DNA of 64,000 bases, from positions 42,661 to 106,660 of the forward strand of contig CAVZZX010000004.1 in the NCBI GenBank assembly GCA_963779865.1. The letters are read 5' to 3'. A model generated the notes under the pieces. That model did not search any database. It saw nothing but the letters and a program-made list of their open reading frames with translations, and had not been told where the DNA came from. Shown here piece by piece: positions 1-64,000 of the stretch; within the stretch, counting starts at the first letter, position 1; every line of letters starts with the position of its first letter. A program made the translations under genes and the position numbers. Source of the stretch: an uncultured Gammaproteobacteria bacterium. GTDB taxonomy: Bacteria > Pseudomonadota > Gammaproteobacteria > CAVZZX01.

Positions 1-51
1 GGGTGCAAAGGGCGCCTTTGCGCGGGTCAGGCTGTTGTGGATGGTCAGCAT
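1..51 (-). CDS. cysS: Cysteine--tRNA ligase, N-terminal fragment (runs off the window)
   Basis: ATG at 51 reads MLTIHNSLTRAKAPFAP, resembling the CysS N-terminus (MLKIYNTLTRQKEEF). It follows gltX and lies in the usual cysS/ppiB neighbourhood. Not in the ORF track. Confidence 0.8.
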   Translation of the reverse strand, partial: MLTIHNSLTRAKAPFAP

Positions 52-86
52 TGCAGCTCGCAGTGTGAGTGGACCCAAGGCCCGCC

Positions 87-1502
87 TCAGCGGCGTCCCG
101 CCCAGCGTTCCAGCCGCCGCGCCGCACGCTCCCGGCCGATGAGGGGCAGCAGCCGGCCCAGTTCCGGGCCGTCCAGGCGCCCGGTGAGCGCCGCCCGCAG
201 CGGCCGGAACAGCGCCTTGCCGCGCGCGCCGGTGCGCCGCCTGACCTCCTCGCTCAGCGCCTTGAAGTGCGTGTCGTGCAGGGCCAGCGCCTCCACGGCG
301 GCGGTGAAGAACTCGCCGTCCGCCTCCTGCACCACCGCGAGGGCCTCGCCCTCGATCTCGAGCGCCTCCGCATAGATGCCCTCGGCCAGCGCCAGGGCCT
401 GTTCGGGAAACAGCACGTTGCTGCGGGCGGTGGCGCTGAACGCCTCGGCCTCGGCATCGGGCACGCACTCGCGCACCGCCGCGCCGAACCAGGGCCACAA
501 GGTGTCGGCACCGGCCCGGTGCACGGCCTCTTTCTGCCAGAACAGCAGGCGCGCATCGTCGTGGGCGGCGGGCGCGCGCGACAGCCGGCCCGGGTCGAAC
601 GCGGCGGCGAGCCCGGCCAAATCCAGGAACTCGTCATGCCCGTAATAGTGCCCGAGCCGGGCCAGGTGATTGAGCACCGCGCCGGGCAGGAAGCCCGCCT
701 CGCGCAGGTCCCGCACCCCGAGGGCGCCGTGACGCTTGGACAGCGGCCCGCCCTCGCGCCCGGTGACCAGCGCGATGTGCCCGTAGCGCGGCGGCGCCAG
801 GCCGAGCGCCTCCAGGAGCAGGATCTGGCGCGGCGTATTGGCGAGGTGGTCCTCCCCGCGCAGCACATCGGTGATCCCCATCAGGGCGTCGTCCACCGCA
901 TTGGTGAAAAAAAACGCCGGCGTCCCGTCGGCACGACGCACGATGAAATCGCCGATCTCGTCGCTGGCGAAGCGTTGCGGGCCGCGCACCAGATCGGTGA
1001 AGCCCACCGCTTCGCCCGCCGGCACGCGAAAGCGCAGCGTCGCCGGCTCCCCGGCCGCCAGCCGACCGGCGGCCTGATCCGCGCTCAGGTGCGCGCACTT
1101 GCCCGAGTAGCGCGGCGGGCGCCCGGCCGCGAGGGCGGCCTTGCGCGACAGGGCCAGCTCCTCACGGCTGCAGAAGCAGGGGTAGACCCGGTCCAGCGCC
1201 TCCAGGCGCGCGTAGTGGCCGGCATAGATCGCGTGGCGCTCGGACTGCCGGTAGGGCCCCGCGTCACCGCCCGCCGCCATCCCCTCGTCCCAGTCCAGGC
1301 CCAACCAGCGCAAGTCCTCCAGCAGGTCATGGAGGTAGGTGTCCCGGCTGCGCTCGGCATCGGTGTCCTCGATGCGCAGCACAAAGCGGCCCTCCTCGCG
1401 CCGGGCAAGCAGCAGGTTGAACAGCGCGGTGCGCGCATTGCCCAGGTGCAGATGCCCGGTGGGACTGGGCGCAAAGCGCGTTTTGATCGGCAGTGTGCTC
1501 AT
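87..1502 (-). CDS. gltX: Glutamate--tRNA ligase (possibly a second, GluRS2-type paralogue)
   Basis: RFAPSPTGHLHLGNAR (HIGH motif), LRIEDTD, RGEDH, LSKRHG (KMSKS motif), C-terminal LRAALTG..GPEL; 471 aa. Confidence 0.93.
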   Translation of the reverse strand: MSTLPIKTRFAPSPTGHLHLGNARTALFNLLLARREEGRFVLRIEDTDAERSRDTYLHDLLEDLRWLGLDWDEGMAAGGDAGPYRQSERHAIYAGHYARLEALDRVYPCFCSREELALSRKAALAAGRPPRYSGKCAHLSADQAAGRLAAGEPATLRFRVPAGEAVGFTDLVRGPQRFASDEIGDFIVRRADGTPAFFFTNAVDDALMGITDVLRGEDHLANTPRQILLLEALGLAPPRYGHIALVTGREGGPLSKRHGALGVRDLREAGFLPGAVLNHLARLGHYYGHDEFLDLAGLAAAFDPGRLSRAPAAHDDARLLFWQKEAVHRAGADTLWPWFGAAVRECVPDAEAEAFSATARSNVLFPEQALALAEGIYAEALEIEGEALAVVQEADGEFFTAAVEALALHDTHFKALSEEVRRRTGARGKALFRPLRAALTGRLDGPELGRLLPLIGRERAARRLERWAGRR

Positions 1503-1511
1503 GGCAGCGGA

Positions 1512-1540
1512 ATAGTAACGAAATCACGGCAGCGCCACAA
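1512..1540 (-). promoter_or_regulatory. Putative sigma70 promoter of gltX (near-leaderless)
   Basis: TTGTGG-17 nt-TACTAT, ending 9 nt before the ATG; no Shine-Dalgarno visible. Confidence 0.45.
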
Positions 1541-1612
1541 AAGACCCTCGCTTTCGCCGCTGCGGCAAAGCCGATATGATCGAGCGCTTCTCCACAAAAG
1601 GTAAACCGCCCG

Positions 1613-2224
1613 ATGTGCCAGAGAACGCTCGCATTGCTCCTCACCGCGGCCCTGCTGGGCCCCTCGCTGGCGGCCGCGGCCGACGATCACCCCCGTGTAC
1701 GCATGCAAACCAGCATGGGTGCGTTCGTCCTCGAGTTGGACGCGGAGAAGGCGCCGCGCACGGTAGACAATTTCCTGCGCTACGTGCGCGAGGACTTCTA
1801 TGACAACACGATCTTCCATCGCGTGATCGACGGTTTCGTGGTGCAGGGCGGCGGTTTCACGCCGGACTACGCACGCAAGGCGACGCACGCGCCGATCCTG
1901 AACGAGGCGGACAACGGCCTGTTGAACCGCCGCGGCACCATCGCCATGGCGCGCACCTTCGAGCCGCACTCGGCGACCTCGCAGTTCTTCATCAACCTGA
2001 AGAAAAATGCCTTCCTTGACCACAAGAACGACACGCCGCGCGGCTTCGGCTATGCCGTGTTCGGTCACGTGGTCGAGGGCATGGACGTGGTGGACAAGAT
2101 CGCGCGCGTGAAGACCGGCGCGGCCGGGCCGTTTCCCCAGGATGCGCCCGCGCAGCCGGTGATCATCAAGGACGTCGAGATCCTCGACGCGAAGGCCAGC
2201 AACGAAACGGAGACGCAACAATGA
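1613..2224 (+). CDS. ppiA: Periplasmic cyclophilin-type peptidyl-prolyl isomerase
   Basis: Signal peptide followed by [34 protein letters not shown]. Confidence 0.92.
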
Positions 2225-2712
2225 TCAAGCTGCAGACGAATTTCGGCACCATCACGGTGGAGTTGTTCGAAGACAAGGCCCCGGAGACGGCGGCGAACTT
2301 CGTGCGCTATGCGAAGGAAGGCTTCTATGACGGCACCATCTTCCATCGCGTGATCAACGGCTTCATGGTCCAGGGCGGTGGCATGGAGCCGGGCATGAAG
2401 GAGAAGCCAACGCATGCGCCGATCCGCAACGAGGCGGACAATGGGCTGTCCAACGAACGCGGCACCCTGGCCATGGCCCGCACCCCCGATCCGCATTCGG
2501 CGAGCTCGCAATTCTTCATCAATGTGGCGGACAACACCTTCCTGGACTTCAAGGCGGCGACGCCGGAAGGCTACGGCTACTGCGTCTTCGGCAAGGTGGT
2601 CGACGGTATGGACGTGGTGGAGAAGATCAAGGAACAGCCTACCACCACCCGCGGCTGGCATCAGGACGTGCCAGAGGATGACATCCTCCTCGAAAGCGTC
2701 GAGGTCGGCTGA
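2221..2712 (+). CDS. ppiB: Cytoplasmic peptidyl-prolyl isomerase B
   Basis: [33 protein letters not shown]; ATGA overlap with ppiA; precedes lpxH. Confidence 0.95.
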
Positions 2713-2726
2713 GAGCGCGGCGCCCG

Positions 2727-3443
2727 ATGAGCACCCTGTTCATCTCCGACCTGCACCTGAGCGGCGAGCGGCCGCAGATCACCGCGCAGTTCGTGCGTTT
2801 TCTGGACGGGCCGGCACGCCAGGCCGACGCGGTGTACATCCTGGGCGACCTGTTCGAGGCCTGGCTGGGCGACGACCTGGTCCTGCCTGAACACCGCCCG
2901 GCCCTGGGCGCCATGCAGGCACTCGCCGAAGCGGGCATCCCGCTGTACTTCATGCAGGGCAATCGCGATTTTCTCGCCGGCAGCGAGTTCGAGCGGCTGA
3001 GCGGTGCACGCCTGCTGCCCGATCCCAGCGTGATCGATCTCTACGGGGAGCCCGTGCTGCTGATGCACGGGGACACCCTGTGCACGGACGACCTCGAGTA
3101 CCAGGGCTTTCGGCAGATGGTGCGCAACCCGGCGTGGCAGCGCGAGTTCCTGGACAAGCCGCCGGAGGCGCGCGTGGCCATGGCCCGCGAGCTGCGCGAC
3201 GTCAGCAAGCGGGAAACCGGCCGCAAGGCCGAGACCATCATGGACGTCAACGGCGAGGCGGTGACGGGGGCCTTTCGGCGCCACCGCGTGCGCCGCCTGA
3301 TCCACGGCCACACCCACCGCCCGGCGGTGCACGACCTGGAGGTCGACGGTGTCCCGGTGCAGCGCATCGTGCTCGGCGACTGGTACGAACAGGGCAGCGT
3401 GCTGCGCTGCGACGCGGAGGGCTGCACGCTGGGAGGCCTCTGA
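2727..3443 (+). CDS. lpxH: UDP-2,3-diacylglucosamine hydrolase
   Basis: FISDLHL, GDLFE, GNRDF, HGD, HGHTH, VLGDW; ppiB-lpxH synteny. Confidence 0.95.
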   Translation: MSTLFISDLHLSGERPQITAQFVRFLDGPARQADAVYILGDLFEAWLGDDLVLPEHRPALGAMQALAEAGIPLYFMQGNRDFLAGSEFERLSGARLLPDPSVIDLYGEPVLLMHGDTLCTDDLEYQGFRQMVRNPAWQREFLDKPPEARVAMARELRDVSKRETGRKAETIMDVNGEAVTGAFRRHRVRRLIHGHTHRPAVHDLEVDGVPVQRIVLGDWYEQGSVLRCDAEGCTLGGL

Positions 3444-3461
3444 GCGGCGCGCCCGACCGCC

Positions 3462-4217
3462 TCAGTCCGGCTTTTGGAAGGCGCGCCCCTGGCGCAGCTC
3501 TTCGATGGTGAAGCGTTTGTAGCCCTCGGGCAGGACGAACAGCTCGGCCGCGGGCATGAAGTCGGCGTCGAAGTCGGCAAGCATGCGCGAATAGCCCTTC
3601 GCGTCCCATTCCTGGATCGGAAAACCGTGCGCGAGATAGCGCGTGGGGGCGAAGGTGTCCGCAGCCATGTCGCAGGCGTTGCGCACGTCGGCGGGGATGA
3701 GATTGAAGGTGCGCGCGCTCTCGCCCGCGAGCACCCGGTGGTAGTCACGCAGGGCGGCGACCGCATCGGGCAGCAGGCCCTCGACCGCGACCACATTGGC
3801 GCATTCCTTGCCGCCCGCCTCCAGGCGATAGTGCACCGGCTTCTTGCCGTCGATGCTGGGGGCGTCCTGCATGGAACCGAGCCGCGTTTCGCGCAATTGC
3901 AGCGGGGTGGGCGGCGCGATATCCACCTTGCGGGGCTCGACCACCATGATCGTGCCGTCCTCGGTATTCACGTCGTACACCGTGCGCGTCCGGCGATCGA
4001 ACAGCACGAAGTCCTTGGAGCCCTCGCCCTCGTCGATGCGCAGGTAATGCGGCGCCACCAGCATGCGCACCGGATAGGGATCGATCCCCTTCTCACTCTC
4101 CACGAAGCTCAGCTTGATCACCTTGCCCGGCACGGGCTCGGCGGCAACCACCGGCAGGACCGCCGTGACAAGCAGCGACGCCCCCAGCAGCGCCGCAAGA
4201 AGACGATTCGCGTTCAT
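3462..4217 (-). CDS. Secreted hypothetical protein (DUF4412-like)
   Basis: The real start is probably MNANRLL at 4217 (ATGA overlap with the upstream gene). It has a signal peptide and a beta-rich body, with two Cys. Confidence 0.7.
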   Translation of the reverse strand: MNANRLLAALLGASLLVTAVLPVVAAEPVPGKVIKLSFVESEKGIDPYPVRMLVAPHYLRIDEGEGSKDFVLFDRRTRTVYDVNTEDGTIMVVEPRKVDIAPPTPLQLRETRLGSMQDAPSIDGKKPVHYRLEAGGKECANVVAVEGLLPDAVAALRDYHRVLAGESARTFNLIPADVRNACDMAADTFAPTRYLAHGFPIQEWDAKGYSRMLADFDADFMPAAELFVLPEGYKRFTIEELRQGRAFQKPD

Positions 4218-5032
4218 TGACCACTCCTCTGTGCCATCGCCTCCAGATCGGCGATCTCTTCTTCGGTGAACCCGGCGCGGCGCCGGGCTGCGCAGGCGAA
4301 CGGCCCCCGCACCATGCCGTGCATATACTGACCCAGCAGGCGGCGAAAAGTGCGGCGCGGCTCCAGGCCCCGCTCGGCACACAGCTGCGTGAACCAGTGC
4401 GTGCCGATCGCCACGTGCCCCTCCTCGTCGCGCGCGATGATCTCGAGGATGGCCACGGCGCGCAGATTGCCGGCGGCACGCAGGCGCTCGATCATCGCCG
4501 GCGCGACGTCCAGCCCGCGCGCCTCGAGCACGCGAGGCACCAGCGCCATGCGCACCAGCACGTCGTGGGCGGTGCTCACGGCCATTTCCCAGAGCCCGTC
4601 GTGGGCCGGAAAGTCGCCGTAGTCGTGGCCCAGCTCCCGCAGATGCCCGCGCAGCAAGCCGAAATGATACGCCTCTTCGGCCGCCACCTGCAGCCAGTCC
4701 GCGTAGAAGCGCTCGGGCAGCTCGCGAAAGCGGTAGAGCGCATCGAGGGCGAGATTGATGGCGTTGAACTCGATGTGACACAGCGCGTGGATCAGCGCCG
4801 CCTGGCCCTCGCGGCTGGACAGCCGCCGCCGCGCCAGTTCCCGGGGCGGCACGAGCCGCGGCCGGGCGGGGCGACCCGGCGCCGTGAGGGGACGCGGCGG
4901 GGTGTGCGCCGCCAGGCTCAGTTCCCCCTGCGCCCAGCGGCGGTGCAGGTCGGCGGCGAGCGCCGCCTTGCGCCCGGGGTCGCACTCCGCCAGCGCCGCC
5001 CCGGCGAGGGCAAACAGGCCGGGCGCGCTCAC
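4214..5032 (-). CDS. Ferritin-like DUF455 protein
   Basis: HALCHIEFNAINLA, EEAYHF, PRVLEARGLD, DEEGHVAIG di-iron type motifs. Confidence 0.88.
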   Translation of the reverse strand: MSAPGLFALAGAALAECDPGRKAALAADLHRRWAQGELSLAAHTPPRPLTAPGRPARPRLVPPRELARRRLSSREGQAALIHALCHIEFNAINLALDALYRFRELPERFYADWLQVAAEEAYHFGLLRGHLRELGHDYGDFPAHDGLWEMAVSTAHDVLVRMALVPRVLEARGLDVAPAMIERLRAAGNLRAVAILEIIARDEEGHVAIGTHWFTQLCAERGLEPRRTFRRLLGQYMHGMVRGPFACAARRRAGFTEEEIADLEAMAQRSGQ

Positions 5033-6300
5033 GAGGGCGCCGCGCCCCGCGTGTCGCCGCCGGCGGCCGGCAGTTTCAGCCCGATCACCAAGTCCATCAC
5101 ATTGGTCCCCGTCGGGCCGGTCTGCAAGAGATCGCCGCTCGCCTCCAGGAAGGCGCCGGCATTGGCCGCGCGCAGGCAGCGCGCGGCGTCCAGGCCTTGC
5201 GCCCGGCCGCGCGCCACCGTGGCCCCGTCGACCAGGGCGCCGGCATCCTCGGTCGGCCCGTCCGTGCCGTCGGTGCCGGCGGCGAGCAGCAACACGTCAT
5301 GGCGGCCGGCCAGGGCCGCGGCCGCCGCGAGCGCCAGGTGCTGGTTGCGCCCGCCGCGCCCCGGAGCCGCCGGCAGCCGCACGGTGGTCTCCCCGCCCCA
5401 CAGGTACACCCCGGGCGCCGCCGCGGCCAGCCGCCGACCGATGCCTTCGCCCTGGGCGGCGGCGTCGCCTGCCAGCGTCTCGGCGGCCGCGACCGGCAGC
5501 CCCCAGCCGGTCGCGGTACGCGCCGCGGCCTCCAGGGCCTGTCGGTTGCTGCCCACCAACGCGTGGCGCACGCCCGCCAGGCACGGGTCACCGGGGCGCG
5601 GCGGCGGCGGCGCACGCCCCAGCAGTGTGCCCAGCCACGGCGGCAGCCCCGCGGCCGGTGTCCCCGCCCCGCCCGGCGCCAGCGGCCCGGAACCGATCAC
5701 CGCGGGGTCGTCGCCCAATACGTCCGACAGGAGCAGGACGTGCACCGGGCGCCGGCCCAAGCGCAGTGCCAGGCGGCCGTCCTTGATCAGCGACAGCGCC
5801 CTGCGCACGCCATTCATGGCGGCGATGGGCAGCCCGCTGCCGAGCAACCAGGCATTGACGCGCTGCAGGTCCGCGAGTGTGATCCCCTCGGGCAGGACCT
5901 CGGCCACGGCAGAGGCGCCGCCGGAGAGCAGGACCAGACAGGGCTCGCCGGGGGGCAGCCCCCCCGCAAAGGTCAGCAGCCGCGTCCCTGCAGCGAGGCT
6001 GCCCGCGTCCGGCAGCGGATGCCCGCCTTCCAGGCATTCCAGGCCGGCGACGCTCTCGCAGTGACCGGTCTTGGTGAGGATCAGGCCATCGGCGATCCGC
6101 CCGTCCATGGCCTCCAGCGCCCCGGCCGCCATGCGCGCGGCGGCCTTGCCGATGGCGATCAGGTGACAGGGCCCCGGCGACCTGCCGTGCGCGAGCAGGT
6201 GCTCGGCCACGCAGCGGCGCCCGTCCGCCGCGGCCAGGGCGGCCCGAAAGCCGTCCAGCAGCCGCCGCCGCCAGGCCTCGCGCAGCGCCGGGGAGTTCAC
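5029..6300 (-). CDS. Glycerate kinase type 2 (DUF4147 + MOFRL)
   Basis: AIGKAA, GGHPLPD, LSGGASA, SDVLGDD..IGSGP, GGETTV, GGRNQ, AGTDGTDG, TGPTGTNVMD. GTG start at 6300 is assumed. Confidence 0.9.
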   Translation of the reverse strand: MNSPALREAWRRRLLDGFRAALAAADGRRCVAEHLLAHGRSPGPCHLIAIGKAAARMAAGALEAMDGRIADGLILTKTGHCESVAGLECLEGGHPLPDAGSLAAGTRLLTFAGGLPPGEPCLVLLSGGASAVAEVLPEGITLADLQRVNAWLLGSGLPIAAMNGVRRALSLIKDGRLALRLGRRPVHVLLLSDVLGDDPAVIGSGPLAPGGAGTPAAGLPPWLGTLLGRAPPPPRPGDPCLAGVRHALVGSNRQALEAAARTATGWGLPVAAAETLAGDAAAQGEGIGRRLAAAAPGVYLWGGETTVRLPAAPGRGGRNQHLALAAAAALAGRHDVLLLAAGTDGTDGPTEDAGALVDGATVARGRAQGLDAARCLRAANAGAFLEASGDLLQTGPTGTNVMDLVIGLKLPAAGGDTRGAAPS

Positions 6301-6390
6301 GCCCGGCACCCGCCGCCTGCTAGGATTTTGTGCAGGACCCCCGTCCGCCACGCGGCGCGCCGGCGGGGACAGTGTGAGAGGAGAATCACC

Positions 6391-6576
6391 GTGTTCCTTC
6401 CCAGGCCTGTGTATCGGACACTTCCCACCCTCTATCTGTGCGGCGGCCTGCTGAGCGTATCCCTGCTGGACGGCCCACGGGCCCTCCTCGCGGGCCTGCT
6501 GCTGACCGCCGCCGGGATGCGGGTGCTGCAGATGCGCCGCAGCGCCCGCCGCGGCCGCGTGCCTTCCCGAGGATAA
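6391..6576 (+). CDS. Small (61 aa) membrane protein, not called separately in the ORF track
   Basis: GAGGAG Shine-Dalgarno before GTG; MFLPRPVYRTLPTLYLCGGLLSVSLLDGPRALLAGLLLTAAGMRVLQMRRSARRGRVPSRG has two hydrophobic stretches and a basic tail. Confidence 0.6.
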   Translation: MFLPRPVYRTLPTLYLCGGLLSVSLLDGPRALLAGLLLTAAGMRVLQMRRSARRGRVPSRG

Positions 6577-6598
6577 TCAGCCGCTGATCAGCGGCTGA
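6577..6598. repeat. Perfect 22-bp palindrome TCAGCCGCTGATCAGCGGCTGA
   Basis: Equals its own reverse complement with no spacer; lies in the intergenic gap before the NUDIX gene. Confidence 0.9.
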
Positions 6599-6635
6599 AC
6601 AGCGCCTGTATACTGCAGTCCCGCAGACCGGAACC

Positions 6636-7070
6636 GTGACCATGCACCAGACAGAGCAGACCGGGGCGCTGCCGCGCGTGGGCGTCGGTGCGGTGGTGCT
6701 TCGCGCCGGCGCCGTGCTGCTGGTGCAGCGCGCCCGCCCGCCGGCGGCCGGCCAGTGGGCGATCCCCGGCGGCAAGCTGCACCTGGGGGAACCCCTGCAG
6801 CGGGCGGCGGAGCGCGAGCTGCTCGAGGAGACCGGCGTGCGCGTGCGCGCCGGCGCCCCCGTGTTCGCCTTCGACCTCATCGAGCACGATGCGCGCGGGC
6901 GCTGCACCCTGCATTACGTTGTCGTCGACCTGGAGGCGGAATACCTCGCGGGCGAGCCGCGCCCGGGCGACGACGCTGCGGACGCCCGCTGGGTCACCCC
7001 GGCGCAACTGCCAACCCTGGACGTACACCCGCTGACCCGGCGCCTTCTGCACGAGCGCTACGGGTTCTGA
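6636..7070 (+). CDS. NUDIX hydrolase (ADP-ribose pyrophosphatase-like)
   Basis: Nudix box GGKLHLGEPLQRAAERELLEETG; GDDAADARW. Confidence 0.9.
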   Translation: MTMHQTEQTGALPRVGVGAVVLRAGAVLLVQRARPPAAGQWAIPGGKLHLGEPLQRAAERELLEETGVRVRAGAPVFAFDLIEHDARGRCTLHYVVVDLEAEYLAGEPRPGDDAADARWVTPAQLPTLDVHPLTRRLLHERYGF

Positions 7071-7077
7071 GCGGTTC

Positions 7078-8271
7078 TCAGCCCGCCAGGGCGTCCAGGC
7101 CATGCGCCAGATCGGCCTGGATGTCGGCGAGGTCCTCCAGCCCCACCGCGAGACGCAACAGCCCCTCGGTGATCCCCGCCTCGGCCTTCGCCGGCGCGCT
7201 CAGACGCCCGTGCGTCGTGCTCGCCGGGTGGGTGATGGTGGACTTGGCATCCCCGAGATTGGCCGTGATCGACAACATGCGCGTGGCATCGATCACGCGC
7301 CAGGCGCCTTCGCGGCCGCCCTCCACCTCGACCCCGACCACGCCGCCGAAGCCGCCGCTCTGCTGACGGGCCGCCAGGGCATGCTGCGGATGGCTCTCCA
7401 GCCCCGGATAGTGCACGCGGCGCACCGCCGGGTGCGCCTCCAGCCAGCGCGCCAGGGCCAGTGCGTTTTCGCTGTGCGCCCGCATGCGCAGGCGCAGCGT
7501 TTCCAGCCCCTTGGCGAACACCCACGCGTTGAACGGGCTCATGCTGGGCCCGGCGGTGCGCAGCACGCCGAACACCTCCTTGCCCACGCGCTCCGCGTCG
7601 CCCACGACCGCCCCGCCGACGCAGCGCCCTTGGCCGTCGAGGTACTTGGTGGCCGAGTGGATGACGAGGTCCGCCCCCAGGCTGAGCGGACGCTGCAAGG
7701 CCGGGGTGCAGAAACAATTGTCCACCACCAGCAGACTGTCGTTCGCGTGGGCGAGCTCGGCAAGCGCGCCGATGTCGGCCACCTCGGTCAGCGGGTTGGA
7801 CGGCGTCTCCAGGAACAGCAAGCGCGTCTCGCGGCGCAGCGCGCCCTGCCAGGCGGCCAGGTCACTGAGATCGACGAAGCTGATCTCCACACCGAACTTC
7901 GTCATGTAATTGCTGAACAGGGCCGTAGTCGTGCCGAACACCGCCCGCGAGCAGACCACGTGGTCGCCGGCCTTGAGCAGCGCGAGGCAGGTGCTGAGGA
8001 TGGCGGCCATCCCGGAGGCGGTGGCCACGCAGGCCGCGCCGCCCTCGAGCGCCGCCAGCCGGGCCTGGAAAGTGGCGACCGTTGGGTTGGTGAAACGCGA
8101 ATAGATGTTGCCCGGCTCATCGCCGCCGAAGCGGGCGGCCGCCTGGGCGGCGCTGTCGAAGACATAACTGGAGGTGGTGAAGATCGGCTCCGAATGCTCG
8201 TGCTCACTGGTGCGTACCTGCCCGGCGCGCACCGCCAGCGTGTCGAAACCCAAGTCCTGCTCAGAGTTCAT
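7078..8271 (-). CDS. metZ: O-succinylhomoserine sulfhydrylase
   Basis: YSRFTNPT, SGMAAI, ETPSNP, VDNCFCTP, HSATKYLDGQG (PLP lysine); downstream of purF as in Pseudomonas. Start MNSEQ at 8271. Confidence 0.93.
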   Translation of the reverse strand: MNSEQDLGFDTLAVRAGQVRTSEHEHSEPIFTTSSYVFDSAAQAAARFGGDEPGNIYSRFTNPTVATFQARLAALEGGAACVATASGMAAILSTCLALLKAGDHVVCSRAVFGTTTALFSNYMTKFGVEISFVDLSDLAAWQGALRRETRLLFLETPSNPLTEVADIGALAELAHANDSLLVVDNCFCTPALQRPLSLGADLVIHSATKYLDGQGRCVGGAVVGDAERVGKEVFGVLRTAGPSMSPFNAWVFAKGLETLRLRMRAHSENALALARWLEAHPAVRRVHYPGLESHPQHALAARQQSGGFGGVVGVEVEGGREGAWRVIDATRMLSITANLGDAKSTITHPASTTHGRLSAPAKAEAGITEGLLRLAVGLEDLADIQADLAHGLDALAG

Positions 8272-8311
8272 CGAAGTGCCCTGCCCTGTTGCCGTGAGAT
8301 CCCGCGGGCAC

Positions 8312-8342
8312 AAAAAAAACCCGCCGAGCCAAAGCGGGTTTT
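8312..8342 (-). terminator. Intrinsic terminator in the metZ leader (riboswitch expression platform)
   Basis: AAAACCCGC-TTTGGCTCG-GCGGGTTTTTTTT: a GC stem followed by a U8 tract. Confidence 0.88.
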
Positions 8343-8345
8343 CAC

Positions 8346-8400
8346 CCTCGCTTTAGCTGCATTTATCAAGCGCCCGCAAGCTGAGCTCAAATCGGCGCTG
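8346..8400 (-). ncRNA. SAM-II (SAM_alpha-type) riboswitch aptamer
   Basis: AGCGCCGATTTGAGCTCAGCTTGCGGGCGCTTGATAAATGCAGCTAAAGCGAGG: P1 is AGCGCC/GGCGCT, the pseudoknot pairs TTGCG/TGCAG, and the conserved GATTT, TGATAAA and GCTAAA are present. It lies upstream of a Met biosynthesis gene. Confidence 0.9.
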
Positions 8401-8406
8401 TCACTC

Positions 8407-8436
8407 ATCCTAAGAGCCGCCCGGCGAAGCCGTCAA
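8407..8436 (-). promoter_or_regulatory. Putative sigma70 promoter of the riboswitch-metZ transcript
   Basis: TTGACG-18 nt-TAGGAT; the predicted start falls at the 5' end of the aptamer. Confidence 0.65.
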
Positions 8437-8451
8437 GCCCGGCCCTGCGAC

Positions 8452-9960
8452 TCAGGCCGAGTTGTAGAGCTCGATGACCTCGTTGTCGATGTTGCGCGCG
8501 GTCTTCGCGAGGTCGTTGCGGGCGGCCTCCAGGCGGTCCAGATAGCCTGCGCTGATGTCGCCGGTGACATAGTCGCCGTCGAACACCGAGGCGTCGAAGC
8601 GCTCGATGCGCGGATTGCCCTTGCGCGCCGCCTGCTTGAGGTCCTCGAGGTCCTGGTAGACCAGCCAGTCCGCCCCGATGGCCTCGGCGATCTGCTGGTC
8701 GTCGCGGCCGTGGCCGATCAGCTCCTTGGCCGAGGGCATGTCGATGCCGTAGACATTGGGGTAGCGCACCGGCGGCGCGGCGGAGGCGAAATACACCTTG
8801 CGGGCCCCGGCGTCGCGGGCCATCTGGATGATCTGCTTCGAGGTGGTCCCGCGCACGATGGAGTCGTCGATGAGCAGCACGTTCTTGCCCTTGAACTCCA
8901 GGTCGATGGCGTTGAGCTTCTGGCGCACCGACTTCTTGCGCTGTTTCTGCCCCGGCATGATGAAGGTGCGGGCGATATAGCGGTTCTTGATGAAGCCCTC
9001 GCGGTACTTCACGCCGAGTTCGTAGGAGAGCTGCAGGGCGGCGGTGCGACTGGTGTCCGGGATCGGAATGACGACGTCGATGTCGTGCGCGGGGAAGCTC
9101 GCCTTGATGCGCTTGGCGAGCTTCTCGCCCATGCGCAGGCGCGCCTTGTACACCGCGATGCCGTCGATAATGGAGTCGGGCCGCGCCAGGTAGACGTGCT
9201 CGAAGATGCACGGCGCGAGCATCGGGTTCTCGGCGCACTGCCGGGTGAAGATGTTGCCGTCCACGTCGATGTAGACCGCCTCGCCCGGCTCCAGGTCGCG
9301 GATCAGCTCGAAGCCGAGCACGTCGATGGCCACGCTCTCCGAGGCGATCATGTACTCGGTCCCCTCCTCGGTCTCGCGCTTGCCGAACACCACCGGGCGG
9401 ATGCCGTAGGGGTCGCGGAAGCCGACGATGCCGCGGTCGTTGATCAGGGCGACGGCGGCATAGGCGCCGCGGCAGCGGCGATGCACGCCGGCCACGGCCG
9501 CGAAGATGTCGTTCTCATCGATGTTGAGCGTGCCGGCCACCTGCAGCTCATGGGCGAAGACGTTCAGCAGGACTTCGGAGTCGGAGTCGGTATTGATGTG
9601 CCGGCGGTCCTCCACGAACAGCTCGCGCTTGAGCGCCTCGGCATTGGTCAGGTTGCCGTTGTGCGCGAGCGCAATGCCGTAGGGGGAGTTGACATAGAAC
9701 GGCTGGGCCTCGGCCGAAGACTGGCAACCGGCGGTCGGATAGCGCACATGGCCGATGCCCAGATTGCCCGCCAGGCGCAGCATGTGGCGAGGCTGGAAGA
9801 CGTCCCGCACCAGGCCGTTGTCCTTGCGCAGGTACAACCGCCCGTCCTCGCAGGTGACCATCCCCGCGGCGTCCTGGCCGCGGTGCTGGAGCACCGTGAG
9901 CCCGTCATAGAGCGCCTGGTTGACCGGGCCCTTGCCCGCGATTCCGATGATCCCACACAT
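8452..9960 (-). CDS. purF: Amidophosphoribosyltransferase
   Basis: N-terminal [33 protein letters not shown]. Confidence 0.97.
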
Positions 9961-10017
9961 GGAGCCGATTCCTCCGCGGCGCGCAGCCGCGCCTGACGCG
10001 TGTCCGGACTCAGGACA

Positions 10018-10506
10018 CTAGTATACAAAGTTGGCGGCGATGTCACCGGGGAGAAAGCCCCGCAGCCAGACCGCCATGACCTGGAAATGATGCAGAAAGA
10101 GCGAGTCGCCCCACCAGGGCGACTGCGGGAGGTTGGTGAGCCCCGCCAGCAGCACCACCACCGCCACCAGCAGGATGCCACGCAACACGCCGAAGACCAT
10201 GCCGACCATGCGATCGGTGCCCGTCAGGCCGGTGCGCTGCACCAGCTGGGCCGCAAAAAAGTTGATGATGCCGGTGACCACGAGGGTGGCAATGAACAGC
10301 CCCAGGAAGGCCGCGGCGAGACGCAGGGTCGGATCGCCGATGGTGTCGCCGATGACGCCGGCGAGCTTGGGGGCGAAGCGCAGCGCCAGCCAGAAGGCGA
10401 GGACCCACCCCGCCAGCGACAGTGCCTCACGCACGAAGCCGCGGATCAGGCTGACAAAGGCCGACAGCAGAACGACGGCGAGGATAGCGTAATCGACCCA
10501 GATCAT
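10018..10506 (-). CDS. cvpA: CvpA membrane protein
   Basis: MIWVDYAIL..RGFVREALSL, DRMVGMVFGVLRG; upstream of purF. Confidence 0.93.
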   Translation of the reverse strand: MIWVDYAILAVVLLSAFVSLIRGFVREALSLAGWVLAFWLALRFAPKLAGVIGDTIGDPTLRLAAAFLGLFIATLVVTGIINFFAAQLVQRTGLTGTDRMVGMVFGVLRGILLVAVVVLLAGLTNLPQSPWWGDSLFLHHFQVMAVWLRGFLPGDIAANFVY

Positions 10507-10551
10507 GCCTCAGAACGAGCGACTCGGGATGGTCCGCAGTGCGGCGGCGGC

Positions 10552-10579
10552 ATTGTAACAGAGCCGGGGCGGCGCACAA
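10552..10579 (-). promoter_or_regulatory. Putative sigma70 promoter of cvpA-purF
   Basis: TTGTGC-16 nt-TACAAT with an extended -10 (TGT-TACAAT). Confidence 0.55.
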
Positions 10580-10592
10580 GCACGGCGCACGC

Positions 10593-11201
10593 TCACGGGT
10601 GGGACACCACCAGCCCCTTGAGGCGGGTTTCGCGCTGGAGCGCGTCGCGCAGCCGCTCCGCGGCCTCGCGGCGGACCTCGGGGCCCACACGCACGCGGTA
10701 GATCGTCCCGCTGGAGGTCTGCACGGGTTCGACGAAGGCATGGTGATGCTTGGCGAGCAGCCGGTCGCGGAGCGCCCGGGCGTTGGCCTCGCGCTCGAAG
10801 CTGGCGAGCTGCACCACCCACGCCTTGGGAGGCGTGTCCGGCCCGGCCGGCGTCTTGTCCGGCGCGGGCATGGCGGCGGCCTGGCCCGCGACCGGCGAAC
10901 TCGCGGGCCGGCCTGCAGGGGACGCGGCCGGGGGCGGCGCCGGCGGCTTCTCGAGGGCGGCGGGTTCCACGGCGAGCGGCACCGCGCGCGGCGGCATCGG
11001 CGCGGGCCCCTCGGGCAGCTGCGCCAGCCCCATCGAAGCGTCCTGCGGTATGCCAACCGTGTCGGGCGGAATGTTGGTGCGCAGCATGGTCAGGCCGCTC
11101 TGCCCGCCCCCGCCCAGGAACATGGGAATGAAAATCACCGCCAGCGCGACCAGCACAATGGCGCCGACCAGACGCTGCTTCAGACCATTTTCTTCCACCA
11201 A
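10593..11201 (-). CDS. dedD: SPOR-domain cell division protein DedD
   Basis: KQRLVGAIVLVALAVIFIP transmembrane segment, Pro/Ala linker, WVVQLASF...RVRVGP SPOR domain. Confidence 0.9.
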   Translation of the reverse strand: MVEENGLKQRLVGAIVLVALAVIFIPMFLGGGGQSGLTMLRTNIPPDTVGIPQDASMGLAQLPEGPAPMPPRAVPLAVEPAALEKPPAPPPAASPAGRPASSPVAGQAAAMPAPDKTPAGPDTPPKAWVVQLASFEREANARALRDRLLAKHHHAFVEPVQTSSGTIYRVRVGPEVRREAAERLRDALQRETRLKGLVVSHP

Positions 11202-11225
11202 CTACCTCACGATCGGCACGGTCGG

Positions 11226-12497
11226 TCAGGCAAGGAGCGGCAGGATCGCCCCGACCGTGTAAAAGGACCCGAAGACCACGATGCGGTCACCGGGCTGTGC
11301 ATCGGCCCGCGCCGCGCGGAAGGCCTGGGCGATCCCGGCGCAGGCGTGCAGCGGCGTACCCGTGCCCGCCACGGCGGCATGCACCCGCTGCGGCGGCGCG
11401 GCACGCGCCGCCTGAAGAATCCCGGTGTACCATACATCGATGCTGCCGTGCAGCCTGCCGAGACTCGTCTCGACGTCCTTGTCGTCAAGCATCGCCACCA
11501 CGCCGAGGGTGCGCCCGCTGCACGGCTGGCTGCGCAGCCCCTCGGCAAGGCGCGCTACCCCGTCGGGGTTGTGGGCCACGTCGAGCACCACCGTCACCTC
11601 GCCGGGGATCACCTGAAAGCGCCCGGGCAGGGCCACCTGCAGCAGGCCGGTGCGCACCGCCGCTTGGCTGATCGGTAGCCGCGCGCGCAGGGCATCGAGC
11701 GCCATCAGCACCCCCGCCGCATTGTCGAGTTGATGGCGCCCGCGCAGCGCCGGGATCGGCAGCGCCGTTCGCCGGCGGCCCTGCGCTCCTTCCCAGTGCC
11801 AACCCTCGCCAGCCATGCGCACGTGGATATCGCGGCCGAGCACGTAGAGGGGGGCCTGCAGCGCCCCGGCGCGCGCGAGCAAGGCCGCGGGCGGGTCGGC
11901 ATCGGCGCAGACGGCCGGCCGTCCCGGGCGCAGGATGCCGGCCTTCTCGGCGGCGATGCTCTCCCGGTCGGTGCCCAGCCAGCCGACGTGGTCGATTGCG
12001 ATGCGGGTGATCAGGGCGACATCGGCGTCGATCAGGTTCACGGCGTCGAGCCGCCCGCCCATGCCCACTTCGAGCAGCGCCACCTCCGGCCGTTCGCGAT
12101 AGAACAGATCGAGCGCCGCCAGGGTGCCGAATTCGAAATAGGTGAGCGAGGTACCGCGGCGGGCCCGCTCCACCCGCTCGAAGGCCGCGCACAAGGGGGC
12201 GTCGGCGATCTCCGCCCCGTCGATGCGGATGCGCTCGTTGTAGCGCAGCAGATGCGGCGAGGTGTAGGTGCCGACCCGATAGCCGTCGGCGCGCAGGATG
12301 GACTCGAGCATTGCCACGCTGGAGCCCTTCCCGTTGGTGCCCGCAACGGTGATGACCACGAACGGCGGCGGCTCGGGGTGCAGCTGCTCGAAGACGCAGC
12401 GGACGCGCTCGAGCCCGAGATCGATCTCGGTGGCATGCAGCGCCTCTTGCCACGCCAGCCACTCGGACAGGGTCTTCGGTCGGGGGGCGCCGCTCAT
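11226..12497 (-). CDS. folC: Folylpolyglutamate/dihydrofolate synthase
   Basis: VAGTNGKGS, YTSPHL, LEVGMGGRLDA, LDVAHN, FGSFYTV. Confidence 0.96.
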   Translation of the reverse strand: MSGAPRPKTLSEWLAWQEALHATEIDLGLERVRCVFEQLHPEPPPFVVITVAGTNGKGSSVAMLESILRADGYRVGTYTSPHLLRYNERIRIDGAEIADAPLCAAFERVERARRGTSLTYFEFGTLAALDLFYRERPEVALLEVGMGGRLDAVNLIDADVALITRIAIDHVGWLGTDRESIAAEKAGILRPGRPAVCADADPPAALLARAGALQAPLYVLGRDIHVRMAGEGWHWEGAQGRRRTALPIPALRGRHQLDNAAGVLMALDALRARLPISQAAVRTGLLQVALPGRFQVIPGEVTVVLDVAHNPDGVARLAEGLRSQPCSGRTLGVVAMLDDKDVETSLGRLHGSIDVWYTGILQAARAAPPQRVHAAVAGTGTPLHACAGIAQAFRAARADAQPGDRIVVFGSFYTVGAILPLLA

Positions 12498-12537
12498 CGC
12501 ATCCGGGTTCGGGACAGGGTCCGCTGGCGGGCCCCGC

Positions 12538-13398
<861 letters not shown>

Positions 13399-13443
13399 GA
13401 GACAACTACTCCGACCGTCCGGCCTCGGGGAGGCGGGAGGGTC

Positions 13444-14252
13444 TCAGGCGGCGCCGCGGTCCATGGCCGTGCGCATTTCTTCTACAAGTCCGGCGACGGC
13501 GGCAATCGCCTGCTCGGCTTCCGCGGCGTGGGTTTCGAGCAGGCGCACTAAGGCGCTGCCCACCACCACGGCGTCGGCAACCTGCGCCACCTGTCCGGCC
13601 GTTTCCGCATCCCGGATGCCGAAGCCCACGCCCACCGGCAGCGGGGTGGCGGCGCGGATGCCCTGCACCCGTCGCCCCACCTCGGCCAGGTCCAGATTGG
13701 CCGCCCCCGTGACGCCTTTGAGCGACACATAATAAACGAAGCCGCTGGCCGCGGCCGTGATTGCCTGCACCCTCTGCGCGCTGGTGTTCGGCGCCAGCAG
13801 GAAGATGGGATCGAGCTGTGCGGCGCGACAGGCCGCCAGCAGCGTCTCGCCCTCCTCGGGCGGCAGGTCCACGGTCAGCACCCCGTCCACGCCCGCCTTG
13901 GCCGCCGCGGCGGCGAAGGCCTCGTAGCCGCACGCCTCGATGGGGTTGAGGTAGCCCATGAGCACGACCGGGGTGTGGGCATCCTCGCTGCGGAAGCGGC
14001 GCACCATAGCGAGCACGTCGGCCAGGCGCACATGATGCAGCAGGGCGCGTTCGGTGGCGCGCTGGATCACCGGGCCGTCGGCCATCGGGTCGGAGAAGGG
14101 CACGCCAAGCTCAATGAGATCGGCGCCGGCCTTCACCATGGCGTGCATCAACGGCACGGTGATCTCCGGCGTCGGATCACCGGCGGTGACGTAGGGCACC
14201 AGGGCCGTGCGCCCCTGCCTGCGCAGCGCATCGAACCGACGGGCGATGCGGC

Positions 14253-14256
<4 letters not shown>
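13444..14256 (-). CDS. trpA: Tryptophan synthase alpha
   Basis: [39 protein letters not shown]. Confidence 0.97.
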
Positions 14257-15471
<1,215 letters not shown>

Positions 15472-15482
<11 letters not shown>

Positions 15483-16107
15483 GCTTGTCTTCGACACGGT
15501 TCACCTCTCTGATAAACGCGGCCATCTTGTCCGCGTCCTTGATGCCCTTGTCCGCCTCGATGCCACCGCTGACGTCTACGGCGTACGGCCGCACCCGTTG
15601 CACGGCGGCGGCGACGTTGTCTGGCCGCAGCCCGCCCGCCAGGATCACGGGAACGCTCAGGTTCGCCGGGATCAGCGACCAATCGAAGCTCACCCCGGTG
15701 CCGCCCGGCGCCTGCGCCTGCCAGGTGTCCAGCAGCAGTGCGGCCGCATCCGGATAGCTGCGCGCACAGGCGGCGACATCGGTGCCCGGGTGCACGCGCA
15801 GGGCCTTGATATAGGGCCGGCCGAAACCGCCGCAGTCGGCCGGGCATTCGTCGCCGTGAAACTGCAGGAGGTCGACCGGCAGCGCCTCGAGTACCGCGCG
15901 GATCCGCTCGGGCGGCGCGTCCACGAACAGGGCCACCACGCTCACGAAGGGCGGCAGCCCGGCGACCACCCGCTGCGCCTGCTCGATGTCCACTGCGCGC
16001 GGACTGCGCGGATAGAAGACCAGCCCGATGGCATCGGCCCCCAGGCGCGCGGCGGCCAGGGCGTCTTCCCGGCGGGTCATCCCGCAGAACTTCACGCGCG
16101 TGCGCAT
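15472..16107 (-). CDS. trpF: Phosphoribosylanthranilate isomerase
   Basis: RVKFCG, QFHGDE, GGTG..FDW, LAGGL, DVSGGIE. Confidence 0.96.
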
Positions 16108-16137
16108 GGCGACGGTCTCGGCTGTCGGCGCGACAGG

Positions 16138-16917
16138 TTACCAGACGGGCGGGGCGGGCGGAAGTTGGGGGATTTCAAACGCCTCCGGATAGCTCACCGC
16201 CATGAAATACAGCCCGAAGGGCGGCGCGGTCACCCCGCCCAGGGCGCGCTCGCGGGTCTTCAGCACCTCGTGCGCCCAGTCCGGCGCGCGCTCGCCGGCG
16301 CCGATGGCCATCAACACCCCGGCGATGTTGCGGACCATGTGGTGCAGAAAGGCGTTCGCCTCCAGGTCCAGGAACACAAACGGCCCCTGGCGCGCGACGT
16401 CCAGCCGATGGAGGGTACGGATCGGGCTCTTGGCCTGGCATCCCAAGGCCCGGTAGGCGGAGAAGTCGTGCTCCCCGATCAGGTGTGCGGCCGCCGCGCG
16501 CATCCGGCCCACCTCGAGCGGCCGATACGCCCAGCTCACCCGATGCTGCAGGTAGGTCGGGCGCACCGGGCGCGTGAAGATGACATAGCGATAGCGGCGC
16601 CGCAGCGCCGAGAAGCGCGCGTGGAAGTCCGCCGCGACCGGGCGCGCCCAGAGCACGCTCACGTCCTTGGGCAGATTGGCGTTGGCCCCGAACACCCAGG
16701 CGCGCTCGCTGCGCTCGGCGGTGGTGTCGAAGTGCACCACCTGGCCGGCCGCGTGCACGCCGGTGTCCGTGCGCCCGGCGCAGATGACCCGCACCGGCCG
16801 GTCCGCGACGCGGGAGAGCGCCGCCTCGAGGCGCCCCTGCACGGTGTCGACGCCGTCCTGCAATTGCCAGCCGTGATAGGCGCGGCCGTCGTATTCGATG
16901 CCCAGCGCCACCCTCAT
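16138..16917 (-). CDS. truA: tRNA pseudouridine(38-40) synthase
   Basis: Start MRVALGIEYDG at 16917; CAGRTDTGVHA, FHARFSA, AFLHHMVRNI. Confidence 0.96.
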   Translation of the reverse strand: MRVALGIEYDGRAYHGWQLQDGVDTVQGRLEAALSRVADRPVRVICAGRTDTGVHAAGQVVHFDTTAERSERAWVFGANANLPKDVSVLWARPVAADFHARFSALRRRYRYVIFTRPVRPTYLQHRVSWAYRPLEVGRMRAAAAHLIGEHDFSAYRALGCQAKSPIRTLHRLDVARQGPFVFLDLEANAFLHHMVRNIAGVLMAIGAGERAPDWAHEVLKTRERALGGVTAPPFGLYFMAVSYPEAFEIPQLPPAPPVW

Positions 16918-16975
16918 GGGGCGATCCTCATCGGCCGCCCTCCCCCCGCGGGCCCCACGCGCGTGCAGCGCGCGC

Positions 16976-17656
16976 TCAGAGCAGTTCCAGCCCGGCGAAC
17001 AGCGCGGCCAGCGCCAGGGGCAGCAGCCACTCGAGCGCCCGCGGGGGCGGCGGCACGTGCAGGCTGCGCGCCACGCAGGGGGCTGTTTCGGCGCGCTGCA
17101 CCGCAGTGGTAAAGGCGGCCGCGGCGGTCTCCGCGGCCGCCCGCAGCCGCGAGCGCCCGAGGCGTTGCGCCCGGTAGGCGTCGGGCAGCGCGACCTGCAG
17201 GGCCTGCACCGCCTCGAGTGTGAGCGCCAGACGCAGCACCAGGCGCTCGGGCGAAAAGCCCACCCTGCGTAGCGGCCGGGCCAGCCAGTACAGGGCGCCC
17301 AGCAGGTCCGACCGTGGGGTGCTCGCCACCAGCAGGCTGGCGGCGGACACCACCAGCACCAGGGTGCCGGTGCGCACGGCGGCCAGCCACAGCCCCTGCT
17401 GCGAGGGCATCCACGATGCGCTCCATTCGGGCCACAGCGGTTCTCCGGGGGTAAACCACAGGTACAGCACAAGGATCGAGAGCAGCAGCCACTTCAGCCG
17501 ACGCAGCATGCGCCCGGCCGCACGCAGGCCGGCGCCGCGGCCTGGCAGCAGCACCGCCCCCAAAACGAGGAAGCCCAGCAGCAGCTGGGCTCCCCGTCCG
17601 AACGAAAGGGCGGCGGTGAAGACCAGAAAGGCAGCGATCCGGACGGCCGGATGCAT
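16976..17656 (-). CDS. EcfT/CbiQ-like membrane protein (orphan ECF T component)
   Basis: Start MHPAVRI at 17656; several transmembrane helices, RRLKWLLLSIL..FTPG, ERLVLRLALTL pattern typical of the T-component family. Confidence 0.65.
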   Translation of the reverse strand: MHPAVRIAAFLVFTAALSFGRGAQLLLGFLVLGAVLLPGRGAGLRAAGRMLRRLKWLLLSILVLYLWFTPGEPLWPEWSASWMPSQQGLWLAAVRTGTLVLVVSAASLLVASTPRSDLLGALYWLARPLRRVGFSPERLVLRLALTLEAVQALQVALPDAYRAQRLGRSRLRAAAETAAAAFTTAVQRAETAPCVARSLHVPPPPRALEWLLPLALAALFAGLELL

Positions 17657-17663
17657 TCGCCCC

Positions 17664-20600
17664 TCAGGCGATCTGCTTGAGCAGGCTCTGGGCCTCCTGC
17701 TGCTGGGTACCGTCGCCCTCTTCCAGGACCTCATCGAGGATGCTGCGGGCGCCGTCGGCATCGCCCATATCGATGTAGGCGCGGGCCAGATCGAGCTTGG
17801 TGCCGACCTCGTCCAGGTCGGAGATCAAGCCCGCTTCGCCACCCATGTCGGAGGTGTCCGCGTCACTGGCGACGGCGGCCTCATCGAAGGCCGACGCGTT
17901 CTCATGCGAGGAATCCAGACCCGCGAAATCCAGATCGCCGAGATCGAAATCCAGCCCGTCGCCCTGGTCCGCGGACTCGCCGGCGGTCCCGGCCGCATCG
18001 GCGGTTGCCGTGTCGCCGCTCTCGGGAAGGGCGAAATCGACATCGAAATCGAGCGCCCCGTCGCCGGCGGCAGCCTCGGGCGCCGCCTCGCTTGCCGCGC
18101 CGAGGTCGAGATCGAAGTCGAGGCCGGCGTCGTTCTCGCCGGCAGCGCCAGACGCGCCAGTGAGAGAGGCGCTGGCGACCGCGTCGTCGCCCACGGCCAG
18201 GTCGAAATCGAGCGCCTCTTCCCCGGCCTGCGGCTCGGTTCCGCTCGCCTCGTCCTCCGGGAACATGGAACCCAAATCGAAGTCGTCCGCCGGCGCCGCC
18301 TCGGCGCTCGCCGTCTCGGCCGGGGCCTGGGGCTGCAAGTCATCGACCTGGAAGATCCCGGTGTCCAGACCGATGTCCATGACCTCGTCATCGCTCACCG
18401 TGGCTGCGCTGGAGGGGGCGGCCGCATCGGCGGCATCCGCGAACAGCGGGTTGGCGGGGGCCAGTTCGCGCCCCATGCCCAGCACCTTCTTCCAGGCCGG
18501 GGCCTGCGCGTCGTCGGTCTTGGCGTAGAGCTCCTCGGCCAGGGACTCGAAGGCGCCCTTGTTCTTCATGGCATGGTAGAGCTCGGCCAGTTTGAACTGC
18601 AGCTCGGTGCGACCAGGCTCGTTGTCGATGGCCTGCTTGAGCAGCTCTTCGGCCTGCTGATAGCGTCCGTAGGCCATGTACACGTCCGCTTCCGTAAGCG
18701 GATCGACCTCGTTGTCCTCGGCGTCCAGGTCGCCCATGCCGCTGACCGCAAAGTCGCTCAGGAACGAGGACTCCTCCGAGGCGGGCTCGTCGGCGCCGGC
18801 GGTACCCGCCGCCCCCGCCGCGGCCGGCGCGCCCCCGCGCAGGATGCTCTCCTGGAACTTGCTGTCCGCCTTGCGGCGGCGACGCGCCACCACCAGCAGG
18901 AGCAGAAGCAAGACCAGCACCAGTGCCGCACCGGCAATCAGCAGTGAGGGGCTGGCCATCACGGCGGCGAACACGCCGCTCGCGGCAACCAGGGCGGTCT
19001 GCCACCAGGCCTGACGCGGCGGAGGCAGGTCCTCCACGGCGGGCGCGGCCGCGCTCGCCTGTGCCGGGGCGGGTTGCGGCTCGGTTTTCGCCTCCACGGG
19101 CGCCGCCGCACTCGGGGCGGTCGCCGGCGCGGGGGCGGTCGGCTCAGCGGCGGCGGCCGGCTGCGCCTGCTCGACCGACTGGGGCTCGACCGACTGGGGC
19201 TCGACCGACTGGGGCTCGACCGCCTGGGCCTCGACCGACTGGGGCTCGACCGACTGGGGCTCGACCGCCTGGGCCTCGACCGACTGGGGCTCGACCGCCT
19301 GGGCCTCGACCGACTGGGCTTCGGCGGACGCCTCGGCAGAGGCATCCTCGGCTGGCGCCGCACCGGCCTGCGCCTGCAAAGCGGCGAGTTGATCGTCCTT
19401 CAGCGACAACAGCCGCTGCATGGAGTCGAGCCGCGACTGCAGGGCCTTCAATCGATCGGCCAGTTCCGCATTGCGCTGGTGTTCGGCCTCGGCCGCCTCG
19501 CGGGCTGCGGTGAGCCGCTCGCGCAGCGGCGCGGCGTCCCCGCCCCCCTTTGCCGTCGCGTCGGGGCGGGCGTCGGAGCCGCTGCCTACCCCTTCGGTGC
19601 TGACCAACTTGAGCTCGGCGGGCTTCGCCACGTGCGCGGACGCGTCCTGCGCCGCCATGCGGTCACTGGCGATCAGCGTCTGCTTGGCGGGTGCGGCCGC
19701 CAGCCGCGCCTTGAGCGCGTCCCAGGCCGCGTTCTGCTCGGCCACTGCATGCACCGCCTGCTCCTGGCTCATCGCCGTGAGCAGCGAGGGATCGTCGATG
19801 CGCAGCACGTAGCCGGCCTTGAGCCGGTTCACGTTGCCGCCCTCGAAGGCGTCCGGGTTGCTCTTGAGCAGCGCCATCAGCACCTGCTGCACGCTGACCG
19901 ACTCATCCGGCCGCAGCTTGCGGGCCACCGACCAGGCGGTGTCCTGCGCACTGCTGATGCCGTAGTCCAGGGCGCCGGCGGCGCTCGCCGCGCCGCCGAT
20001 GGGCTTGCGCGGAAACAGCTCGGTGTCCTCGTCCGCGACGACGCCGACCGGGGCCGCGTCCATACCGGGCGCGGTCACCGGGGCGGGGGCTGCCTCCTGA
20101 GCGGGCGCCGTGGCCGTCGCGGGAGCGGGGACCGCGGCCGGCGCCGCATGCGGCGCCTGGGGCATCGCGGGCGTGGGAACCACCGACGCGGGCGCGGCCT
20201 CGGCGGCCACCGGCGCGGGGGTGGGGACGGTGACCGCCGCAGTCTGCGGCGCCTGCACGGCGGCGCCCTTGCCGGCCAGGAACTTGGGCGGGTCGAGCAG
20301 GACCGTGTACTCGCGCAGCATGCGCCCGTCCTGCCACTCGGTGTCGAGCAGGAAATCCAGGAACGGCTCGCGCACCGGCTGGCGTGAGGTGACCTTCACC
20401 ACGTACTTGCCGCCGCCCTTGGGCTCGACCTTGAAGTCGAGCATCATCAGACTGGCAGGGCGCTCGATACCGGCTCGCGCAAAGGCGTCGTAGCTGGCAA
20501 GCCGGACGCTGAGATTCTTCACGTCGGCCGGGCTGGCCGAGAGCAGCTCGATTTCCGCTTTCAGCGGCTCGTTCAGCGCGGAGTGAATCTTGATACTACC

Positions 20601-20669
20601 CAGCCCCAGGGCGCTGGCGGCCAGCGGTACGAGGGCCAGCGAGCCCAGCATCAGTTGCAGCTTGCGCAC
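17664..20669 (-). CDS. fimV: FimV/HubP polar landmark protein
   Basis: ALGLGSIKIHSALNEPLKAEIEL, LysM-like region, coiled coil, transmembrane segment, acidic tail, C-terminal TKLDLARAYIDMGD. GTG start at 20669 is assumed. Confidence 0.95.
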   Translation of the reverse strand: MRKLQLMLGSLALVPLAASALGLGSIKIHSALNEPLKAEIELLSASPADVKNLSVRLASYDAFARAGIERPASLMMLDFKVEPKGGGKYVVKVTSRQPVREPFLDFLLDTEWQDGRMLREYTVLLDPPKFLAGKGAAVQAPQTAAVTVPTPAPVAAEAAPASVVPTPAMPQAPHAAPAAVPAPATATAPAQEAAPAPVTAPGMDAAPVGVVADEDTELFPRKPIGGAASAAGALDYGISSAQDTAWSVARKLRPDESVSVQQVLMALLKSNPDAFEGGNVNRLKAGYVLRIDDPSLLTAMSQEQAVHAVAEQNAAWDALKARLAAAPAKQTLIASDRMAAQDASAHVAKPAELKLVSTEGVGSGSDARPDATAKGGGDAAPLRERLTAAREAAEAEHQRNAELADRLKALQSRLDSMQRLLSLKDDQLAALQAQAGAAPAEDASAEASAEAQSVEAQAVEPQSVEAQAVEPQSVEPQSVEAQAVEPQSVEPQSVEPQSVEQAQPAAAAEPTAPAPATAPSAAAPVEAKTEPQPAPAQASAAAPAVEDLPPPRQAWWQTALVAASGVFAAVMASPSLLIAGAALVLVLLLLLLVVARRRRKADSKFQESILRGGAPAAAGAAGTAGADEPASEESSFLSDFAVSGMGDLDAEDNEVDPLTEADVYMAYGRYQQAEELLKQAIDNEPGRTELQFKLAELYHAMKNKGAFESLAEELYAKTDDAQAPAWKKVLGMGRELAPANPLFADAADAAAPSSAATVSDDEVMDIGLDTGIFQVDDLQPQAPAETASAEAAPADDFDLGSMFPEDEASGTEPQAGEEALDFDLAVGDDAVASASLTGASGAAGENDAGLDFDLDLGAASEAAPEAAAGDGALDFDVDFALPESGDTATADAAGTAGESADQGDGLDFDLGDLDFAGLDSSHENASAFDEAAVASDADTSDMGGEAGLISDLDEVGTKLDLARAYIDMGDADGARSILDEVLEEGDGTQQQEAQSLLKQIA
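19171..19320. repeat. Intragenic 15-bp tandem repeat x10 in fimV (PQSVE/AQAVE pentapeptides)
   Basis: Units TCGACCGACTGGGGC and TCGACCGCCTGGGCC repeated ten times, 150 bp in total. Confidence 0.95.
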
Positions 20670-20786
20670 GTCACTCACTCCCAAGGCGATGGCGACGGTT
20701 AGGTCGCGTCGGGATTAATGCTTTATTATCCATATACTTACCAGCGATACATGACAATCGCCTTTATAATTTCCTACTAACTATAC

Positions 20787-21809
20787 TCACAAATAGTCAT
20801 TTATCAACATCTCGGCGATTTGGACGCTGTTCAGCGCCGCCCCCTTGCGGACGTTATCGGCGACGACCCAGAGATTCAGCCCGCGCGGATGGGTGATGTC
20901 CTCACGGATGCGGCCCACGTAGACGGGGTCGTGATTCGCCCCCTCGGTCACGGCGGTGGGGTAGCCCCCGTCTTCGTGCCGATCCAGCACCTCGATGCCC
21001 TTGGCCTTGGCCAGGACCGCGCGCGCCTGCTCGGCGGTGATCTTCTCGCGGGTCTCGATGTGCACCGCCTCGGAGTGTCCGTAGAACACCGGCACACGCA
21101 CGGCCGTCGGGTTTACGAGGATATCGGCGTCCTCGAAGATTTTCTGTGTCTCCCATACCATTTTCATTTCTTCCTTGGTGTACCCATTGTCCTGGAAGAC
21201 GTCGATCTGCGGGAGCGCGTTGAAGGCGATCTGCTTGGGGTAGACCTTGGGGTCGATCGGCTTGCCATTGAGCAGCTGGGCGGTCTGGGTGGCGAGTTCC
21301 TCGATCGCCTCCTTGCCGGTGCCCGACACCGCCTGGTAGGTGGCCACATTGATGCGGGTGATGCCCACCGCATCGTAGATCGGCTTGAGCGCGACCAGCA
21401 TCTGGATGGTCGAGCAATTCGGGTTGGCGATGATGTTGCGCGTGGTGTAGCCGGCGATGGCCTGCGGGTTGACCTCCGGCACGACCAGCGGCACGTCCTC
21501 GTCGTAGCGAAAATGCGAGGTGTTGTCGATGACCACGCAGCCGGCCGCCGCCGCCTTCGGCGCGTATTCGGCCGATACCGAACCGCCCGCCGAGAACAGC
21601 CCGATCTGCACCTGCGAGAAATCGAACTCCGCCAGGTCGTGCACACGCACCTTGCGGCCGCGGAACAGGACCTCGCTGCCGGCCGAGCGGCTGCTCGCCA
21701 GGGGATAGAGATTGCCCACCGGGAAGTTGCGCGACTCCAGGATCGACATCATGGTTTCGCCCACGGCGCCGGTGGCGCCGACAACTGCAACGTCGAATTC
21801 TTTGGCCAT
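20787..21809 (-). CDS. asd: Aspartate-semialdehyde dehydrogenase
   Basis: VGATGAVG, ANPNCST, TYQAVSG, WVVADNVRKGAALN. Confidence 0.97.
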   Translation of the reverse strand: MAKEFDVAVVGATGAVGETMMSILESRNFPVGNLYPLASSRSAGSEVLFRGRKVRVHDLAEFDFSQVQIGLFSAGGSVSAEYAPKAAAAGCVVIDNTSHFRYDEDVPLVVPEVNPQAIAGYTTRNIIANPNCSTIQMLVALKPIYDAVGITRINVATYQAVSGTGKEAIEELATQTAQLLNGKPIDPKVYPKQIAFNALPQIDVFQDNGYTKEEMKMVWETQKIFEDADILVNPTAVRVPVFYGHSEAVHIETREKITAEQARAVLAKAKGIEVLDRHEDGGYPTAVTEGANHDPVYVGRIREDITHPRGLNLWVVADNVRKGAALNSVQIAEMLINDYL

Positions 21810-21845
21810 CTGGTCTCTCCTTTGAAAGCGTCGGTTGGGGCCGCC

Positions 21846-22927
21846 TCAGTCGGCCAATGCCGCCGCGATGGCATCGCCCATCGCCGCGGTGCCTACGCGC
21901 GTGAGGCCGCTCGTGTGGATGTCCGCCGTGCGCAGGCCCTGGTCGAGCACCCGATGCACGGCGCGCTCCACGCGCGCTGCGAGGTCCGCCTCGTCCAGCG
22001 AGTAGCGCAGCATCATCGCCACGGACAGGATGGTGGCGAGGGGGTTGGCCAGGTCCTGCCCGGCGATGTCCGGCGCCGAGCCGTGAATCGGCTCGTACAT
22101 GCCTTTGCCCTGCTCGTCCAGCGAGGCCGAGGGCAGCATGCCGATGGAGCCGGTCAGCATGGCCGCCGCGTCGGAGAGGATGTCGCCGAACATGTTGGTG
22201 GTCACCAGCACGTCGAACTGTTTGGGCGCACGCACCAGCTGCATGGCCGCGTTGTCGACGTACATGTGGCTGAGCTCGATCCGCGGGTACTCGCGGGCAA
22301 GACCGCTCATCACCTCGCGCCACAGCTCGGTGCACTCCAGCACATTCGCCTTGTCCACGGAGCACACCCGGCCGCCGCGCCTGGCGGCGATGTCGAAGGC
22401 CACACGGCCGATGCGGCGGATCTCGGACTCGCGGTAGACCAGCGTGTTGAAGCCCTCGCGCTCGCCGTTCTCCAGCGTACGCACGCCGCGCGGCTGGCCG
22501 AAATAGATGCCGCCGGTGAGCTCGCGCACGATCATGATGTCCAGCCCCGACACCACCTCCGGACGCAGGCTGGAGGCATCCGCCAGTTGCGGATAGAGCA
22601 GGGCCGGACGCAGGTTGGCGAACAGGCCGAGCTCGCTGCGCAAGCCGAGCAGGCCCTTTTCCGGGCGCACGCGCGATATCGAGCGACTCCCATTTCGGGC
22701 CGCCCACCGCGCCGAGCAGCAGGGCGTCGCGCCGCGCGGGCCCGGCTCAGGGTGGTCGCCGGCAACGGATGGCCGTCGGCGTCGTAGGCCGCCCCGCCCA
22801 CCAGAGCCTCGTCCCAGTCCACGGCGAGGCCGAAATCCTCGCGCAGGCGCGCGAGCACCTTCACCGCTTGGGCCACGATCTCCGGGCCGATCCCGTCCCC
22901 GGGCAGAATCAGTATCTTTTTCGTCAT
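21846..22927 (-). pseudogene. leuB: 3-isopropylmalate dehydrogenase split by two +1 frameshifts (near 22730 and 22671); may be sequencing artefacts
   Basis: [10 protein letters not shown] (frame A), [13 protein letters not shown] (frame B), RPEKGLL...[10 protein letters not shown] (frame C) together rebuild one full LeuB. Confidence 0.9.
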
Positions 22928-22946
22928 CGTATTCCGCTCGTTCTCC

Positions 22947-23598
22947 TCAGCCGCCTGTTTCGCCGAACAGCCACGGCGCCTGCGCGCGGCGCCGCTGCTC
23001 GTAGGCGCGGATGTCCTCGGCGTGCTGCAGGGTCAGGCCGATGTCGTCCAGGCCCTCGAGCAGGCGGCGCTTGCGGAAGGCATCGATGTCGAAGGGCAGC
23101 GGCCGCCCGTCGGGGCGCGTCACCGTCTGCGCCTGGAGATCGACGCTGAGCCGATAGCCCTCCTCGGCCGCCTGCCCGGCGAACAGCTCCTCGACCACCG
23201 CCTCGTCGAGCACGATCGGCAGGATGCCGTTCTTGAAGCAGTTGTTGAAGAAGATGTCGGCAAAGCTCGGGGCGATGATTACCCGAAAACCGTGCGTCCA
23301 GCAGCGCCCAGGGCGCGTGCTCGCGGCTGGAGCCGCAGCCGAAGTTGCGGCGCGCGAGCAGGATGCTCGCCCCCTGGTAGCGCGGCTGGTTGAGCACGAA
23401 GTCCGGGTTGAGCGGACGCGTGCTGTTGTCCATGCCCGGCTCGCCCTGATCGAGATAGCGCCAGGCGTCGAACAGGTTCGGCCCGAAGCCGGTGCGCTTG
23501 ATCGACTTGAGGAACTGCTTGGGAATGATGGCGTCGGTATCGACGTTGGCGCGATCGATCGGCGCCACGATTCCCGTCAGGCTGGTGAACTTTTCCAT
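22947..23598 (-). pseudogene. leuD: Isopropylmalate isomerase small subunit with one +1 frameshift (near 23293)
   Basis: [30 protein letters not shown], then the frame shifts to [22 protein letters not shown]...GLDDIGLTL. Confidence 0.9.
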
Positions 23599-23670
23599 GC
23601 TGGATTCCCGACACTCAGGTGTGATGCAGCAATTCGCGTTCCAGGCGCGGGCGCCGAAACGCCAAGCGGC

Positions 23671-25084
23671 TCACAGATTCTCGACTTGGCTCACGTCGAC
23701 GAAGTGGCCCGCGACCGCCGCGGCCGCCGCCATCGCAGGGCTGACCAGGTGCGTGCGCCCGCCGGCACCCTGCCGCCCCTCGAAGTTGCGGTTGGAGGTG
23801 GACGCGCAGCGCTCGCCCGGCTCCAGGCGATCGGCGTTCATCGCCAGGCACATCGAGCAGCCGGGCTCGCGCCATTCGAAGCCCGCCTCGATGAACACGC
23901 GGTCGAGCCCCTCCTCCTCGGCCTGGCGCTTCACCAGGCCGGAGCCGGGGACCACCATGGCCAGCTTGATGCTGTCCGCCACGTGGCGCCCGCGCACCAC
24001 CGCCGCCGCCGCGCGCAGGTCTTCGATGCGCGAGTTGGTGCACGAGCCGATGAACACCTTGTCCGGGCGGATCGCCGCGATGGGCGTGTTCGGCGCCAGG
24101 TCCATGTAGCGCAGCGCCGCCTCGATGCCCTCGCGTCGCACCGGGTCGGTCTCGGCGGCCGGGTCCGGCACCGTCGCGTCCACCGCGACCACCATCTCCG
24201 GGGACGTCCCCCAGGTGACCTGGGGGCGGATGTGCGCGGCATCGATGCGCACCACGCGATCGAAGCGGGCCCCCGCATCGGAGTGCAGCTCGCGCCAGGC
24301 GGCGACGGCCTGCTCCCACACGGCCCCGGAAGGGGCAAAGGGGCGGCCGCGCAGATAGTCGACCGTGGCCTCGTCCACCGCCACCATTCCGGCGCGGGCG
24401 CCGGCCTCGATGGCCATGTTGCACAGCGTCATGCGCCCTTCCATGGACAGCGCGCGAATCGCCTCGCCGGCGAATTCGATGGCGTAGCCGGTGCCGCCGG
24501 CGGTGCCGATCTCGCCGATGACGGCCAGCACGATGTCCTTGGCGGTCACCCCGGGGCCTGCCCGAGCCGTCGACCTGGACCAGCAGGTTGGCCGATTTCT
24601 TGAGCACCAGCGTCTGCGTGGCGAGCACGTGCTCGACCTCCGAGGTGCCGATGCCGAAGGCCAGCGCCCCGAAGGCGCCGTGGGTGGAGGTGTGGGAGTC
24701 GCCGCACACCACCGTCATTCCCGGCAGGGTGGCGCCCTCCTCGGGGCCGACCACGTGCACGATGCCCTGGCGCACGTCGCCCATCTTGAATTCGGTGATC
24801 CCGAACTCGGCGCAGTTGGCGTCGAGGGTCTCCACCTGGAGTCGCGACACCGGGTCGGCGATGCCGGCGCTGCGATCGGTGGTCGGCACGTTATGGTCGG
24901 CCGTGGCCAGCGCCGCATCCACGCGCCAGGGCCCGCGGCCGGCCAGGCGCAGGCCCTCGAAGGCCTGCGGCGAGGTCACCTCGTGCACCAGGTGCCGGTC
25001 GATGTAGATCAGGGAGGTGCCGTCGTCGAAGTCGCGCACTACGTGCGCGTCCCAGAGCTTGTCGTAGAGGGTCTTGCCGGCCAT
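23671..25084 (-). pseudogene. leuC: Isopropylmalate isomerase large subunit with one +1 frameshift (near 24566)
   Basis: [28 protein letters not shown], then the frame shifts to [39 protein letters not shown]. Confidence 0.92.
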
Positions 25085-25110
25085 GGTCCGCTTTTCCGTC
25101 AAAGCCTTTC

Positions 25111-25139
25111 ATCCTACTCAATGCGCGCGCGGCTGTCAG
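25111..25139 (-). promoter_or_regulatory. Putative sigma70 promoter of leuCDB
   Basis: CTGACA-17 nt-TAGGAT upstream of the leuC ATG. Confidence 0.5.
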
Positions 25140-25159
25140 CCAGCGCGATGCGAGCGGGT

Positions 25160-26332
25160 TCAGAAGCCCAGGTACACCCCGGCCCCGACGTAGCTGATCT
25201 CCTGCCGGTAGAACTGGCCGTGCGGCGCATGGCCCTCGTAGAGCTCGGCCATCAGGCGCAGCCGGCGGCGGCCGGGCTGCGCCGCCCCGAACTCGAGGCC
25301 GAACTTCACGCTGCTGTCCACGGCCCAGTCGTGCTCCTGCCAGCTCTTGAAATCCGCGCCGCCCACCAGACGGCCCTCTCGCCACAGGGCCGCCCGGCCA
25401 TGGTACTCCACCCCGGCGTGCCAGCCCGCCGGCTTGAGATCGGGCGGATCGTGATGAAACAGGTACTCGCCGCCTGCATACAGGCGCCAGGGCAGGAGCT
25501 GGCGCGAGTACAGCAACTCGACCGACTCGAAGCTCAGGTTCACGCGCTCGGGGTGGACGCGCAGCAGAAACTCATCGCCCAGGTGCGAGCTCTGATGATA
25601 GACACGCAGGCGCCAGGCACTCGCGCCGTGCCGATAGGTGAGCGGAAAGCCGATCATGTAATCGGCATTCACCAGGTCGCTGGAGGGGGCACTCAGGTCG
25701 AACTGGGCGAACAGGCCGCCGGCGACGCTCAGCTGCAGCCCGTCGCCCGGGTGCTGCCCCGCCTGCCGATACAGCCCGAAGGTTTCGCCGTAACCGACCG
25801 CCGCGGTGCTCACGTTCTCGCCCGCCGTGTTGTAGTAACGGCTGCTGACAAAGAACTGCGGCTGCTTGGGATCGGCGAGCAGTGGCCAGAACAGGTCGCC
25901 CACGGGGAAGGGGATGGTCTCGGGGCTCAGCCCCAGTACGCTGTAGACGTCCCCGCCCAGGCCCTCCGGCGTCGTGTCCGGCGCGGGCGCGGCGCCGGGC
26001 TCGAGGAGTTGGACGCCCTGCAGACCGGCCACGCCCGGCAACTCGGCCGCGAGACGCAGGCGCCGTGCCTCGCGCTCTGCCTGCGGACCGAGCAGGGCAA
26101 GGTACGCCATTCCGTCCTCGACGCGAAGCCGGTAGCTGCCGTGCTCCCATCCCCACTCGCGCTCCAGGATGGCGCTGAGCTGCCCGGCCACGTAGGCGTC
26201 CCGCGCGCTGCCATAGGCCACTGACGGTGCGGACGCCGGCACCGACACCGGCGCGGCAGGCGGAGCCGCCACCGCCGGCGCCGCCAGCGCCGCCAGCAGC
26301 AGAGCGGGCAGGGCCATGCCCCAACGCCTCAC
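25160..26332 (-). CDS. DUF1207-type exported / outer-membrane protein
   Basis: Signal peptide, PLLADPKQPQF, NADY, YHQSSHLGDEF, C-terminal GVYLGF. Start 26332 (GTG) or 26317. Confidence 0.75.
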   Translation of the reverse strand: MRRWGMALPALLLAALAAPAVAAPPAAPVSVPASAPSVAYGSARDAYVAGQLSAILEREWGWEHGSYRLRVEDGMAYLALLGPQAEREARRLRLAAELPGVAGLQGVQLLEPGAAPAPDTTPEGLGGDVYSVLGLSPETIPFPVGDLFWPLLADPKQPQFFVSSRYYNTAGENVSTAAVGYGETFGLYRQAGQHPGDGLQLSVAGGLFAQFDLSAPSSDLVNADYMIGFPLTYRHGASAWRLRVYHQSSHLGDEFLLRVHPERVNLSFESVELLYSRQLLPWRLYAGGEYLFHHDPPDLKPAGWHAGVEYHGRAALWREGRLVGGADFKSWQEHDWAVDSSVKFGLEFGAAQPGRRRLRLMAELYEGHAPHGQFYRQEISYVGAGVYLGF

Positions 26333-27486
26333 GCCGCCTCCCGGGGGAGATAGCGCCAGGCGAGCGCCGCGCCCAGTGCGGCCAGCCCGCCGGCCGTCAT
26401 ATACGTAAGGGTGCTGCCCAGCGTCTCCCAGGCCAGGCCGCTGTAGAGGCTGCCGAGCGCCCCGCCGGCGCCGAAGCTGAGGCTGCTGTAGAGTGCCTGC
26501 CCGCGCCCCTGGTGGGGCCCGGTGAAGTAGTGGTGGATGAGCTGGATCGCCGCCGCGTGATAGACGCCGAAGGTGGCCGCGTGCAGGGTCTGCGCGAACA
26601 GCAGGGGGAGCAGCTGCTCCGGCAACAGGGCGATGAGCACCCAGCGCACGGCCGCCAGCAGCAGGCTGGCGATCATCAGCCGCCGCAGCCCATAGCGCGG
26701 CACCAGCCGGTGCATGAGCGTGAACACCCCTACCTCGGCCACCACGCCCAGCGCCCACAGCTGGCCGATGGCGCTGCCCGAGTAGCCGTGGTCCTGCAGG
26801 TAGATGGTGAAGAAGGTGTAGTAAGGCCCGTGGCTCGCCTGCATCAGGAAGCAGACCAGCAGCAGGGCGATCACCGCGGGCCGCGACAGCACGCGGCGCA
26901 GCGGGCGGTGCTCCAGGGGCAGGAAGCCCGCCGCCCGCTCGGGCACCAGCAGGCTGGCGAGCCAGATGCCGGCCACCAGTGTGATCAGCACCCAGGGCAA
27001 GAGACCGGGCCCGGTGCGGTCGAACAGCGCCCCCAGACCGGCGACGCTGAGGATAAAGCCCACCGATCCCCACAGGCGGATCCTGCTGTAGCGATGCGCC
27101 TGGTCGCCCAGATGGTTGAAGGTGTTGGCCTCGAACTGCGGCAGGGCGGCATTCCAGAAGAAGCTGTAGACCAGCATCACCCCGACCAGGGGCCAGTAGT
27201 GTTGGGCCACGAACACGCCGCAGAAGGCGGCCATCGCCAGCAGCGTGCCGATGCGCACGATGGCCATGCGCCGGCCCGTATGGTCGGCGATCCAGCCCCA
27301 CAGGTTGGGCGACACCACCTTGGTGGCCATGATGACCGACATCATCTGGCCGATCTGAAGGGCGCTGTAGCCCTGTGCCTTGAGATAGAGCCCCCAGTAG
27401 GGCAGCAGCGCACCGAGGCTGGCGAAATAGAACAGGTAGAAACCCGACAGGCGCCAGTAGGGCGTGGCGCGCGCGACGGCGGGCAT
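26329..27486 (-). CDS. MFS transporter (MFS_1-like, HcaT/PPP family)
   Basis: About 12 transmembrane helices, WGWIADHTGRR, YSRIRLWGSVGF; follows aroC as in pseudomonads. Confidence 0.88.
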   Translation of the reverse strand: MPAVARATPYWRLSGFYLFYFASLGALLPYWGLYLKAQGYSALQIGQMMSVIMATKVVSPNLWGWIADHTGRRMAIVRIGTLLAMAAFCGVFVAQHYWPLVGVMLVYSFFWNAALPQFEANTFNHLGDQAHRYSRIRLWGSVGFILSVAGLGALFDRTGPGLLPWVLITLVAGIWLASLLVPERAAGFLPLEHRPLRRVLSRPAVIALLLVCFLMQASHGPYYTFFTIYLQDHGYSGSAIGQLWALGVVAEVGVFTLMHRLVPRYGLRRLMIASLLLAAVRWVLIALLPEQLLPLLFAQTLHAATFGVYHAAAIQLIHHYFTGPHQGRGQALYSSLSFGAGGALGSLYSGLAWETLGSTLTYMTAGGLAALGAALAWRYLPREAA

Positions 27487-27542
27487 GGGTCAGGACAACG
27501 AGCGCGAGGCGCCGTGCCTGCCCGCGCGGCCGGGCCGCCACC

Positions 27543-28646
27543 TCATCGCGGCGCGTGCGCCGGGATCACCGGCGTGTCGCACGCCACGTCGGGGTTCTGC
27601 GCACGCTGACGCAGCACGTGATCCATCAGCACGATGGCCGTCATCGCCTCGGCGATGGGGGTCGCGCGGATGCCGACGCAGGGGTCGTGCCGACCCTTCG
27701 TGACCACCTGCGCGGGCGCGCCGCGCAGGTCCACGCTGCGCCCGGGCAGCCGGATGCTGGAGGTCGGCTTCAGGGCGATGGAGGCGAGGATGTCCTGCCC
27801 CGAGGAGATGCCGCCGAGCACCCCCCCGGCGTTGTTGCTCAGAAAGCCCTCCGGCGTCATCTCGTCGCGGTGCTCGCTGCCCTTCTGCTCGACGCTGGCA
27901 AAACCTGCGCCGATCTCCACCGCCTTGACCGCGTTGATGCTCATCAGCGCGTGGGCAAGGTCGGCGTCCAGCCGATCGAAGATCGGCTCGCCCAGCCCCG
28001 GCGGCACCCCGCTGGCCACGACGTTGATGCGCGCACCGACCGAATTGCCCTCCTTGCGCAGGGCGTCCATGTAGGCCTCGAGCTCCGCGAGCTTCGCCGC
28101 GTCCGGGAAGAAGAAGGGATTGCGCTCGACCTCCTCCCAGTCGAAGGCATGGTGGCGGATCGGCCCCAGCTGGGACATGTAGCCGCGCACCTGGATGCCG
28201 TAGCGCTGCGCCAGGTACTTCTTGGCCACCGCGCCGGCGGCCACCCGCATGGCGGTCTCGCGGGCCGAGGAGCGCCCGCCGCCGCGATAGTCGCGAAGGC
28301 CGTACTTGTGCCGGTAGGTGTAGTCGGCATGGCCGGGCCGAAACACCTCGCGGATATCGGAGTAATCCTTCGAGCGCTGATCGGTGTTATGGATGAGCAG
28401 GCAGATCGGCGTGCCGGTGGTGCGCCCCTCGAACACCCCGGAGAGGATCTGCACCGCATCGGCCTCGCGTCGCTGCGAGGTGTGCCGGGACTTGCCGGTC
28501 TTGCGCCGCTCAACGTCCGCCATCAGGTCCTCGGCGCAGAGCGCCAGGCCGGGCGGGCAGCCGTCGATGACGCAGCCGATGGCCGGCCCGTGGCTCTCGC
28601 CGAAGCTGGTCACCGAGAAGAGCTTGCCGATGGTATTTCCTGCCAT
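27543..28646 (-). CDS. aroC: Chorismate synthase
   Basis: [41 protein letters not shown]. Start MAGNT at 28646. Confidence 0.97.
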
Positions 28647-28774
28647 GGCCGCGTATTCTACCGGCAAACGCACCCCGCGTCGCCGGGCAAATCCCGGCGG
28701 GTGCGAAAACAGACCGACATAACTAGATAAAAGAAGCCGGCCGCCGTGCGACACGCGGCCCCGGCTCGTGGCCG

Positions 28775-31156
28775 ATGCTCCCCGACCAGACCAAGGCCCT
28801 TACGCTCGTCGGCTTTGCTGCCGTGATCGCCCTGATGCTGGCCCTCACCTGGGTCGGCGTCTCGCGCATTGACGCCAGCGTCAAGCGCACCGAAGACATC
28901 GTCCACCAGAACAAACAGAAGACCGAGCTGGTCACGCGCATGCGCACGGCCGCCGGCGAACGCACCCTCAGCCTGCAGAAGATGCTCCTGCAGCCCGACC
29001 TGTTCGCCCGCAACGACGAATGGACGCGCTTCAACGCCGCGGCGGCCGAGTTCGGCGCCGCCCGCCGCCGGCTGCTGCGGCTGCGGCTCTCGCCGCAGGA
29101 GCGCACCCTCCTGCGACATCAGGCGCAGCTCGCCCGGGAGAACATCCCCGTCCAGGAGCAAGTCGCCCAGCTGGCGCTCGCAGGCCAGAGCGAGCAGGCC
29201 AGTGCGCTGCTCATGCAGCGGGCGCTGCCCGGCCAGGAGCGGGTGTTCCAGACCCTCTCCGCGCTGTACACCTCGCTGAACACCGACGCCGAACGCATCC
29301 TGCGTTCCGCCGAGCAGGACTACCGCAGCGCCATCACCTGGATGTGGCTGCTCGCCGCCGGCGGCATCCTGCTGAGCATTGCCGTGGCGGCGGCGATCAC
29401 CCGCCGCATCACGCGCACCGAGCAGCGTCTGGTCGACGAGAAGGAACGCGCCGAGATCACCCTGCATTCGATCGGCGACGGCGTGGTGACCACCGATGCC
29501 AGCGGCTGCATCGAGGCGATCAACACCATGGCCGCACGGCTGACCGCCTGGACGGCGGAGGCGGCGCGCGGCCGGCCGCTGGACAGCGTGCTGCAGCTGC
29601 TCGACGCCGAGGGCGCGCCCTGCGAGGTGCTCCGCCCGGTGCTGGGCAGCGGCCGCACCGTGCGCGCCCGCGAGGAACAGACCCTGGTGACACGCGGCGG
29701 CCGCGAATACGCCGTGGAGCTCATCGCGTCGCCCGTCGTCGAACCGCGTTCGCGGCGCGTGCGCGGCGCGGTGGTGGTGTTCCGGGACGTCACCGAGATG
29801 CGCGCACTGGCCCACCAGCTTGCCTATCAGGCTTCTCACGACGGGCTCACCGGGCTGCCCAATCGCCAGGAATTCGAAACCCAGCTGCAAAAGGTCCTCA
29901 ACGCGGTGCGCCGCCAGCCGCAGGACACCCGCTGGGTGTGCTACCTCGACCTGGATCAGTTCAAGGTGGTCAACGACACCTGCGGCCATATGGCCGGCGA
30001 CGAACTGCTCAAGCAGGTGGCCGAACACCTCAAGCGCACCCTGCACGAGGCCGACCGCGTGGCGCGCCTGGGCGGCGACGAATTCGGTGTGCTGCTGGGG
30101 CATTGCGAACAGGCTGCGGCGCAGGCCACCGTCGAACGACTGCGCCACGGCCTGGAGGGGCTGCGCTTCGCCTGGGACAACAAGAGCTTCCCCTGCACCG
30201 CCAGCATGGGGCTGGTGCCCATCACCGCGTCCAGCGGCACCCTCTACGACCTGCTCAGTGCCGCCGACACGGCCTGCTACATCGCCAAGGATGAAGGCCG
30301 CAACCGGGTGCACGTGTATCGGCGCGACGACGACACGCAGGCACGCCACGAGGGCGAGATGCAGTGGGTACATCGCATCAACCGGGCCCTCGAGGAGGAT
30401 CGGTTCGTTCTCTACTATCAGGACATTGTCGCCCTGGAGGGGACCGATGCGCGGCTGCGCTGTGAGCTGCTGCTGCGCATGCGGGGGGAGAACGGCGAGG
30501 TGATCGCGCCCATGGCCTTCATCCCGGCCGCGGAGCGCTACAACCTGATGACGGCCATCGACCGGTGGGTGGTACGCAAGGCGCTGCAGTCCTTCGAGCA
30601 GGTGTGCCGGATCAGCGGACCGGGGCGCTGCGCCTTCACCATCAATCTGTCCGGACAGTCGCTGTGCGACGATCAGTTTCTCGCCATGATTCTCGCGCTG
30701 CTGGACGACTCGCCGCTGGAGCCGGCGCGGATCTGCTTCGAGATCACCGAAACCGCCGCGATCGCCAACCTCTCGCGCGCCACCGCATTCATCGAGGCCC
30801 TCAAGGCACGCGGCTGCCGCTTCGCGCTGGACGACTTCGGCAGCGGCCTCAGCTCGTTTGGCTATCTCAAGAGTCTGCCGGTGGACTTCCTCAAGATCGA
30901 AGGCAGCTTCGTGCGCGACATCCGCCACGATCCCATGGACCGCGCGCTGGTGGAGTCCATCAATCAGATCGGGCACGTGCTGGGCGTGGAGACGATTGCC
31001 GAGTACGTGACCGACGCGGCCACGCTCGACATCCTGCGGCACATCGGGGTGGACTATGTGCAGGGCGATGCGCTGGGGCGCCCGGCGCCGCTCGAAGAGC
31101 TGCTCCGCCAGGTCAGACAGGAGGCGCTCGCACCGCGCGCCGAGCCGCTCAGATGA
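28775..31156 (+). CDS. Membrane-anchored sensor-PAS-GGDEF-EAL protein
   Basis: Two transmembrane segments flanking a helical periplasmic domain, PAS ([12 protein letters not shown]), DLDQFK..ND, intact GGDEF, ELLLR, DDFGSG, KIEGSFV. Confidence 0.92.
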
Positions 31157-32552
31157 CCCGCGAGTATTGCGCCTGCCGGGCAGCCGCGAGATGGGCGTCG
31201 AAGACCATGCAGATGTTTCGGATCAGCAGCTTGCCCGGGGGCAACACCTCGATCCGCCCGGGGGCCATGCGCAGCAGCCCATCGGCGGCCATCGCCCGCA
31301 GCGCCTCCAGTTCCCTGGCGAAGTAGCGCTCGAAAGCGATCCCGTGGGCCGCCTCGAGCGCGGCGAGGTCCAGACGGAAATGGCAGATCAGCCCGGTGAT
31401 CACGTCGCGCCGCAGGCGATCGTCCGCGCTCAGATCGACGCCACGGAACACGGCCAGCTCGCCGGCATCGATGCGGGCGTAATACTCCTCCAGGCCGCGC
31501 AGATTCTGGCTGTAGCTGGCGCCGACGCTGCCGATGGCAGTGACCCCCATCGCCACCAGATCGCAGTCCGCGTGGGTGGAGTAACCCTGAAAATTGCGAT
31601 ACAGCGTGCCCTCGCGTTGCGCCACCGCGAGCTCATCATCGGGCCGGGCGAAGTGGTCCATGCCGATGTAGACGTAGCCGGCGCCCGTAAGCCGCTCGAT
31701 GCTGTGCTGCAGGATGGCCAGCTTCTCCTCCGGCGGGGGCAGCTCGGCGGCGGCGATGCGCCGCTGGGGCTTGAAACGCTCCGGCAGGTGCGCGTAGTTG
31801 AACACCGAGATGCGATCGGGCCCCGCATCGACGATCTTGTCCAGCGTGGCCCCGAAGCGGGCGACGTTCTGGAACGGCAGGCCGTAGATCAGGTCCACGC
31901 TGATCGACTTGAAGCCCTCCGCGCGGGCCGCCTCCATCACCGAAAAGGTCTGCGCCTCGCTTTGTATCCGGTTCACCGCATGCTGCACCTGCGGGTCGAA
32001 ATCCTGCACGCCGAGGCTCATGCGGTTGAAGCCCAGTTCGCGCAGCACGGCGATGGTCTCGCCCTGTGCCTCGCGCGGGTCGATCTCGATCGAGTACTCG
32101 CCGCCGTCGTCCTCGCGCAGGCGAAAGTGGCGGCGCGTCACGGCCATGAGCTCGCGCATCTGCGCATGGCTGATGAAGGTCGGGGTGCCCCCGCCCCAGT
32201 GCAGCTGGTCGACGGCACGGGTGCGCTCGAACAGGGCCCCCTGCAGCTCGATCTCGCGGTGCAGCCGCGCCAGGTAGGGGGAGGCCCGCTCGCGGTGCTT
32301 GGTCACGACCTTGTTGCAGGCGCAGTAGAAACATACCGTGTCGCAGAACGGGATGTGGAAATACAGCGACAGCGGCCGCCCGGTGGCATTGCTCCGGGCG
32401 CAGCGCGTGCGGTAGTCGGCCGCCGTGAAGCCCTCGTGGAACTGCACGGCGGTCGGATAGGAGGTGTAGCGCGGACCGGCCGTGTCGTAGCGGCGGATCA
32501 GGGCGGAGTCGAACAGGGCCTCGGCCCCGGGGGTTGTCTGGCTGGTCTTCAT
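31149..32552 (-). CDS. hemN: Oxygen-independent coproporphyrinogen III oxidase
   Basis: GPRYTSYPTA, HIPFCDTVCFYCAC (radical SAM), GGGTPT, HFARP, RNFQGY. Confidence 0.96.
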   Translation of the reverse strand: MKTSQTTPGAEALFDSALIRRYDTAGPRYTSYPTAVQFHEGFTAADYRTRCARSNATGRPLSLYFHIPFCDTVCFYCACNKVVTKHRERASPYLARLHREIELQGALFERTRAVDQLHWGGGTPTFISHAQMRELMAVTRRHFRLREDDGGEYSIEIDPREAQGETIAVLRELGFNRMSLGVQDFDPQVQHAVNRIQSEAQTFSVMEAARAEGFKSISVDLIYGLPFQNVARFGATLDKIVDAGPDRISVFNYAHLPERFKPQRRIAAAELPPPEEKLAILQHSIERLTGAGYVYIGMDHFARPDDELAVAQREGTLYRNFQGYSTHADCDLVAMGVTAIGSVGASYSQNLRGLEEYYARIDAGELAVFRGVDLSADDRLRRDVITGLICHFRLDLAALEAAHGIAFERYFARELEALRAMAADGLLRMAPGRIEVLPPGKLLIRNICMVFDAHLAAARQAQYSRVI

Positions 32553-32559
32553 GGTGGCC

Positions 32560-32601
32560 AGCTTAGGCGCGATGCGGCCGCCGCGACATGACCGAGATCA
32601 A
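32560..32601 (-). promoter_or_regulatory. FNR/ANR box plus -10 element (class II promoter) of hemN
   Basis: TTGAT-CTCG-GTCAT (32601-32588), centred 29.5 nt upstream of TAAGCT (32565-32560), which places it at -41.5. Confidence 0.7.
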
Positions 32602-33569
32602 GCGGCCGCGCGATGCTCACACTCCGCGGCGAACTGCGCGTGGCAATCGCGCAACTGTTCGGCGGTGAGCAGGAACACGCCGCTGCCGCCGCGCTCGAAC
32701 TCCAGCCACAGGAAGGGCACCTCCGGAAACACGCTCTCCAGGGCCGCGTGACTGTTGCCGACCTCGATGATGCAGATCCCCCGCTCGTTGAGGTGCTCGG
32801 GGGCATCGCGCAGCATGCGCACCACCAGGTCAAGCCCGTCCTCGCCCGCGGCCAGCGCCATGGCCGGCTCGTGGCCATACTCGCGCGGCAGGGCCGCCAT
32901 CTCGGGGCGCCCCACATAGGGTGGATTGCTGACGATGATGTCGTAGCGTTCCCCGGACAGCGCGTCGAACAGGTCCGAGCGCCGCGCCCGAACCCGCCCG
33001 CCCAACTCGTAACGGGCGATGTTGTCGCGGGCCACGGCGAGGGCATCGTAGGAGAGATCGACGGCGTCGACCTGGGCCTCTTCCAGGGACAGGGCACAGG
33101 CCACGGCGATGCAGGCGCTGCCGGTACACAGATCGAGGATGCGCCTGACCGACTCCGGCTCGGCCCAGGGGGCGAACTGCTGCTCGATCAGCTCGGCGAT
33201 GGGCGACCGCGGGATGAGCACCCGCTCGTCGACATGGAATGCAAGGCCGGCGAACCACGCTTCCTGGGTCAGGTAGGGGGCGGGAATGCGCTCGACGGCG
33301 CGGCGCTCGAGCAACTCGAGGACCGCCCGCCGCTCGCTGGAGGTCAGGCGCGCGTCCAGGTAGGGCTCGGGCACGGCCGGAGCAAGATGCAGGGCATGCG
33401 CCACCAGGTACGCCGCCTCGTCGAAGGCGTTGTCGGTCCCGTGACCGAAGTGCAGGCCCGCGGCAAGGAAACGGCTGGTGCCCCAGCGCATCAGGTCGCG
33501 CACGGTGCGCAGCTCGGCGAGCGGCTCCGCGACAGCGGTACGCGACTCGGGGGTTTCGGAGGCGTTCAA
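32598..33569 (-). CDS. prmB: Ribosomal protein L3 glutamine methyltransferase
   Basis: [47 protein letters not shown] start. Confidence 0.95.
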
Positions 33570-33596
33570 GCGCTGGGTGTCCTCGCCAGTGGGTCG

Positions 33597-34328
33597 TCAG
33601 AAATCGTAGACCAGGGTGACCGCCGTGATGGTGTCGGTGTTCTTGGTAGCGGGCGGCACTTCGGTGTCATTGATCAGCTTGTAGGACAGCTTGGTGGCCA
33701 GATTGCCATAGACCCGCACCTTCAGCGAGGTCTCCGCCTCGGTGTGCGTGTTGGTGTCGCCGATCTCGCTGAAGGCCTTCTCGGCCAGCGCGCCCGTGCC
33801 GCTGAACTGCCACTGGTAGTCGCCGGCCACCCGGATGATGGCATCGCGCTGGCTACTGCCGTCGACGAACTTGGTCTGGCGGGCACCGACGCCCCCTTCC
33901 AGGTTCAGCTTCATGTGGTCCCACTCGAAGATGTGGCCATAGCCCACCGTCTCGGAGAGCCGGTGGTCGAAGCCGGCGAAGCGATCCTTGACATAGCGCA
34001 GGTTGAGCACCAGCAGATAGTCCGTCTCGCTCAGCTTGTAGTTCGAGCCGGCCTCGGCGACGAAGCGCTCGGCAGTCGTCCCGCCCGCGTCCGAGGCGAG
34101 CAGGTATTCGGTATGGAACCTGTGGCGCCATTTGCGCCGCTCGTTCACCGCGTTGAACTTGGCGTTCACCGTACTGGTGTCGGAATTGCCGCTGGTATTG
34201 ACGATGCCCAGCTCCGCCTCCGCATCCCAGCCAAGGTTGGGCGTCGACGAGGCGGGCTCCGCATGCGCTGCGGCGGCGGCAAACGAAAGGAACAGCGCGG
34301 CCGCAGCGGCCGTGGGTCGGTAGTGCAC
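33597..34328 (-). CDS. DUF481/YdiY-like outer-membrane beta-barrel
   Basis: GGAGG RBS before GTG at 34328; signal peptide, GNSDT, DRFAGF, C-terminal TLVYDF. Confidence 0.85.
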   Translation of the reverse strand: MHYRPTAAAAALFLSFAAAAAHAEPASSTPNLGWDAEAELGIVNTSGNSDTSTVNAKFNAVNERRKWRHRFHTEYLLASDAGGTTAERFVAEAGSNYKLSETDYLLVLNLRYVKDRFAGFDHRLSETVGYGHIFEWDHMKLNLEGGVGARQTKFVDGSSQRDAIIRVAGDYQWQFSGTGALAEKAFSEIGDTNTHTEAETSLKVRVYGNLATKLSYKLINDTEVPPATKNTDTITAVTLVYDF

Positions 34329-34430
34329 CCTGCCTCCGGTTGTTGGTTTGGTTTGAGAGCGGCGGGCACTATGAAAGCCCTTGCCGGGTTGCCCTGGCAA
34401 GGAACATGTTAACAGACTCCGGAAAAAGAC

Positions 34431-35531
34431 TCAGGCGGCGGCGAAGCGGCTCAATTGCACCGGCACACGGCGTGCGCCCCAGTGCCCCGGCGGCCCGTCG
34501 AACACGCCCGCGCAGCGGGTGCCGCAGCGGGTGCAGTGGCCATCGTGGGTGAGATTCCACGCGGAGAGCACGTACCAGTCACGGCCGATGAGGCGCGTAC
34601 CGCAGTGATGGCAGTAGGTGCTGCCGCCCTCGGGGTCGTGCACATTGCCCGTGTAGGCGTAGCGCACGCCGTTGCGCATCGCGATCGCGCGCGCCCGGGC
34701 CAGGGTGGCCGCCGGGGTGGGCGGCCGATCCAGCATCTTCCAGTCGGGATGGAAGGCGGTGAAATGCATGGGCACGTCCGGGCCGAGGTGTTCCACCACC
34801 CAGGCGCTCATGCGCTCGAGCTCGCCTTCCGAATCGTTCTCGCCGGGGATCAGCAGCGTGGTCAGCTCGAACCAGACCTGCGTCTCGTGCTTGAGGTACT
34901 CGAGCGTCTCGAGCACCGGCTGGAGCCGCCCGCCGGTGACCTTTTTGTAGAAGGCTTCCGTGAAGGCCTTCAGATCCACATTGGCCGCATCGATATGGCG
35001 GTAGAACTCGGCACGCGGGGCCGGTGTCACGTAGCCGGCGGTCACCGCGACGCTTTTGATGCCGCGCTCATGGCACGCCTGGGCCACATCGATGGCGTAC
35101 TCGTGAAAGATCACCGGATCGTTGTAGGTGAACGCGACGCAGCGGCAGTCCAGGGCCTCGGCGGCCCGCGCGATGGCCTCCGGCGTGGCGCGGTCGGCCA
35201 GGGTGTCGATCTCGCGCGACTTGCTGATGTCCCAGTTCTGGCAAAACTTGCAGGCGAGATTGCAGCCGGCCGTGCCGAAGGAGAGGACCGGCGTGCCCGG
35301 CAGGAAGTGGTTCAAGGGCTTCTTCTCGACTGGATCGACGCAGAAGCCGCTGGAGCGGCCGTGGGTGGTCAAAACCAGCGTGTCCCCCTGCCGCGCCCGG
35401 ACGAAACACAGCCCGCGCTGGCCGTCGCGCAGCTTGCAGAAGCGCGGGCACAGGTCGCACTGCAGGCGCCCGTCGTCCAGGGCGTGCCAATACCCCACCG
35501 GGACGGTGTAATCGTCGTGTTCCGTGCTCAT
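34431..35531 (-). CDS. amrS: AmmeMemoRadiSam system radical SAM enzyme
   Basis: QCDLCPRFC, DPVEKKPLNHFLPG, GCNLACKFCQN, C-terminal CHHC...CTRC. Start MSTEH at 35531. Confidence 0.92.
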   Translation of the reverse strand: MSTEHDDYTVPVGYWHALDDGRLQCDLCPRFCKLRDGQRGLCFVRARQGDTLVLTTHGRSSGFCVDPVEKKPLNHFLPGTPVLSFGTAGCNLACKFCQNWDISKSREIDTLADRATPEAIARAAEALDCRCVAFTYNDPVIFHEYAIDVAQACHERGIKSVAVTAGYVTPAPRAEFYRHIDAANVDLKAFTEAFYKKVTGGRLQPVLETLEYLKHETQVWFELTTLLIPGENDSEGELERMSAWVVEHLGPDVPMHFTAFHPDWKMLDRPPTPAATLARARAIAMRNGVRYAYTGNVHDPEGGSTYCHHCGTRLIGRDWYVLSAWNLTHDGHCTRCGTRCAGVFDGPPGHWGARRVPVQLSRFAAA

Positions 35532-35635
35532 GGTCTCGCTCACTGCGGCTGTCCCTACACACTGTCTTAGATGCCGGCGAACGCCCGATGATTCAAGGCG
35601 GCGACGCCGATCTTCACGGCACCTTTCAGCGGCGC

Positions 35636-35664
35636 TTGAAAGCGTGTCGGTGCGGGCATACGTT
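35636..35664 (+). promoter_or_regulatory. Putative sigma70 promoter of amrBA
   Basis: TTGAAA-17 nt-TACGTT. Confidence 0.5.
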
Positions 35665-35695
35665 GAGCAAAGACGGCAGTGAGAAGGGCTCATCC

Positions 35696-36505
35696 ATGAA
35701 CACGCACGGCAACACGCACGGCACGGTGCGTCCCCCGGCGGTGGCCGGGATGTTCTACCCCGGCGATGCCGCCGAGCTGCACCGCACCCTCACCGCGCTG
35801 CTGGCCGGCGTCCGGTGCCCGGCGGCGGCGCCGCCCAAGGCGATCATCGTGCCGCACGCGGGCTATGTGTATTCCGGACCGATTGCGGCACAGGCGTATG
35901 CGCGGCTGGCGCCGGCGCGCGGGCGGGTCCGCCGCGTCGTGCTGCTCGGGCCCTCGCACCGGGTGCCCTTCCATGGGCTGGCGACGAGCAGCGCCGAGGC
36001 CTTCGCCACCCCGCTGGGGACGATCCCACTCGACCGGAAGGCCATCGCCGAGCTGGCCAACCTGCCGCAGGTGAAGGAGCTGGATGCGGCACACGCCCTC
36101 GAGCACAGCCTGGAGGTCCACCTGCCCTTCCTGCAGGAGGTGCTCGGCGACTTCGCGCTGGTCCCGCTGGTGGTCGGCGACGCCGGTGCCGAGGAGGTCG
36201 CGCAAGTGCTCGAACGCCTGTGGGGCGGCGCCGAGACGCTGGTGGTGATCAGCTCGGACCTCAGCCACTATCACGACTCCGCCACCGCACGCGTGCTCGA
36301 TGCACGCACCCGCGAGGCCATCGAGCGTCTCGCCCCCGACGACATCGGCCAGGAACAGGCCTGTGGCCGGCACCCGGTGAACGGCCTGCTGCAGCTCGCA
36401 CGCCGCCACCGATTGCGGGTGGAGACGCTGGATCTGCGCAACTCGGGCGATACGGCGGGGCCTCGCGACCCGGTCGTCGGCTACGGCGCCTGGGCGTTCC
36501 ACTGA
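35696..36505 (+). CDS. amrB: AmmeMemoRadiSam protein B (MEMO1 family)
   Basis: RPPAVAGMFYP, PHAGYVYSG, LGPSH, EHSLEV, SSDLSHY, ACG, VGY. Confidence 0.92.
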   Translation: MNTHGNTHGTVRPPAVAGMFYPGDAAELHRTLTALLAGVRCPAAAPPKAIIVPHAGYVYSGPIAAQAYARLAPARGRVRRVVLLGPSHRVPFHGLATSSAEAFATPLGTIPLDRKAIAELANLPQVKELDAAHALEHSLEVHLPFLQEVLGDFALVPLVVGDAGAEEVAQVLERLWGGAETLVVISSDLSHYHDSATARVLDARTREAIERLAPDDIGQEQACGRHPVNGLLQLARRHRLRVETLDLRNSGDTAGPRDPVVGYGAWAFH

Positions 36506-36509
36506 GTCC

Positions 36510-37064
36510 GTGCTGAGTCCGGCCGATCGCCGCATGCTGCGAGAACTGGCGCAGGCCGCCATCGCGTACGGGCTGCGCCAGGGGGGCGCGCCGGAGGTCA
36601 CGCTGTGCGACCTCTCACCGCAGCTGCGGGCGCGGCGCGCCAGCTTCGTCACCCTGCTCCGGCACGGCGTCCTGCGCGGCTGCATGGGCGCCCTGGAGGC
36701 ACAGCTGCCGCTCGCTCGGGACGTCTCGCTGCATGCCTACGCGGCCGCCTTCGAGGACCCGCGCTTCCCGCCCCTGCGCCCGGAAGAGGCGGCGCAGCTG
36801 GCCATTCACATTTCGGTGCTGAACCCGGCCGAGCCGCTGGCCGCCGCCTCCGAAGCAGCCGCGCGGGCGGCGCTGCGCCCCGGCATCGACGGGCTGATCC
36901 TCGAAGAGCGCGGACGCCGCGCCACCTTCCTGCCCTCGGTGTGGAACTCGCTCGCCGAGCCGGCCGAGTTCCTGCAACAGCTCAAGCGCAAGGCGGGCCT
37001 CCCTGAGGATTACTGGTCCGAGACCCTGCAACTGCACCGCTACACGGTGGAAGAATTCGACTGA
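36510..37064 (+). CDS. amrA: AmmeMemoRadiSam protein A (AMMECR1 family)
   Basis: FVTL, LRGCMG, AAFEDPRF, ATFLPSVW, LKRKAG. Confidence 0.92.
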   Translation: MLSPADRRMLRELAQAAIAYGLRQGGAPEVTLCDLSPQLRARRASFVTLLRHGVLRGCMGALEAQLPLARDVSLHAYAAAFEDPRFPPLRPEEAAQLAIHISVLNPAEPLAAASEAAARAALRPGIDGLILEERGRRATFLPSVWNSLAEPAEFLQQLKRKAGLPEDYWSETLQLHRYTVEEFD

Positions 37065-37098
37065 GCCGCACGCGCCGATCGGGCGGCGTGCAGCGCCG

Positions 37099-37959
37099 CT
37101 ACGGCCGCCCGCCGGCGCGCCGACAGCGGCCCACCGAACCGGCCAGGCATTCGCGCCCATCCGCCCACAGGGCGTGGTCGAGGCGCACACTGCTGCCCCA
37201 GCGCACGCCGCCGAGTTCAGCGCCGGTGAGGTCGGCATAGGAGAAGTCGGCGCCGCTGACGTTGGCGCCCATGAGGTTCGCACCGCGCAGACTCGCGCCC
37301 TTCAAACGGGCCTGGCGCAGGTCGGCCTGGCGCAGGTCCGCCCCGCTCAGGCCGGCGTACTCGAGGCTGGCGCCGGCGAGCCGCGCCCCCGCCATGCGCG
37401 CGCCGGCCATGCGACTGCTGTCGAGGGTGGCGTTGCGCAGGTCCGCCCGCGCCAGGGCGCGCCCCTCCAGATTGCACTGGCTCCAGTCGACGCGCGGCGC
37501 GGGTGCCGCCCCGCAGTCGCGTCCGCCGCGCCCCGCCGAGGGCGTATAGCGCAAGGCCAGCAGCACCAAGCCCCCCGCAACCAGCAGCACCAGGACGGCG
37601 TGCACCAGCCCCTGGCGGGTCGGACGCGCATCGCCCGGGGCGGCCGCCTTGCGCTCCGGTGCCCGGTGGCGACGGCGGTCCTGGCCGCCGTAGACGGCGG
37701 GTTCGCCGCGGCGCTCATCGGCCCAGCGGCGCGCCGCGCGCAAGCGATCCTGCGCCTCCTCGTCGTCGGGCGCGGCCGACAAGACCTCCGGGATCAACTC
37801 GGGGACGGCCCGCACCGACCGCCACTGTTCGCCGTCCTCGCTGACCTCGTCGTCCAGGCCGATGCGGCCCAACACCAGGTACTGCTGGATTTGGCCCGTC
37901 GGGAACGGCCCTTCGACGCGGCCGTGATGGCGCAGATAACGTGGCTTGCGGCTGGCCAT
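37099..37959 (-). CDS. Membrane protein with a GYF_2-like N-terminus and C-terminal pentapeptide repeats
   Basis: Start MASRK at 37959; GPF...GRI...W motif, one transmembrane segment, A(D/N/R)LxxA repeats (about 37190-37460) flanked by Cys residues. Confidence 0.8.
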   Translation of the reverse strand: MASRKPRYLRHHGRVEGPFPTGQIQQYLVLGRIGLDDEVSEDGEQWRSVRAVPELIPEVLSAAPDDEEAQDRLRAARRWADERRGEPAVYGGQDRRRHRAPERKAAAPGDARPTRQGLVHAVLVLLVAGGLVLLALRYTPSAGRGGRDCGAAPAPRVDWSQCNLEGRALARADLRNATLDSSRMAGARMAGARLAGASLEYAGLSGADLRQADLRQARLKGASLRGANLMGANVSGADFSYADLTGAELGGVRWGSSVRLDHALWADGRECLAGSVGRCRRAGGRP

Positions 37960-38070
37960 GCCCCTCTCGCGAGTGCTTGTGAGCGTACGGCGTGCGCGCT
38001 TACGATCACCGTTCAGGGCATCATAGGCGAAGCGAAGCTTCGGTTTCCATCGACAGGAGATACACACGCG

Positions 38071-39267
38071 TTGGACGCCAATCGGATCAAGGGGAGTGCC
38101 CCGCCGGCACCCGCGGAGGCGCCTGCCGCGCGCACGCCCGTCGGCTGGGGCACCGGGGAGGTGCTCGAGGCGCTGGTCCTGGAACGGCGGCCGAATTCGG
38201 TGCTGCTGCGCGTCGGGGCGCTGCGCGCCGAAGCACGGACTTCGCTGCCGTTGCAGGCGGGCCAGCGACTGGCGCTACAGGTGGTGCGCAGCGGCACGGT
38301 GCCCGTCCTGCGGGCGCTGGACGCAGCGGCGGCATCGGCGACATCGGCGGCCGTGGAACGTGCCCTGCGCACCGCCCTGCCCCGCCAGGACGGGTATCCT
38401 CCCCTGCTGGTCCGGCTGGAGTCGGCCGCCCGTACGCTGCCGCAGGGGGCGCTCGGGCACGCCACCGAGCAGGCGCTGCGAAGGGTGCTCGATGCCCTGC
38501 CGCGCCGCGAGCAGGTCGCCACCGGCGACGGGCTGCGGCTCGCCCTGCTGCACAGCGGAGCCTTCCTCGAGCACCGGCTGTTTGCGGAAGGCGCCGCGGC
38601 CCTGGGTGGGGATCGGGGCGCCGACCTGGGCGCAGCCCTGCTGCGCCTGGCGGCGGCCCTGAAGGCGGGGATGCCGCCGCCGAGCTCGGCGGCGGGAGAA
38701 CCCCGCGACGCGGCCCCGCGGCCGCCGCTCCCGCCGCTGCTCAGCGACGCCCCCCAGCCCCAGGCGCGCCCTGCCTCGCCCGCGGGGCTGGACGACCTGC
38801 CGGGTTTCCTGCGCGGGCTGCTTCACCATGCCGAGGCCGCCGTGGCGCGCCTGCAACTGCATCAACTCGCCAATCTTGACAGCGCCGATGCAAAGGCGCC
38901 GCAGTGGCTCCTGGAGTTGCCGGTACGCACCGCCGAGGGCGCAGACCTGTTCCATTTGGCGATCCGTGAAGAAGAGACCCACAGCGCTGCCGCAAACGGG
39001 GACGCCGCCTGGCAGGTGGAACTCGCCTTCGATCTGGAAGGCCTCGGCCCGATCCAGGCGCGGGTGCGCCTGGCGGGCGGCACGGTGTCGGTGGGCTTCC
39101 ATGCCGAGCAGCCGGCCACCCTGCACCTGCTGGAGGCCCGGCTCGAACACTTCGGGGCCATGCTGCGCGAGCAGGGCTTGGAGGTCGGCCGCCTCGACTG
39201 TGGACCGGGAGGCGTACGCGGCTCCGCACGGCAGCGCGGGCAGCCGCTGGTGGACGAGCAGGCATGA
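38071..39267 (+). CDS. FliK-like flagellar hook-length control domain protein
   Basis: AGGAGA RBS before TTG at 38071; WLLELP, WQVELAFDLEGLGPIQARVRL, ends LVDEQA. Confidence 0.8.
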   Translation: MDANRIKGSAPPAPAEAPAARTPVGWGTGEVLEALVLERRPNSVLLRVGALRAEARTSLPLQAGQRLALQVVRSGTVPVLRALDAAAASATSAAVERALRTALPRQDGYPPLLVRLESAARTLPQGALGHATEQALRRVLDALPRREQVATGDGLRLALLHSGAFLEHRLFAEGAAALGGDRGADLGAALLRLAAALKAGMPPPSSAAGEPRDAAPRPPLPPLLSDAPQPQARPASPAGLDDLPGFLRGLLHHAEAAVARLQLHQLANLDSADAKAPQWLLELPVRTAEGADLFHLAIREEETHSAAANGDAAWQVELAFDLEGLGPIQARVRLAGGTVSVGFHAEQPATLHLLEARLEHFGAMLREQGLEVGRLDCGPGGVRGSARQRGQPLVDEQA

Positions 39268-39629
39268 GGCGCCGCAAGGAGGGGCACCAGAGCGCAGCGA
39301 GGCCGCTGGCGGTTGCCCTGCGCTATGACGGGCGGGGCGCGCCGCGGGTCACCGCCAAAGGGCACGCCGAGGTGGCGGAAAAAGTGCTCGAGATCGCGCG
39401 CGCCCATGGGGTGCCGCTGCACGAGGACCCCGAGCTGGTGGGCCTGCTCGCGCGACTGGACCTGGGCGAGGAGATCCCGCGCGAGCTCTACCTGGCGGTG
39501 GCCCAGGTGATCGCCTTCGCCTATACCCTCAAAGCCAGGGCCGCGGCGGCCGGCGCGGGGGACAGCACGCCGGCCGCCGGGGACGCCGCGCCGGGCAACG
39601 GCGACGAGGGGTCGGATCAGGCGCTCTGA
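39264..39629 (+). CDS. Stand-alone FlhB C-terminal (EscU/YscU/HrcU-type) protein
   Basis: AVALRYDG..APRVTAKG...VPLHEDPEL...EEIPRELYLAVAQVIAFAY; ATGA overlap with the FliK-like gene. Confidence 0.88.
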   Translation: MRRRKEGHQSAARPLAVALRYDGRGAPRVTAKGHAEVAEKVLEIARAHGVPLHEDPELVGLLARLDLGEEIPRELYLAVAQVIAFAYTLKARAAAAGAGDSTPAAGDAAPGNGDEGSDQAL

Positions 39630-40000
39630 TCGAGCCGGTGAAGCATGCCGATGAGCTCGGCCTCGCCCCGGCTCAGCCCGCAGATCTCGACGATTTCATC
39701 GGCGTTCGCCCCCTTGTGCACCAGCCGGATCGCCTGCTCGTACGGTTGGTTGGCCCCGTCGCTGAGGTCCAGACGATCCTGCCGTTCGGTGAGCTGGCGC
39801 TGGCGGCGTTCGATCTGGTGGACCCGCTCGCCGACCCCCACGGCGGCCGAGGTCAGGGCGCGAACGTCGCTGTGCAGCGCCTGGAGGCGGTGCAGCCGGT
39901 CCGCGACGCTGCTCTGCAGGCGCAACACCAGCAGCAGGGCGGCCGCCGCCAGCACGAGTGCCAGCGCCGCGAGGGCGATGAAGAGGTAAGGTGCGATCAT
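39617..40000 (-). CDS. DUF2802 protein
   Basis: N-terminal transmembrane segment, coiled coil, YEQAIRLVHKGA...CGLSRGEAELI. Confidence 0.88.
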   Translation of the reverse strand: MIAPYLFIALAALALVLAAAALLLVLRLQSSVADRLHRLQALHSDVRALTSAAVGVGERVHQIERRQRQLTERQDRLDLSDGANQPYEQAIRLVHKGANADEIVEICGLSRGEAELIGMLHRLDQSA

Positions 40001-40012
40001 GGCGCCGCCGGT

Positions 40013-40168
40013 TCAGGCATATTCATCGATGTGCGGCGGCTCGTCCGGGCGCGGCGCACCGGGCTCCGGCCGCTTGCGGCGCGGGGACTCGCGCCGTTGC
40101 TTGCGCTGGGGGACCGGTCGGGTCGGCCAGGCAGGGCCGGCCGGCGGCACGGGCTCGATATCCGCCAC
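40013..40168 (-). CDS. Unannotated 51-aa Pro/Arg-rich microprotein ending HIDEYA
   Basis: GTG...TGA open frame fills the cheW-DUF2802 gap on the operon strand: MADIEPVPPAGPAWPTRPVPQRKQRRESPRRKRPEPGAPRPDEPPHIDEYA. The RBS is weak. Confidence 0.55.
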   Translation of the reverse strand: MADIEPVPPAGPAWPTRPVPQRKQRRESPRRKRPEPGAPRPDEPPHIDEYA

Positions 40169-40183
40169 ACGATCACGGCGGCG

Positions 40184-40660
40184 TCACAGGGCCGCCACCT
40201 CCTGCCATTCCTCGTCCGACAGGAGCCTGTCCACATCCACCAGGATCAACAGTTCCTCGCCCTGGTTGGACACGCCCTGGATGTACTTGGAGCTCTCGTC
40301 GTTGCCCACATTGGGCGCGGTTTCCATATCGTCCGGCTTGAGGTCGATGACCTCGGCCACGCTGTCCACCAGGATCCCGACCACCTGGCCGTCCGCCTCG
40401 ATGATCATGATGCGCGTCGCGTCGTCGGCCTCCTGGTGGGGCAGGCCAAAGCGCTTGCGCGTGTCGATGACGGTCACCACGTTGCCGCGCAAATTGATGA
40501 TGCCGAGCACGAAGTCGGGGGCGCCGGGCACCGGGGCGATCTCGCTCATGCGCAAAACCTCCTGCACCCGCATGACGTTGATCCCGTACTTCTCGCCCTC
40601 CAGGCAGAACGTCACCCACTGGCTCAGTGCTTCATTCATCTGTTCGGCTGTCTGACTCAT
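40184..40660 (-). CDS. cheW: Chemotaxis coupling protein CheW
   Basis: WVTFCLEGEKYGINV, VPGAP..VLGIINLRG, GILVDSV; GAGGAG RBS. Confidence 0.95.
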   Translation of the reverse strand: MSQTAEQMNEALSQWVTFCLEGEKYGINVMRVQEVLRMSEIAPVPGAPDFVLGIINLRGNVVTVIDTRKRFGLPHQEADDATRIMIIEADGQVVGILVDSVAEVIDLKPDDMETAPNVGNDESSKYIQGVSNQGEELLILVDVDRLLSDEEWQEVAAL

Positions 40661-40726
40661 TCTCGTTCTCCTCTCGCGGGCCGAACCGCCGGGAATCCGT
40701 CGTCCCGCGGCCGCCTCGTGTCCAAA

Positions 40727-40743
40727 AGCAGGTTGCGTGCCAA
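40727..40743 (-). promoter_or_regulatory. Putative sigma54 promoter upstream of cheW
   Basis: TTGGCACGCAACCTGCT: GG-N10-GC spacing, in the intergenic gap. Confidence 0.65.
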
Positions 40744-40746
40744 GAG

Positions 40747-41448
40747 CTATTCGGCGCCCGTCTCCAGCAGGTGTGCGAAGGCCCGCGCATCGAGCAGCGC
40801 GCACATGTGCTCCACGACCGTGCCCGCCAGCCAGCGCCGCCGGGTGCGCTGGGTGCGCCAACGCACCTGGTCGGGACGCAGGCTCAGCACCTCGCCGACG
40901 CTGTCGCAGGCCAGCCCCCAGGCGGCATCGCCGATCAGGATGATCCGGGTGAGCCGCTCGCCGGGCGCCGAGTGCACGAGCTCCTGCCGCCGGTCGGCGG
41001 GCAGCACCAGGCGCGCGGTGTCCACGACCGGGACACTGCGGCCGCGATGCTTGACCAGGCCGAGGTAGAAGGGCGCGTGCCCCGGCATCGGCGTGATGTG
41101 CTCGCTCCATTCCAGGATGCCGTGCAACTCCACCAGCGCGACCGCCAGGTTCAGCCCGCCGGCCTTGAACAGCATGCACTGGAAGGGCTCCTCCGCCCAG
41201 GCGGGCCGATCCTCGGCACGTGGTGGCGCGGCGGCCGCGTGGACGCTCTCCGCCACCGGGGGCTCGCCGGCGAGCGGCGCCGGCGGCACGTCGAGGAGCG
41301 TCGGTATCGGCGGCGTGTCGACCGGCAGCGGTGTGGGAACCGGCGCGGGCGGGGGCGCGATCTCGAGCGCCGGCTCCCGCAGCAGCGACTGCAGGAAACT
41401 GCTCAGCGCGAGGCCTTCGCGCACCAGGGTGGGTCTGCTTTCACTCAC
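40747..41448 (-). CDS. CheW-like protein with a Pro-rich N-terminus (ParP-like)
   Basis: GTG start overlaps the parA stop; P-rich linker, PFQCMLF, PMPGHAP, WLAGTVVEHMCALLD. Confidence 0.82.
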   Translation of the reverse strand: MSESRPTLVREGLALSSFLQSLLREPALEIAPPPAPVPTPLPVDTPPIPTLLDVPPAPLAGEPPVAESVHAAAAPPRAEDRPAWAEEPFQCMLFKAGGLNLAVALVELHGILEWSEHITPMPGHAPFYLGLVKHRGRSVPVVDTARLVLPADRRQELVHSAPGERLTRIILIGDAAWGLACDSVGEVLSLRPDQVRWRTQRTRRRWLAGTVVEHMCALLDARAFAHLLETGAE

Positions 41449-42236
41449 GAGGCGATCTCCGCGCGGCGCGGCGTGCCCGCCGCGCACAGGGTATCCAGAA
41501 GCGCCGCATAGGCACGCGAGCCGCGCGCCCGCGGCTGGTCGATCGACAGCGGCGCGCCGCGCCGGCTGGCGTCGCGAAACTGCGTGTCCACGGGGACGAC
41601 CGAGTCCCACACCTGTTCGCCGTAGCGCTCGCGCAGCTGGCGCAGACTCTCGATGGCCGCCCGCGTGCGGCGGTCGAACATGGTCGGCACGATGGTGTAG
41701 GCGAGCGACTGCTTGCGCGCCTGCACGATCATCTCCAGGGTGCGCATCATGCGCTCCAGGCCCTTCAGGGCGAGGGGCTCGGTCTGCACCGGCAACAGCA
41801 GGTGCTCGCAGGCCGCCAGGGCGTTGACCATCAGGATGCCGAGCACGGGCGGGCAGTCGATCAGGGCGTATTCGAATTCGCCGGCGAGCGCCTGCAGGGC
41901 GTGGCTGATCACCAGCCCCTTGCCCTCCTGGACGCCGAGCTGGCGTTCAATGGTCGCCAGCGCCGTGGAGGCCGGCAACAGGTGCAGATTCTCATGGCCG
42001 GTTTCGCGCACCAGCTTGCCGGCCCCCGCCCAGGCCTGCTCGCCATCGAACAGGCGATAGAGGCTGTCCTCGAGGGTGTCCGGGTCGAGCCCGAAGTAGG
42101 CGGTCAACGAGCCGTGCGGGTCCAGGTCGACCAGCAGCGTGCGCCGCCCCTGCGCGGCGAGGTGACCGGCCAGGGTGACGGTCGTGGTCGTCTTTCCGAC
42201 GCCCCCCTTCTGATTGGCGCAGGCCCAGATCCTCAC
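41445..42236 (-). CDS. ParA/ParC-family ATPase of the chemotaxis cluster
   Basis: ANQKGGVGKTTT, VDLDPHGSLT, DCPP, PVQTEPLA; GTG at 42236. Confidence 0.92.
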   Translation of the reverse strand: MRIWACANQKGGVGKTTTTVTLAGHLAAQGRRTLLVDLDPHGSLTAYFGLDPDTLEDSLYRLFDGEQAWAGAGKLVRETGHENLHLLPASTALATIERQLGVQEGKGLVISHALQALAGEFEYALIDCPPVLGILMVNALAACEHLLLPVQTEPLALKGLERMMRTLEMIVQARKQSLAYTIVPTMFDRRTRAAIESLRQLRERYGEQVWDSVVPVDTQFRDASRRGAPLSIDQPRARGSRAYAALLDTLCAAGTPRRAEIAS

Positions 42237-43081
42237 GTGCGGCTCTCCCCTGGGTTCGCTGCCGCGGCCGGTGCGGCGCTCGCCGCCGCCGGGGCGCTCG
42301 CGCGCTGGATGTCCAACACGCGGCGCGCCGCCGGATCGGCGAGCACCACCACCACCACACGACGATTCTTCTCCCGCCCGGCGGGCGTGTCGTTGTTGGC
42401 GATCGGCCGGAACTCGCCATAGCCGACCGCGGCCATGCGCTGGGGCGCCACTCCTTCGCGCATGAACAGGTGCACCACGCTGGCCGCCCGTGCCGCCGAG
42501 AGTTCCCAGTTCGAGGGGTAGACCGGCGTGTTTATCGGAACGTTGTCGGTGAAGCCTTCCACCTGCACCGGATTGGGCACGGCCTCGAGAATGGCGGCGA
42601 CCTTGCGCAGCACCGGCAGGGCCTGCTCCCCCAGCTGCACGCTGCCACTGGGGAAAAGCAGCCGCTCGCTGATCTCGACCTCCACCCATAGATCGTCACG
42701 ACGAATGCGGATGAGGTGCTCGTCGACCAGCGAGGACAGGGCATGGGCGAGCTGTTTCTGGATCTGCATCATGGCCTGACTCTGCCCCCCCGGCGGCGTG
42801 GCGCGCAGCTCGATCATGCTGCCGGTGGGGCCGTCGGGGACGCCGCTCTGCGGCCGCAGGCTGCTGGGCCGGTCGCCGAACTGAATGGGCTGCAGGTGGC
42901 GCGGCGCCTGCTTGAACGCCGCCACCAGCGAGTCGGACAGAACCCGGTACTTGCCCTCGTTGACGGAGGAGATCGAGTACATCACCACAAAGAACGCGAA
43001 CAGCAGCGTAATGAAATCCGCGTAGGACACCAGCCAGCGTTCGAGGTTTTCATGCTCTTCCGTCCTTTTGCGCCGTGCCAT
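42233..43081 (-). CDS. motD: Flagellar stator protein MotD
   Basis: ERWLVSYADFITLLFAFFVVMY, VEGFTDN, NWELSAARA; follows motC in the che cluster. Confidence 0.9.
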   Translation of the reverse strand: MARRKRTEEHENLERWLVSYADFITLLFAFFVVMYSISSVNEGKYRVLSDSLVAAFKQAPRHLQPIQFGDRPSSLRPQSGVPDGPTGSMIELRATPPGGQSQAMMQIQKQLAHALSSLVDEHLIRIRRDDLWVEVEISERLLFPSGSVQLGEQALPVLRKVAAILEAVPNPVQVEGFTDNVPINTPVYPSNWELSAARAASVVHLFMREGVAPQRMAAVGYGEFRPIANNDTPAGREKNRRVVVVVLADPAARRVLDIQRASAPAAASAAPAAAANPGESRT

Positions 43082-43093
43082 GGGGCCCCTCGT

Positions 43094-43834
43094 TCAGTGC
43101 AGGAAGCCTTGCAGCTTGGTTTCGATGTTGCGCGGATTCTCGCCCTCGGCGATGGACACCACCCCCTCGACGATCATGGCGCGGAAATGCGCCTGGGCAT
43201 GCACCAGGTTCTTCAGCTTGGTGGCGATCGGCAGGAACAGCAGATTGGCCGAGCCCACGCCGTAGATGGTCGCCACGAAGGCCACCGCGATGCCGCCGCC
43301 CAGCTTGCTCGGGTCGCTGAGATTGCCCATCACGTGAATCAGGCCCATCACGGCGCCGATGATGCCGACCGTGGGGCTATACCCCCCCATGCTCTCGAAG
43401 ATCTTCGCCGCCTGCACATCGATGTCCTCACGCGTCCCGATCTCCACCTCCAGAATCGCGCGGATGGTATCCGGTTCGCTGCCGTCGACCAGCAGCTGCA
43501 GCCCCTTGCTCGCGAAGGCGTCGCTCTCCGTCTCGGTGAGCGTCTCCAGGCCGAGCAGCCCCTCCTTGCGGGCGATGTTGCTCCAGGACACGATCTTCTC
43601 GATGGTCTCCTCGGCGCCGAGCTGCGGCGGCCGAAACGCCCAGAACCCCATGCGCATGGCGCGCAGAAACACCCGCGTCGGGGACTGCAGCATGACCGCA
43701 CCGAAGCTGCCGCCGATCACGATCAAGGCCGCCGGGCCGTTGATCAGCGTCTCCACGTGGCCGCCTTCCAGGTGCTGCCCCAGGAGGATGGCGCCCAGGC
43801 CGACGAGCAGGCCGAGGAAGCTCAACAGATCCAT
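43094..43834 (-). CDS. motC: Flagellar stator protein MotC
   Basis: ARKEGLLGLE, GGYSPTVGIIGAV, AFVATIYG, GENPR. Confidence 0.9.
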   Translation of the reverse strand: MDLLSFLGLLVGLGAILLGQHLEGGHVETLINGPAALIVIGGSFGAVMLQSPTRVFLRAMRMGFWAFRPPQLGAEETIEKIVSWSNIARKEGLLGLETLTETESDAFASKGLQLLVDGSEPDTIRAILEVEIGTREDIDVQAAKIFESMGGYSPTVGIIGAVMGLIHVMGNLSDPSKLGGGIAVAFVATIYGVGSANLLFLPIATKLKNLVHAQAHFRAMIVEGVVSIAEGENPRNIETKLQGFLH

Positions 43835-43836
43835 TC

Positions 43837-44901
43837 TCAGACGCTCTGCGCCAGGCCCGGGCCGATCTCCTCGAGGGCCAGCACCTGGTCGGCGAGCCCG
43901 GCCTCCACCACGGCCGCCGGCATCCCGTAGACGACCGAACTCTTCTCGTCCTGCGCCCAGACGCCGGCGCCGTTCGCCTTCATGGCGCGCACGCCTTCGC
44001 GACCGTCGGCGCCCATGCCGGTCATGATCACCGCCAGCGCCTCACCCGGAAACACCTTGTCCACCGAGGCGAAGGTGGTGTCGACCGAGGGCCGATAGGT
44101 CTGCCCCGGCTCGCTGTCGCGGAGGCGGATGCACACCTCCTGGCCGTGGCGCTCGAGCAGCATCTGGCGTCCGCCCGGGGCGAGATAGGCGGTGGCCGGA
44201 CGCAGGCGATCGCCGTCTTCGGCCTCCTTCACGGCGATTGCGCACTGTTGATTGAGCCGCTGGGCGAACGCCGGCGTGAAGCTCGCCGGCATGTGCTGCA
44301 CCAACAGCAGCGGCACGCGAAAGTCCGCGGGCAGTCCAGTGAGCACGCGCTGCAGCGCGACCGGGCCGCCGGTGGAGGTGCCGATGGCAACGATGCTGAT
44401 CTGGCCGCGCCGCAGCCGCGCCCGCGGCAACGGCGGCGCGACCGGGCGGGGCACGGCCACGCTCGCCGGGCTCGCCGTTGCCGCGGGCGCGGCGCGGCGC
44501 GCGCCCCGCCGGCCGAGCATGCGCACGCGGTGACACAGCTGGCGCTTGACCTCGTCCCGGTCGCGCGAGATGTCCTCGAAACGCTTGGGCATGAAATCAA
44601 CGGCGCCGGCGTCGAGCGCATCGAGGGTCGCCTTCGCCCCGTCGGTGGTCAACGAAGAGAACATCAGCACCGGGGTGGGATGGCTGCGCATGATCCGCCG
44701 CACCGCGGTGATGCCGTCCATGACGGGCATCTCGATGTCCATGGTGACCACGTCGGGGCGCAGCGCGGCGACCTGGCGCAACGCCTCGCTGCCGTCGGCG
44801 GCCTGGCCCACCACCTCCAGGGCCGGGTCGCTGCCGAGCATCTCCGAGAGGCGCCGCCGGAAGAAGCCCGAATCGTCGACAATCAGCACGCGCACTGGCA
44901 T
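43837..44901 (-). CDS. cheB: Chemotaxis response regulator methylesterase
   Basis: Receiver domain followed by GTSTGG, QHMP, RPSVD, MTGMGADG. Confidence 0.96.
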   Translation of the reverse strand: MPVRVLIVDDSGFFRRRLSEMLGSDPALEVVGQAADGSEALRQVAALRPDVVTMDIEMPVMDGITAVRRIMRSHPTPVLMFSSLTTDGAKATLDALDAGAVDFMPKRFEDISRDRDEVKRQLCHRVRMLGRRGARRAAPAATASPASVAVPRPVAPPLPRARLRRGQISIVAIGTSTGGPVALQRVLTGLPADFRVPLLLVQHMPASFTPAFAQRLNQQCAIAVKEAEDGDRLRPATAYLAPGGRQMLLERHGQEVCIRLRDSEPGQTYRPSVDTTFASVDKVFPGEALAVIMTGMGADGREGVRAMKANGAGVWAQDEKSSVVYGMPAAVVEAGLADQVLALEEIGPGLAQSV

Positions 44902-44934
44902 CGATACTCTCCTGCGGACCCCGTGACCCGCCGC

Positions 44935-46953
44935 TCAGAGGCGGCCGGCGTAGTTGCTCATCAAGCCCGGCACGTCGAGGATCACCGCGATGCGCCCATC
45001 GCCCGTGATGGTGGCGCCGGCGAGCCCGCCCGTGCCCTGCAGGAAGGCGCCCAGCGGCTTGATCACCACCTCTTCCTGGCCGTAGAGCTCGTCCACGACG
45101 AGCCCCACCTTCTGCGTGCCGGCGTGCACGACCACCACGTAGCCCTGCTCGGGCAACTCCACCTGCGCCTTGCCTTCGATCAGCCAGCGGCTGAGATAGA
45201 ACAGCGGCAGGGCGCGCTCGCGCACCCGCACCACGAGCTGTCCGTCGACGCTGTTCGTCTTGGCGTCCTCGAGGTTGAAGATCTCGTTGACGTTCACCAG
45301 CGGCAGCGCGAACTGCCGATCGGCGAGCTGCACCATCAGGGTGGGCATGATGGCGAGCGTGAGCGGCACCTTGATGCTCAGGCGGCTGCCGCGGCCCGGC
45401 GCCGAGTCGATGTGCACGGTGCCGTTGAGCTGGGAGATCTTGGTCTTCACCACGTCCATGCCCACCCCGCGCCCGGAGATGTCCGAGATCTCGCTCTTGG
45501 TGGAAAAACCCGGCATGAAGATGAGGTTGAAGCATTCGCTGGCGTCGAGCCGGGCCGCGGCATCGGCGTCGAGCACGCCTTTGTCCACGGCCTTGCGACG
45601 CAGGGCCTCGGCATCCATCCCCGCCCCGTCGTCTTCGATGGACAGCAGGATGTGATCGCCCTCCTGGGCGGCCGAGAGGGTCACGGTCCCGGCGCGCGGT
45701 TTGCCGCTGCGCTCGCGCTCCTCGGGCATCTCGATCCCATGGTCCACGGCATTGCGCACCAGATGTACCAGCGGGTCGGCGAGCGCCTCGACCAGGTTCT
45801 TGTCCAGGTCGGTCTCCTCCCCGTGCATCACCAGGTGCACCTCTTTCTTGAGGTTGCGCGCGAGGTCGCGCACCACGCGCGGGAAGCGTCCGAACACCTT
45901 CTTGATCGGCTGCATGCGGGTCTTCATCACCGCCATTTGCAGATTGGTGGTGACCAGATCCAGGTTGTCGACGGCCTTGCCCATCTCCTCGTCGCCCATG
46001 CTCGCTTCCAGGCGCGCCAGGCGGTTGCGCACCAGCACCAGCTCTCCGACCATGTTCATGATGTCGTCGAGCCGGCGGGTGTCCACGCGCACCGTGCTCT
46101 CCGGCTGCGGGGCGGGCTCGCCCTTGGGGCGCGCGGCGGCCGCGGCCGGCCGGGCATTCGGTGCCGGCGACGGGGGCGATGCGGGCGGCGCCGCGCCGAA
46201 CTTGCCCGTGCCGTGCAGCTCGTCGAGCAGCGCCTCGAACTCGTCCTCGCTGATCTCCTCGCCGCGGGCCGCCGCGCCCGGCGCTGGCGCGGCCGCAGGG
46301 GGGGCGGCCGGCGCCGCAGCGCCGAACTTGCCCTTGCCGTGCAGCTCGTCGAGCAGGGCCTCGAACTCGTCGTCGTTGATGTCGTCCCCGCCCGCGGCAA
46401 CGGTGCCCGCGCCCGCGCCCGCCTTGGCCTCTGCCGGAGTCTTGTCGAGGGCGTCGAGCAGGTGCTCGAATTCCTCGTCGGTAATGTCCTCGCCGCCGCC
46501 CACGCCAGCCGCGTCGTTCGCCGGCGTCGCCGGAGTCGGAGTCGGAGCCGGCGCGTCGCCGGGCACGCTGAGCGCCTCCAGGCGCTGCAGCAGCTGTGGA
46601 TCGGCGTGCTGCGGCTCGGCCCCGGCGCGCAGCGCCGCGAACTGCTCGTTGAGCACGTCGAGCACCGGCAGCACCACGTCCATCAGCTCGGCGTCGACAT
46701 GGCGGTCGCCGTTGCGCAGCAGGTTGAAGACGTCTTCGGCGCGGTGACAGAGCGCGACCAGCGCCTCCAGATTGATGAACCCGGCCCCGCCCTTGATGGT
46801 GTGAAAGCCGCGGAACACCGCGTTCAGCAAGTCGCGGTCGTCCGGCTGCTGCTCGAGCTGCACGAGCTGTTCGCCGAGCTGCTCGAGGATCTCGCCGGCC
46901 TCGACCAGAAAGTCCTGCAGGATGTCGTCTTCGAGGTTCAGCGCCATACCCAA
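44935..46953 (-). CDS. cheA: Chemotaxis histidine kinase
   Basis: Hpt FRGFHTIKGGA, HLVRNAVDHG, DDGAG, GRGVGMDVV, C-terminal CheW domain. Confidence 0.97.
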   Translation of the reverse strand: MGMALNLEDDILQDFLVEAGEILEQLGEQLVQLEQQPDDRDLLNAVFRGFHTIKGGAGFINLEALVALCHRAEDVFNLLRNGDRHVDAELMDVVLPVLDVLNEQFAALRAGAEPQHADPQLLQRLEALSVPGDAPAPTPTPATPANDAAGVGGGEDITDEEFEHLLDALDKTPAEAKAGAGAGTVAAGGDDINDDEFEALLDELHGKGKFGAAAPAAPPAAAPAPGAAARGEEISEDEFEALLDELHGTGKFGAAPPASPPSPAPNARPAAAAARPKGEPAPQPESTVRVDTRRLDDIMNMVGELVLVRNRLARLEASMGDEEMGKAVDNLDLVTTNLQMAVMKTRMQPIKKVFGRFPRVVRDLARNLKKEVHLVMHGEETDLDKNLVEALADPLVHLVRNAVDHGIEMPEERERSGKPRAGTVTLSAAQEGDHILLSIEDDGAGMDAEALRRKAVDKGVLDADAAARLDASECFNLIFMPGFSTKSEISDISGRGVGMDVVKTKISQLNGTVHIDSAPGRGSRLSIKVPLTLAIMPTLMVQLADRQFALPLVNVNEIFNLEDAKTNSVDGQLVVRVRERALPLFYLSRWLIEGKAQVELPEQGYVVVVHAGTQKVGLVVDELYGQEEVVIKPLGAFLQGTGGLAGATITGDGRIAVILDVPGLMSNYAGRL
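46195..46491 (-). repeat. Three acidic I(T/N/S)xxEFExLLDxL helical repeats in the CheA linker
   Basis: ITDEEFEHLLDALD, INDDEFEALLDELHGKGKFG and ISEDEFEALLDELHGTGKFG, separated by Ala/Pro linkers. Confidence 0.85.
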
Positions 46954-46964
46954 TTCGACCGTTT

Positions 46965-47699
46965 CTAGAAGCCCAGACTGGAGAGCAGATCGTCGACGTC
47001 GTCCTGCGAGGACACCAGATCGCCCTTGCTCACGCCCGGCACCGGGGGCCCTTCCAGGCTGGCCGGGTCATCGGCCTCCGGTGCCTCGCCGACCTTCTGA
47101 CCGGTGAGCGAGACCAGATTGACCAGGTTGAGCTCGACCTCCTCCACGAGGTTGATCACCCGCTTGATGATCTGTCCGGTGAGATCCTGGAAGCCCTGTG
47201 CCATGAGCACCTCGGTGAGGTGCCCGCGGATGGTGTTGACGTGGCCGGGGGCCGTGTGGAGGAAATCGGCCAGCTCGCGGCTCATGCCGCGGAACTCGTC
47301 CGCGTTCATCTGGCGCCCGGTGAAGCGCGCCCAGGCCTCGCTCAACCGCTCCGCGCTGCGCTCGATGTCATCGCACAACGGGCCACTCTCCTCCACCGCC
47401 GCGAGGGTGCGGTTGGCCGCCTGCTGCGTCATGTCGATGACGTAGTTCAGGCGCTCGCGCGCGTCGGGGATCTCCTGCTGGGCGATGTTCGCCAGGCGGT
47501 CGTCGAACTGGAAGTTGTTCAAGGCCTCGTGCAGCTGGCGCGTGAGCTTGCCCACCTGCTGATAGAGCTCGCCCTCGCGCATCGTGGTGAGCTCATCGAG
47601 CGTGCCGCGCGCACCGGCCTCGTCGGCCGCCTCGATCTGATCGAGCAGCCGCTGTGCCAGCTCGCGTGCCTGCCCATCCAAGAAGATCGAATCGCCCAT
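46965..47699 (-). CDS. cheZ: Chemotaxis phosphatase
   Basis: RERLNYVI, AQGFQDLTGQII, C-terminal SQDDVDDLLSSLGF. Confidence 0.95.
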   Translation of the reverse strand: MGDSIFLDGQARELAQRLLDQIEAADEAGARGTLDELTTMREGELYQQVGKLTRQLHEALNNFQFDDRLANIAQQEIPDARERLNYVIDMTQQAANRTLAAVEESGPLCDDIERSAERLSEAWARFTGRQMNADEFRGMSRELADFLHTAPGHVNTIRGHLTEVLMAQGFQDLTGQIIKRVINLVEEVELNLVNLVSLTGQKVGEAPEADDPASLEGPPVPGVSKGDLVSSQDDVDDLLSSLGF

Positions 47700-47705
47700 T
47701 GCCGC

Positions 47706-48095
47706 TCAGGAAGCCTCGACCCGCGCGAAGATCTTCTCGAGCTTTTCCTTGAGCGTCTGCGCGGTGAAGGGCTTGACGATGTAGCCGTTGACGCCTGCCT
47801 GGGCGGCCTCGACGATCTGGTCGCGTTTCTGCTCGGCCGTGACCATCAGCACCGGCAAGCTGGCGAGCTTGGCATCGGCGCGCACGTGTTTGAGCAGGTC
47901 GATGCCCTGCATGCCCGGCATGTTCCAGTCGGTCACCAACAGCCCGAACTCGCCGGCCTTGAGCAGGGGCAGGGCCGTGATTCCGTCGTCGGCCTCGGCG
48001 GTGTTGTTGAACCCCAGATCGCGAAGCAGGTTCTTGATGATTCGCCGCATCGTAGAGAAGTCGTCCACGATGAGGATCTTCATATTCTTGTCCAA
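47706..48095 (-). CDS. cheY: Chemotaxis response regulator
   Basis: GGAGG RBS before TTG at 48095; [21 protein letters not shown]. Confidence 0.96.
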
Positions 48096-48206
48096 AACAT
48101 TCCTCCGGAACGGACCGATCATCCAGACGCCGGGCGCTACGCCCGCGCCGCCCTGCGCGCGAGGCGAGTGGCGACACCCCCATTAGCGGCGGGTCGCCGA
48201 AATTCT

Positions 48207-48944
48207 TCAGTCCTCGATGGAATCGGCGATACGGGCCTGGAGACGGATGATGGCCTGGCTGTGGATTTGACTCACACGCGATTCGCTGACGCCCATGACG
48301 GCGCCGATCTCGCGCAGGTTGAGCTCTTCGTCGTAGTACAGCGCCATGACCAGGCGCTCGCGCTCGGGCAGGCCGGCGATGGCGTCGCTGAGCTGACGCT
48401 GCATGTCCTCGTACTGCAGCCCATCGAGGATGCCGGGACCGTTATCGGAGAGGTTCTCGAGGATGGAGTCCTCGCCGCTGCCCATGTCCTCCAGGCTGAG
48501 CACGCGCTGGCTGCTGGCGTCGCGCAGGATGTGGTAGTAGTCGTCCAGCGAGATGCCCAGCGTCTCGGCGATCTCCTCGTCGCGGGCGTCGCGGCCGTGC
48601 GCGTGCTCGATCTGGCGCACCGCATCGGCGACCATGCGCGCCTTGCGGTGCACCGAGCGCGGCGCCCAGTCGTTCTTGCGGATCTCGTCGAGCATGGAGC
48701 CGCGGATGCGAATCCCCGCATAGGTCTCGAAGCTGGCACCCTGGTTCTCGTCGTAATTGCGCGAGGCCTCGAGCAGCCCGATCATGCCGGCCTGGATCAT
48801 GTCTTCCATCTGCACGCTGGCCGGCAGCCGCGTCATCAGGTGACAGGCGATGCGCTTGACCAGCGGCGCGTGGCGCTCGACCAGCGCGTCGGGCCCGCTG
48901 CCACCGCCAACCTGTGTGCTCGCATACATGGCCAGACCGTTCAT
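48207..48944 (-). CDS. fliA: Flagellar sigma factor sigma28
   Basis: DMIQAGMIGL, FETYAGIRIRGSMLDE, DWAPRSV, GVSESRVSQ. Confidence 0.96.
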   Translation of the reverse strand: MNGLAMYASTQVGGGSGPDALVERHAPLVKRIACHLMTRLPASVQMEDMIQAGMIGLLEASRNYDENQGASFETYAGIRIRGSMLDEIRKNDWAPRSVHRKARMVADAVRQIEHAHGRDARDEEIAETLGISLDDYYHILRDASSQRVLSLEDMGSGEDSILENLSDNGPGILDGLQYEDMQRQLSDAIAGLPERERLVMALYYDEELNLREIGAVMGVSESRVSQIHSQAIIRLQARIADSIED

Positions 48945-49831
48945 GGCAGTACCTCCGCGTCCGGCCGCTGGGCCTGGACGAGTCGCTCGACGAAGAATTC
49001 CAGCCGCCCGCCGGCGGCCGTGGGCGCAGGCCAGCGCGCCGTCTGCTCGGCCAGGCTGCGGAAGGCCTGCGCCGCGCGGCAACGCGGATACGCCTCCACC
49101 ACGGCGCGCTGCTGCTGTACGGCCTTGCGCAGATAGGGGTCGCTCGGCACGTGGCCGCAGTAGTCGAGCGACACATCGAGAAAGCGATCGGTGACCCGCG
49201 AGATCTTCTCGTAGACCTCGCGCCCGTTGCGGGCGCTCTCCACCATGTTGGCGACCACCCGGAAGCGGCGCACCCCGTGCTCGCGGCTGAGCAGCTTGAT
49301 CAGGGCATAGGCATCGGTGATGGAGGCGGGCTCGTCGCAGACCACCACCAGCACCTCCTGGGCGGCGCGGCTGAAGCTCACGACGCTGTCGGAAAGCCCC
49401 GCGGCACTGTCCACCAGCAGCACGTCCAGGTTTCCGCTCAGCTCGCTGAAGGCGCGGATCAGGCCGGCGTGCTCGACGCTGTTGAGTTGCGCCATGCGCT
49501 GCACCCCCGAGGCGGCCGGCACCACCTTGATGCCTTCGGGCCCTTCGACGATCGCCTCCTCCAGGGCGCAGCGCCCGTCCATCACGTCGGCGAGCGTGAA
49601 ACGCGGATGCAGCCCGAGCATCACGTCGACGTTGGCCAAGCCGAGGTCCGCGTCCATCAACATGACGTCCTTGCCCGCCTGCGCCAGGGCGAGGGCCATG
49701 TTGACGCAGACGTTGGTCTTGCCGACCCCGCCCTTGCCGCTGGCCACGGCGATCACGCGCACCGGGCGAGGCTGGCGCATGCGGCGCAGGCCGGCGGCCT
49801 GATCCTGGGGCGGCGCGTCAAACATGAGCAT
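48941..49831 (-). CDS. flhG: Flagellar number regulator, MinD-like ATPase
   Basis: DQAAGLRR, SGKGGVGKTN, DADLGLAN, SITDAYA. Start 49831 or 49825. Confidence 0.93.
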   Translation of the reverse strand: MLMFDAPPQDQAAGLRRMRQPRPVRVIAVASGKGGVGKTNVCVNMALALAQAGKDVMLMDADLGLANVDVMLGLHPRFTLADVMDGRCALEEAIVEGPEGIKVVPAASGVQRMAQLNSVEHAGLIRAFSELSGNLDVLLVDSAAGLSDSVVSFSRAAQEVLVVVCDEPASITDAYALIKLLSREHGVRRFRVVANMVESARNGREVYEKISRVTDRFLDVSLDYCGHVPSDPYLRKAVQQQRAVVEAYPRCRAAQAFRSLAEQTARWPAPTAAGGRLEFFVERLVQAQRPDAEVLP

Positions 49832-51056
49832 TGGCGACGACGCCTCCCACGACCAGGGCGGCGGCGTCGTCGCGCGCGTGCCGCGCGCTGAGCTGCTGCA
49901 TGAGGGCCACACTGCGGCTGACCAACTGGTGCGGGCGCGCGGCGTGCAGGTCCTCGGGCACGCGCTGACCGTCGCCCACATAGGCCACCGGCAGCTCGTG
50001 CTGCAGCAGGACCGACAGCGCACCGCCGAGGCTGCTGGTTTCATCGAGCTTGGTCAGCATGCAGCCGGCGAGCGGCATCCGCTTGAAGGCGCGCACGGTC
50101 TCATCGAGCGCCGCCCGCTGGGTGGTGGCCGAAAGCACGAGGTAGGTCTGGATGCGACTGGAGCTGGCCTGCAGCACCGCGAGCTGCTCGTTCAGGCGCA
50201 TGTCGCGCTGGCTCATGCCTGCGGTATCGATCAGCACCAGCGGCTTGTCGCACAGACCATCGAGCGTGCCGCGCAGCTCCTCCCCGTTGCCGGCGGTACG
50301 CATCGGCACGCCCAGAATCCGCGCGAAGGTGCGCAGCTGCTCATGGGCGCCGACGCGGTAGCTGTCGGTGGTCACCAGGGCCACGCGGCCGAGCCCGTGG
50401 CGCAGGCTGTAGCGGGCGGCGAGCTTGGCGACCGTGGTCGTCTTGCCGACGCCGGTGGGGCCCACCAGCGCCACCACCCCGCCACGTTCGATGATGTCGT
50501 CTCCGGTCACCGCCAGGCTGCGCGCGACCCGCCCCAGGGCGTGGCGCCAGCACTGCTCGAACTCCTGCCCGGCCGGCACCTGGTCGGCGATGCGCCGCGC
50601 CATGCTCGGGTGCAGCCCCAGCCCCACCAGGCGCTGGATGAGGCGCGCGTGCAGCGGGCGGCGGCGTGCCTCCTCGCCCCACGCCAGGCCCGAAAGCTGG
50701 TTGTGAAGCAAGCCGCGCAGGTTGCGCAGCTCGTTCTGCATCTCGACCAGGGTGGGCTCCGGGGACCAGACGCTCGGGCGCGCCGCCGGCGGCGGCGCCG
50801 AAGTGAGTGGCGCGGGCGGCGGGATATCGCGGCTCAGGCGCAGGTCCTCGAGCGCGCGTTCGCGCTCCTTCACCTCGCGGCGCGGCGCCTCCTCGCTGCC
50901 ACCCCACAGAGTCTCGTCGTAGTCCACCGCCGCCACGATCTCGGTGCCGCCGCGGATCCGGCTGTTGGAGAGGATGACCGCGTCGGGGCCGAGTTCCTCG
51001 CGCACCTGACGAATGGCCTGCTTCATATCGGGGGCGACGAATCGCTTGATTCTCAT
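49818..51056 (-). CDS. flhF: SRP-family GTPase FlhF
   Basis: MRIKRF, GPTGVGKTTT, DTAG, TKLDE. Confidence 0.95.
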   Translation of the reverse strand: MRIKRFVAPDMKQAIRQVREELGPDAVILSNSRIRGGTEIVAAVDYDETLWGGSEEAPRREVKERERALEDLRLSRDIPPPAPLTSAPPPAARPSVWSPEPTLVEMQNELRNLRGLLHNQLSGLAWGEEARRRPLHARLIQRLVGLGLHPSMARRIADQVPAGQEFEQCWRHALGRVARSLAVTGDDIIERGGVVALVGPTGVGKTTTVAKLAARYSLRHGLGRVALVTTDSYRVGAHEQLRTFARILGVPMRTAGNGEELRGTLDGLCDKPLVLIDTAGMSQRDMRLNEQLAVLQASSSRIQTYLVLSATTQRAALDETVRAFKRMPLAGCMLTKLDETSSLGGALSVLLQHELPVAYVGDGQRVPEDLHAARPHQLVSRSVALMQQLSARHARDDAAALVVGGVVANAHV

Positions 51057-51089
51057 CGCGTATACCTTCTCGTTCTGCCCCGGCGGGGG

Positions 51090-53189
51090 TCAGCCCGCCG
51101 CCTGCATGCTGGGCTGGCCCACACTGGCGACGATGCGGATCTGCTTCGTGTCCGGCACCTCGTTGTACGAGAGCACGTGCAGTCCCGGAATACTGTGTCG
51201 GACAAAGCGCGCCAGCAAGGGCCGCAATGCGGCCGACGACAGGAGCACCGCCGGCTGGCCGTTCTGCTCCTGCGTGCGGGCGCTCTCGGCCAGGGAGCCA
51301 TGCAAGCGCTCCGCCAGGCCCGGCTCGATGCCCCCGCCGCCGTCCGCCATCTGCAGGGACTGATGCAATAACTGTTCCAACGCAGGGTCCAGGGTGATGA
51401 CCGGCAGCTCGGGTTCTATGCCGTTGATTTGCTGGACGATCAGCCGCCCCAGGGACTCGCGCACGGCCGCGGTGAGGGTGGCGGGGTCTTGACTTCGAGG
51501 GCCGTGCTCCGCCAGGGTTTCGGCGATCGTGCGCATGTCGCGCAGGCTCACGCCCTCCTCCAGCAGGTTCTGCAGGACCTTCACCACCGCGCCGAGCGAC
51601 AGGGTTTCGGGCACCAGGTTCTCGATCAGCTTGGGGGCGTTGCGGGCAAGCAGGTCGAGCAGCTGCTGCACCTCCTCGTGCCCGAGCAGCTCGTGGGCGT
51701 GCTGCTGAATCAGCTGTGACAGGTGGGTGGCCACGACGGTGTTGGCGTCCACCACGGTGTACCCCATGGTCTGCGCCTCCTCGCGCTGCTGCGGCTCCAC
51801 CCACAGCGCCTCGAGGCCGAAGGCCGGGTCCCGTGCCGGGAGTCCGGCGGGCGTGCCAAAGACCTGCCCGGGGTTGATCGCCAGCTCGCGCTCGGGGTGC
51901 ACCTCGGCCTCGCCGACCGTCACCCCGAGCAGCGTCAGGCGATAGGCAGTGGGGGCGAGATCCAGGTTGTCGCGGATGTGAACCGGCGGCACCAGAAAGC
52001 CGAGCTCCTGGGACAGCTTCTTGCGCACGCCCTTGATGCGCGCCATCAGCTCCCCGCCCTGGTTGCGATCGACCATCGGAATGAGCCGGTAGCCGACCTC
52101 CAGCCCGATGGGGTCCACGGGCGTCACATCGTCCCAGCTCAACTCGCGACCCTCGGCGCTGGGCTCCTCGGCGGGCGCCTCCTCCTCCACGAGCTGCGGG
52201 CGTCGAATGCGCTGCTGCAGCCGCCACGCCCAGGCCCCGGAGGCCGCCGCCAGGCTCAGAAAGGCAAGGTTGGGCATGCCCGGGATCACTCCCATCAGGG
52301 CGAGGATCGCACCGGTCACGGCGAATGCGCGCGGGCTGCCCAACAGCTGCTCGAGCAGCTGTTCGCCCATGTCCTGCGCGGTGGACATGCGCGTGACCAT
52401 GATGCCCGCCGCGGTGGAGAGCACCAGCGAGGGGATCTGGGCCACCAGACCGTCGCCGATGGTCAGCAGCGTGTAGTTGCGTGCCGCATCGGCGAAGGAC
52501 AAGCCGTGCTGCGCCATGCCGATCGCCAGGCCGCCGATGATGTTGATGAACAGGATGAGGATGCCGGCCACCGCATCGCCGCGCACGAACTTGCTGGCGC
52601 CGTCCATGGAGCCGTAGAAATCGGCTTCCTGGCCGATCTCCTCGCGCCGCCGACGCGCCTCGTCGGCCTCGATGAGCCCGGCATTGAGATCCGCGTCGAT
52701 CGCCATCTGCTTGCCGGGCATGGCGTCCAGCGTAAAGCGGGCGGTCACTTCGGAGATGCGCGTGGCGCCCTTGGTGACCACCACGAAGTTGATGATCACC
52801 AGGATCAGGAACACCACCATGCCCACCGCATAGTTGCCGCCCACCACGAACTCGCCGAAGGCCTTGATGACCTGGCCGGCCGCGTCGGTGCCGTTGTGTC
52901 CCTCGAGGAGCACGACGCGGGTGGACGCCACGTTCAGGGCGAGGCGCAAGAGCGTGGCGATGAGCAGCACCGAGGGGAACACCCCGAACTCCAGCGGCCG
53001 CAATGCGTAGACCACGACCAGCAGCACCACCAGCGACAGGGCGATGTTGAAGGTGAAGAACAGGTCCAGCAGGAAGGAGGGCAGCGGCAGCACCACCATG
53101 GCCAGCATCACCAGCAGCAGGATCGGCGCGCCGAGCCCGCTGCGCCCGACCGTCTTCAAGGTATTGGCAAGCATGCCTGGTTGTGGCAT
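51090..53189 (-). CDS. flhA: Flagellar export gate protein FlhA
   Basis: RFTLDAMPGKQMAIDADL, FYGSMDGASKFVRGDA. Confidence 0.97.
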   Translation of the reverse strand: MPQPGMLANTLKTVGRSGLGAPILLLVMLAMVVLPLPSFLLDLFFTFNIALSLVVLLVVVYALRPLEFGVFPSVLLIATLLRLALNVASTRVVLLEGHNGTDAAGQVIKAFGEFVVGGNYAVGMVVFLILVIINFVVVTKGATRISEVTARFTLDAMPGKQMAIDADLNAGLIEADEARRRREEIGQEADFYGSMDGASKFVRGDAVAGILILFINIIGGLAIGMAQHGLSFADAARNYTLLTIGDGLVAQIPSLVLSTAAGIMVTRMSTAQDMGEQLLEQLLGSPRAFAVTGAILALMGVIPGMPNLAFLSLAAASGAWAWRLQQRIRRPQLVEEEAPAEEPSAEGRELSWDDVTPVDPIGLEVGYRLIPMVDRNQGGELMARIKGVRKKLSQELGFLVPPVHIRDNLDLAPTAYRLTLLGVTVGEAEVHPERELAINPGQVFGTPAGLPARDPAFGLEALWVEPQQREEAQTMGYTVVDANTVVATHLSQLIQQHAHELLGHEEVQQLLDLLARNAPKLIENLVPETLSLGAVVKVLQNLLEEGVSLRDMRTIAETLAEHGPRSQDPATLTAAVRESLGRLIVQQINGIEPELPVITLDPALEQLLHQSLQMADGGGGIEPGLAERLHGSLAESARTQEQNGQPAVLLSSAALRPLLARFVRHSIPGLHVLSYNEVPDTKQIRIVASVGQPSMQAAG

Positions 53190-53206
53190 CGACGCGGCTC
53201 CTCAGC

Positions 53207-54331
53207 TCAGTCGTAACGCAGGTCGTCGGGGATCGGGAGATCCGCGACGTCGAGGTGTGGCGCTTTCGTGCCGGCGCGCTTGAGCTGGAACACGTAGGCC
53301 AGCACCTTGGCGACCGCGATATACAGCCCGGCGGGGATCTCGCGCTCCAGTTCGGTGGTGTGATAGAGCGCGCGCGCCAATGGCGGCGCCGCCAGCAGCG
53401 GCACGCGGTGGTGGACCGCAATCTCGCGGATCTTCGCGGCGATGGAGTCGGCCCCCTTGGCGACCACCACCGGCGCCCCGTGACGCTCCTGGCGATAGCG
53501 CAGGGCCACCGCGTAGTGCTGCGGGTTGGTGATGACGACGTCGGCCTCGGGCACTTCGGCCATCATGCGCCGCTGCGCCATCTCCCGCTGCAGGCCACGC
53601 ACGCGCGAGCGGGTCTCCGGGCTGCCCTCGGTCTGTTTGTGCTCGTCCTTGACCTCCTGATGAGACATGCGCAACTGGCGCTTGTGGTCCCAGAGCTGGA
53701 ACGGCACGTCGGCGGCGGCGATCAGCACCAGCGCCGCGCCCAGCAGCAGAAAGGCCGAGAGCAGCAGGTCGCCGGCGTGGGCGATGGCCTGGTGCAGCGG
53801 CTCGAAGCCGAGTCCGATGAACTCCGCGGCCTTGGCATGCAGAAAGCCCACCGCCACCGCACCGATGAGCACGAACTTGAGCAGCGCCTTGAACAGCTCG
53901 ATCAGCCCGCGCCAGGCAAACACCCGCTTGAGGCCGCGTATCGGGTCGAGCTTGTCCCACTTGAAGCCCAGCGACTGCAGGCTGAAGGTCCAGCCGCCCA
54001 GCACGCCGGGGGCCGCCAGCGCCGCCACGCTCAGCAGCACCAGCAGCGGCGCCACGGTGAGCAGGCCGTCGTACACGCCGGCGCTCAGCGCCGCGACGCC
54101 GGCCTGCGGGTCGAAGATCTGGGCGCGGCTGGGCGTGAAGTGCCGGTGCATGAGCGCGAGCAGCCCGTCGATGACCCCCGGCCCCATGAGGCTGCCGCCC
54201 ACGCCCGCCGTCAGCATCAGGAGCATGGTGCTGAGCTCGCGCGAGCGCGCGATCTGGCCCTTCTCCCGCGCCTGTTCACGGCGCCGCGCGGTCGGCTCCT
54301 CGGTGCGTTCCTGATCGTCGTTCCCGGCCAT
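53207..54331 (-). CDS. flhB: Flagellar export switch protein FlhB
   Basis: RTEEPT, KQTEGSPE, NPQH cleavage-site variant, AVALRY. Confidence 0.96.
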   Translation of the reverse strand: MAGNDDQERTEEPTARRREQAREKGQIARSRELSTMLLMLTAGVGGSLMGPGVIDGLLALMHRHFTPSRAQIFDPQAGVAALSAGVYDGLLTVAPLLVLLSVAALAAPGVLGGWTFSLQSLGFKWDKLDPIRGLKRVFAWRGLIELFKALLKFVLIGAVAVGFLHAKAAEFIGLGFEPLHQAIAHAGDLLLSAFLLLGAALVLIAAADVPFQLWDHKRQLRMSHQEVKDEHKQTEGSPETRSRVRGLQREMAQRRMMAEVPEADVVITNPQHYAVALRYRQERHGAPVVVAKGADSIAAKIREIAVHHRVPLLAAPPLARALYHTTELEREIPAGLYIAVAKVLAYVFQLKRAGTKAPHLDVADLPIPDDLRYD

Positions 54332-54332
54332 C

Positions 54333-55112
54333 TCAGCCGCCGCCTCCGGCGAGCTGGCGCAACAGGCGGAAGCTGTCGGCGAGGACCAGGTCGGTGCGCG
54401 GCAGGACGCTGGGCAGGGTGGCGAGGATCACCGCAAAGCCCAGCACCATGGTGATCGGGAAGCCCACGGCGAAGATGTTGAGCTGCGGCGCCGAGCGGGT
54501 CATCACGCCGAAGGCCAGGTTGACGATGAGCAGCGAGGCGATCGCGGGGATGGCGATGCTCACCGCGCCGGCGAACAGCTGGCTGCCGAACAGCACCAGC
54601 TGCCACACGTTCTCGGGCGCCAAGCCCTGGACCCCCACCGGCAGGCTCCGGAAGCTGTCGACCAGGGTCTCGATCAGGACCAGGTGGCCGCCCAGTGCCA
54701 GGAAGATCAGCGTCGCCATCAGCAGGTAGAGCTGACTGACCACCGGCGTCTGCGAGCCGTTCTGCGGGTCCACCATGGCCGCGAAGCCGAGTCCCATCTG
54801 CATGGCCACCACCTGCCCCCCCGTGACGAAGGCGCTGAACGTGAGCTGCAGGGCGAAGCCCAGCGCCAGGCCCACCACGATCTGCTGCGCCGTGATCAGC
54901 GCCGCCGCGGCGCTCAGCGGGTCGACCGCCGGGGCGGGCGGCAGCAGCGGGGCCACGGGGATGGTCAGCGCGAGGGCGAACAGCAGGCGCACCCGCGCCG
55001 GGACGCTGCGCGCGGCGAACACCGGCGCCACCGAGGTCATGGCGGCGATCCGGAAGAAGGGCCACATGAAGGCCCCCACCCAGGCAGTCAGCTCAGCGCT
55101 CGTGAGGTGCAT
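54333..55112 (-). CDS. fliR: Flagellar export protein FliR
   Basis: GQVVAMQMGLGFA..DP, APQLNIFAVGFP. Confidence 0.95.
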   Translation of the reverse strand: MHLTSAELTAWVGAFMWPFFRIAAMTSVAPVFAARSVPARVRLLFALALTIPVAPLLPPAPAVDPLSAAAALITAQQIVVGLALGFALQLTFSAFVTGGQVVAMQMGLGFAAMVDPQNGSQTPVVSQLYLLMATLIFLALGGHLVLIETLVDSFRSLPVGVQGLAPENVWQLVLFGSQLFAGAVSIAIPAIASLLIVNLAFGVMTRSAPQLNIFAVGFPITMVLGFAVILATLPSVLPRTDLVLADSFRLLRQLAGGGG

Positions 55113-55113
55113 G

Positions 55114-55383
55114 TCAGCCGATCAGGTGCGGGATCTCGCGCACCAGCTGGTGCATGTAGTCCATCAGCAGCCGCAGCATCCAGGGACCGGCGATCATCAG
55201 CGTGAGCAGGGTCACCAGCAGCTTGGGGATGAAGCTCAAGGTCATCTCGTTGATCTGCGTGGCGGCCTGAAACATGCTCACCAGCAGGCCGACGGCGAGC
55301 GCGGGGAGCAGCACCACCAGCACCAGCAGCAGCAACACCTGCAGGGCGTGCTGGAAGATGGACATCACGGTATCGGGTGTCAC
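55114..55383 (-). CDS. fliQ: Flagellar export protein FliQ
   Basis: FQAATQINEMTLSFIPK. Confidence 0.95.
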   Translation of the reverse strand: MTPDTVMSIFQHALQVLLLLVLVVLLPALAVGLLVSMFQAATQINEMTLSFIPKLLVTLLTLMIAGPWMLRLLMDYMHQLVREIPHLIG

Positions 55384-55399
55384 ACGCGCCTCCCCGCAC

Positions 55400-56155
55400 T
55401 CACATGTAGAAGCTCGAGGCGAGGGTGCCCATCACCAGGCTCCAGCCGTCGACCAGCACGAACAGCATGATCTTGAAGGGCAGCGAGACGATCATCGGCG
55501 AGAGCATCATCATGCCCATGGACATCAGCACGCTGGCCACCACCAGGTCGATGACCAGGAAGGGGATGAACAGCAGAAAGCCGATCTGAAATGCGGTCTT
55601 CAGCTCGCTGGTGACGAATGCGGGCACCAGCAGGGTGAGCGGCACGTCCTCGCGCGACTGCAGCGGCGCGCTGTGCGACATGCGCGCGAACAAGCCGAGG
55701 TCGCTCTCCCGGGTCTGCCCCAGCATGAACGCGCGCAGCGGGCTCGCGGCCTTCTCGGCGGCCTGCTGCAGCGTGAGCTGATCCGCCATGTAGGGTTGCA
55801 CCGCGTCGTCGTAGATGCGGTTGAACACCGGCGCCATGATGAACAGGGTGAGGAACAGCGCCAGCCCGAGCAGCGTCTGCGAGGACGGGGCGTTCACCAG
55901 CCCCAGCGCCTGGCGCAGGATGGACAGCACAATGATGATGCGGGTGAAGGAGGTCATCATCATGAGGGCCGCCGGCAGCAGGGTCAGCGCCGTCATCAGC
56001 AGCAGCACCTGGATGCTGAGGCTGTAGGTCTCGCTGCCGTCGGGGTTGGTGGTCACCGACAGCGCGTGCAGCCCGTCCTCGGCCATGGCCGCGAGCGGCA
56101 CCAGGCACAGCGCGAGCAGCAGCAGGACGCGCAGCAGCGCACGCCGGCGGGTCAC
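55400..56155 (-). CDS. fliP: Flagellar export protein FliP
   Basis: [34 protein letters not shown]; GTG at 56155. Confidence 0.95.
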
Positions 56156-56574
56156 GTCCGCCCTCCGGCACTCTTCAGGGCGGCCGCCAGGCGTTCGGCG
56201 AAGCGCGGGGACGGCTCGCACGGCGGGCGGCGGGGCGCCAGCGGCTCCTCCAGCACGTGCAGGGTCTGCACCCGTCCCGGCGCCACGCCCAGCAGGATTT
56301 GCGTCTCGCCCGCCTGGATGAGCACCACCCGCTCGCGGCTGCCGAGGGACAGCCCCCCCAGAACCCGCAGCCCGTCGCCGACGCCGCCCTGCAGACGGCC
56401 CATGCGCCGCGCCGCCCAGGCCAGCGCGGCGATCAGGGCGAGCACGATAAACAGTCCGAGCAGCATCTGCAGATAGCTGCCCACGCCCAGGTCGCCCGCG
56501 GGGCCCGGCCCCGGCGCGGCAAGCGCCGGCACCGGCACACATGCCGCAGCGGCCAGAAGCAGACGCCGAATCAT
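56152..56574 (-). CDS. fliO: Flagellar protein FliO
   Basis: Transmembrane segment followed by [15 protein letters not shown]. Confidence 0.9.
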
Positions 56575-56978
56575 TTGAGCTTCTTCACCCGCTCCGCCGG
56601 GCTGATCACGTCGGTCAGGCGGATGCCGAATTTGTCGTTGACCACCACCACCTCCCCATGCGCGATCAGCGTGCCGTTGACCAGCACGTCCATCGGCTCG
56701 CCGGCGAGACGGTCCAGCTCGATCACCGACCCCTGATTGAGCTGCAGCAGATTGCGGATGTTGATGCGGGTGCGCCCGATCTCCATCGACAGGCTCACCG
56801 GAATATCGAGGATCACATCGAGGTTCACGTCCTCGTTGAACACCGGGCGACCATCGTCCTGCAGATCGTCAAAATCGGCCTGCGCCACGGGCGCCTGGGC
56901 GTCGGCCTCGCCGTCTTCGGCCGCGGCCTGCTCGGACATCGCCTCGGCCCAATCGCCCATCACGTCTTCTTCACTCAT
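56571..56978 (-). CDS. fliN: Flagellar C-ring protein FliN
   Basis: [25 protein letters not shown]. Confidence 0.96.
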
Positions 56979-57988
56979 CGGGCACGCCCTCGCTGCTGTA
57001 TGTCGTTTTCCGTCCGCGGCCGTTTGACCTGCTGGGTGACCTTCACCGCCATGTTGCCGCGGTGTACGCCGTAGCGACCGCGCAGCACCGGAATGTCTTC
57101 GGCCAGCAGGGTGACCAGTTCGGGCAGGTCGATCGGGATCACATCGCCGGGCTTGAGTTTGAGCACCTCACGCATGGTGAGCGTGGCCGAAGCGAGCATC
57201 GAGGAGATCTCCACTTCGGCCATCTTGATTTCATCGCGCAGGGCATGCGTCCAACGCTCGTCGACCTCGGCACGGTCGCTCTGGATACCGGCATCGAGCA
57301 GCTCGCGAATGGGTTCGATCATTGCGTACGGCATGGTCACGTGCAGGTCGCCCCCGCCGCCCTCGAGCTCGACGTTAAACGAGTTCACCACCACCACCTC
57401 ACTGGGGCTGACGATGTTGGCGAATTGCGGGTTGACCTCCATGTTGAGGAAGTCGAAGCCCACCTCCAGCACCGGGTTCCAGGCGGCCTTCAAGTCCTTG
57501 AAGGCAAGGTCGAGGATCATCTGGATCACGCGCTGTTCGGTCGGGGTGAACTCCCGACCCTCGATCTTGGCCGGGAAACGACCGTCGCCGCCGAAGAAGT
57601 TGTCCACGATGATGAACACCAGCTTCGGGTCGAGGACGAACAGCGCCGTGCCGCGCAGCGGGCGCACGCGCACCAGATTGAGGCTGGTGGGTACGAACAG
57701 GCTCTGCATGTATTCGGAGAACTTGAGCATCTGCACGCCGCGCACCGAGATCTCGGCCGAGCGGCGCAGGAGATTGAACAGGCTGATGCGAAAGTGCCGA
57801 GCGAAGCGCTCGTTGATCATCTCCAGGGTGGGCATGCGCCCACGCACGATGCGGTCCTGACTGGCAAAGTCGTAGGAGTGCGGCTTGCCGTCGGGACCGA
57901 GCGCCTCCTCGGTCTCCACGTCGCCGCTGGACACGCCGTGCAGCAGCGCGTCGATTTCGTCCTGTGTAAGTAGGTCGTTGGCGGACAT
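56975..57988 (-). CDS. fliM: Flagellar C-ring protein FliM
   Basis: LLTQDEIDALL, GRMPTLE, FGGDG, EVNPQF. Start 57988. Confidence 0.96.
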   Translation of the reverse strand: MSANDLLTQDEIDALLHGVSSGDVETEEALGPDGKPHSYDFASQDRIVRGRMPTLEMINERFARHFRISLFNLLRRSAEISVRGVQMLKFSEYMQSLFVPTSLNLVRVRPLRGTALFVLDPKLVFIIVDNFFGGDGRFPAKIEGREFTPTEQRVIQMILDLAFKDLKAAWNPVLEVGFDFLNMEVNPQFANIVSPSEVVVVNSFNVELEGGGGDLHVTMPYAMIEPIRELLDAGIQSDRAEVDERWTHALRDEIKMAEVEISSMLASATLTMREVLKLKPGDVIPIDLPELVTLLAEDIPVLRGRYGVHRGNMAVKVTQQVKRPRTENDIQQRGRAR

Positions 57989-57993
57989 GGCGT

Positions 57994-58485
57994 CTACTGC
58001 ATCACGAAACTGGTGAAGTACACCGCTTCCACGCGCCCCTGGCCGCCCGCCTCGGCGAGCACCTTGTTGATGGTGCCGATCAGGGCGGCGCGCAGCTTCT
58101 CCTTGCCGCTGCGGGTACGCACCTGCTCGTGGGTCTGACTGCTGAGCAGGAGCAGGATGTTGTTGCGGATCACCGGCATGTGGCGCTTGACCGCATCGAG
58201 CACCGCCTCGTCGCGGGCCATGACCTGGAGGGCAACCTGCAGGTAGCGGGGCCCCTGCGGCTGCTCGAAGTTCACGATGAACTCCGGGTCCAGGGCCAGG
58301 TAGAGCGCGGGCTCGGGCGCCGCGGCGGCATCGGCGGCGGCCGCCTCGGGCGCCGCGCCGAGGACATAGAAGGCCGCGGCGCCGGCGCCGCCCAGGCCGA
58401 GCAACGCGAGCGCGATCCACAGCCACAGGCGCGACTTCTTGGGCGGGGCGGGCGGTTGAGACTCTTCGGCTGCTGCCACGGACAC
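57994..58485 (-). CDS. fliL: Flagellar basal-body protein FliL
   Basis: Single transmembrane segment, FIVN, YLQV, VYFTSFVMQ. Confidence 0.93.
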   Translation of the reverse strand: MSVAAAEESQPPAPPKKSRLWLWIALALLGLGGAGAAAFYVLGAAPEAAAADAAAAPEPALYLALDPEFIVNFEQPQGPRYLQVALQVMARDEAVLDAVKRHMPVIRNNILLLLSSQTHEQVRTRSGKEKLRAALIGTINKVLAEAGGQGRVEAVYFTSFVMQ

Positions 58486-58523
58486 TGCTCCCGGTTGCGT
58501 AAGACGTGTGCCGGGGCGATGAA

Positions 58524-58540
58524 AGCAAGACCTGTGCCAA
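58524..58540 (-). promoter_or_regulatory. sigma54 promoter of the fliL operon
   Basis: TTGGCACAGGTCTTGCT, a near-consensus -24/-12 element. Confidence 0.85.
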
Positions 58541-58634
58541 GGGTGGATCAGGGGTAATCAGGGGCGGGTCACGGCCGGAAATGCCGAATCAACAGGGACT
58601 TGGACGCCGTGCTCGGTGGGAAGCCCGCCAGGGT

Positions 58635-58685
58635 GCCGGCTTTTTGACTGCGGGGGCCCAAGCGGCCCGGCGGGATTATGACTGC
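58635..58685 (-). promoter_or_regulatory. Candidate FleQ/FlrA-type enhancer sites
   Basis: GTCAAAAAGCCGGC (58648-58635) and GTCATAATCCCGCC share GCAGTCA, 34 bp apart, about 100-150 bp upstream of the sigma54 site. Confidence 0.45.
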
Positions 58686-58686
58686 C

Positions 58687-59238
58687 TCAGGGCAGGGGCC
58701 GAAACAACTCGGAACGGTAGTGTTGCAGCTCGCGGATCGAGTCGCGGATGTCGTCCAGGGCCAGGTGCGCCCCCTGCTTGCCAAACCTGCGGTAGACCTC
58801 CGGCGCCCAGCGACGGGCCAGCTCCTTGAGGGTGCTCACGTCCAGGTTCCGGTAGTGAAAGTGCGCTTCGAGCTCGGGCATGCAGCGCGCCAGGAAGCGG
58901 CGGTCCTGGCAGATGCTGTTGCCGCACATGGGCGAGGCCTGGGCCGGCACGTGTCGGCGCAGGAACTCCAGCGTGCCCTGCTCGGCCTGCCGCTCGTCGA
59001 CATCGCTGGCGCGCACGCGCTCGAGCAGGCCCGAGCCGCCGTGCTGATTCCGGTTCCACTCGTCCATCCGCTCGAGGGCGGTCGCCGGCTGCTGGATGGC
59101 GTAGACCGGGCCTTCCGCGACGACGTTCAGCGCGCTATCGGTCACGATCGTGGCGATCTCGATGATGTGGTCGCGCTGGGTGTCCAGGCCGGTCATCTCG
59201 AGGTCGATCCAGATCAGGTTGTCCGCGCTCGGTGTCAT
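58687..59238 (-). CDS. orn: Oligoribonuclease
   Basis: [41 protein letters not shown]. Start 59238. Confidence 0.96.
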
Positions 59239-59257
59239 TGCCGGGTCCGCCGTTGGC

Positions 59258-59286
59258 TTGCGGGCGATTGTAACAGAGGCTAGGCT
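59258..59286. promoter_or_regulatory. Overlapping divergent sigma70 promoters (orn / M48 peptidase)
   Basis: + strand TTGCGG-17 nt-TAGGCT; - strand extended -10 TGT-TACAAT at 59275-59267. Confidence 0.45.
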
Positions 59287-59320
59287 TGCCTGCCGTGGCC
59301 CCTGCGGAATCGCTCCGCCG

Positions 59321-60568
59321 ATGAATGCCTTCGGCATCCTGCTCCTGACGCTCCTGGCGCTGTCCCTGCTCGTGCAGGCGTGGCTGGCGCGGCGCCAGGT
59401 CGCTCACGTGCGCCGCCACCGCACCGATGTCCCCCCGCCGTTCGCCGATCGCATCTCGCTCGCCGCACATCAGCGCGCCGCGGACTATACGGTGGCACGG
59501 CTGCGTTTTGCCCTCGCGGCGGCGGCCGCCAACGGGCTGCTGCTGCTCGGCTGGACCTATGGCGGCGCCCTCAACCGGCTCGACGCCTTCTGGCAGGCGC
59601 AGGATTGGCCGGCGCCGTGGAGCGGCACCGCCCTGCTGCTCAGCTTTGTCGCCCTCAGCGCCCTGCTGGACATCCCCTTCGATGCCTGGCGCCAGCTGCG
59701 CCTGGAGCGCCGCTTCGGCTTCGGCCGCATCACGGCGGCGCTGTTCGTGGCCGATCAGGCCAAGGAGTTGACGGTGCTGCTGGTGATCGCCGCCCCCCTG
59801 TGCCTCGCGGCGCTGTGGCTCATGCACGTGCTGCCGCACGGCTGGTGGCTCGCGCTATGGGCACTATGGAGTGCGTTCAGCGTGCTGTTGCTGTGGGCCT
59901 ACCCCGCGCTGATCGCGCCGCTGTTCAACCGCTTCACCCCGCTGGCGGACGTGGCCCTCGCCGGCCGCATCGAGGCCCTGTTGCGGCGCAGCGGGTTCTC
60001 CAGCCGGGGCGTGCTGGTGGCCGACGGCTCACGCCGCTCCAGCCACGGCAACGCCTATTTCACGGGACTGGGCCGCAGCAAGCGGATCGTCTTCTTCGAC
60101 ACCCTGATCGACGCGCTCACGCCGGAGCAGATCGAGGCGGTGCTCGCCCACGAGCTGGGCCACTTCAAGCTGCATCACGTACAAAAGCGCCTGCTCGCGC
60201 TGGTCCTCCTCAGCCTGGTTGCCTTTGCCACACTCGGCTGGCTCGCCGAACAACCGTGGTTCTACGCCGGGCTGGGTGTGCAGCGCCACGCACCGTCGCT
60301 GGCGCTGGTGCTGTTTCTGCTGCTGACTCCCGTGGTCAGCTTCTTCTTCACCCCGCTGGCCGCCCACTTCAGCCGCAAACACGAGTTCGAGGCCGATCGG
60401 TTCGCCAGCGAGCAGACGGATACGGCCCCGCTCATCGAGGCCCTGGTGACGCTCTACCGGGACAACGCCGGCACCCTGAGCTCCGATCCGTTGTACTCAC
60501 GCTTCCACGACTCCCACCCGCCGGCACCGGTGCGGATCGCCTCGTTGTCGAGTAGAATGCAGGGGTAA
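59321..60568 (+). CDS. M48 (Ste24-like) membrane zinc protease
   Basis: [13 protein letters not shown] (HExxH), EFEAD, SHP. Confidence 0.92.
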
Positions 60569-60600
60569 CATCCTGCCGGCCACTTCAGGAAGGAATCGCC

Positions 60601-60921
60601 ATGACACGCTTTGCGCCCCTCGCTGCCAGCCTGGTCCTACTGCTCGCCGCCGGCGGCGCGCAGGCAGCCGATCTCCAGCGCGGCAAGCAGCTGCACGACG
60701 CCAACTGCATCCGCTGTCACGCGTCCATCATGGGCGGCAACGGCACTGCGATCTACACGCGGCCGGACCGTCGCATCGATTCACTTCCCGCCCTGGAGAA
60801 ACAGGTGCGCCGCTGCAAGAACAGCCTGGGCATCTCCTGGCCGGACGACCAGGTGCAGGACGTCGTCGCCTATCTGAACAAGAACTTCTACAAGTTCGGC
60901 CAGCAGGCGAGCGGGAAATAG
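60601..60921 (+). CDS. Small periplasmic monoheme cytochrome c (probable His/Cys ligation)
   Basis: Signal peptide, CIRCH heme motif, a third Cys in QVRRCKN, C-terminal helix VVAYLN. Confidence 0.85.
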   Translation: MTRFAPLAASLVLLLAAGGAQAADLQRGKQLHDANCIRCHASIMGGNGTAIYTRPDRRIDSLPALEKQVRRCKNSLGISWPDDQVQDVVAYLNKNFYKFGQQASGK

Positions 60922-60999
60922 GCATCGCCCCGCAGATGGCGGCGCGGATCCGCATGGCCCGGACGGAGGGCTGAGCCCGCCCCGGGCTCCTGGATCATC

Positions 61000-61980
61000 G
61001 TGGCCGCGCGCCGACTCAGCCGACAACAGCGCGAGCGCATTGCCGCCGGTCAACAGCGCCGCCGCGAACAGGCCGCAGACCCGGCTGACGCAGATGGGCA
61101 GGGCGGGCTTCTGATCAGTCATTTCGGGCGTGAGCTGGAGATCGAGGATGCCTCCGGCCTGCTGCACCGCTGCACCGCACGGCGTCATCTGGGCCCGCTG
61201 GCGGCCGGTGACCGGGTGGTATGGCGCAGCGCGGCGGCGGGTTGCGTGGTGCTCGCCCGCGAGCCGCGGCGCAGCGAGCTGGTCCGTCACGACGGCAGCG
61301 GCAAGGCGCGGCTGATGGCCGCGAACGTCGACCGGCTGCTCGTGGTGATCGCCCCGGAGCCGGCGTGGAACGCCTGGCAGCTCGATCGCTACCTCGTGGC
61401 CGCCGAACACTGTGCCATCCCCCCCGCCATCGTGGTCAACAAGGTCGACCTGCTCGATGCCGCCGGCCGCAGCGCCCTGCGCGAGCGCCTGCGCGCCTAC
61501 GCGGACATCGGCTATCCACTGGTGTTCACCAGCAGCCATGAACAACACGGGCAGGACCCGCTGCGCGCCCTGCTGCGGGCGCACATCAGCGTGGTCGTCG
61601 GCCAATCGGGCGTGGGCAAGTCCTCGCTGGTCAACACCCTGGTGCCCGATGCGGCGGCACGGATCGGCGCAATCTCCACGGCGTCGGGGGGCGGCCGCCA
61701 TACCACGACGGCGGCCCGCCTGTACCACCTGCCCGATGGCGGCGCGCTCATCGACTCGCCCGGGGTGCGCGAGTTCGGGCTCGAGCGTATGCCGCCCGAG
61801 GACGTGGCGCGCGGCTTTCCCGAGTTTCGCCCCTATCTGGGCCGCTGCCGCTTCCGCGATTGCAGCCATCTCGACGACCCGGGCTGTGCGGTGCACCGCG
61901 GCGTCGAGGAGGGCACGATCAGCCCGGCGCGTCTGGAGAGCTATCGACGCATCCTGGAGTTTTTCCAGACGCCCGCCTGA
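61000..61980 (+). CDS. rsgA: Ribosome small-subunit-dependent GTPase
   Basis: NKVDL, GQSGVGKSSL, GRHTTT, DSPGVREF, CRFRDCSH..PGCAV. Confidence 0.96.
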   Translation: MAARRLSRQQRERIAAGQQRRREQAADPADADGQGGLLISHFGRELEIEDASGLLHRCTARRHLGPLAAGDRVVWRSAAAGCVVLAREPRRSELVRHDGSGKARLMAANVDRLLVVIAPEPAWNAWQLDRYLVAAEHCAIPPAIVVNKVDLLDAAGRSALRERLRAYADIGYPLVFTSSHEQHGQDPLRALLRAHISVVVGQSGVGKSSLVNTLVPDAAARIGAISTASGGGRHTTTAARLYHLPDGGALIDSPGVREFGLERMPPEDVARGFPEFRPYLGRCRFRDCSHLDDPGCAVHRGVEEGTISPARLESYRRILEFFQTPA

Positions 61981-61993
61981 GCCGGCCGCGGCC

Positions 61994-62893
61994 TCAGTGC
62001 GGGCCCGCCGCCGGGCCCGCCGATGCGGCGGGCGTCTTCGCCACCCCGCCCTCGCTGAGTCCGATGCTGCGCTCGGTGGCCTTGTTCATCACGATGATGC
62101 TGATGCGCCGGTTGATCGGACTGTAGGGGTCCTGTTTGTCGAACAGCACCGAGGACGCCAGGCCCACCACACGGCCGATCTTGCCAGGCACCATCCCTCC
62201 TTCCACCAACGCGCGCCGCGCCGCGTTGGCGCGATCGGCGGACAACTCCCAGTTGCCGTAATCGCGCCGACCGGAGAGGTACTGACGTGCATCGGTGTGG
62301 CCGGTGATGCTGATCTTGTTCGGGACCTCATCGATCGTGTGCGCGATCTCGATCAGGATCTTGCGGGTATAGGACTTGAGCTCGGCCTCGCCCACCGCAA
62401 ACATGGGCCGATTTTCCTTGTCGACGATCTGGATGCGCAGCCCCTCGGGGGTAATGTCGAGCAGGAGCTGATCCTTGAAGGGCTTCAAGGCCTGGCTCTG
62501 TTCGATGCTGGCCTTGAGTTCCTGGAGAAGCTGGTCGAGACGGCGCTTGTCGGCCGCCGCCTCCTCGGCCTGCACCGGCTTGGAGTGCTGATCCCGCGCC
62601 ACGTGTTCGGGCTGCGGCACGGCGGGCGTACGCGGCAACTCCAGCGCCCCGCCCAACTTGATCATCGAGGTGCTGGCCCCACCCGGCCCCTGGATGCCGG
62701 TGGGCTCCTGGAACCAGTCGGCAATGCCTTCGCGCTGCGACTTGCTGGTCGAGCCGAGCAGCCACATCAGCAGGAAGAAGGCCATCATGGCGGTGACAAA
62801 GTCCGCGTAGGCCACCTTCCACGCACCGCCATGATGAGCGTGGCCGCCGCGCTTTACCCGCTTGATGATGATGGGCTGCTGTTTGTCCTGCAT
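61994..62893 (-). CDS. motB: Flagellar stator protein MotB
   Basis: HHGGAWKVAYADFVTAMMAFF, GHTDA, NWELSADRANAAR. Confidence 0.95.
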   Translation of the reverse strand: MQDKQQPIIIKRVKRGGHAHHGGAWKVAYADFVTAMMAFFLLMWLLGSTSKSQREGIADWFQEPTGIQGPGGASTSMIKLGGALELPRTPAVPQPEHVARDQHSKPVQAEEAAADKRRLDQLLQELKASIEQSQALKPFKDQLLLDITPEGLRIQIVDKENRPMFAVGEAELKSYTRKILIEIAHTIDEVPNKISITGHTDARQYLSGRRDYGNWELSADRANAARRALVEGGMVPGKIGRVVGLASSVLFDKQDPYSPINRRISIIVMNKATERSIGLSEGGVAKTPAASAGPAAGPH

Positions 62894-62906
62894 GCGCGGC
62901 GACGCC

Positions 62907-63767
62907 TCAGGCGGGGCGATTCTCCTTCAGGTGGTTCTCCAGCTCCTCGAAGGCGGGCCGCTCGGAGCTGTAGAGCACCTTGCGCCCGAACTCCACCGCG
63001 ATCTGCGGCGTGTAGCCATTGAGCGTGGCGAGGATGCACACCTTGATGCACTCCAGGAACTTGCTCTGTTCGCGTGCGCGGTGCTCCAGGGCGGAGGCCA
63101 TGGGCGCCACCAGCCCGTAGGCGAGCAGGATGCCGAGGAAGGTGCCCACCAGGGCCGCGGCGATATGCTTGCCGAGCACCTCCGGCGGCTCGTTGAGCGC
63201 GCCCATGGTGATCACCACACCGAGCACCGCGGCGACGATGCCGAAACCCGGCAGGCCGTCGGCGACGCGGTTCAAGGCACTGCCGGGCTGCTCGGCCTCG
63301 TGATGATGGGTCTCCAGGTCGAGGTCCATGAGGTTCTCGATCTCGAAGGCGTTCATGTTGCCGCCCACCATCAGGCGCAGATAGTCGGTAATGAACTCGC
63401 GCACCGCCTGGTCCTTCGCCACCCACGGGTAGCGAGCGAAGATCTCGCTCTGCTCGGGGTCCTCGATATCCGCCTCCAGCGCCATCAGGCCCTGCTTGCG
63501 CGACTTGCTGAACAGCTCGTAGAGCAGGCTCAGCAGGTCCAGGTAATGGCGTTTGCGATACGGCGCACCGCGCAGCAGCGCCGGCACGTTGGCCAGCACG
63601 GCCTTGATGATCTTGCCGGGGTTGGAGATCACGAAGGCACCGGCGGCGGCGCCGGCGATGATCAGCATCTCGTACGGTTGTACCAGGGCGAGCATCTGCC
63701 CGTGCGACAGGACATAGCCGCCCGCCACGCTCCCGAACACCATGACCAATCCGACGATCAGCTTCAT
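62907..63767 (-). CDS. motA: Flagellar stator protein MotA
   Basis: RKQGLMALE, GLPGFGIVAAV, ALVGTFLG, AVEFGRK. Confidence 0.95.
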   Translation of the reverse strand: MKLIVGLVMVFGSVAGGYVLSHGQMLALVQPYEMLIIAGAAAGAFVISNPGKIIKAVLANVPALLRGAPYRKRHYLDLLSLLYELFSKSRKQGLMALEADIEDPEQSEIFARYPWVAKDQAVREFITDYLRLMVGGNMNAFEIENLMDLDLETHHHEAEQPGSALNRVADGLPGFGIVAAVLGVVITMGALNEPPEVLGKHIAAALVGTFLGILLAYGLVAPMASALEHRAREQSKFLECIKVCILATLNGYTPQIAVEFGRKVLYSSERPAFEELENHLKENRPA

Positions 63768-63804
63768 CGTCTCTGCACGTCCGCCAAGCCGAATGCCTAC
63801 GCCC

Positions 63805-63831
63805 TTATCGACCCCGCGCGCCGGATCTTGA
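63805..63831 (-). promoter_or_regulatory. sigma28 (FliA) promoter of motAB
   Basis: TCAAG-14 nt-GTCGATAA. Confidence 0.8.
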
Positions 63832-63837
63832 AGGCTC

Positions 63838-63865
63838 TAAAGATTTTCCGCGCGCGGACCGATAG
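63838..63865 (+). promoter_or_regulatory. Possible sigma28 promoter of the divergent gene
   Basis: TAAAG-15 nt-ACCGATAG. Confidence 0.45.
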
Positions 63866-63889
63866 GCTGGTCATACAAGGGACAGCGCA

Positions 63890-64000
63890 ATGCAGAAGAC
63901 CATCCGGCAATGGGCCGATCGCCTGGGCGGCAACCCGCTCCCGGTGCTCGCCCGTACCACCCGCGAGCTCGAACCGCTGGTGGGCGCGCCGCAGACCCGC
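63890..64000 (+). CDS. 5' fragment of a gene divergent from motA (possibly HDOD-domain)
   Basis: MQKTIRQWADRLGGNPLPVLARTTRELEPLVGAPQTR; W..RL...LPVL resembles HDOD N-termini, and the pseudomonad synteny fits. Confidence 0.5.
   Translation, partial: MQKTIRQWADRLGGNPLPVLARTTRELEPLVGAPQTR

What the first reader, a model, noticed from the sequence alone, without database searches (positions are those of the whole stretch)
8271..8436. SAM-II riboswitch wired to a terminator/antiterminator controlling metZ in a gammaproteobacterium
Seen, in order: a sigma70 promoter, a textbook SAM-II aptamer, a strong intrinsic terminator with a U8 tract, then metZ about 75 nt past the aptamer. The aptamer's 3' strand CUAAAGCG(A)GG can pair with the terminator's 5' arm and loop CC-CGCUUUGG, forming an antiterminator. 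Known: the best-characterised SAM-II switches are mostly alphaproteobacterial and act by occluding the RBS. Inference: here SAM binding locks GCUAAA into the pseudoknot, frees the terminator and stops transcription. This would be a transcriptional SAM-II, internal to the purF-metZ run, that also gates read-through from purF.
Basis: partly seen in the sequence, partly recalled or inferred. Interest (0 to 1): 0.78.

Follow-up and report, generated by a model that had tools for sequence, protein, structure and literature searches.

The report
SAM-II riboswitch with terminator before metZ
The stretch between purF and metZ holds a real SAM-sensing riboswitch of the SAM-II class that most likely stops transcription when SAM is plentiful, but this class, this mechanism and even this sequence subtype are already described, so it is a sound annotation and not a discovery.

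Summary
In order there are a sigma-70 promoter (8436-8407), a SAM-II-type pseudoknot aptamer (8399-8347), an 11-bp intrinsic terminator with a U8 tract (8343-8312) and the metZ start codon at 8271. The aptamer's 3' strand can also pair with the terminator's 5' arm and loop, which would form an antiterminator.

Rfam's SAM_alpha model scores the aptamer 31.8 bits, below its cut-off of 36. However, 34 of 80 gammaproteobacterial metZ loci carry the same element, and 6 of the 20 scanned with Rfam pass the cut-off. The promoter, P1, the P2 pseudoknot and one tertiary pair (22 G-C, 7 A-U, 0 unpaired) are conserved. 29 of the 34 have a terminator. Antiterminator pairing is kept in 86% of alignment cells, but without compensatory changes.

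The novelty claim fails. Corbino 2005 and Barrick and Breaker 2007 already reported that SAM-II is mostly terminator-linked and occurs in gamma- and betaproteobacteria. Scheuer 2022 studied a terminator-type SAM-II on metZ in Sinorhizobium meliloti. Leyn 2014 described the same core sequence in betaproteobacteria as the 'metXZ element'.

One feature is unreported as far as I found: a conserved box just after the U tract that is complementary to the aptamer's P1 3' strand. Its role is unknown.

The parts
8431..8436 (-). -35 box, TTGACG
   Evidence: Found by the promoter scan. TTGAC(A) is nearly invariant in 29 aligned orthologous leaders.
8407..8412 (-). -10 box, TAGGAT. The predicted transcription start is about 8399-8401, directly before P1.
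   Evidence: T, A and the final T are conserved, with 17-18 nt spacing. Corbino 2005 describes the same placement of a promoter just before P1.
8394..8399 (-). P1 5' strand, AGCGCC
   Evidence: cmscan alignment. The five GCGCC/GGCGC pairs hold in 29 of 29 leaders. The sixth pair is A-U, C-G, G-C or U-A in 15 leaders.
8378..8393 (-). Loop L1 (GAUUUGAG), then the P2 5' strand CUC(A)GCUU at 8385-8378
   Evidence: GAUUU and GCUU are invariant. 88% of P2 cells are paired. These blocks correspond to the L1 uridines and the P2b U21/G22 that contact SAM in structure 2QWY, as described in PMC3303485.
8369..8377 (-). GCG, then the P1 3' strand GGCGCU. G8375 forms a tertiary Watson-Crick pair with C8359.
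   Evidence: The pair G8375:C8359 is G-C in 22 leaders and A-U in 7, with none unpaired. Barrick and Breaker 2007 predicted this pair for SAM-II.
8347..8368 (-). L3 (UUGAUAAAUGCA), then GCU, then the P2 3' strand AAGCGAG (8353-8347). This is the switching strand.
   Evidence: GCUAAAG is invariant. The strand pairs either with 8385-8378 to form the pseudoknot or with 8339-8328 to form the antiterminator.
8328..8357 (-). Antiterminator hairpin: GCUAAAGC plus GGGU pairs with ACCC plus GCUUUGGC
   Evidence: It is the minimum-free-energy fold of the tail at -16.9 kcal/mol, z = -4.6. In the alignment 86% of cells pair, against 27-47% in slid registers, with no double changes.
8312..8343 (-). Intrinsic terminator: stem 8343-8333 with 8325-8315, loop 8332-8326, U8 tract 8319-8312
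   Evidence: -14.8 kcal/mol when the P2 strand is withheld. 27 of 29 aligned leaders have a comparable hairpin plus U tract. 91.5% of stem cells are paired.
8301..8311 (-). Conserved box after the terminator, GUGCCCGC(GGG). It is complementary to the aptamer stretch CUUGCGGGCGC (8380-8370). Role unknown.
   Evidence: Present in 16 of 27 leaders. At most 3 of about 141 other GC-preceded T6+ runs in the same DNA have it. Duplex with the aptamer: -20.9 kcal/mol, z = -4.65 in the window, mean z = -2.2. It appears in the full-leader minimum-free-energy fold.
8269..8282 (-). Shine-Dalgarno-like AGGG (8282-8279) and the metZ start codon ATG (8271-8269)
   Evidence: Read from the sequence. The ORF 7078-8271 matches O-succinylhomoserine sulfhydrylase.
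7078..8271 (-). metZ, the regulated gene
   Evidence: NCBIfam NF006003 at 694 bits, above its cut-off of 522.
8452..9960 (-). purF, the upstream gene. Its stop codon lies 15 nt before the -35 box.
   Evidence: TIGR01134 at 524 bits. purF-metZ synteny is seen in most of the 80 loci.

Best explanation
This is a SAM-II (SAM_alpha) riboswitch of the beta/gammaproteobacterial subtype, with a terminator/antiterminator expression platform that controls metZ.

**Proposed mechanism.** Transcription starts at about 8400 from the leader's own sigma-70 promoter, and probably also reads through from purF. What happens next depends on SAM:

- **Low SAM.** The 3' strand GCUAAAGCGAGGGU (8357-8344) stays free. 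It pairs with ACCCGCUUUGGC (8339-8328) as that sequence emerges from the polymerase. This ties up the terminator's 5' arm, and the polymerase reads into metZ.
- **High SAM.** The ligand locks AAGCGAG (8353-8347) onto CUC(A)GCUU (8385-8378) in the P2 pseudoknot/triplex. The 5' arm then pairs with GCGGGUUUU, and transcription ends in the U8 tract at 8319-8312. The product would be an RNA of about 85-90 nt.

**Timing.** Only about 35 nt separate the end of the aptamer from the release site, so the decision is probably kinetic.

**Shown here:** the sequence anatomy, homology to SAM-II, and conservation of the promoter, aptamer, terminator and antiterminator complementarity.

**Inferred:** SAM binding, SAM-dependent termination, and control of transcripts that start at purF.
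For: - **Match to SAM-II.** SAM_alpha is the best Rfam match (31.8 bits, E 1.7e-5). 6 of 20 orthologous leaders pass the gathering score.
- **Spread.** 34 of 80 gammaproteobacterial metZ loci carry the element.
- **Aptamer fold.** 91% of cells are paired, against 26-55% in slid registers. The tertiary pair covaries 22 G-C to 7 A-U with none unpaired.
- **Ligand-contacting blocks.** GAUUU, GCUUG and GCUAAA are invariant. They correspond to the SAM contacts described in PMC3303485.
- **Promoter.** TTGACA, 17/18 nt, TAnnnT is conserved directly before P1.
- **Terminator.** Present in 27 of 29 aligned leaders, and in 3 of the 6 further leaders the model found.
- **Antiterminator.** In folds cut off before the terminator's 3' arm, the P2 3' strand pairs with the terminator's 5' half in 21 of 27 leaders, mean z = -2.5. 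The alignment register is 86% paired.
- **Literature.** The same architecture is described in Corbino 2005, Barrick and Breaker 2007, Scheuer 2022 and Leyn 2014.
Against: - The window's own Rfam score is below the gathering score.
- The antiterminator shows no compensatory double change, because its 5' strand is fixed by the aptamer. The support is conserved complementarity, not covariation.
- In about half of the relatives, the equilibrium fold of the complete tail keeps the terminator even when the P2 strand is free. Switching there would have to be co-transcriptional.
- No RNA-seq run for this organism was found.
- Nothing about the ligand was tested.
Confidence: 0.82

Rival explanations
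1. Control is dual, transcriptional plus translational. In read-through mRNA, the post-terminator box GUGCCC (8311-8306) pairs with the aptamer's P1 3' strand when SAM is absent. When SAM holds the aptamer together, the box instead pairs with GGGCAC (8281-8276), which overlaps the Shine-Dalgarno sequence, and blocks translation.
For: In the window the box can form both duplexes: -20.9 kcal/mol with the aptamer and -15.0 kcal/mol with the Shine-Dalgarno region. Loci L005, L006 and L054 also show strong pairing between box and Shine-Dalgarno region (z = -4.6, -3.7, -2.8). Scheuer 2022 found a SAM-II that controls translation at a distance.
Against: Across 26 leaders, pairing between box and Shine-Dalgarno region is no better than with shuffled boxes (mean z = -0.66). 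The distance from terminator to start codon varies from 12 to 193 nt.
Confidence: 0.1
2. The hairpin is a constitutive terminator, for example the end of the cvpA-purF transcript. The aptamer does not control it. metZ expression is then set by leakage or by a protein regulator.
For: The terminator is strong (-15 to -20 kcal/mol, U8). In about half of the relatives the equilibrium fold keeps the terminator.
Against: The terminator lies downstream of a conserved promoter, so it would block metZ permanently. Its 5' arm is conserved as CC(U/C)GCUUU(A/G)GC, the complement of the invariant aptamer strand, where terminator stems are otherwise free to vary. The element travels with metZ even where purF is not upstream.
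Confidence: 0.05
3. The conserved sequence encodes a small RNA on the plus strand, like the Rfam family Bp2_287 (a Burkholderia sRNA candidate).
For: The plus strand 8314-8434 matches Bp2_287 at 27.6 bits, E 2e-4.
Against: The score is far below that family's gathering score of 70. On that strand the terminator-like hairpin sits at the 5' end of the model, where it cannot terminate the RNA. The conserved promoter, the covarying tertiary pair and the gene context all fit the minus strand. Read in reverse complement, the Bp2_287 consensus carries the blocks CGAUUUGAU..GCUUGCG..AAACAGCUAAAGC. That family therefore looks like a SAM-II element called on the wrong strand.
Confidence: 0.02

Closest known systems
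SAM-II riboswitch on metZ in Sinorhizobium meliloti, which yields the sRNA RZ (Scheuer et al. 2022, PMC9373788)
   Same: Same aptamer class, same regulated gene (metZ), and the same predicted logic of SAM-induced intrinsic termination that yields a riboswitch sRNA of about 100 nt. In that study RZ levels rose and metZ mRNA fell under high-SAM conditions.
   Different: The host is an alphaproteobacterium and the P1 and P2 sequences differ. The window's subtype has an invariant GCGCC/GGCGC P1 and a short P2a. It sits inside a purF-metZ gene pair and carries a conserved box after the terminator.
'metXZ' RNA element of betaproteobacteria (Leyn et al. 2014, PMC4239095, Fig. S2)
   Same: The core blocks are identical: GCGCCGAUUUG, (A/G)GCUUGCGGGCGC, AAAU.C.GCUAAAG(C/A). 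A terminator and U tract follow, and it lies upstream of metX or metZ. The versions before metZ (Thiobacillus, Nitrosospira, Methylophilales) share GCUAAAGCG(A/G)G with the window. The authors proposed a pseudoknot and a terminator/antiterminator.
   Different: It was described only in betaproteobacteria and was not equated with SAM-II. The authors reported SAM_alpha only in Rhizobiales and Rhodobacterales. Their antiterminator proposal used regions 3 and 4, not the 3' strand of the pseudoknot.
SAM-II / SAM_alpha, Rfam RF00521 (Corbino et al. 2005; Barrick and Breaker 2007)
   Same: It has the P1 hairpin, the H-type pseudoknot, the conserved GAUUU, GCUUGC and GCUAAAG blocks, a promoter directly before P1, and a frequent downstream terminator. 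Members in Coxiella (gamma), Bordetella (beta) and Bacteroides were already listed.
   Different: The window scores 31.8 bits against the cut-off of 36. The loss comes from a 2-nt shorter loop and a 4-nt shorter P2a region.
Sargasso Sea metX SAM-II, crystal structure 2QWY (as described in PMC3303485)
   Same: The ligand-contacting nucleotide blocks are the same.
   Different: That RNA buries its Shine-Dalgarno sequence in P2, so it acts on translation. Here the Shine-Dalgarno sequence is 65 nt downstream of P2 and a terminator lies in between.
SAM-I (S-box) terminator riboswitches of Firmicutes
   Same: It follows the same regulatory logic: SAM-stabilised aptamer, then terminator, with an antiterminator that shares a strand with the aptamer. 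It controls the same pathway.
   Different: The aptamer fold is unrelated: a four-way junction instead of a pseudoknot/triplex.

Membership tests
SAM-II riboswitch (Rfam RF00521, SAM_alpha) | Significant match to the curated covariance model | tested here: inconclusive
   The window scores 31.8 bits, below the gathering score of 36, with E 1.7e-5 over 411 nt. 6 of 20 orthologous leaders with the same core score 36.2-41.1 bits.
SAM-II riboswitch (Rfam RF00521, SAM_alpha) | P1 hairpin enclosing the conserved loop | tested here: met
   AGCGCC 8399-8394 pairs with GGCGCU 8374-8369. Five pairs hold in 29 of 29 leaders, and the sixth pair varies with double changes in 7.
SAM-II riboswitch (Rfam RF00521, SAM_alpha) | P2 pseudoknot between the 3' part of the P1 loop and the 3' tail | tested here: met
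   CUC(A)GCUU 8385-8378 pairs with AAGCGAG 8353-8347. 88% of cells are paired across 29 leaders. The register agrees with the compensatory mutants M1 and M2 of Corbino 2005.
SAM-II riboswitch (Rfam RF00521, SAM_alpha) | Conserved nucleotides that form the SAM pocket (L1 UUU, P2b UU-G, 3' strand U-AAA) | tested here: met
   GAUUU, GCUUG and GCUAAA are invariant in 28-29 leaders. Their roles are taken from PMC3303485. The exact numbering equivalence is inferred.
SAM-II riboswitch (Rfam RF00521, SAM_alpha) | Tertiary Watson-Crick pair between the last loop nucleotide and a position in L3 (Barrick and Breaker 2007) | tested here: met
   G8375:C8359. Across the leaders it is G-C in 22 and A-U in 7, with none unpaired.
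SAM-II riboswitch (Rfam RF00521, SAM_alpha) | Location in the 5' leader of a methionine or SAM biosynthesis gene | tested here: met
   It lies directly upstream of metZ, in the window and in 34 of 80 related loci.
SAM-II riboswitch (Rfam RF00521, SAM_alpha) | Binds SAM and discriminates against SAH | not testable with these tools
   This needs in-line probing, ITC or a similar assay.
Terminator/antiterminator expression platform | GC-rich hairpin followed by a U tract, between the aptamer and the ORF | tested here: met
   An 11-bp stem and U8 tract at -14.8 kcal/mol. Present in 27 of 29 aligned leaders. 91.5% of stem cells are paired.
Terminator/antiterminator expression platform | An alternative helix that shares one strand with the ligand-stabilised aptamer helix and the other with the terminator | tested here: met
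   8357-8344 overlaps the P2 3' strand (8353-8347). 8339-8328 overlaps the terminator's 5' arm and loop. Conserved in 21 of 27 leaders. 86% of cells are paired, with no compensatory changes.
Terminator/antiterminator expression platform | Ligand-dependent change in termination | not testable with these tools
   This needs single-round in vitro transcription or Term-seq. No RNA-seq run was found.
metXZ element (Leyn 2014) | Six conserved sequence regions followed by a terminator, upstream of metX or metZ | tested here: met
   Compared by eye with Fig. S2. Regions 1-4 (GCGCC, GAUUUG, GCUUGCG, GGCGC) and regions 5-6 (AUAAAU, GCUAAAG) are all present. The host is a gamma- not a betaproteobacterium.

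The most novel reading that the evidence does not exclude
The beta/gamma SAM-II subtype has a fourth conserved element that has not been described as far as I found. It is a box, G(U/C)G(C/U)C(C/U)GC, placed directly after the terminator's U tract (window 8311-8304). The box is complementary to the invariant aptamer stretch GCGGGCGC, which is the end of the loop plus the P1 3' strand. All three of its variable positions are pyrimidines that face G. In transcripts that escape termination, the box would displace the P1 5' strand and unfold the aptamer. The full-length mRNA would then be locked in a SAM-blind ON state. In some species the box might instead toggle onto the Shine-Dalgarno region.
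Probability: 0.3. Interest if true: 0.5.

Novelty: new member of a known kind. Interest (0 to 1): 0.27.

Why it matters
**For annotation.**

- Rfam's cut-off misses this instance and most of its relatives. Many metZ and metX leaders in gamma- and betaproteobacteria are therefore probably left unannotated.
- The 'metXZ element' of Leyn 2014 and probably the Rfam 'sRNA' Bp2_287 (read on the opposite strand) appear to be the same SAM-II subtype. They could be merged into that family.

**For biology.** The element gives metZ its own SAM-controlled promoter and stop signal inside a purine/methionine gene pair. In relatives that lack it, purF and metZ nearly abut. This is a tidy example of a riboswitch uncoupling two co-transcribed genes.

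None of this changes the current understanding of SAM-II. The post-terminator box is the only feature that might add a new mechanistic detail.

Tried and rejected
- **Rfam at gathering threshold.** The scan of the whole window gave no hit. The match appears only in an E-value scan.
- **Terminator scan.** The simple scan found nothing in 7800-9000, although folding shows a clear terminator.
- **RNA-seq.** No run holds this organism. The only hits were metagenomes with 5-6% of words, so the transcription start and termination site could not be observed.
- **Other families.** SAM-V, SAM-II long-loop and other SAM families did not appear, even at E up to 10.
- **Shine-Dalgarno sequestration.** Direct occlusion by the aptamer is rejected, because AGGG at 8282-8279 is 65 nt from P2. 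Sequestration through the box is not general (mean z = -0.66).
- **Box pairing with the terminator's 3' arm.** This covers only 5 of the 8 box positions. It fails in L020 and L059, whose terminator arms differ while the box still matches the aptamer. This was judged by eye.
- **Box-to-aptamer helix in the ensemble.** It dominates in only 6-9 of 25 leaders (Wilcoxon p = 0.08), so its partner stays uncertain.
- **Earlier notes.** Notes on this genome concern other loci and did not bear on this finding.
Full report
**What is in the sequence.** The feature lies on the minus strand.

- purF (9960-8452) and metZ (8271-7078) are identified by NCBIfam at 524 and 694 bits. cvpA lies upstream of purF.
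- The 180-nt spacer between purF and metZ holds the following, in order:
  - TTGACG (8436-8431), 18 nt, TAGGAT (8412-8407). This is the only promoter-like site in 7800-9000.
  - A hairpin, AGCGCC (8399-8394) with GGCGCU (8374-8369), enclosing GAUUUGAGCUCAGCUUGCG.
  - The tail UUGAUAAAUGCAGCUAAAGCGAGGG.
  - An 11-bp hairpin, 8343-8333 with 8325-8315, followed by eight U (8319-8312).
  - GUGCCCGCGGG, then a Shine-Dalgarno-like AGGG (8282-8279), then ATG (8271).

**Is it a SAM-II aptamer?**

- Rfam at gathering thresholds finds nothing in the window.
- In an E-value scan of the spacer, the best hit is SAM_alpha (RF00521) at 8408-8336(-), 31.8 bits against a cut-off of 36, E 1.7e-5. No other SAM family appears.
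- The score shortfall comes from a loop 2 nt shorter and a P2a region 4 nt shorter than the alphaproteobacterial consensus.
- A search with the MetZ protein fetched 80 gammaproteobacterial loci. They include Ectothiorhodospiraceae, Thioalkalivibrio, Nitrococcus, Competibacteraceae, Acidiferrobacterales, Sulfuricaulis and Thiohalomonadales, with at most 75-76% protein identity.
- 28 of the 80 have the same motif before metZ by pattern. A covariance model built from them finds 6 more, making 34 of 80. It finds only one copy in the window.
- 6 of the 20 leaders scanned pass Rfam's own cut-off.
- On the 29-sequence alignment, 91% of cells of P1, P2 and one tertiary pair form standard pairs, against 26-55% in slid registers.
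- The blocks GAUUU, GCUUG and GCUAAA are invariant. According to PMC3303485, these supply the L1 uridines, U21/G22 and U44-A46 of the SAM pocket in structure 2QWY.
- The tertiary pair between the last loop nucleotide (G8375) and C8359 covaries cleanly: 22 G-C, 7 A-U, none unpaired. Barrick and Breaker 2007 predicted this pair for SAM-II.
- I therefore file the element as a genuine SAM-II member that the curated threshold misses. Ligand binding was not tested.

**Promoter.** The 29 leaders share TTGACA, 17-18 nt, TAnnnT. The -10 box ends 7-15 nt before P1. Corbino 2005 describes the same arrangement for SAM-II.

**Expression platform.**

- With the P2 3' strand withheld, 27 of 29 leaders fold into a hairpin plus U tract of -10 to -21 kcal/mol. 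The window's is -14.8. Three of the six model-only hits also have one.
- With the strand free, the window's tail prefers a different fold at -16.9 kcal/mol: GCUAAAGC plus GGGU pairs with ACCC plus GCUUUGGC.
- I cut each transcript just before the terminator's 3' arm to mimic co-transcriptional folding. The P2 3' strand then pairs with the terminator's 5' half in 21 of 27 leaders, with mean z = -2.5 against shuffles and -4.6 for the window.
- On alignment A3 the antiterminator register is 86% paired, against 27-47% when slid. All variation is one-sided (U-A to U-G, G-U to G-C), because the 5' strand is frozen by the aptamer. No compensatory change supports it.
- The terminator stem is 91.5% paired.
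- The terminator's 5' arm is conserved as CC(U/C)GCUUU(A/G)GC, the complement of the invariant aptamer strand, across orders whose terminator loops and lengths differ freely. This is the strongest comparative argument for the antiterminator.
- The mechanism (SAM locks AAGCGAG into P2, the terminator forms, transcription stops) is thus well supported as a design. It remains unproven as behaviour.

**Relation to purF.**

- Only 15 nt separate the purF stop from the -35 box, and no hairpin lies there. Transcripts from purF should therefore enter the riboswitch.
- In loci without the element, purF often ends 5-100 nt before metZ. Loci with the element have spacers of about 190-290 nt.
- The element also occurs before metZ where purF is not upstream.

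**What is already known.**

[quoted passage not shown] The paper lists members in Coxiella, Bordetella and Bacteroides.
[quoted passage not shown] It also occurs in gammaproteobacteria.
- Scheuer 2022: the SAM-II on metZ in Sinorhizobium meliloti is predicted to terminate transcription and yields the sRNA RZ, which rises under high SAM.
[quoted passage not shown] - The Fig. S2 alignment in Leyn 2014 shows GCGCCGAUUUG, GCUUGCGGGCGC and AAAU.C.GCUAAAG, the same core as here. The metXZ element is therefore this SAM-II subtype.
- The premise that a transcriptional SAM-II, or one in a gammaproteobacterium, would be unusual does not hold.

**Side findings.**

- *Bp2_287.* The plus strand matches the Rfam family Bp2_287, a Burkholderia sRNA candidate, at 27.6 bits. 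The reverse complement of that consensus reads as a SAM-II aptamer plus terminator. The family is probably the same element called on the wrong strand.
- *Post-terminator box.* 16 of 27 leaders carry G(U/C)G(C/U)C(C/U)GC directly after the U tract. At most 3 of about 141 other terminator-like T runs in the same DNA have it.
  - It is complementary to the invariant GCGGGCGC of the aptamer: mean z = -2.2, and 11 bp at -20.9 kcal/mol in the window. It appears in the full-leader minimum-free-energy fold.
  - Pairing with the Shine-Dalgarno region is not general (z = -0.66). The box-to-aptamer helix dominates the ensemble in only 6-9 of 25 leaders.
  - Similar AUGCC(C/U) boxes follow several betaproteobacterial terminators in Leyn's figure.
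  - Its role is open.
- *Translational variants.* Four to five relatives (L044, L080, L023, L076, perhaps L046) lack the terminator. They carry AAAGAGGGUG, CCCUCUCCC and GGGAG before the start codon, which suggests a translational platform on the same aptamer subtype.

**Limits.**

- No transcriptome was available.
- The organism is inferred to be a high-GC gammaproteobacterium (about 65-75% GC) only from the closest MetZ and PurF relatives.

**Verdict.** It is a new member of a known kind, not a new mechanism.

Noticed in passing
window 8301-8311 (-); the same position in L005, L006, L009, L011, L014, L020, L031, L038, L042, L047, L054, L066 and others: A conserved box, G(U/C)G(C/U)C(C/U)GC, lies directly after the terminator's U tract. 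It is complementary to the aptamer's GCGGGCGC (loop end plus P1 3' strand). It occurs in 16 of 27 riboswitch leaders and in at most 3 of about 141 other terminator-like T runs. The papers I read do not describe it, and its role is unknown.
   Followed up: partly
window 8314-8434 (+): There is a sub-threshold match (27.6 bits) to Rfam Bp2_287, a Burkholderia 'sRNA' candidate. The reverse complement of that family's consensus carries CGAUUUGAU..GCUUGCG..AAACAGCUAAAGC plus a terminator. The family is probably a SAM-II riboswitch annotated on the wrong strand.
   Followed up: partly
Leyn 2014 Fig. S2 compared with window 8347-8399 (-): The betaproteobacterial 'metXZ' regulatory element, published as novel in 2014, has the same core sequence as this SAM-II subtype. 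I found no paper that makes the link.
   Followed up: yes
L044:2342-2480, L080:2348-2485, L023:2021-2170, L076:2338-2500: These leaders have the same aptamer subtype but no terminator. They carry AAAGAGGG(U/G)G, a CCCUC(U)CCC stretch and a GGGAG Shine-Dalgarno sequence. This suggests an anti-Shine-Dalgarno translational platform. Three of them also have a hairpin inserted in L3.
   Followed up: no
L007:2302-2359, L039:2033-2078, L049:2356-2414: These variants change the P2b 5' strand GCUU to GAUU or AAUU. L007 also changes AAAGCG to AAACAG and the terminator arm GCUUU to GCUGU. They are possible co-variants or decaying copies.
   Followed up: no
L018, L030, L036, L052 and other loci without the element: purF ends only 5-25 nt before metZ, so the two genes are probably co-transcribed there. 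Loci with the riboswitch have spacers of 190-290 nt.
   Followed up: partly

Follow-up and report, generated by a model that had tools for sequence, protein, structure and literature searches.

The 51-codon open reading frame (ORF) that fills the spacer between cheW and fipA in the window (the whole 64,000-nucleotide stretch of DNA analysed) is, as judged by comparative sequence analysis, a real, conserved and unnamed small-protein gene of many Gammaproteobacteria. It is under purifying selection and linked to fipA, and its product, which we call the microprotein, is predicted to be disordered and ends in the tail motif of FliK. Positions of the gene, its motifs and its neighbours are given in Table 1.

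Table 1. Features of the microprotein locus and of related flagellar genes in the window.
Feature	Position	Strand	Description
Microprotein gene	40013..40168	-	51 codons plus TGA, GTG start; member of an unnamed family directly 5' of fipA
N-terminal conserved motif, residues 1-18	40115..40168	-	MADIEPVPPAGPAWPTRP; from family alignments
C-terminal tail, residues 46-51	40016..40033	-	HIDEYA; from the family tail profile
fipA / flrD	39617..40000	-	Transmembrane helix, coiled coil and DUF2802; PF10975, E 1.8e-23
cheW	40184..40660	-	PF01584, E 4.7e-42; ATG at 40660 with a GGAG Shine-Dalgarno sequence 5'
Sigma54-like -24/-12 element	40728..40742	-	TGGCAC-N5-CTGC, TGGCACGCAACCTGC; one mismatch; in the parP-cheW spacer
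flhX	39264..39629	+	Stand-alone copy of the cleaved FlhB C-terminal subdomain; PF01312, profile positions 261-334
fliK2	38071..39267	+	FliK paralogue with Flg_hook/T3S4 domain; TTG start after AGGAG; ends LVDEQA
flhB	53207..54331	-	Full-length export-switch protein

The microprotein gene and its family

An earlier note on this DNA had placed the ORF at 40013-40168, and our reading agreed with this: the ORF runs from 40168 to 40013 on the minus strand, with a GTG start and a TGA stop. It translates to MADIEPVPPAGPAWPTRPVPQRKQRRESPRRKRPEPGAPRPDEPPHIDEYA and occupies the 183-nt gap between cheW and the DUF2802 gene, fipA, with the TGA stop of cheW 15 nt upstream of its start, the fipA ATG 12 nt 3' of its stop, and the ORF in frame with both genes in the window. 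Taken alone, the open frame is no evidence for a gene, because five of the six frames are open here, where the DNA is 77% G+C. The translation is Pro/Arg/Ala-rich, as expected of such DNA, and a Shine-Dalgarno sequence is absent 5' of the GTG in the window. These properties, together with a TGAGG at the microprotein 3' end that in many relatives also serves fipA as its Shine-Dalgarno sequence, would suit a locus that is not a gene at all, being instead a frame open by chance in G+C-rich spacer DNA, a conserved element of fipA acting as RNA or in ribosome binding, or an extension of CheW by read-through of its TGA.

The wider family makes a non-coding locus barely credible. Among 80 related loci, gathered using the FipA (DUF2802) alignment, 63 had an ORF of 50-75 aa directly 5' of fipA and on the same strand. 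A family member was present in single copy in 83 of 400 sampled Gammaproteobacteria genomes, representing 60 of 321 genera, and a profile search returned 396 protein clusters, nearly all full length at 53-64 aa; gene callers had predicted family members independently in about 400 clusters. Members are known from genomes of 35-73% G+C and have ATG starts, often with a Shine-Dalgarno sequence of their own; at the aligned start position, 57 of 64 have ATG and six, the window member included, have GTG. Several HMM-negative loci also contain divergent members, and roughly one third to one half of the genomes with FipA are without the gene. The window protein matched the family profile with an E value of 4.3e-10 over model positions 2-60, carried both the N-terminal motif and the tail of the family in alignments, and followed the family layout, in which the stop overlaps the fipA start or lies no more than ~15 nt from it, with its stop at 40013-40015 and the fipA ATG at 40000. 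Its homologues were recovered with profiles, a single-sequence search having found none. Since the same ORF is conserved in the same position across related loci and genomes, it is not a chance ORF.

Codon-level evidence points the same way, as third codon positions vary where the residues are fixed. Within the tail, His is encoded by CAT in 28 members and CAC in 22, Asp by GAT in 39 and GAC in 25, and Tyr by TAT in 31 and TAC in 30, and pooled pN/pS over 24 close pairs was 0.26, with dN/dS between 0.1 and 0.3 in most pairs (range 0.03-0.72). The synonymous variation in the motifs and the pooled ratio together indicate that selection acts on the peptide. On this evidence a chance ORF, an RNA element and CheW read-through were all rejected. 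Read-through is further countered by relatives having their own ATG and a varying frame relative to cheW, most lying out of frame with it at distances of 15-60 nt, and by genome G237, where the microprotein gene follows fliA without an adjacent cheW; the frame shared with cheW in the window reflects spacing only.

The family has no Pfam or NCBIfam model, searches of both at E up to 10 returning only two chance matches to eukaryotic or viral low-complexity families, and its public names are solely 'hypothetical protein'. A search of public expression runs for the window stretch matched none of them. Likewise, the gene is not described in the literature that we found on FipA/FlrD or on Pseudomonas flagellar clusters. 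As it is unmentioned there and without a model, it may have been affected, unnoticed, by knock-outs or polar insertions made between cheW and fipA.

Two short motifs and the likeness of the tail to FliK

By its family alignments, the microprotein is a pair of short linear motifs separated by a variable, charged, proline-rich linker. The N-terminal motif has the consensus M-A-[DE]-[IV]-G-x-[ILV]-x-P-x-x-P-[IV]-W-P-x-R-P, typically MAEIGDIxPLxPIWPxRP, with the G not included in a looser form, and P18 is kept in at least 90% of alignment rows. At the other end, the tail profile was H61/81, [IV]78/81, D81/81, [ED]73/81, [YF]81/81 and [AVI]80/81, with further divergent members that are without the tail aromatic and end in HIDEVV (G339), HIDERV or LIDEVV. 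AlphaFold2, run with 62 sequences, gave a model without secondary structure and with a pTM of 0.16, and intrinsic disorder is predicted for the whole protein.

FliK of E. coli K-12 ends in VDIFA, as the earlier note had stated for enteric FliK, and the literature agrees with it that the last residues are needed for switching: the last five are important for export switching (PMC10965912) and have been modelled to engage and eject the cleaved FlhB C-terminal domain, FlhB-CCD (PMC13344023). The canonical FliK of this genome ends in LLDTYA, and canonical tails in 19 relatives read [LVM][LV]Dx[YF][AVI]; the profile of canonical FliK was D19/21, [YF]21/21 and [AVI]21/21. The window tail, IDEYA, fits the aliphatic-D-x-[YF]-[AVI]-COOH pentapeptide of Gammaproteobacteria FliK and is, at the level of sequence, of the same pentapeptide class as the canonical tail. 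Among the 43,591 genomic ORFs with a length of 40 aa or more, only four (about 1 in 10,000) have an ending of the form [ILVM]D.[YF][AVI], and two of these four are FliK and the microprotein ORF.

In proposing a FliK-tail mimic, the earlier note had compared the tail with that of the neighbouring FliK-like protein, FliK2, which does end in LVDEQA as claimed. The FliK-type character of the microprotein tail stood, but its match is better to canonical FliK than to this paralogue, whose tails across loci read L[LIV][DRS]E[KRQE][AV]. FliK2 tails of the form L[LIV]DE[KR][AV] share with the microprotein the aliphatic-D-E and terminal A/V positions, whereas they have no aromatic at position -2 and belong to a protein with a folded T3S4 domain.

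Profile-profile comparison of the small family with FliK by hhalign gave, as the best alignment, the last five columns on the last five, with P of 0.03-0.04 and a probability of 1-2% over those five columns only. Homology to the FliK C-terminus was thus rejected, and because the similarity is limited to five residues we regard the tail as a shared motif and do not place the microprotein in the FliK family. Within genomes, the final residue of the microprotein (A, V or I) did not covary with that of FliK, and the tail likeness could, as a resemblance of sequence, be convergence on a different receptor. Beyond the pentapeptide, the microprotein is like FliK in its disordered C-terminal region, in an acidic cluster upstream of the tail and in being encoded in the flagellar regulon. 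Unlike FliK, it is only ~55 aa long, as opposed to 335-490 aa, and has neither a ruler nor a T3S4/Flg_hook domain (PF02120): hmmscan against Pfam at E up to 10 gave no match to this domain for the window protein or five relatives, and the AlphaFold2 model was without structure.

Such a protein might be an early flagellar type III substrate, a secreted 'mini-FliK' made up of an N-terminal signal, a linker and a FliK tail, without ruler or T3S4 core, that would act in transit or as a decoy. Full predicted disorder, as in the termini of export substrates, and the FliK-type tail are compatible with this, and the N-terminus is short, hydrophobic, proline-rich and loosely FliK-like (FliK MPSLLPVPASPGP against microprotein MADIEPVPPAGPA in this genome). 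However, this N-terminal likeness is weak and driven by composition, an FxxxΦ gate-recognition motif (Φ being a hydrophobic residue) is not visible, and there is no link to an export chaperone, and we consider secretion of this kind very improbable.

Linkage to fipA and the surrounding flagellar genes

The microprotein gene was found only directly upstream of fipA, and its phyletic range is nested inside that of FipA, with 81 of the 83 genomes that have a microprotein HMM match also having a DUF2802 match. In G237 it likewise stands directly before fipA. The two genes are always on the same strand, and the spacing from stop to start is conserved at 9-12 nt or replaced by an overlap, the microprotein stop typically being TGAGGTnnnnnnATG or overlapping the fipA start. 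The microprotein gene appears, from this arrangement, to be translationally coupled to fipA. The FipA/FlrD family (PF10975) includes V. parahaemolyticus VP2224, V. cholerae VC2058 and P. putida PP_4331, and, unlike the gene downstream of it, the microprotein has no transmembrane helix, coiled coil or DUF2802 (no Pfam match). FipA is a polarity factor and the membrane partner of FlhF, the GTPase of the polar flagellum (PMC11620751), and fipA has been described as immediately downstream of the che operon, with the small gene unmentioned (PMC11620751). FlrD (= FipA) is reported to stimulate FlrBC-dependent flagellar transcription, as cited in a P. putida preprint, from which the names FlrD and flhX are also taken.

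Given this strict linkage, a role alongside FipA and FlhF is at least as well indicated as one at the export switch. The microprotein might, by its two motifs, bind FipA, FlhF or a pole organiser and adjust the recruitment of FlhF or how many flagella are built and where, in which case the export switch would be uninvolved and the tail a coincidental convergence. The constant position and spacing before fipA, its retention there where cheW is absent, the shared occurrence with DUF2802, the independence from flhX described below and the established partnership of FipA with FlhF all favour such a cofactor. It leaves unexplained, however, an exact match to the FliK pentapeptide that only about 1 in 10,000 ORF endings would give. 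In addition, an AlphaFold2 model of the in-frame microprotein-FipA read-through (TGA read as Trp; alignment of 33 rows paired by construction) left the microprotein as a coil with pLDDT of 51-66 beside FipA at >90, with no docking, which is a weak observation as the model is a monomer that does not include FlhF and has its tail carboxylate blocked. We regard a cofactor of FipA and FlhF alone as possible, if somewhat unlikely. A natural fusion to CheW or FipA (a Rosetta-stone protein) was also considered and rejected, since the long open frame in G358 consists of separate genes with an ATGA overlap.

On the opposite strand, flhX is convergent to fipA, with 13 nt of overlap at the fipA 3' end. 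It begins just past where the N/P(T/Q)H cleavage site would lie, with AVALRYD in FlhX at the place of AVALRYR in FlhB, and the FliK2-FlhX pair corresponds to PP_4328 and PP_4329 of P. putida, FlhX also being present in H. pylori as HP1575. These two proteins are uncharacterised accessories of the export switch, as the microprotein may be, its own candidate role being read from sequence, whereas the microprotein gene is part of the che-fipA operon on the opposite strand. A specific regulatory module of the microprotein with the stand-alone FlhB C-terminal domain, as the earlier note had envisaged, did not hold: of 30 genomes with the microprotein 26 carried flhX, as did 16 of 20 that are FipA-positive but lack the microprotein, and the fliK2-flhX pair, convergent to fipA in most loci, adjoins it whether the small gene is present or absent. 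Specific co-occurrence with flhX and fliK2 was therefore rejected, presence of the gene being independent of flhX.

The earlier note had also placed a sigma54 promoter upstream. A -24/-12 element with one mismatch does lie in the parP-cheW spacer and might serve as an internal promoter from which cheW, the microprotein gene and fipA are transcribed, but it is a motif match only; sigma54-like matches were fewer in the window than in shuffled sequence, and the element is statistically undistinctive.

Possible roles at the flagellar pole and export gate

The best overall explanation, which we hold tentatively, is that a translated, disordered microprotein of ~55 aa, linked to fipA, presents a FliK-type tail to a FliK-tail receptor, and this is the most likely mechanism because the tail is of the same pentapeptide class as that of canonical FliK. 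The cleaved FlhB C-terminal domain is a candidate target, as inferred from PMC13344023. Tail binding to FlhB-CCD, an effect on switching and the nature of the partner of the N-terminal motif are what we infer here: the microprotein may present its tail to FlhB-CCD, and possibly to FlhX too, at the nascent polar flagellum, where it would act as a competitor of FliK or adjust when the switch occurs, its N-terminal motif keeping it attached to a second partner, polar or flagellar. A bare tail may not suffice as a trigger, because FliK variants that lack the folded T3S4 core undergo secretion yet do not switch (PMC13344023). A more specific form of tail presentation is in our judgement unlikely: a cytoplasmic mimic of the five-residue FliK tail, encoded by polar-flagellate Gammaproteobacteria, would reach the nascent flagellum by way of the FipA-FlhF polarity complex, fill the FliK-tail site of FlhB-CCD and set when or whether this domain is ejected.

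The two motifs could also work as an adaptor, with the N-terminal motif binding the FipA-FlhF complex and the FliK-type tail binding the C-terminal domain of FlhB, so that the microprotein would tether the nascent export gate to the pole or report gate assembly to FipA/FlrD signalling. Two motifs on a flexible linker would suit a tether, the linkage to fipA and the FliK-like tail would supply its two ends, and the stimulation of FlrBC-dependent transcription by FlrD that the P. putida preprint cites would fit a reporting function. An adaptor requires two unproven interactions, however, and the fusion model did not dock on FipA, leaving it an improbable role.

Were the tail to act as a competitor of FliK, the nearest functional likeness would be to Fluke (Flk/RflH) of Salmonella, a non-structural accessory that prevents premature FliK-dependent switching (PMC13344023). 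Fluke has no sequence relationship to the microprotein, being a large membrane protein with a tail anchor and with FlhA as its presumed target, and a Fluke-like role for the microprotein is a speculation on function only.

It has long been asked, for flagella and injectisomes alike, how passage of FliK brings about an irreversible change of export specificity, and a 2026 model centres on the last five residues of FliK and on FlhB-CCD being ejected. What is new here is a natural protein of ~55 residues, predicted to be disordered, that has the FliK pentapeptide without the FliK core domain and is genetically tied to the FlhF-FipA system governing flagellar site and number. As read from its sequence, the microprotein is a testable candidate regulator of flagellum assembly, and it offers those who study flagella a natural reagent that is simple to use and a clean handle for genetics. 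It may join two fields that have been studied separately, polar placement and export switching, and if the microprotein is indeed a mimic of the FliK tail, short-linear-motif mimicry would be a new layer of control on the type III export specificity switch, Fluke-like in function.

A conserved microprotein gene upstream of fipA

The gap between cheW and fipA is 183 nt and contains an ORF for a microprotein with the sequence MADIEPVPPAGPAWPTRPVPQRKQRRESPRRKRPEPGAPRPDEPPHIDEYA. An open frame is on its own no evidence of a gene here, because in DNA of 77% G+C, as in this gap, a translation rich in Pro, Arg and Ala is to be expected, and five of the six frames are open; no Shine-Dalgarno sequence was found upstream of the microprotein GTG in the window. 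In the distant relatives first looked at (same class, other families), the matching slot also held an ORF with matching ends (...VWPTRPVEKVD...PPHIDDYA; MVEIRDVRPLGPIWHKRPNE...RPHVDEYA; ...DGHIDAYA). Scanning species-representative genomes with a FipA alignment gave 80 loci, from Ectothiorhodospiraceae, Thiohalomonas, Thiogranum, Thiohalobacter and unclassified gammaproteobacterial MAGs, and in 63 of them an ORF of 50–75 aa lay immediately 5' of fipA. Aligned start codons from 64 members were ATG in 57 and GTG in 6, the window being among the latter. One related locus (L189 in genome G125, about 760-1200) has the N-terminal motif (...SLIPPAWPIRPL) and the tail (...AIDEYV) in different frames with no stop after the tail, and is a frameshifted copy, whether through decay into a pseudogene or through misassembly.

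Of 400 genomes sampled evenly from the class, 83 (in 60 of 321 genera) were matched by a family profile built from 62 members, exactly once in each; among 400 genomes sampled from the phylum the profile gave only one marginal partial match. Searched against 1.84 billion proteins, the same profile returned 396 clusters (50% identity), nearly all of 53–64 aa and matched end to end. In public databases these proteins are named only 'hypothetical protein' and have no Pfam domain, and there is no model for the family in Pfam or NCBIfam. DUF2802 was present in 166 of the 400 class genomes, including 81 of the 83 that are microprotein-positive. Inspection of 40 loci without a profile match revealed ~10 divergent members, with tails LVDDYA, LIDDYA, HLDEFV, KLDEYI, RLDKYA and LIDEVV, and in ~20 the cheW stop abuts the fipA start. 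The microprotein gene is thus present in about half, or more, of the Gammaproteobacteria that have FipA.

Composition does not explain the open frame, since members occur in host genomes ranging from about 35% to 73% G+C. Within the tail the residues are fixed while third positions vary freely (His CAT 28, CAC 22; Asp GAT 39, GAC 25; Tyr TAT 31, TAC 30; all four codons for Ala). Among 24 closely related pairs dN/dS was 0.03 to 0.72, mostly 0.1–0.3, with a pooled pN/pS of 0.26, and selection acts on the peptide rather than on the DNA. We regard it as almost certain that this is a real, translated and conserved gene which founds an undescribed family of flagellar microproteins, is coupled to fipA and encodes a FliK-type C-terminal pentapeptide.

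The family consensus starts with M-A-[DE]-[IV]-G-x-[ILV]-x-P-[L]-x-P-[IV]-W-P-x-R-P and ends with H-[IV]-D-[ED]-[YF]-[AV]-COOH, and these are joined by a linker of 20–40 residues whose length and sequence vary, in which K, R, E, P and Q are abundant, and which has an acidic run at its end. AlphaFold2, using the 62-sequence alignment, predicted no secondary structure (mean pLDDT 69.5, pTM 0.16), and as modelled the microprotein looks like a disordered chain with one short linear motif at each end.

Coupling to fipA and the neighbouring genes

Features of the microprotein locus in the window
Feature	Coordinates	Strand	Details
cheB, motC, motD, parC, parP, then cheW		minus	flagellar-chemotaxis operon order
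sigma54-like element	40728-40742	minus	TGGCACGCAACCTGC
cheW	40184-40660	minus	PF01584
microprotein ORF	40168 to 40013	minus	GTG start, 51 codons, TGA stop
fipA (DUF2802 gene)	39617-40000	minus	PF10975
flhX (stand-alone FlhB C-terminal subdomain)	39264-39629	plus	
fliK2 (FliK paralogue)	38071-39267	plus	Flg_hook domain; C-terminus LVDEQA
~300-aa protein gene	37099-38067	minus	divergent from fliK2
full-length flhB	53207-54331	minus	

The microprotein stop typically lies within TGAGGTnnnnnnATG, whose TGAGG acts as the fipA Shine-Dalgarno sequence 9–12 nt ahead of the fipA start; elsewhere in the family the genes share an ATGA overlap. This conserved spacing and TGAGGTnnnnnnATG explain why, in 32 of 63 loci and in the window, the ORF and fipA are in one frame. 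On the minus strand of the window at 39617-40660, a single frame, interrupted by two TGA codons, runs through cheW, the microprotein gene and fipA, with joints of TGA, five codons and GTG (cheW/microprotein) and of TGA, four codons and ATG (microprotein/fipA); the frame shared with cheW seems accidental. In locus L126 of genome G237 (127-1629), where cheW is absent, the microprotein gene (product ending KHIDERV) stands between fliA and fipA; it follows fliA here yet overlaps fipA, and therefore belongs with fipA and not with cheW.

FipA (DUF2802; also FlrD) is a membrane partner of FlhF (PMC11620751). One in-frame TGA separates the microprotein from FipA in the window and in 32 relatives, and we modelled docking by reading it as Trp, giving a microprotein-FipA read-through in a 33-row alignment paired by construction. 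FipA was predicted with pLDDT above 90, as one long helix plus a small bundle of helices, and the microprotein segment as coil (pLDDT 51–66), a weak negative for docking in this monomer, where the fusion blocks the tail carboxylate and FlhF is absent. That the microprotein is purely a FipA-FlhF cofactor is somewhat doubtful, and nearly as likely as the binding of a FliK-tail receptor considered below.

On the opposite strand, fliK2 and flhX converge on the che-fipA operon, and the 3' ends of flhX and fipA overlap by 13 nt. Both gene names are those used in Pseudomonas putida, where the pair forms a FliA-dependent operon with no function assigned (preprint 10.1101/2021.08.29.457346). [quoted passage not shown] Past its FlhB-like part it has a C-terminal extension of 30 residues rich in Ala, Gly and Asp. 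The window FlhB has NPQH (...VVITNPQHYAVALRY...) at the autocleavage site, where the family normally has NPTH. The ~300-aa protein encoded divergently from fliK2 contains a central hydrophobic segment and, towards its C-terminal side, a pentapeptide-repeat region (...ADLRNATLDSSRMAGARMAGARLAGASLEYAGLSGADLRQADLRQARLKGASLRGANLMGANVSGADFSYADLTGAEL...). The sigma54-like element, with one mismatch to TGGCAC-N5-TTGC, lies 4 nt past the parP stop and ~65 nt ahead of the cheW ATG, and might serve cheW, the microprotein gene and fipA as an internal promoter; an internal promoter was likewise inferred for the corresponding region of P. putida (preprint 10.1101/2021.08.29.457346).

The earlier note had joined the microprotein and the stand-alone FlhB-C gene in one regulatory module, which was not upheld: flhX occurs in 26 of 30 microprotein genomes vs 16 of 20 FipA-positive genomes confirmed to be without the microprotein, and fipA has the fliK2-flhX pair as its neighbour in loci with and without the microprotein gene. 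The microprotein has no specific association with flhX, and their adjacency reflects synteny of fipA with fliK2-flhX.

Comparison of the tail with FliK

The window genome encodes two Flg_hook proteins, and its canonical FliK, encoded on a different contig downstream of fliJ, ends ...AHGLLDTYA. Canonical FliK tails from 19 other microprotein-carrying genomes are MLDVFA, LLDTYA, LVDYYA, LVDKYA, LVDDYI, LVDAYV and similar. The facts stated in the earlier note were all correct, including the VDIFA ending of E. coli FliK. It had compared the tail with that of the neighbouring paralogue; canonical FliK matches better.

Tail profiles by position from the C-terminus
Position	Microprotein (n=81)	Canonical FliK (n=21)	FliK2 (n=58)
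-5	I or V 78/81	V or L 21/21	aliphatic 57/58
-4	D 81/81	D 19/21	D 34, R 11
-3	E or D 73/81	variable	E 43/58
-2	Y or F 81/81	Y or F 21/21	K or R 41/58
-1	A, V or I 80/81	A, V or I 21/21	A or V 57/58

The microprotein tail thus combines the positions that are invariant in the FliK tail with the Glu characteristic of FliK2. The 58 FliK2 tails (loci L013-L092, downstream of fipA) have their own conserved ending, L-[LIV]-[DRS]-E-[KRQE]-[AV]-COOH, with a basic residue where canonical FliK has Tyr or Phe, which suggests a paralogue-specific pairing of tail and receptor, possibly of FliK2 with FlhX.

Six-frame translation of the window genome gives 43,591 ORFs of 40 aa or longer, and only 4 of them end in [ILVM]D.[YF][AVI], namely FliK, the microprotein, an unrelated 504-aa protein and a doubtful 172-aa ORF. 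Profile-profile comparison of the microprotein family with FliK C-termini placed the last five columns on the last five as the single best local alignment (P value 0.03–0.04; homology probability, with only five columns, 1–2%), and the two share a motif rather than a demonstrated ancestry. Within genomes, the last residue of the microprotein (A, V or I) did not covary with that of FliK.

Export switching and significance

A 2026 study proposes that the export switch is a FliK-dependent ejection of FlhB-CCD (PMC13344023). As the best single reading, which we infer tentatively, the microprotein tail would bind the FliK-tail receptor, FlhB-CCD and perhaps FlhX, and so, at the polar flagellum being assembled, would compete with FliK or tune export switching. 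An adaptor combining this binding with a FipA-FlhF role is unlikely. Secretion as a mini-FliK is a minor and quite improbable alternative, its sole support being a loose, composition-prone likeness of N-termini in the window genome (FliK MPSLLPVPASPGP vs MADIEPVPPAGPA). FliK lacking its folded core is secreted with no switching (PMC13344023), and therefore a bare tail would more probably be a competitor or tether than an activator; these literature data count against the simple 'trigger' role also raised in the earlier note.

No published description of the gene was found in the literature searched, and the microprotein falls outside all known families, within a well-known gene cluster and with a known motif. 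It would be an accessory factor of the flagellum that makes use of the FliK tail and, if the motif mimicry is true, would represent a new type of export-switch control.
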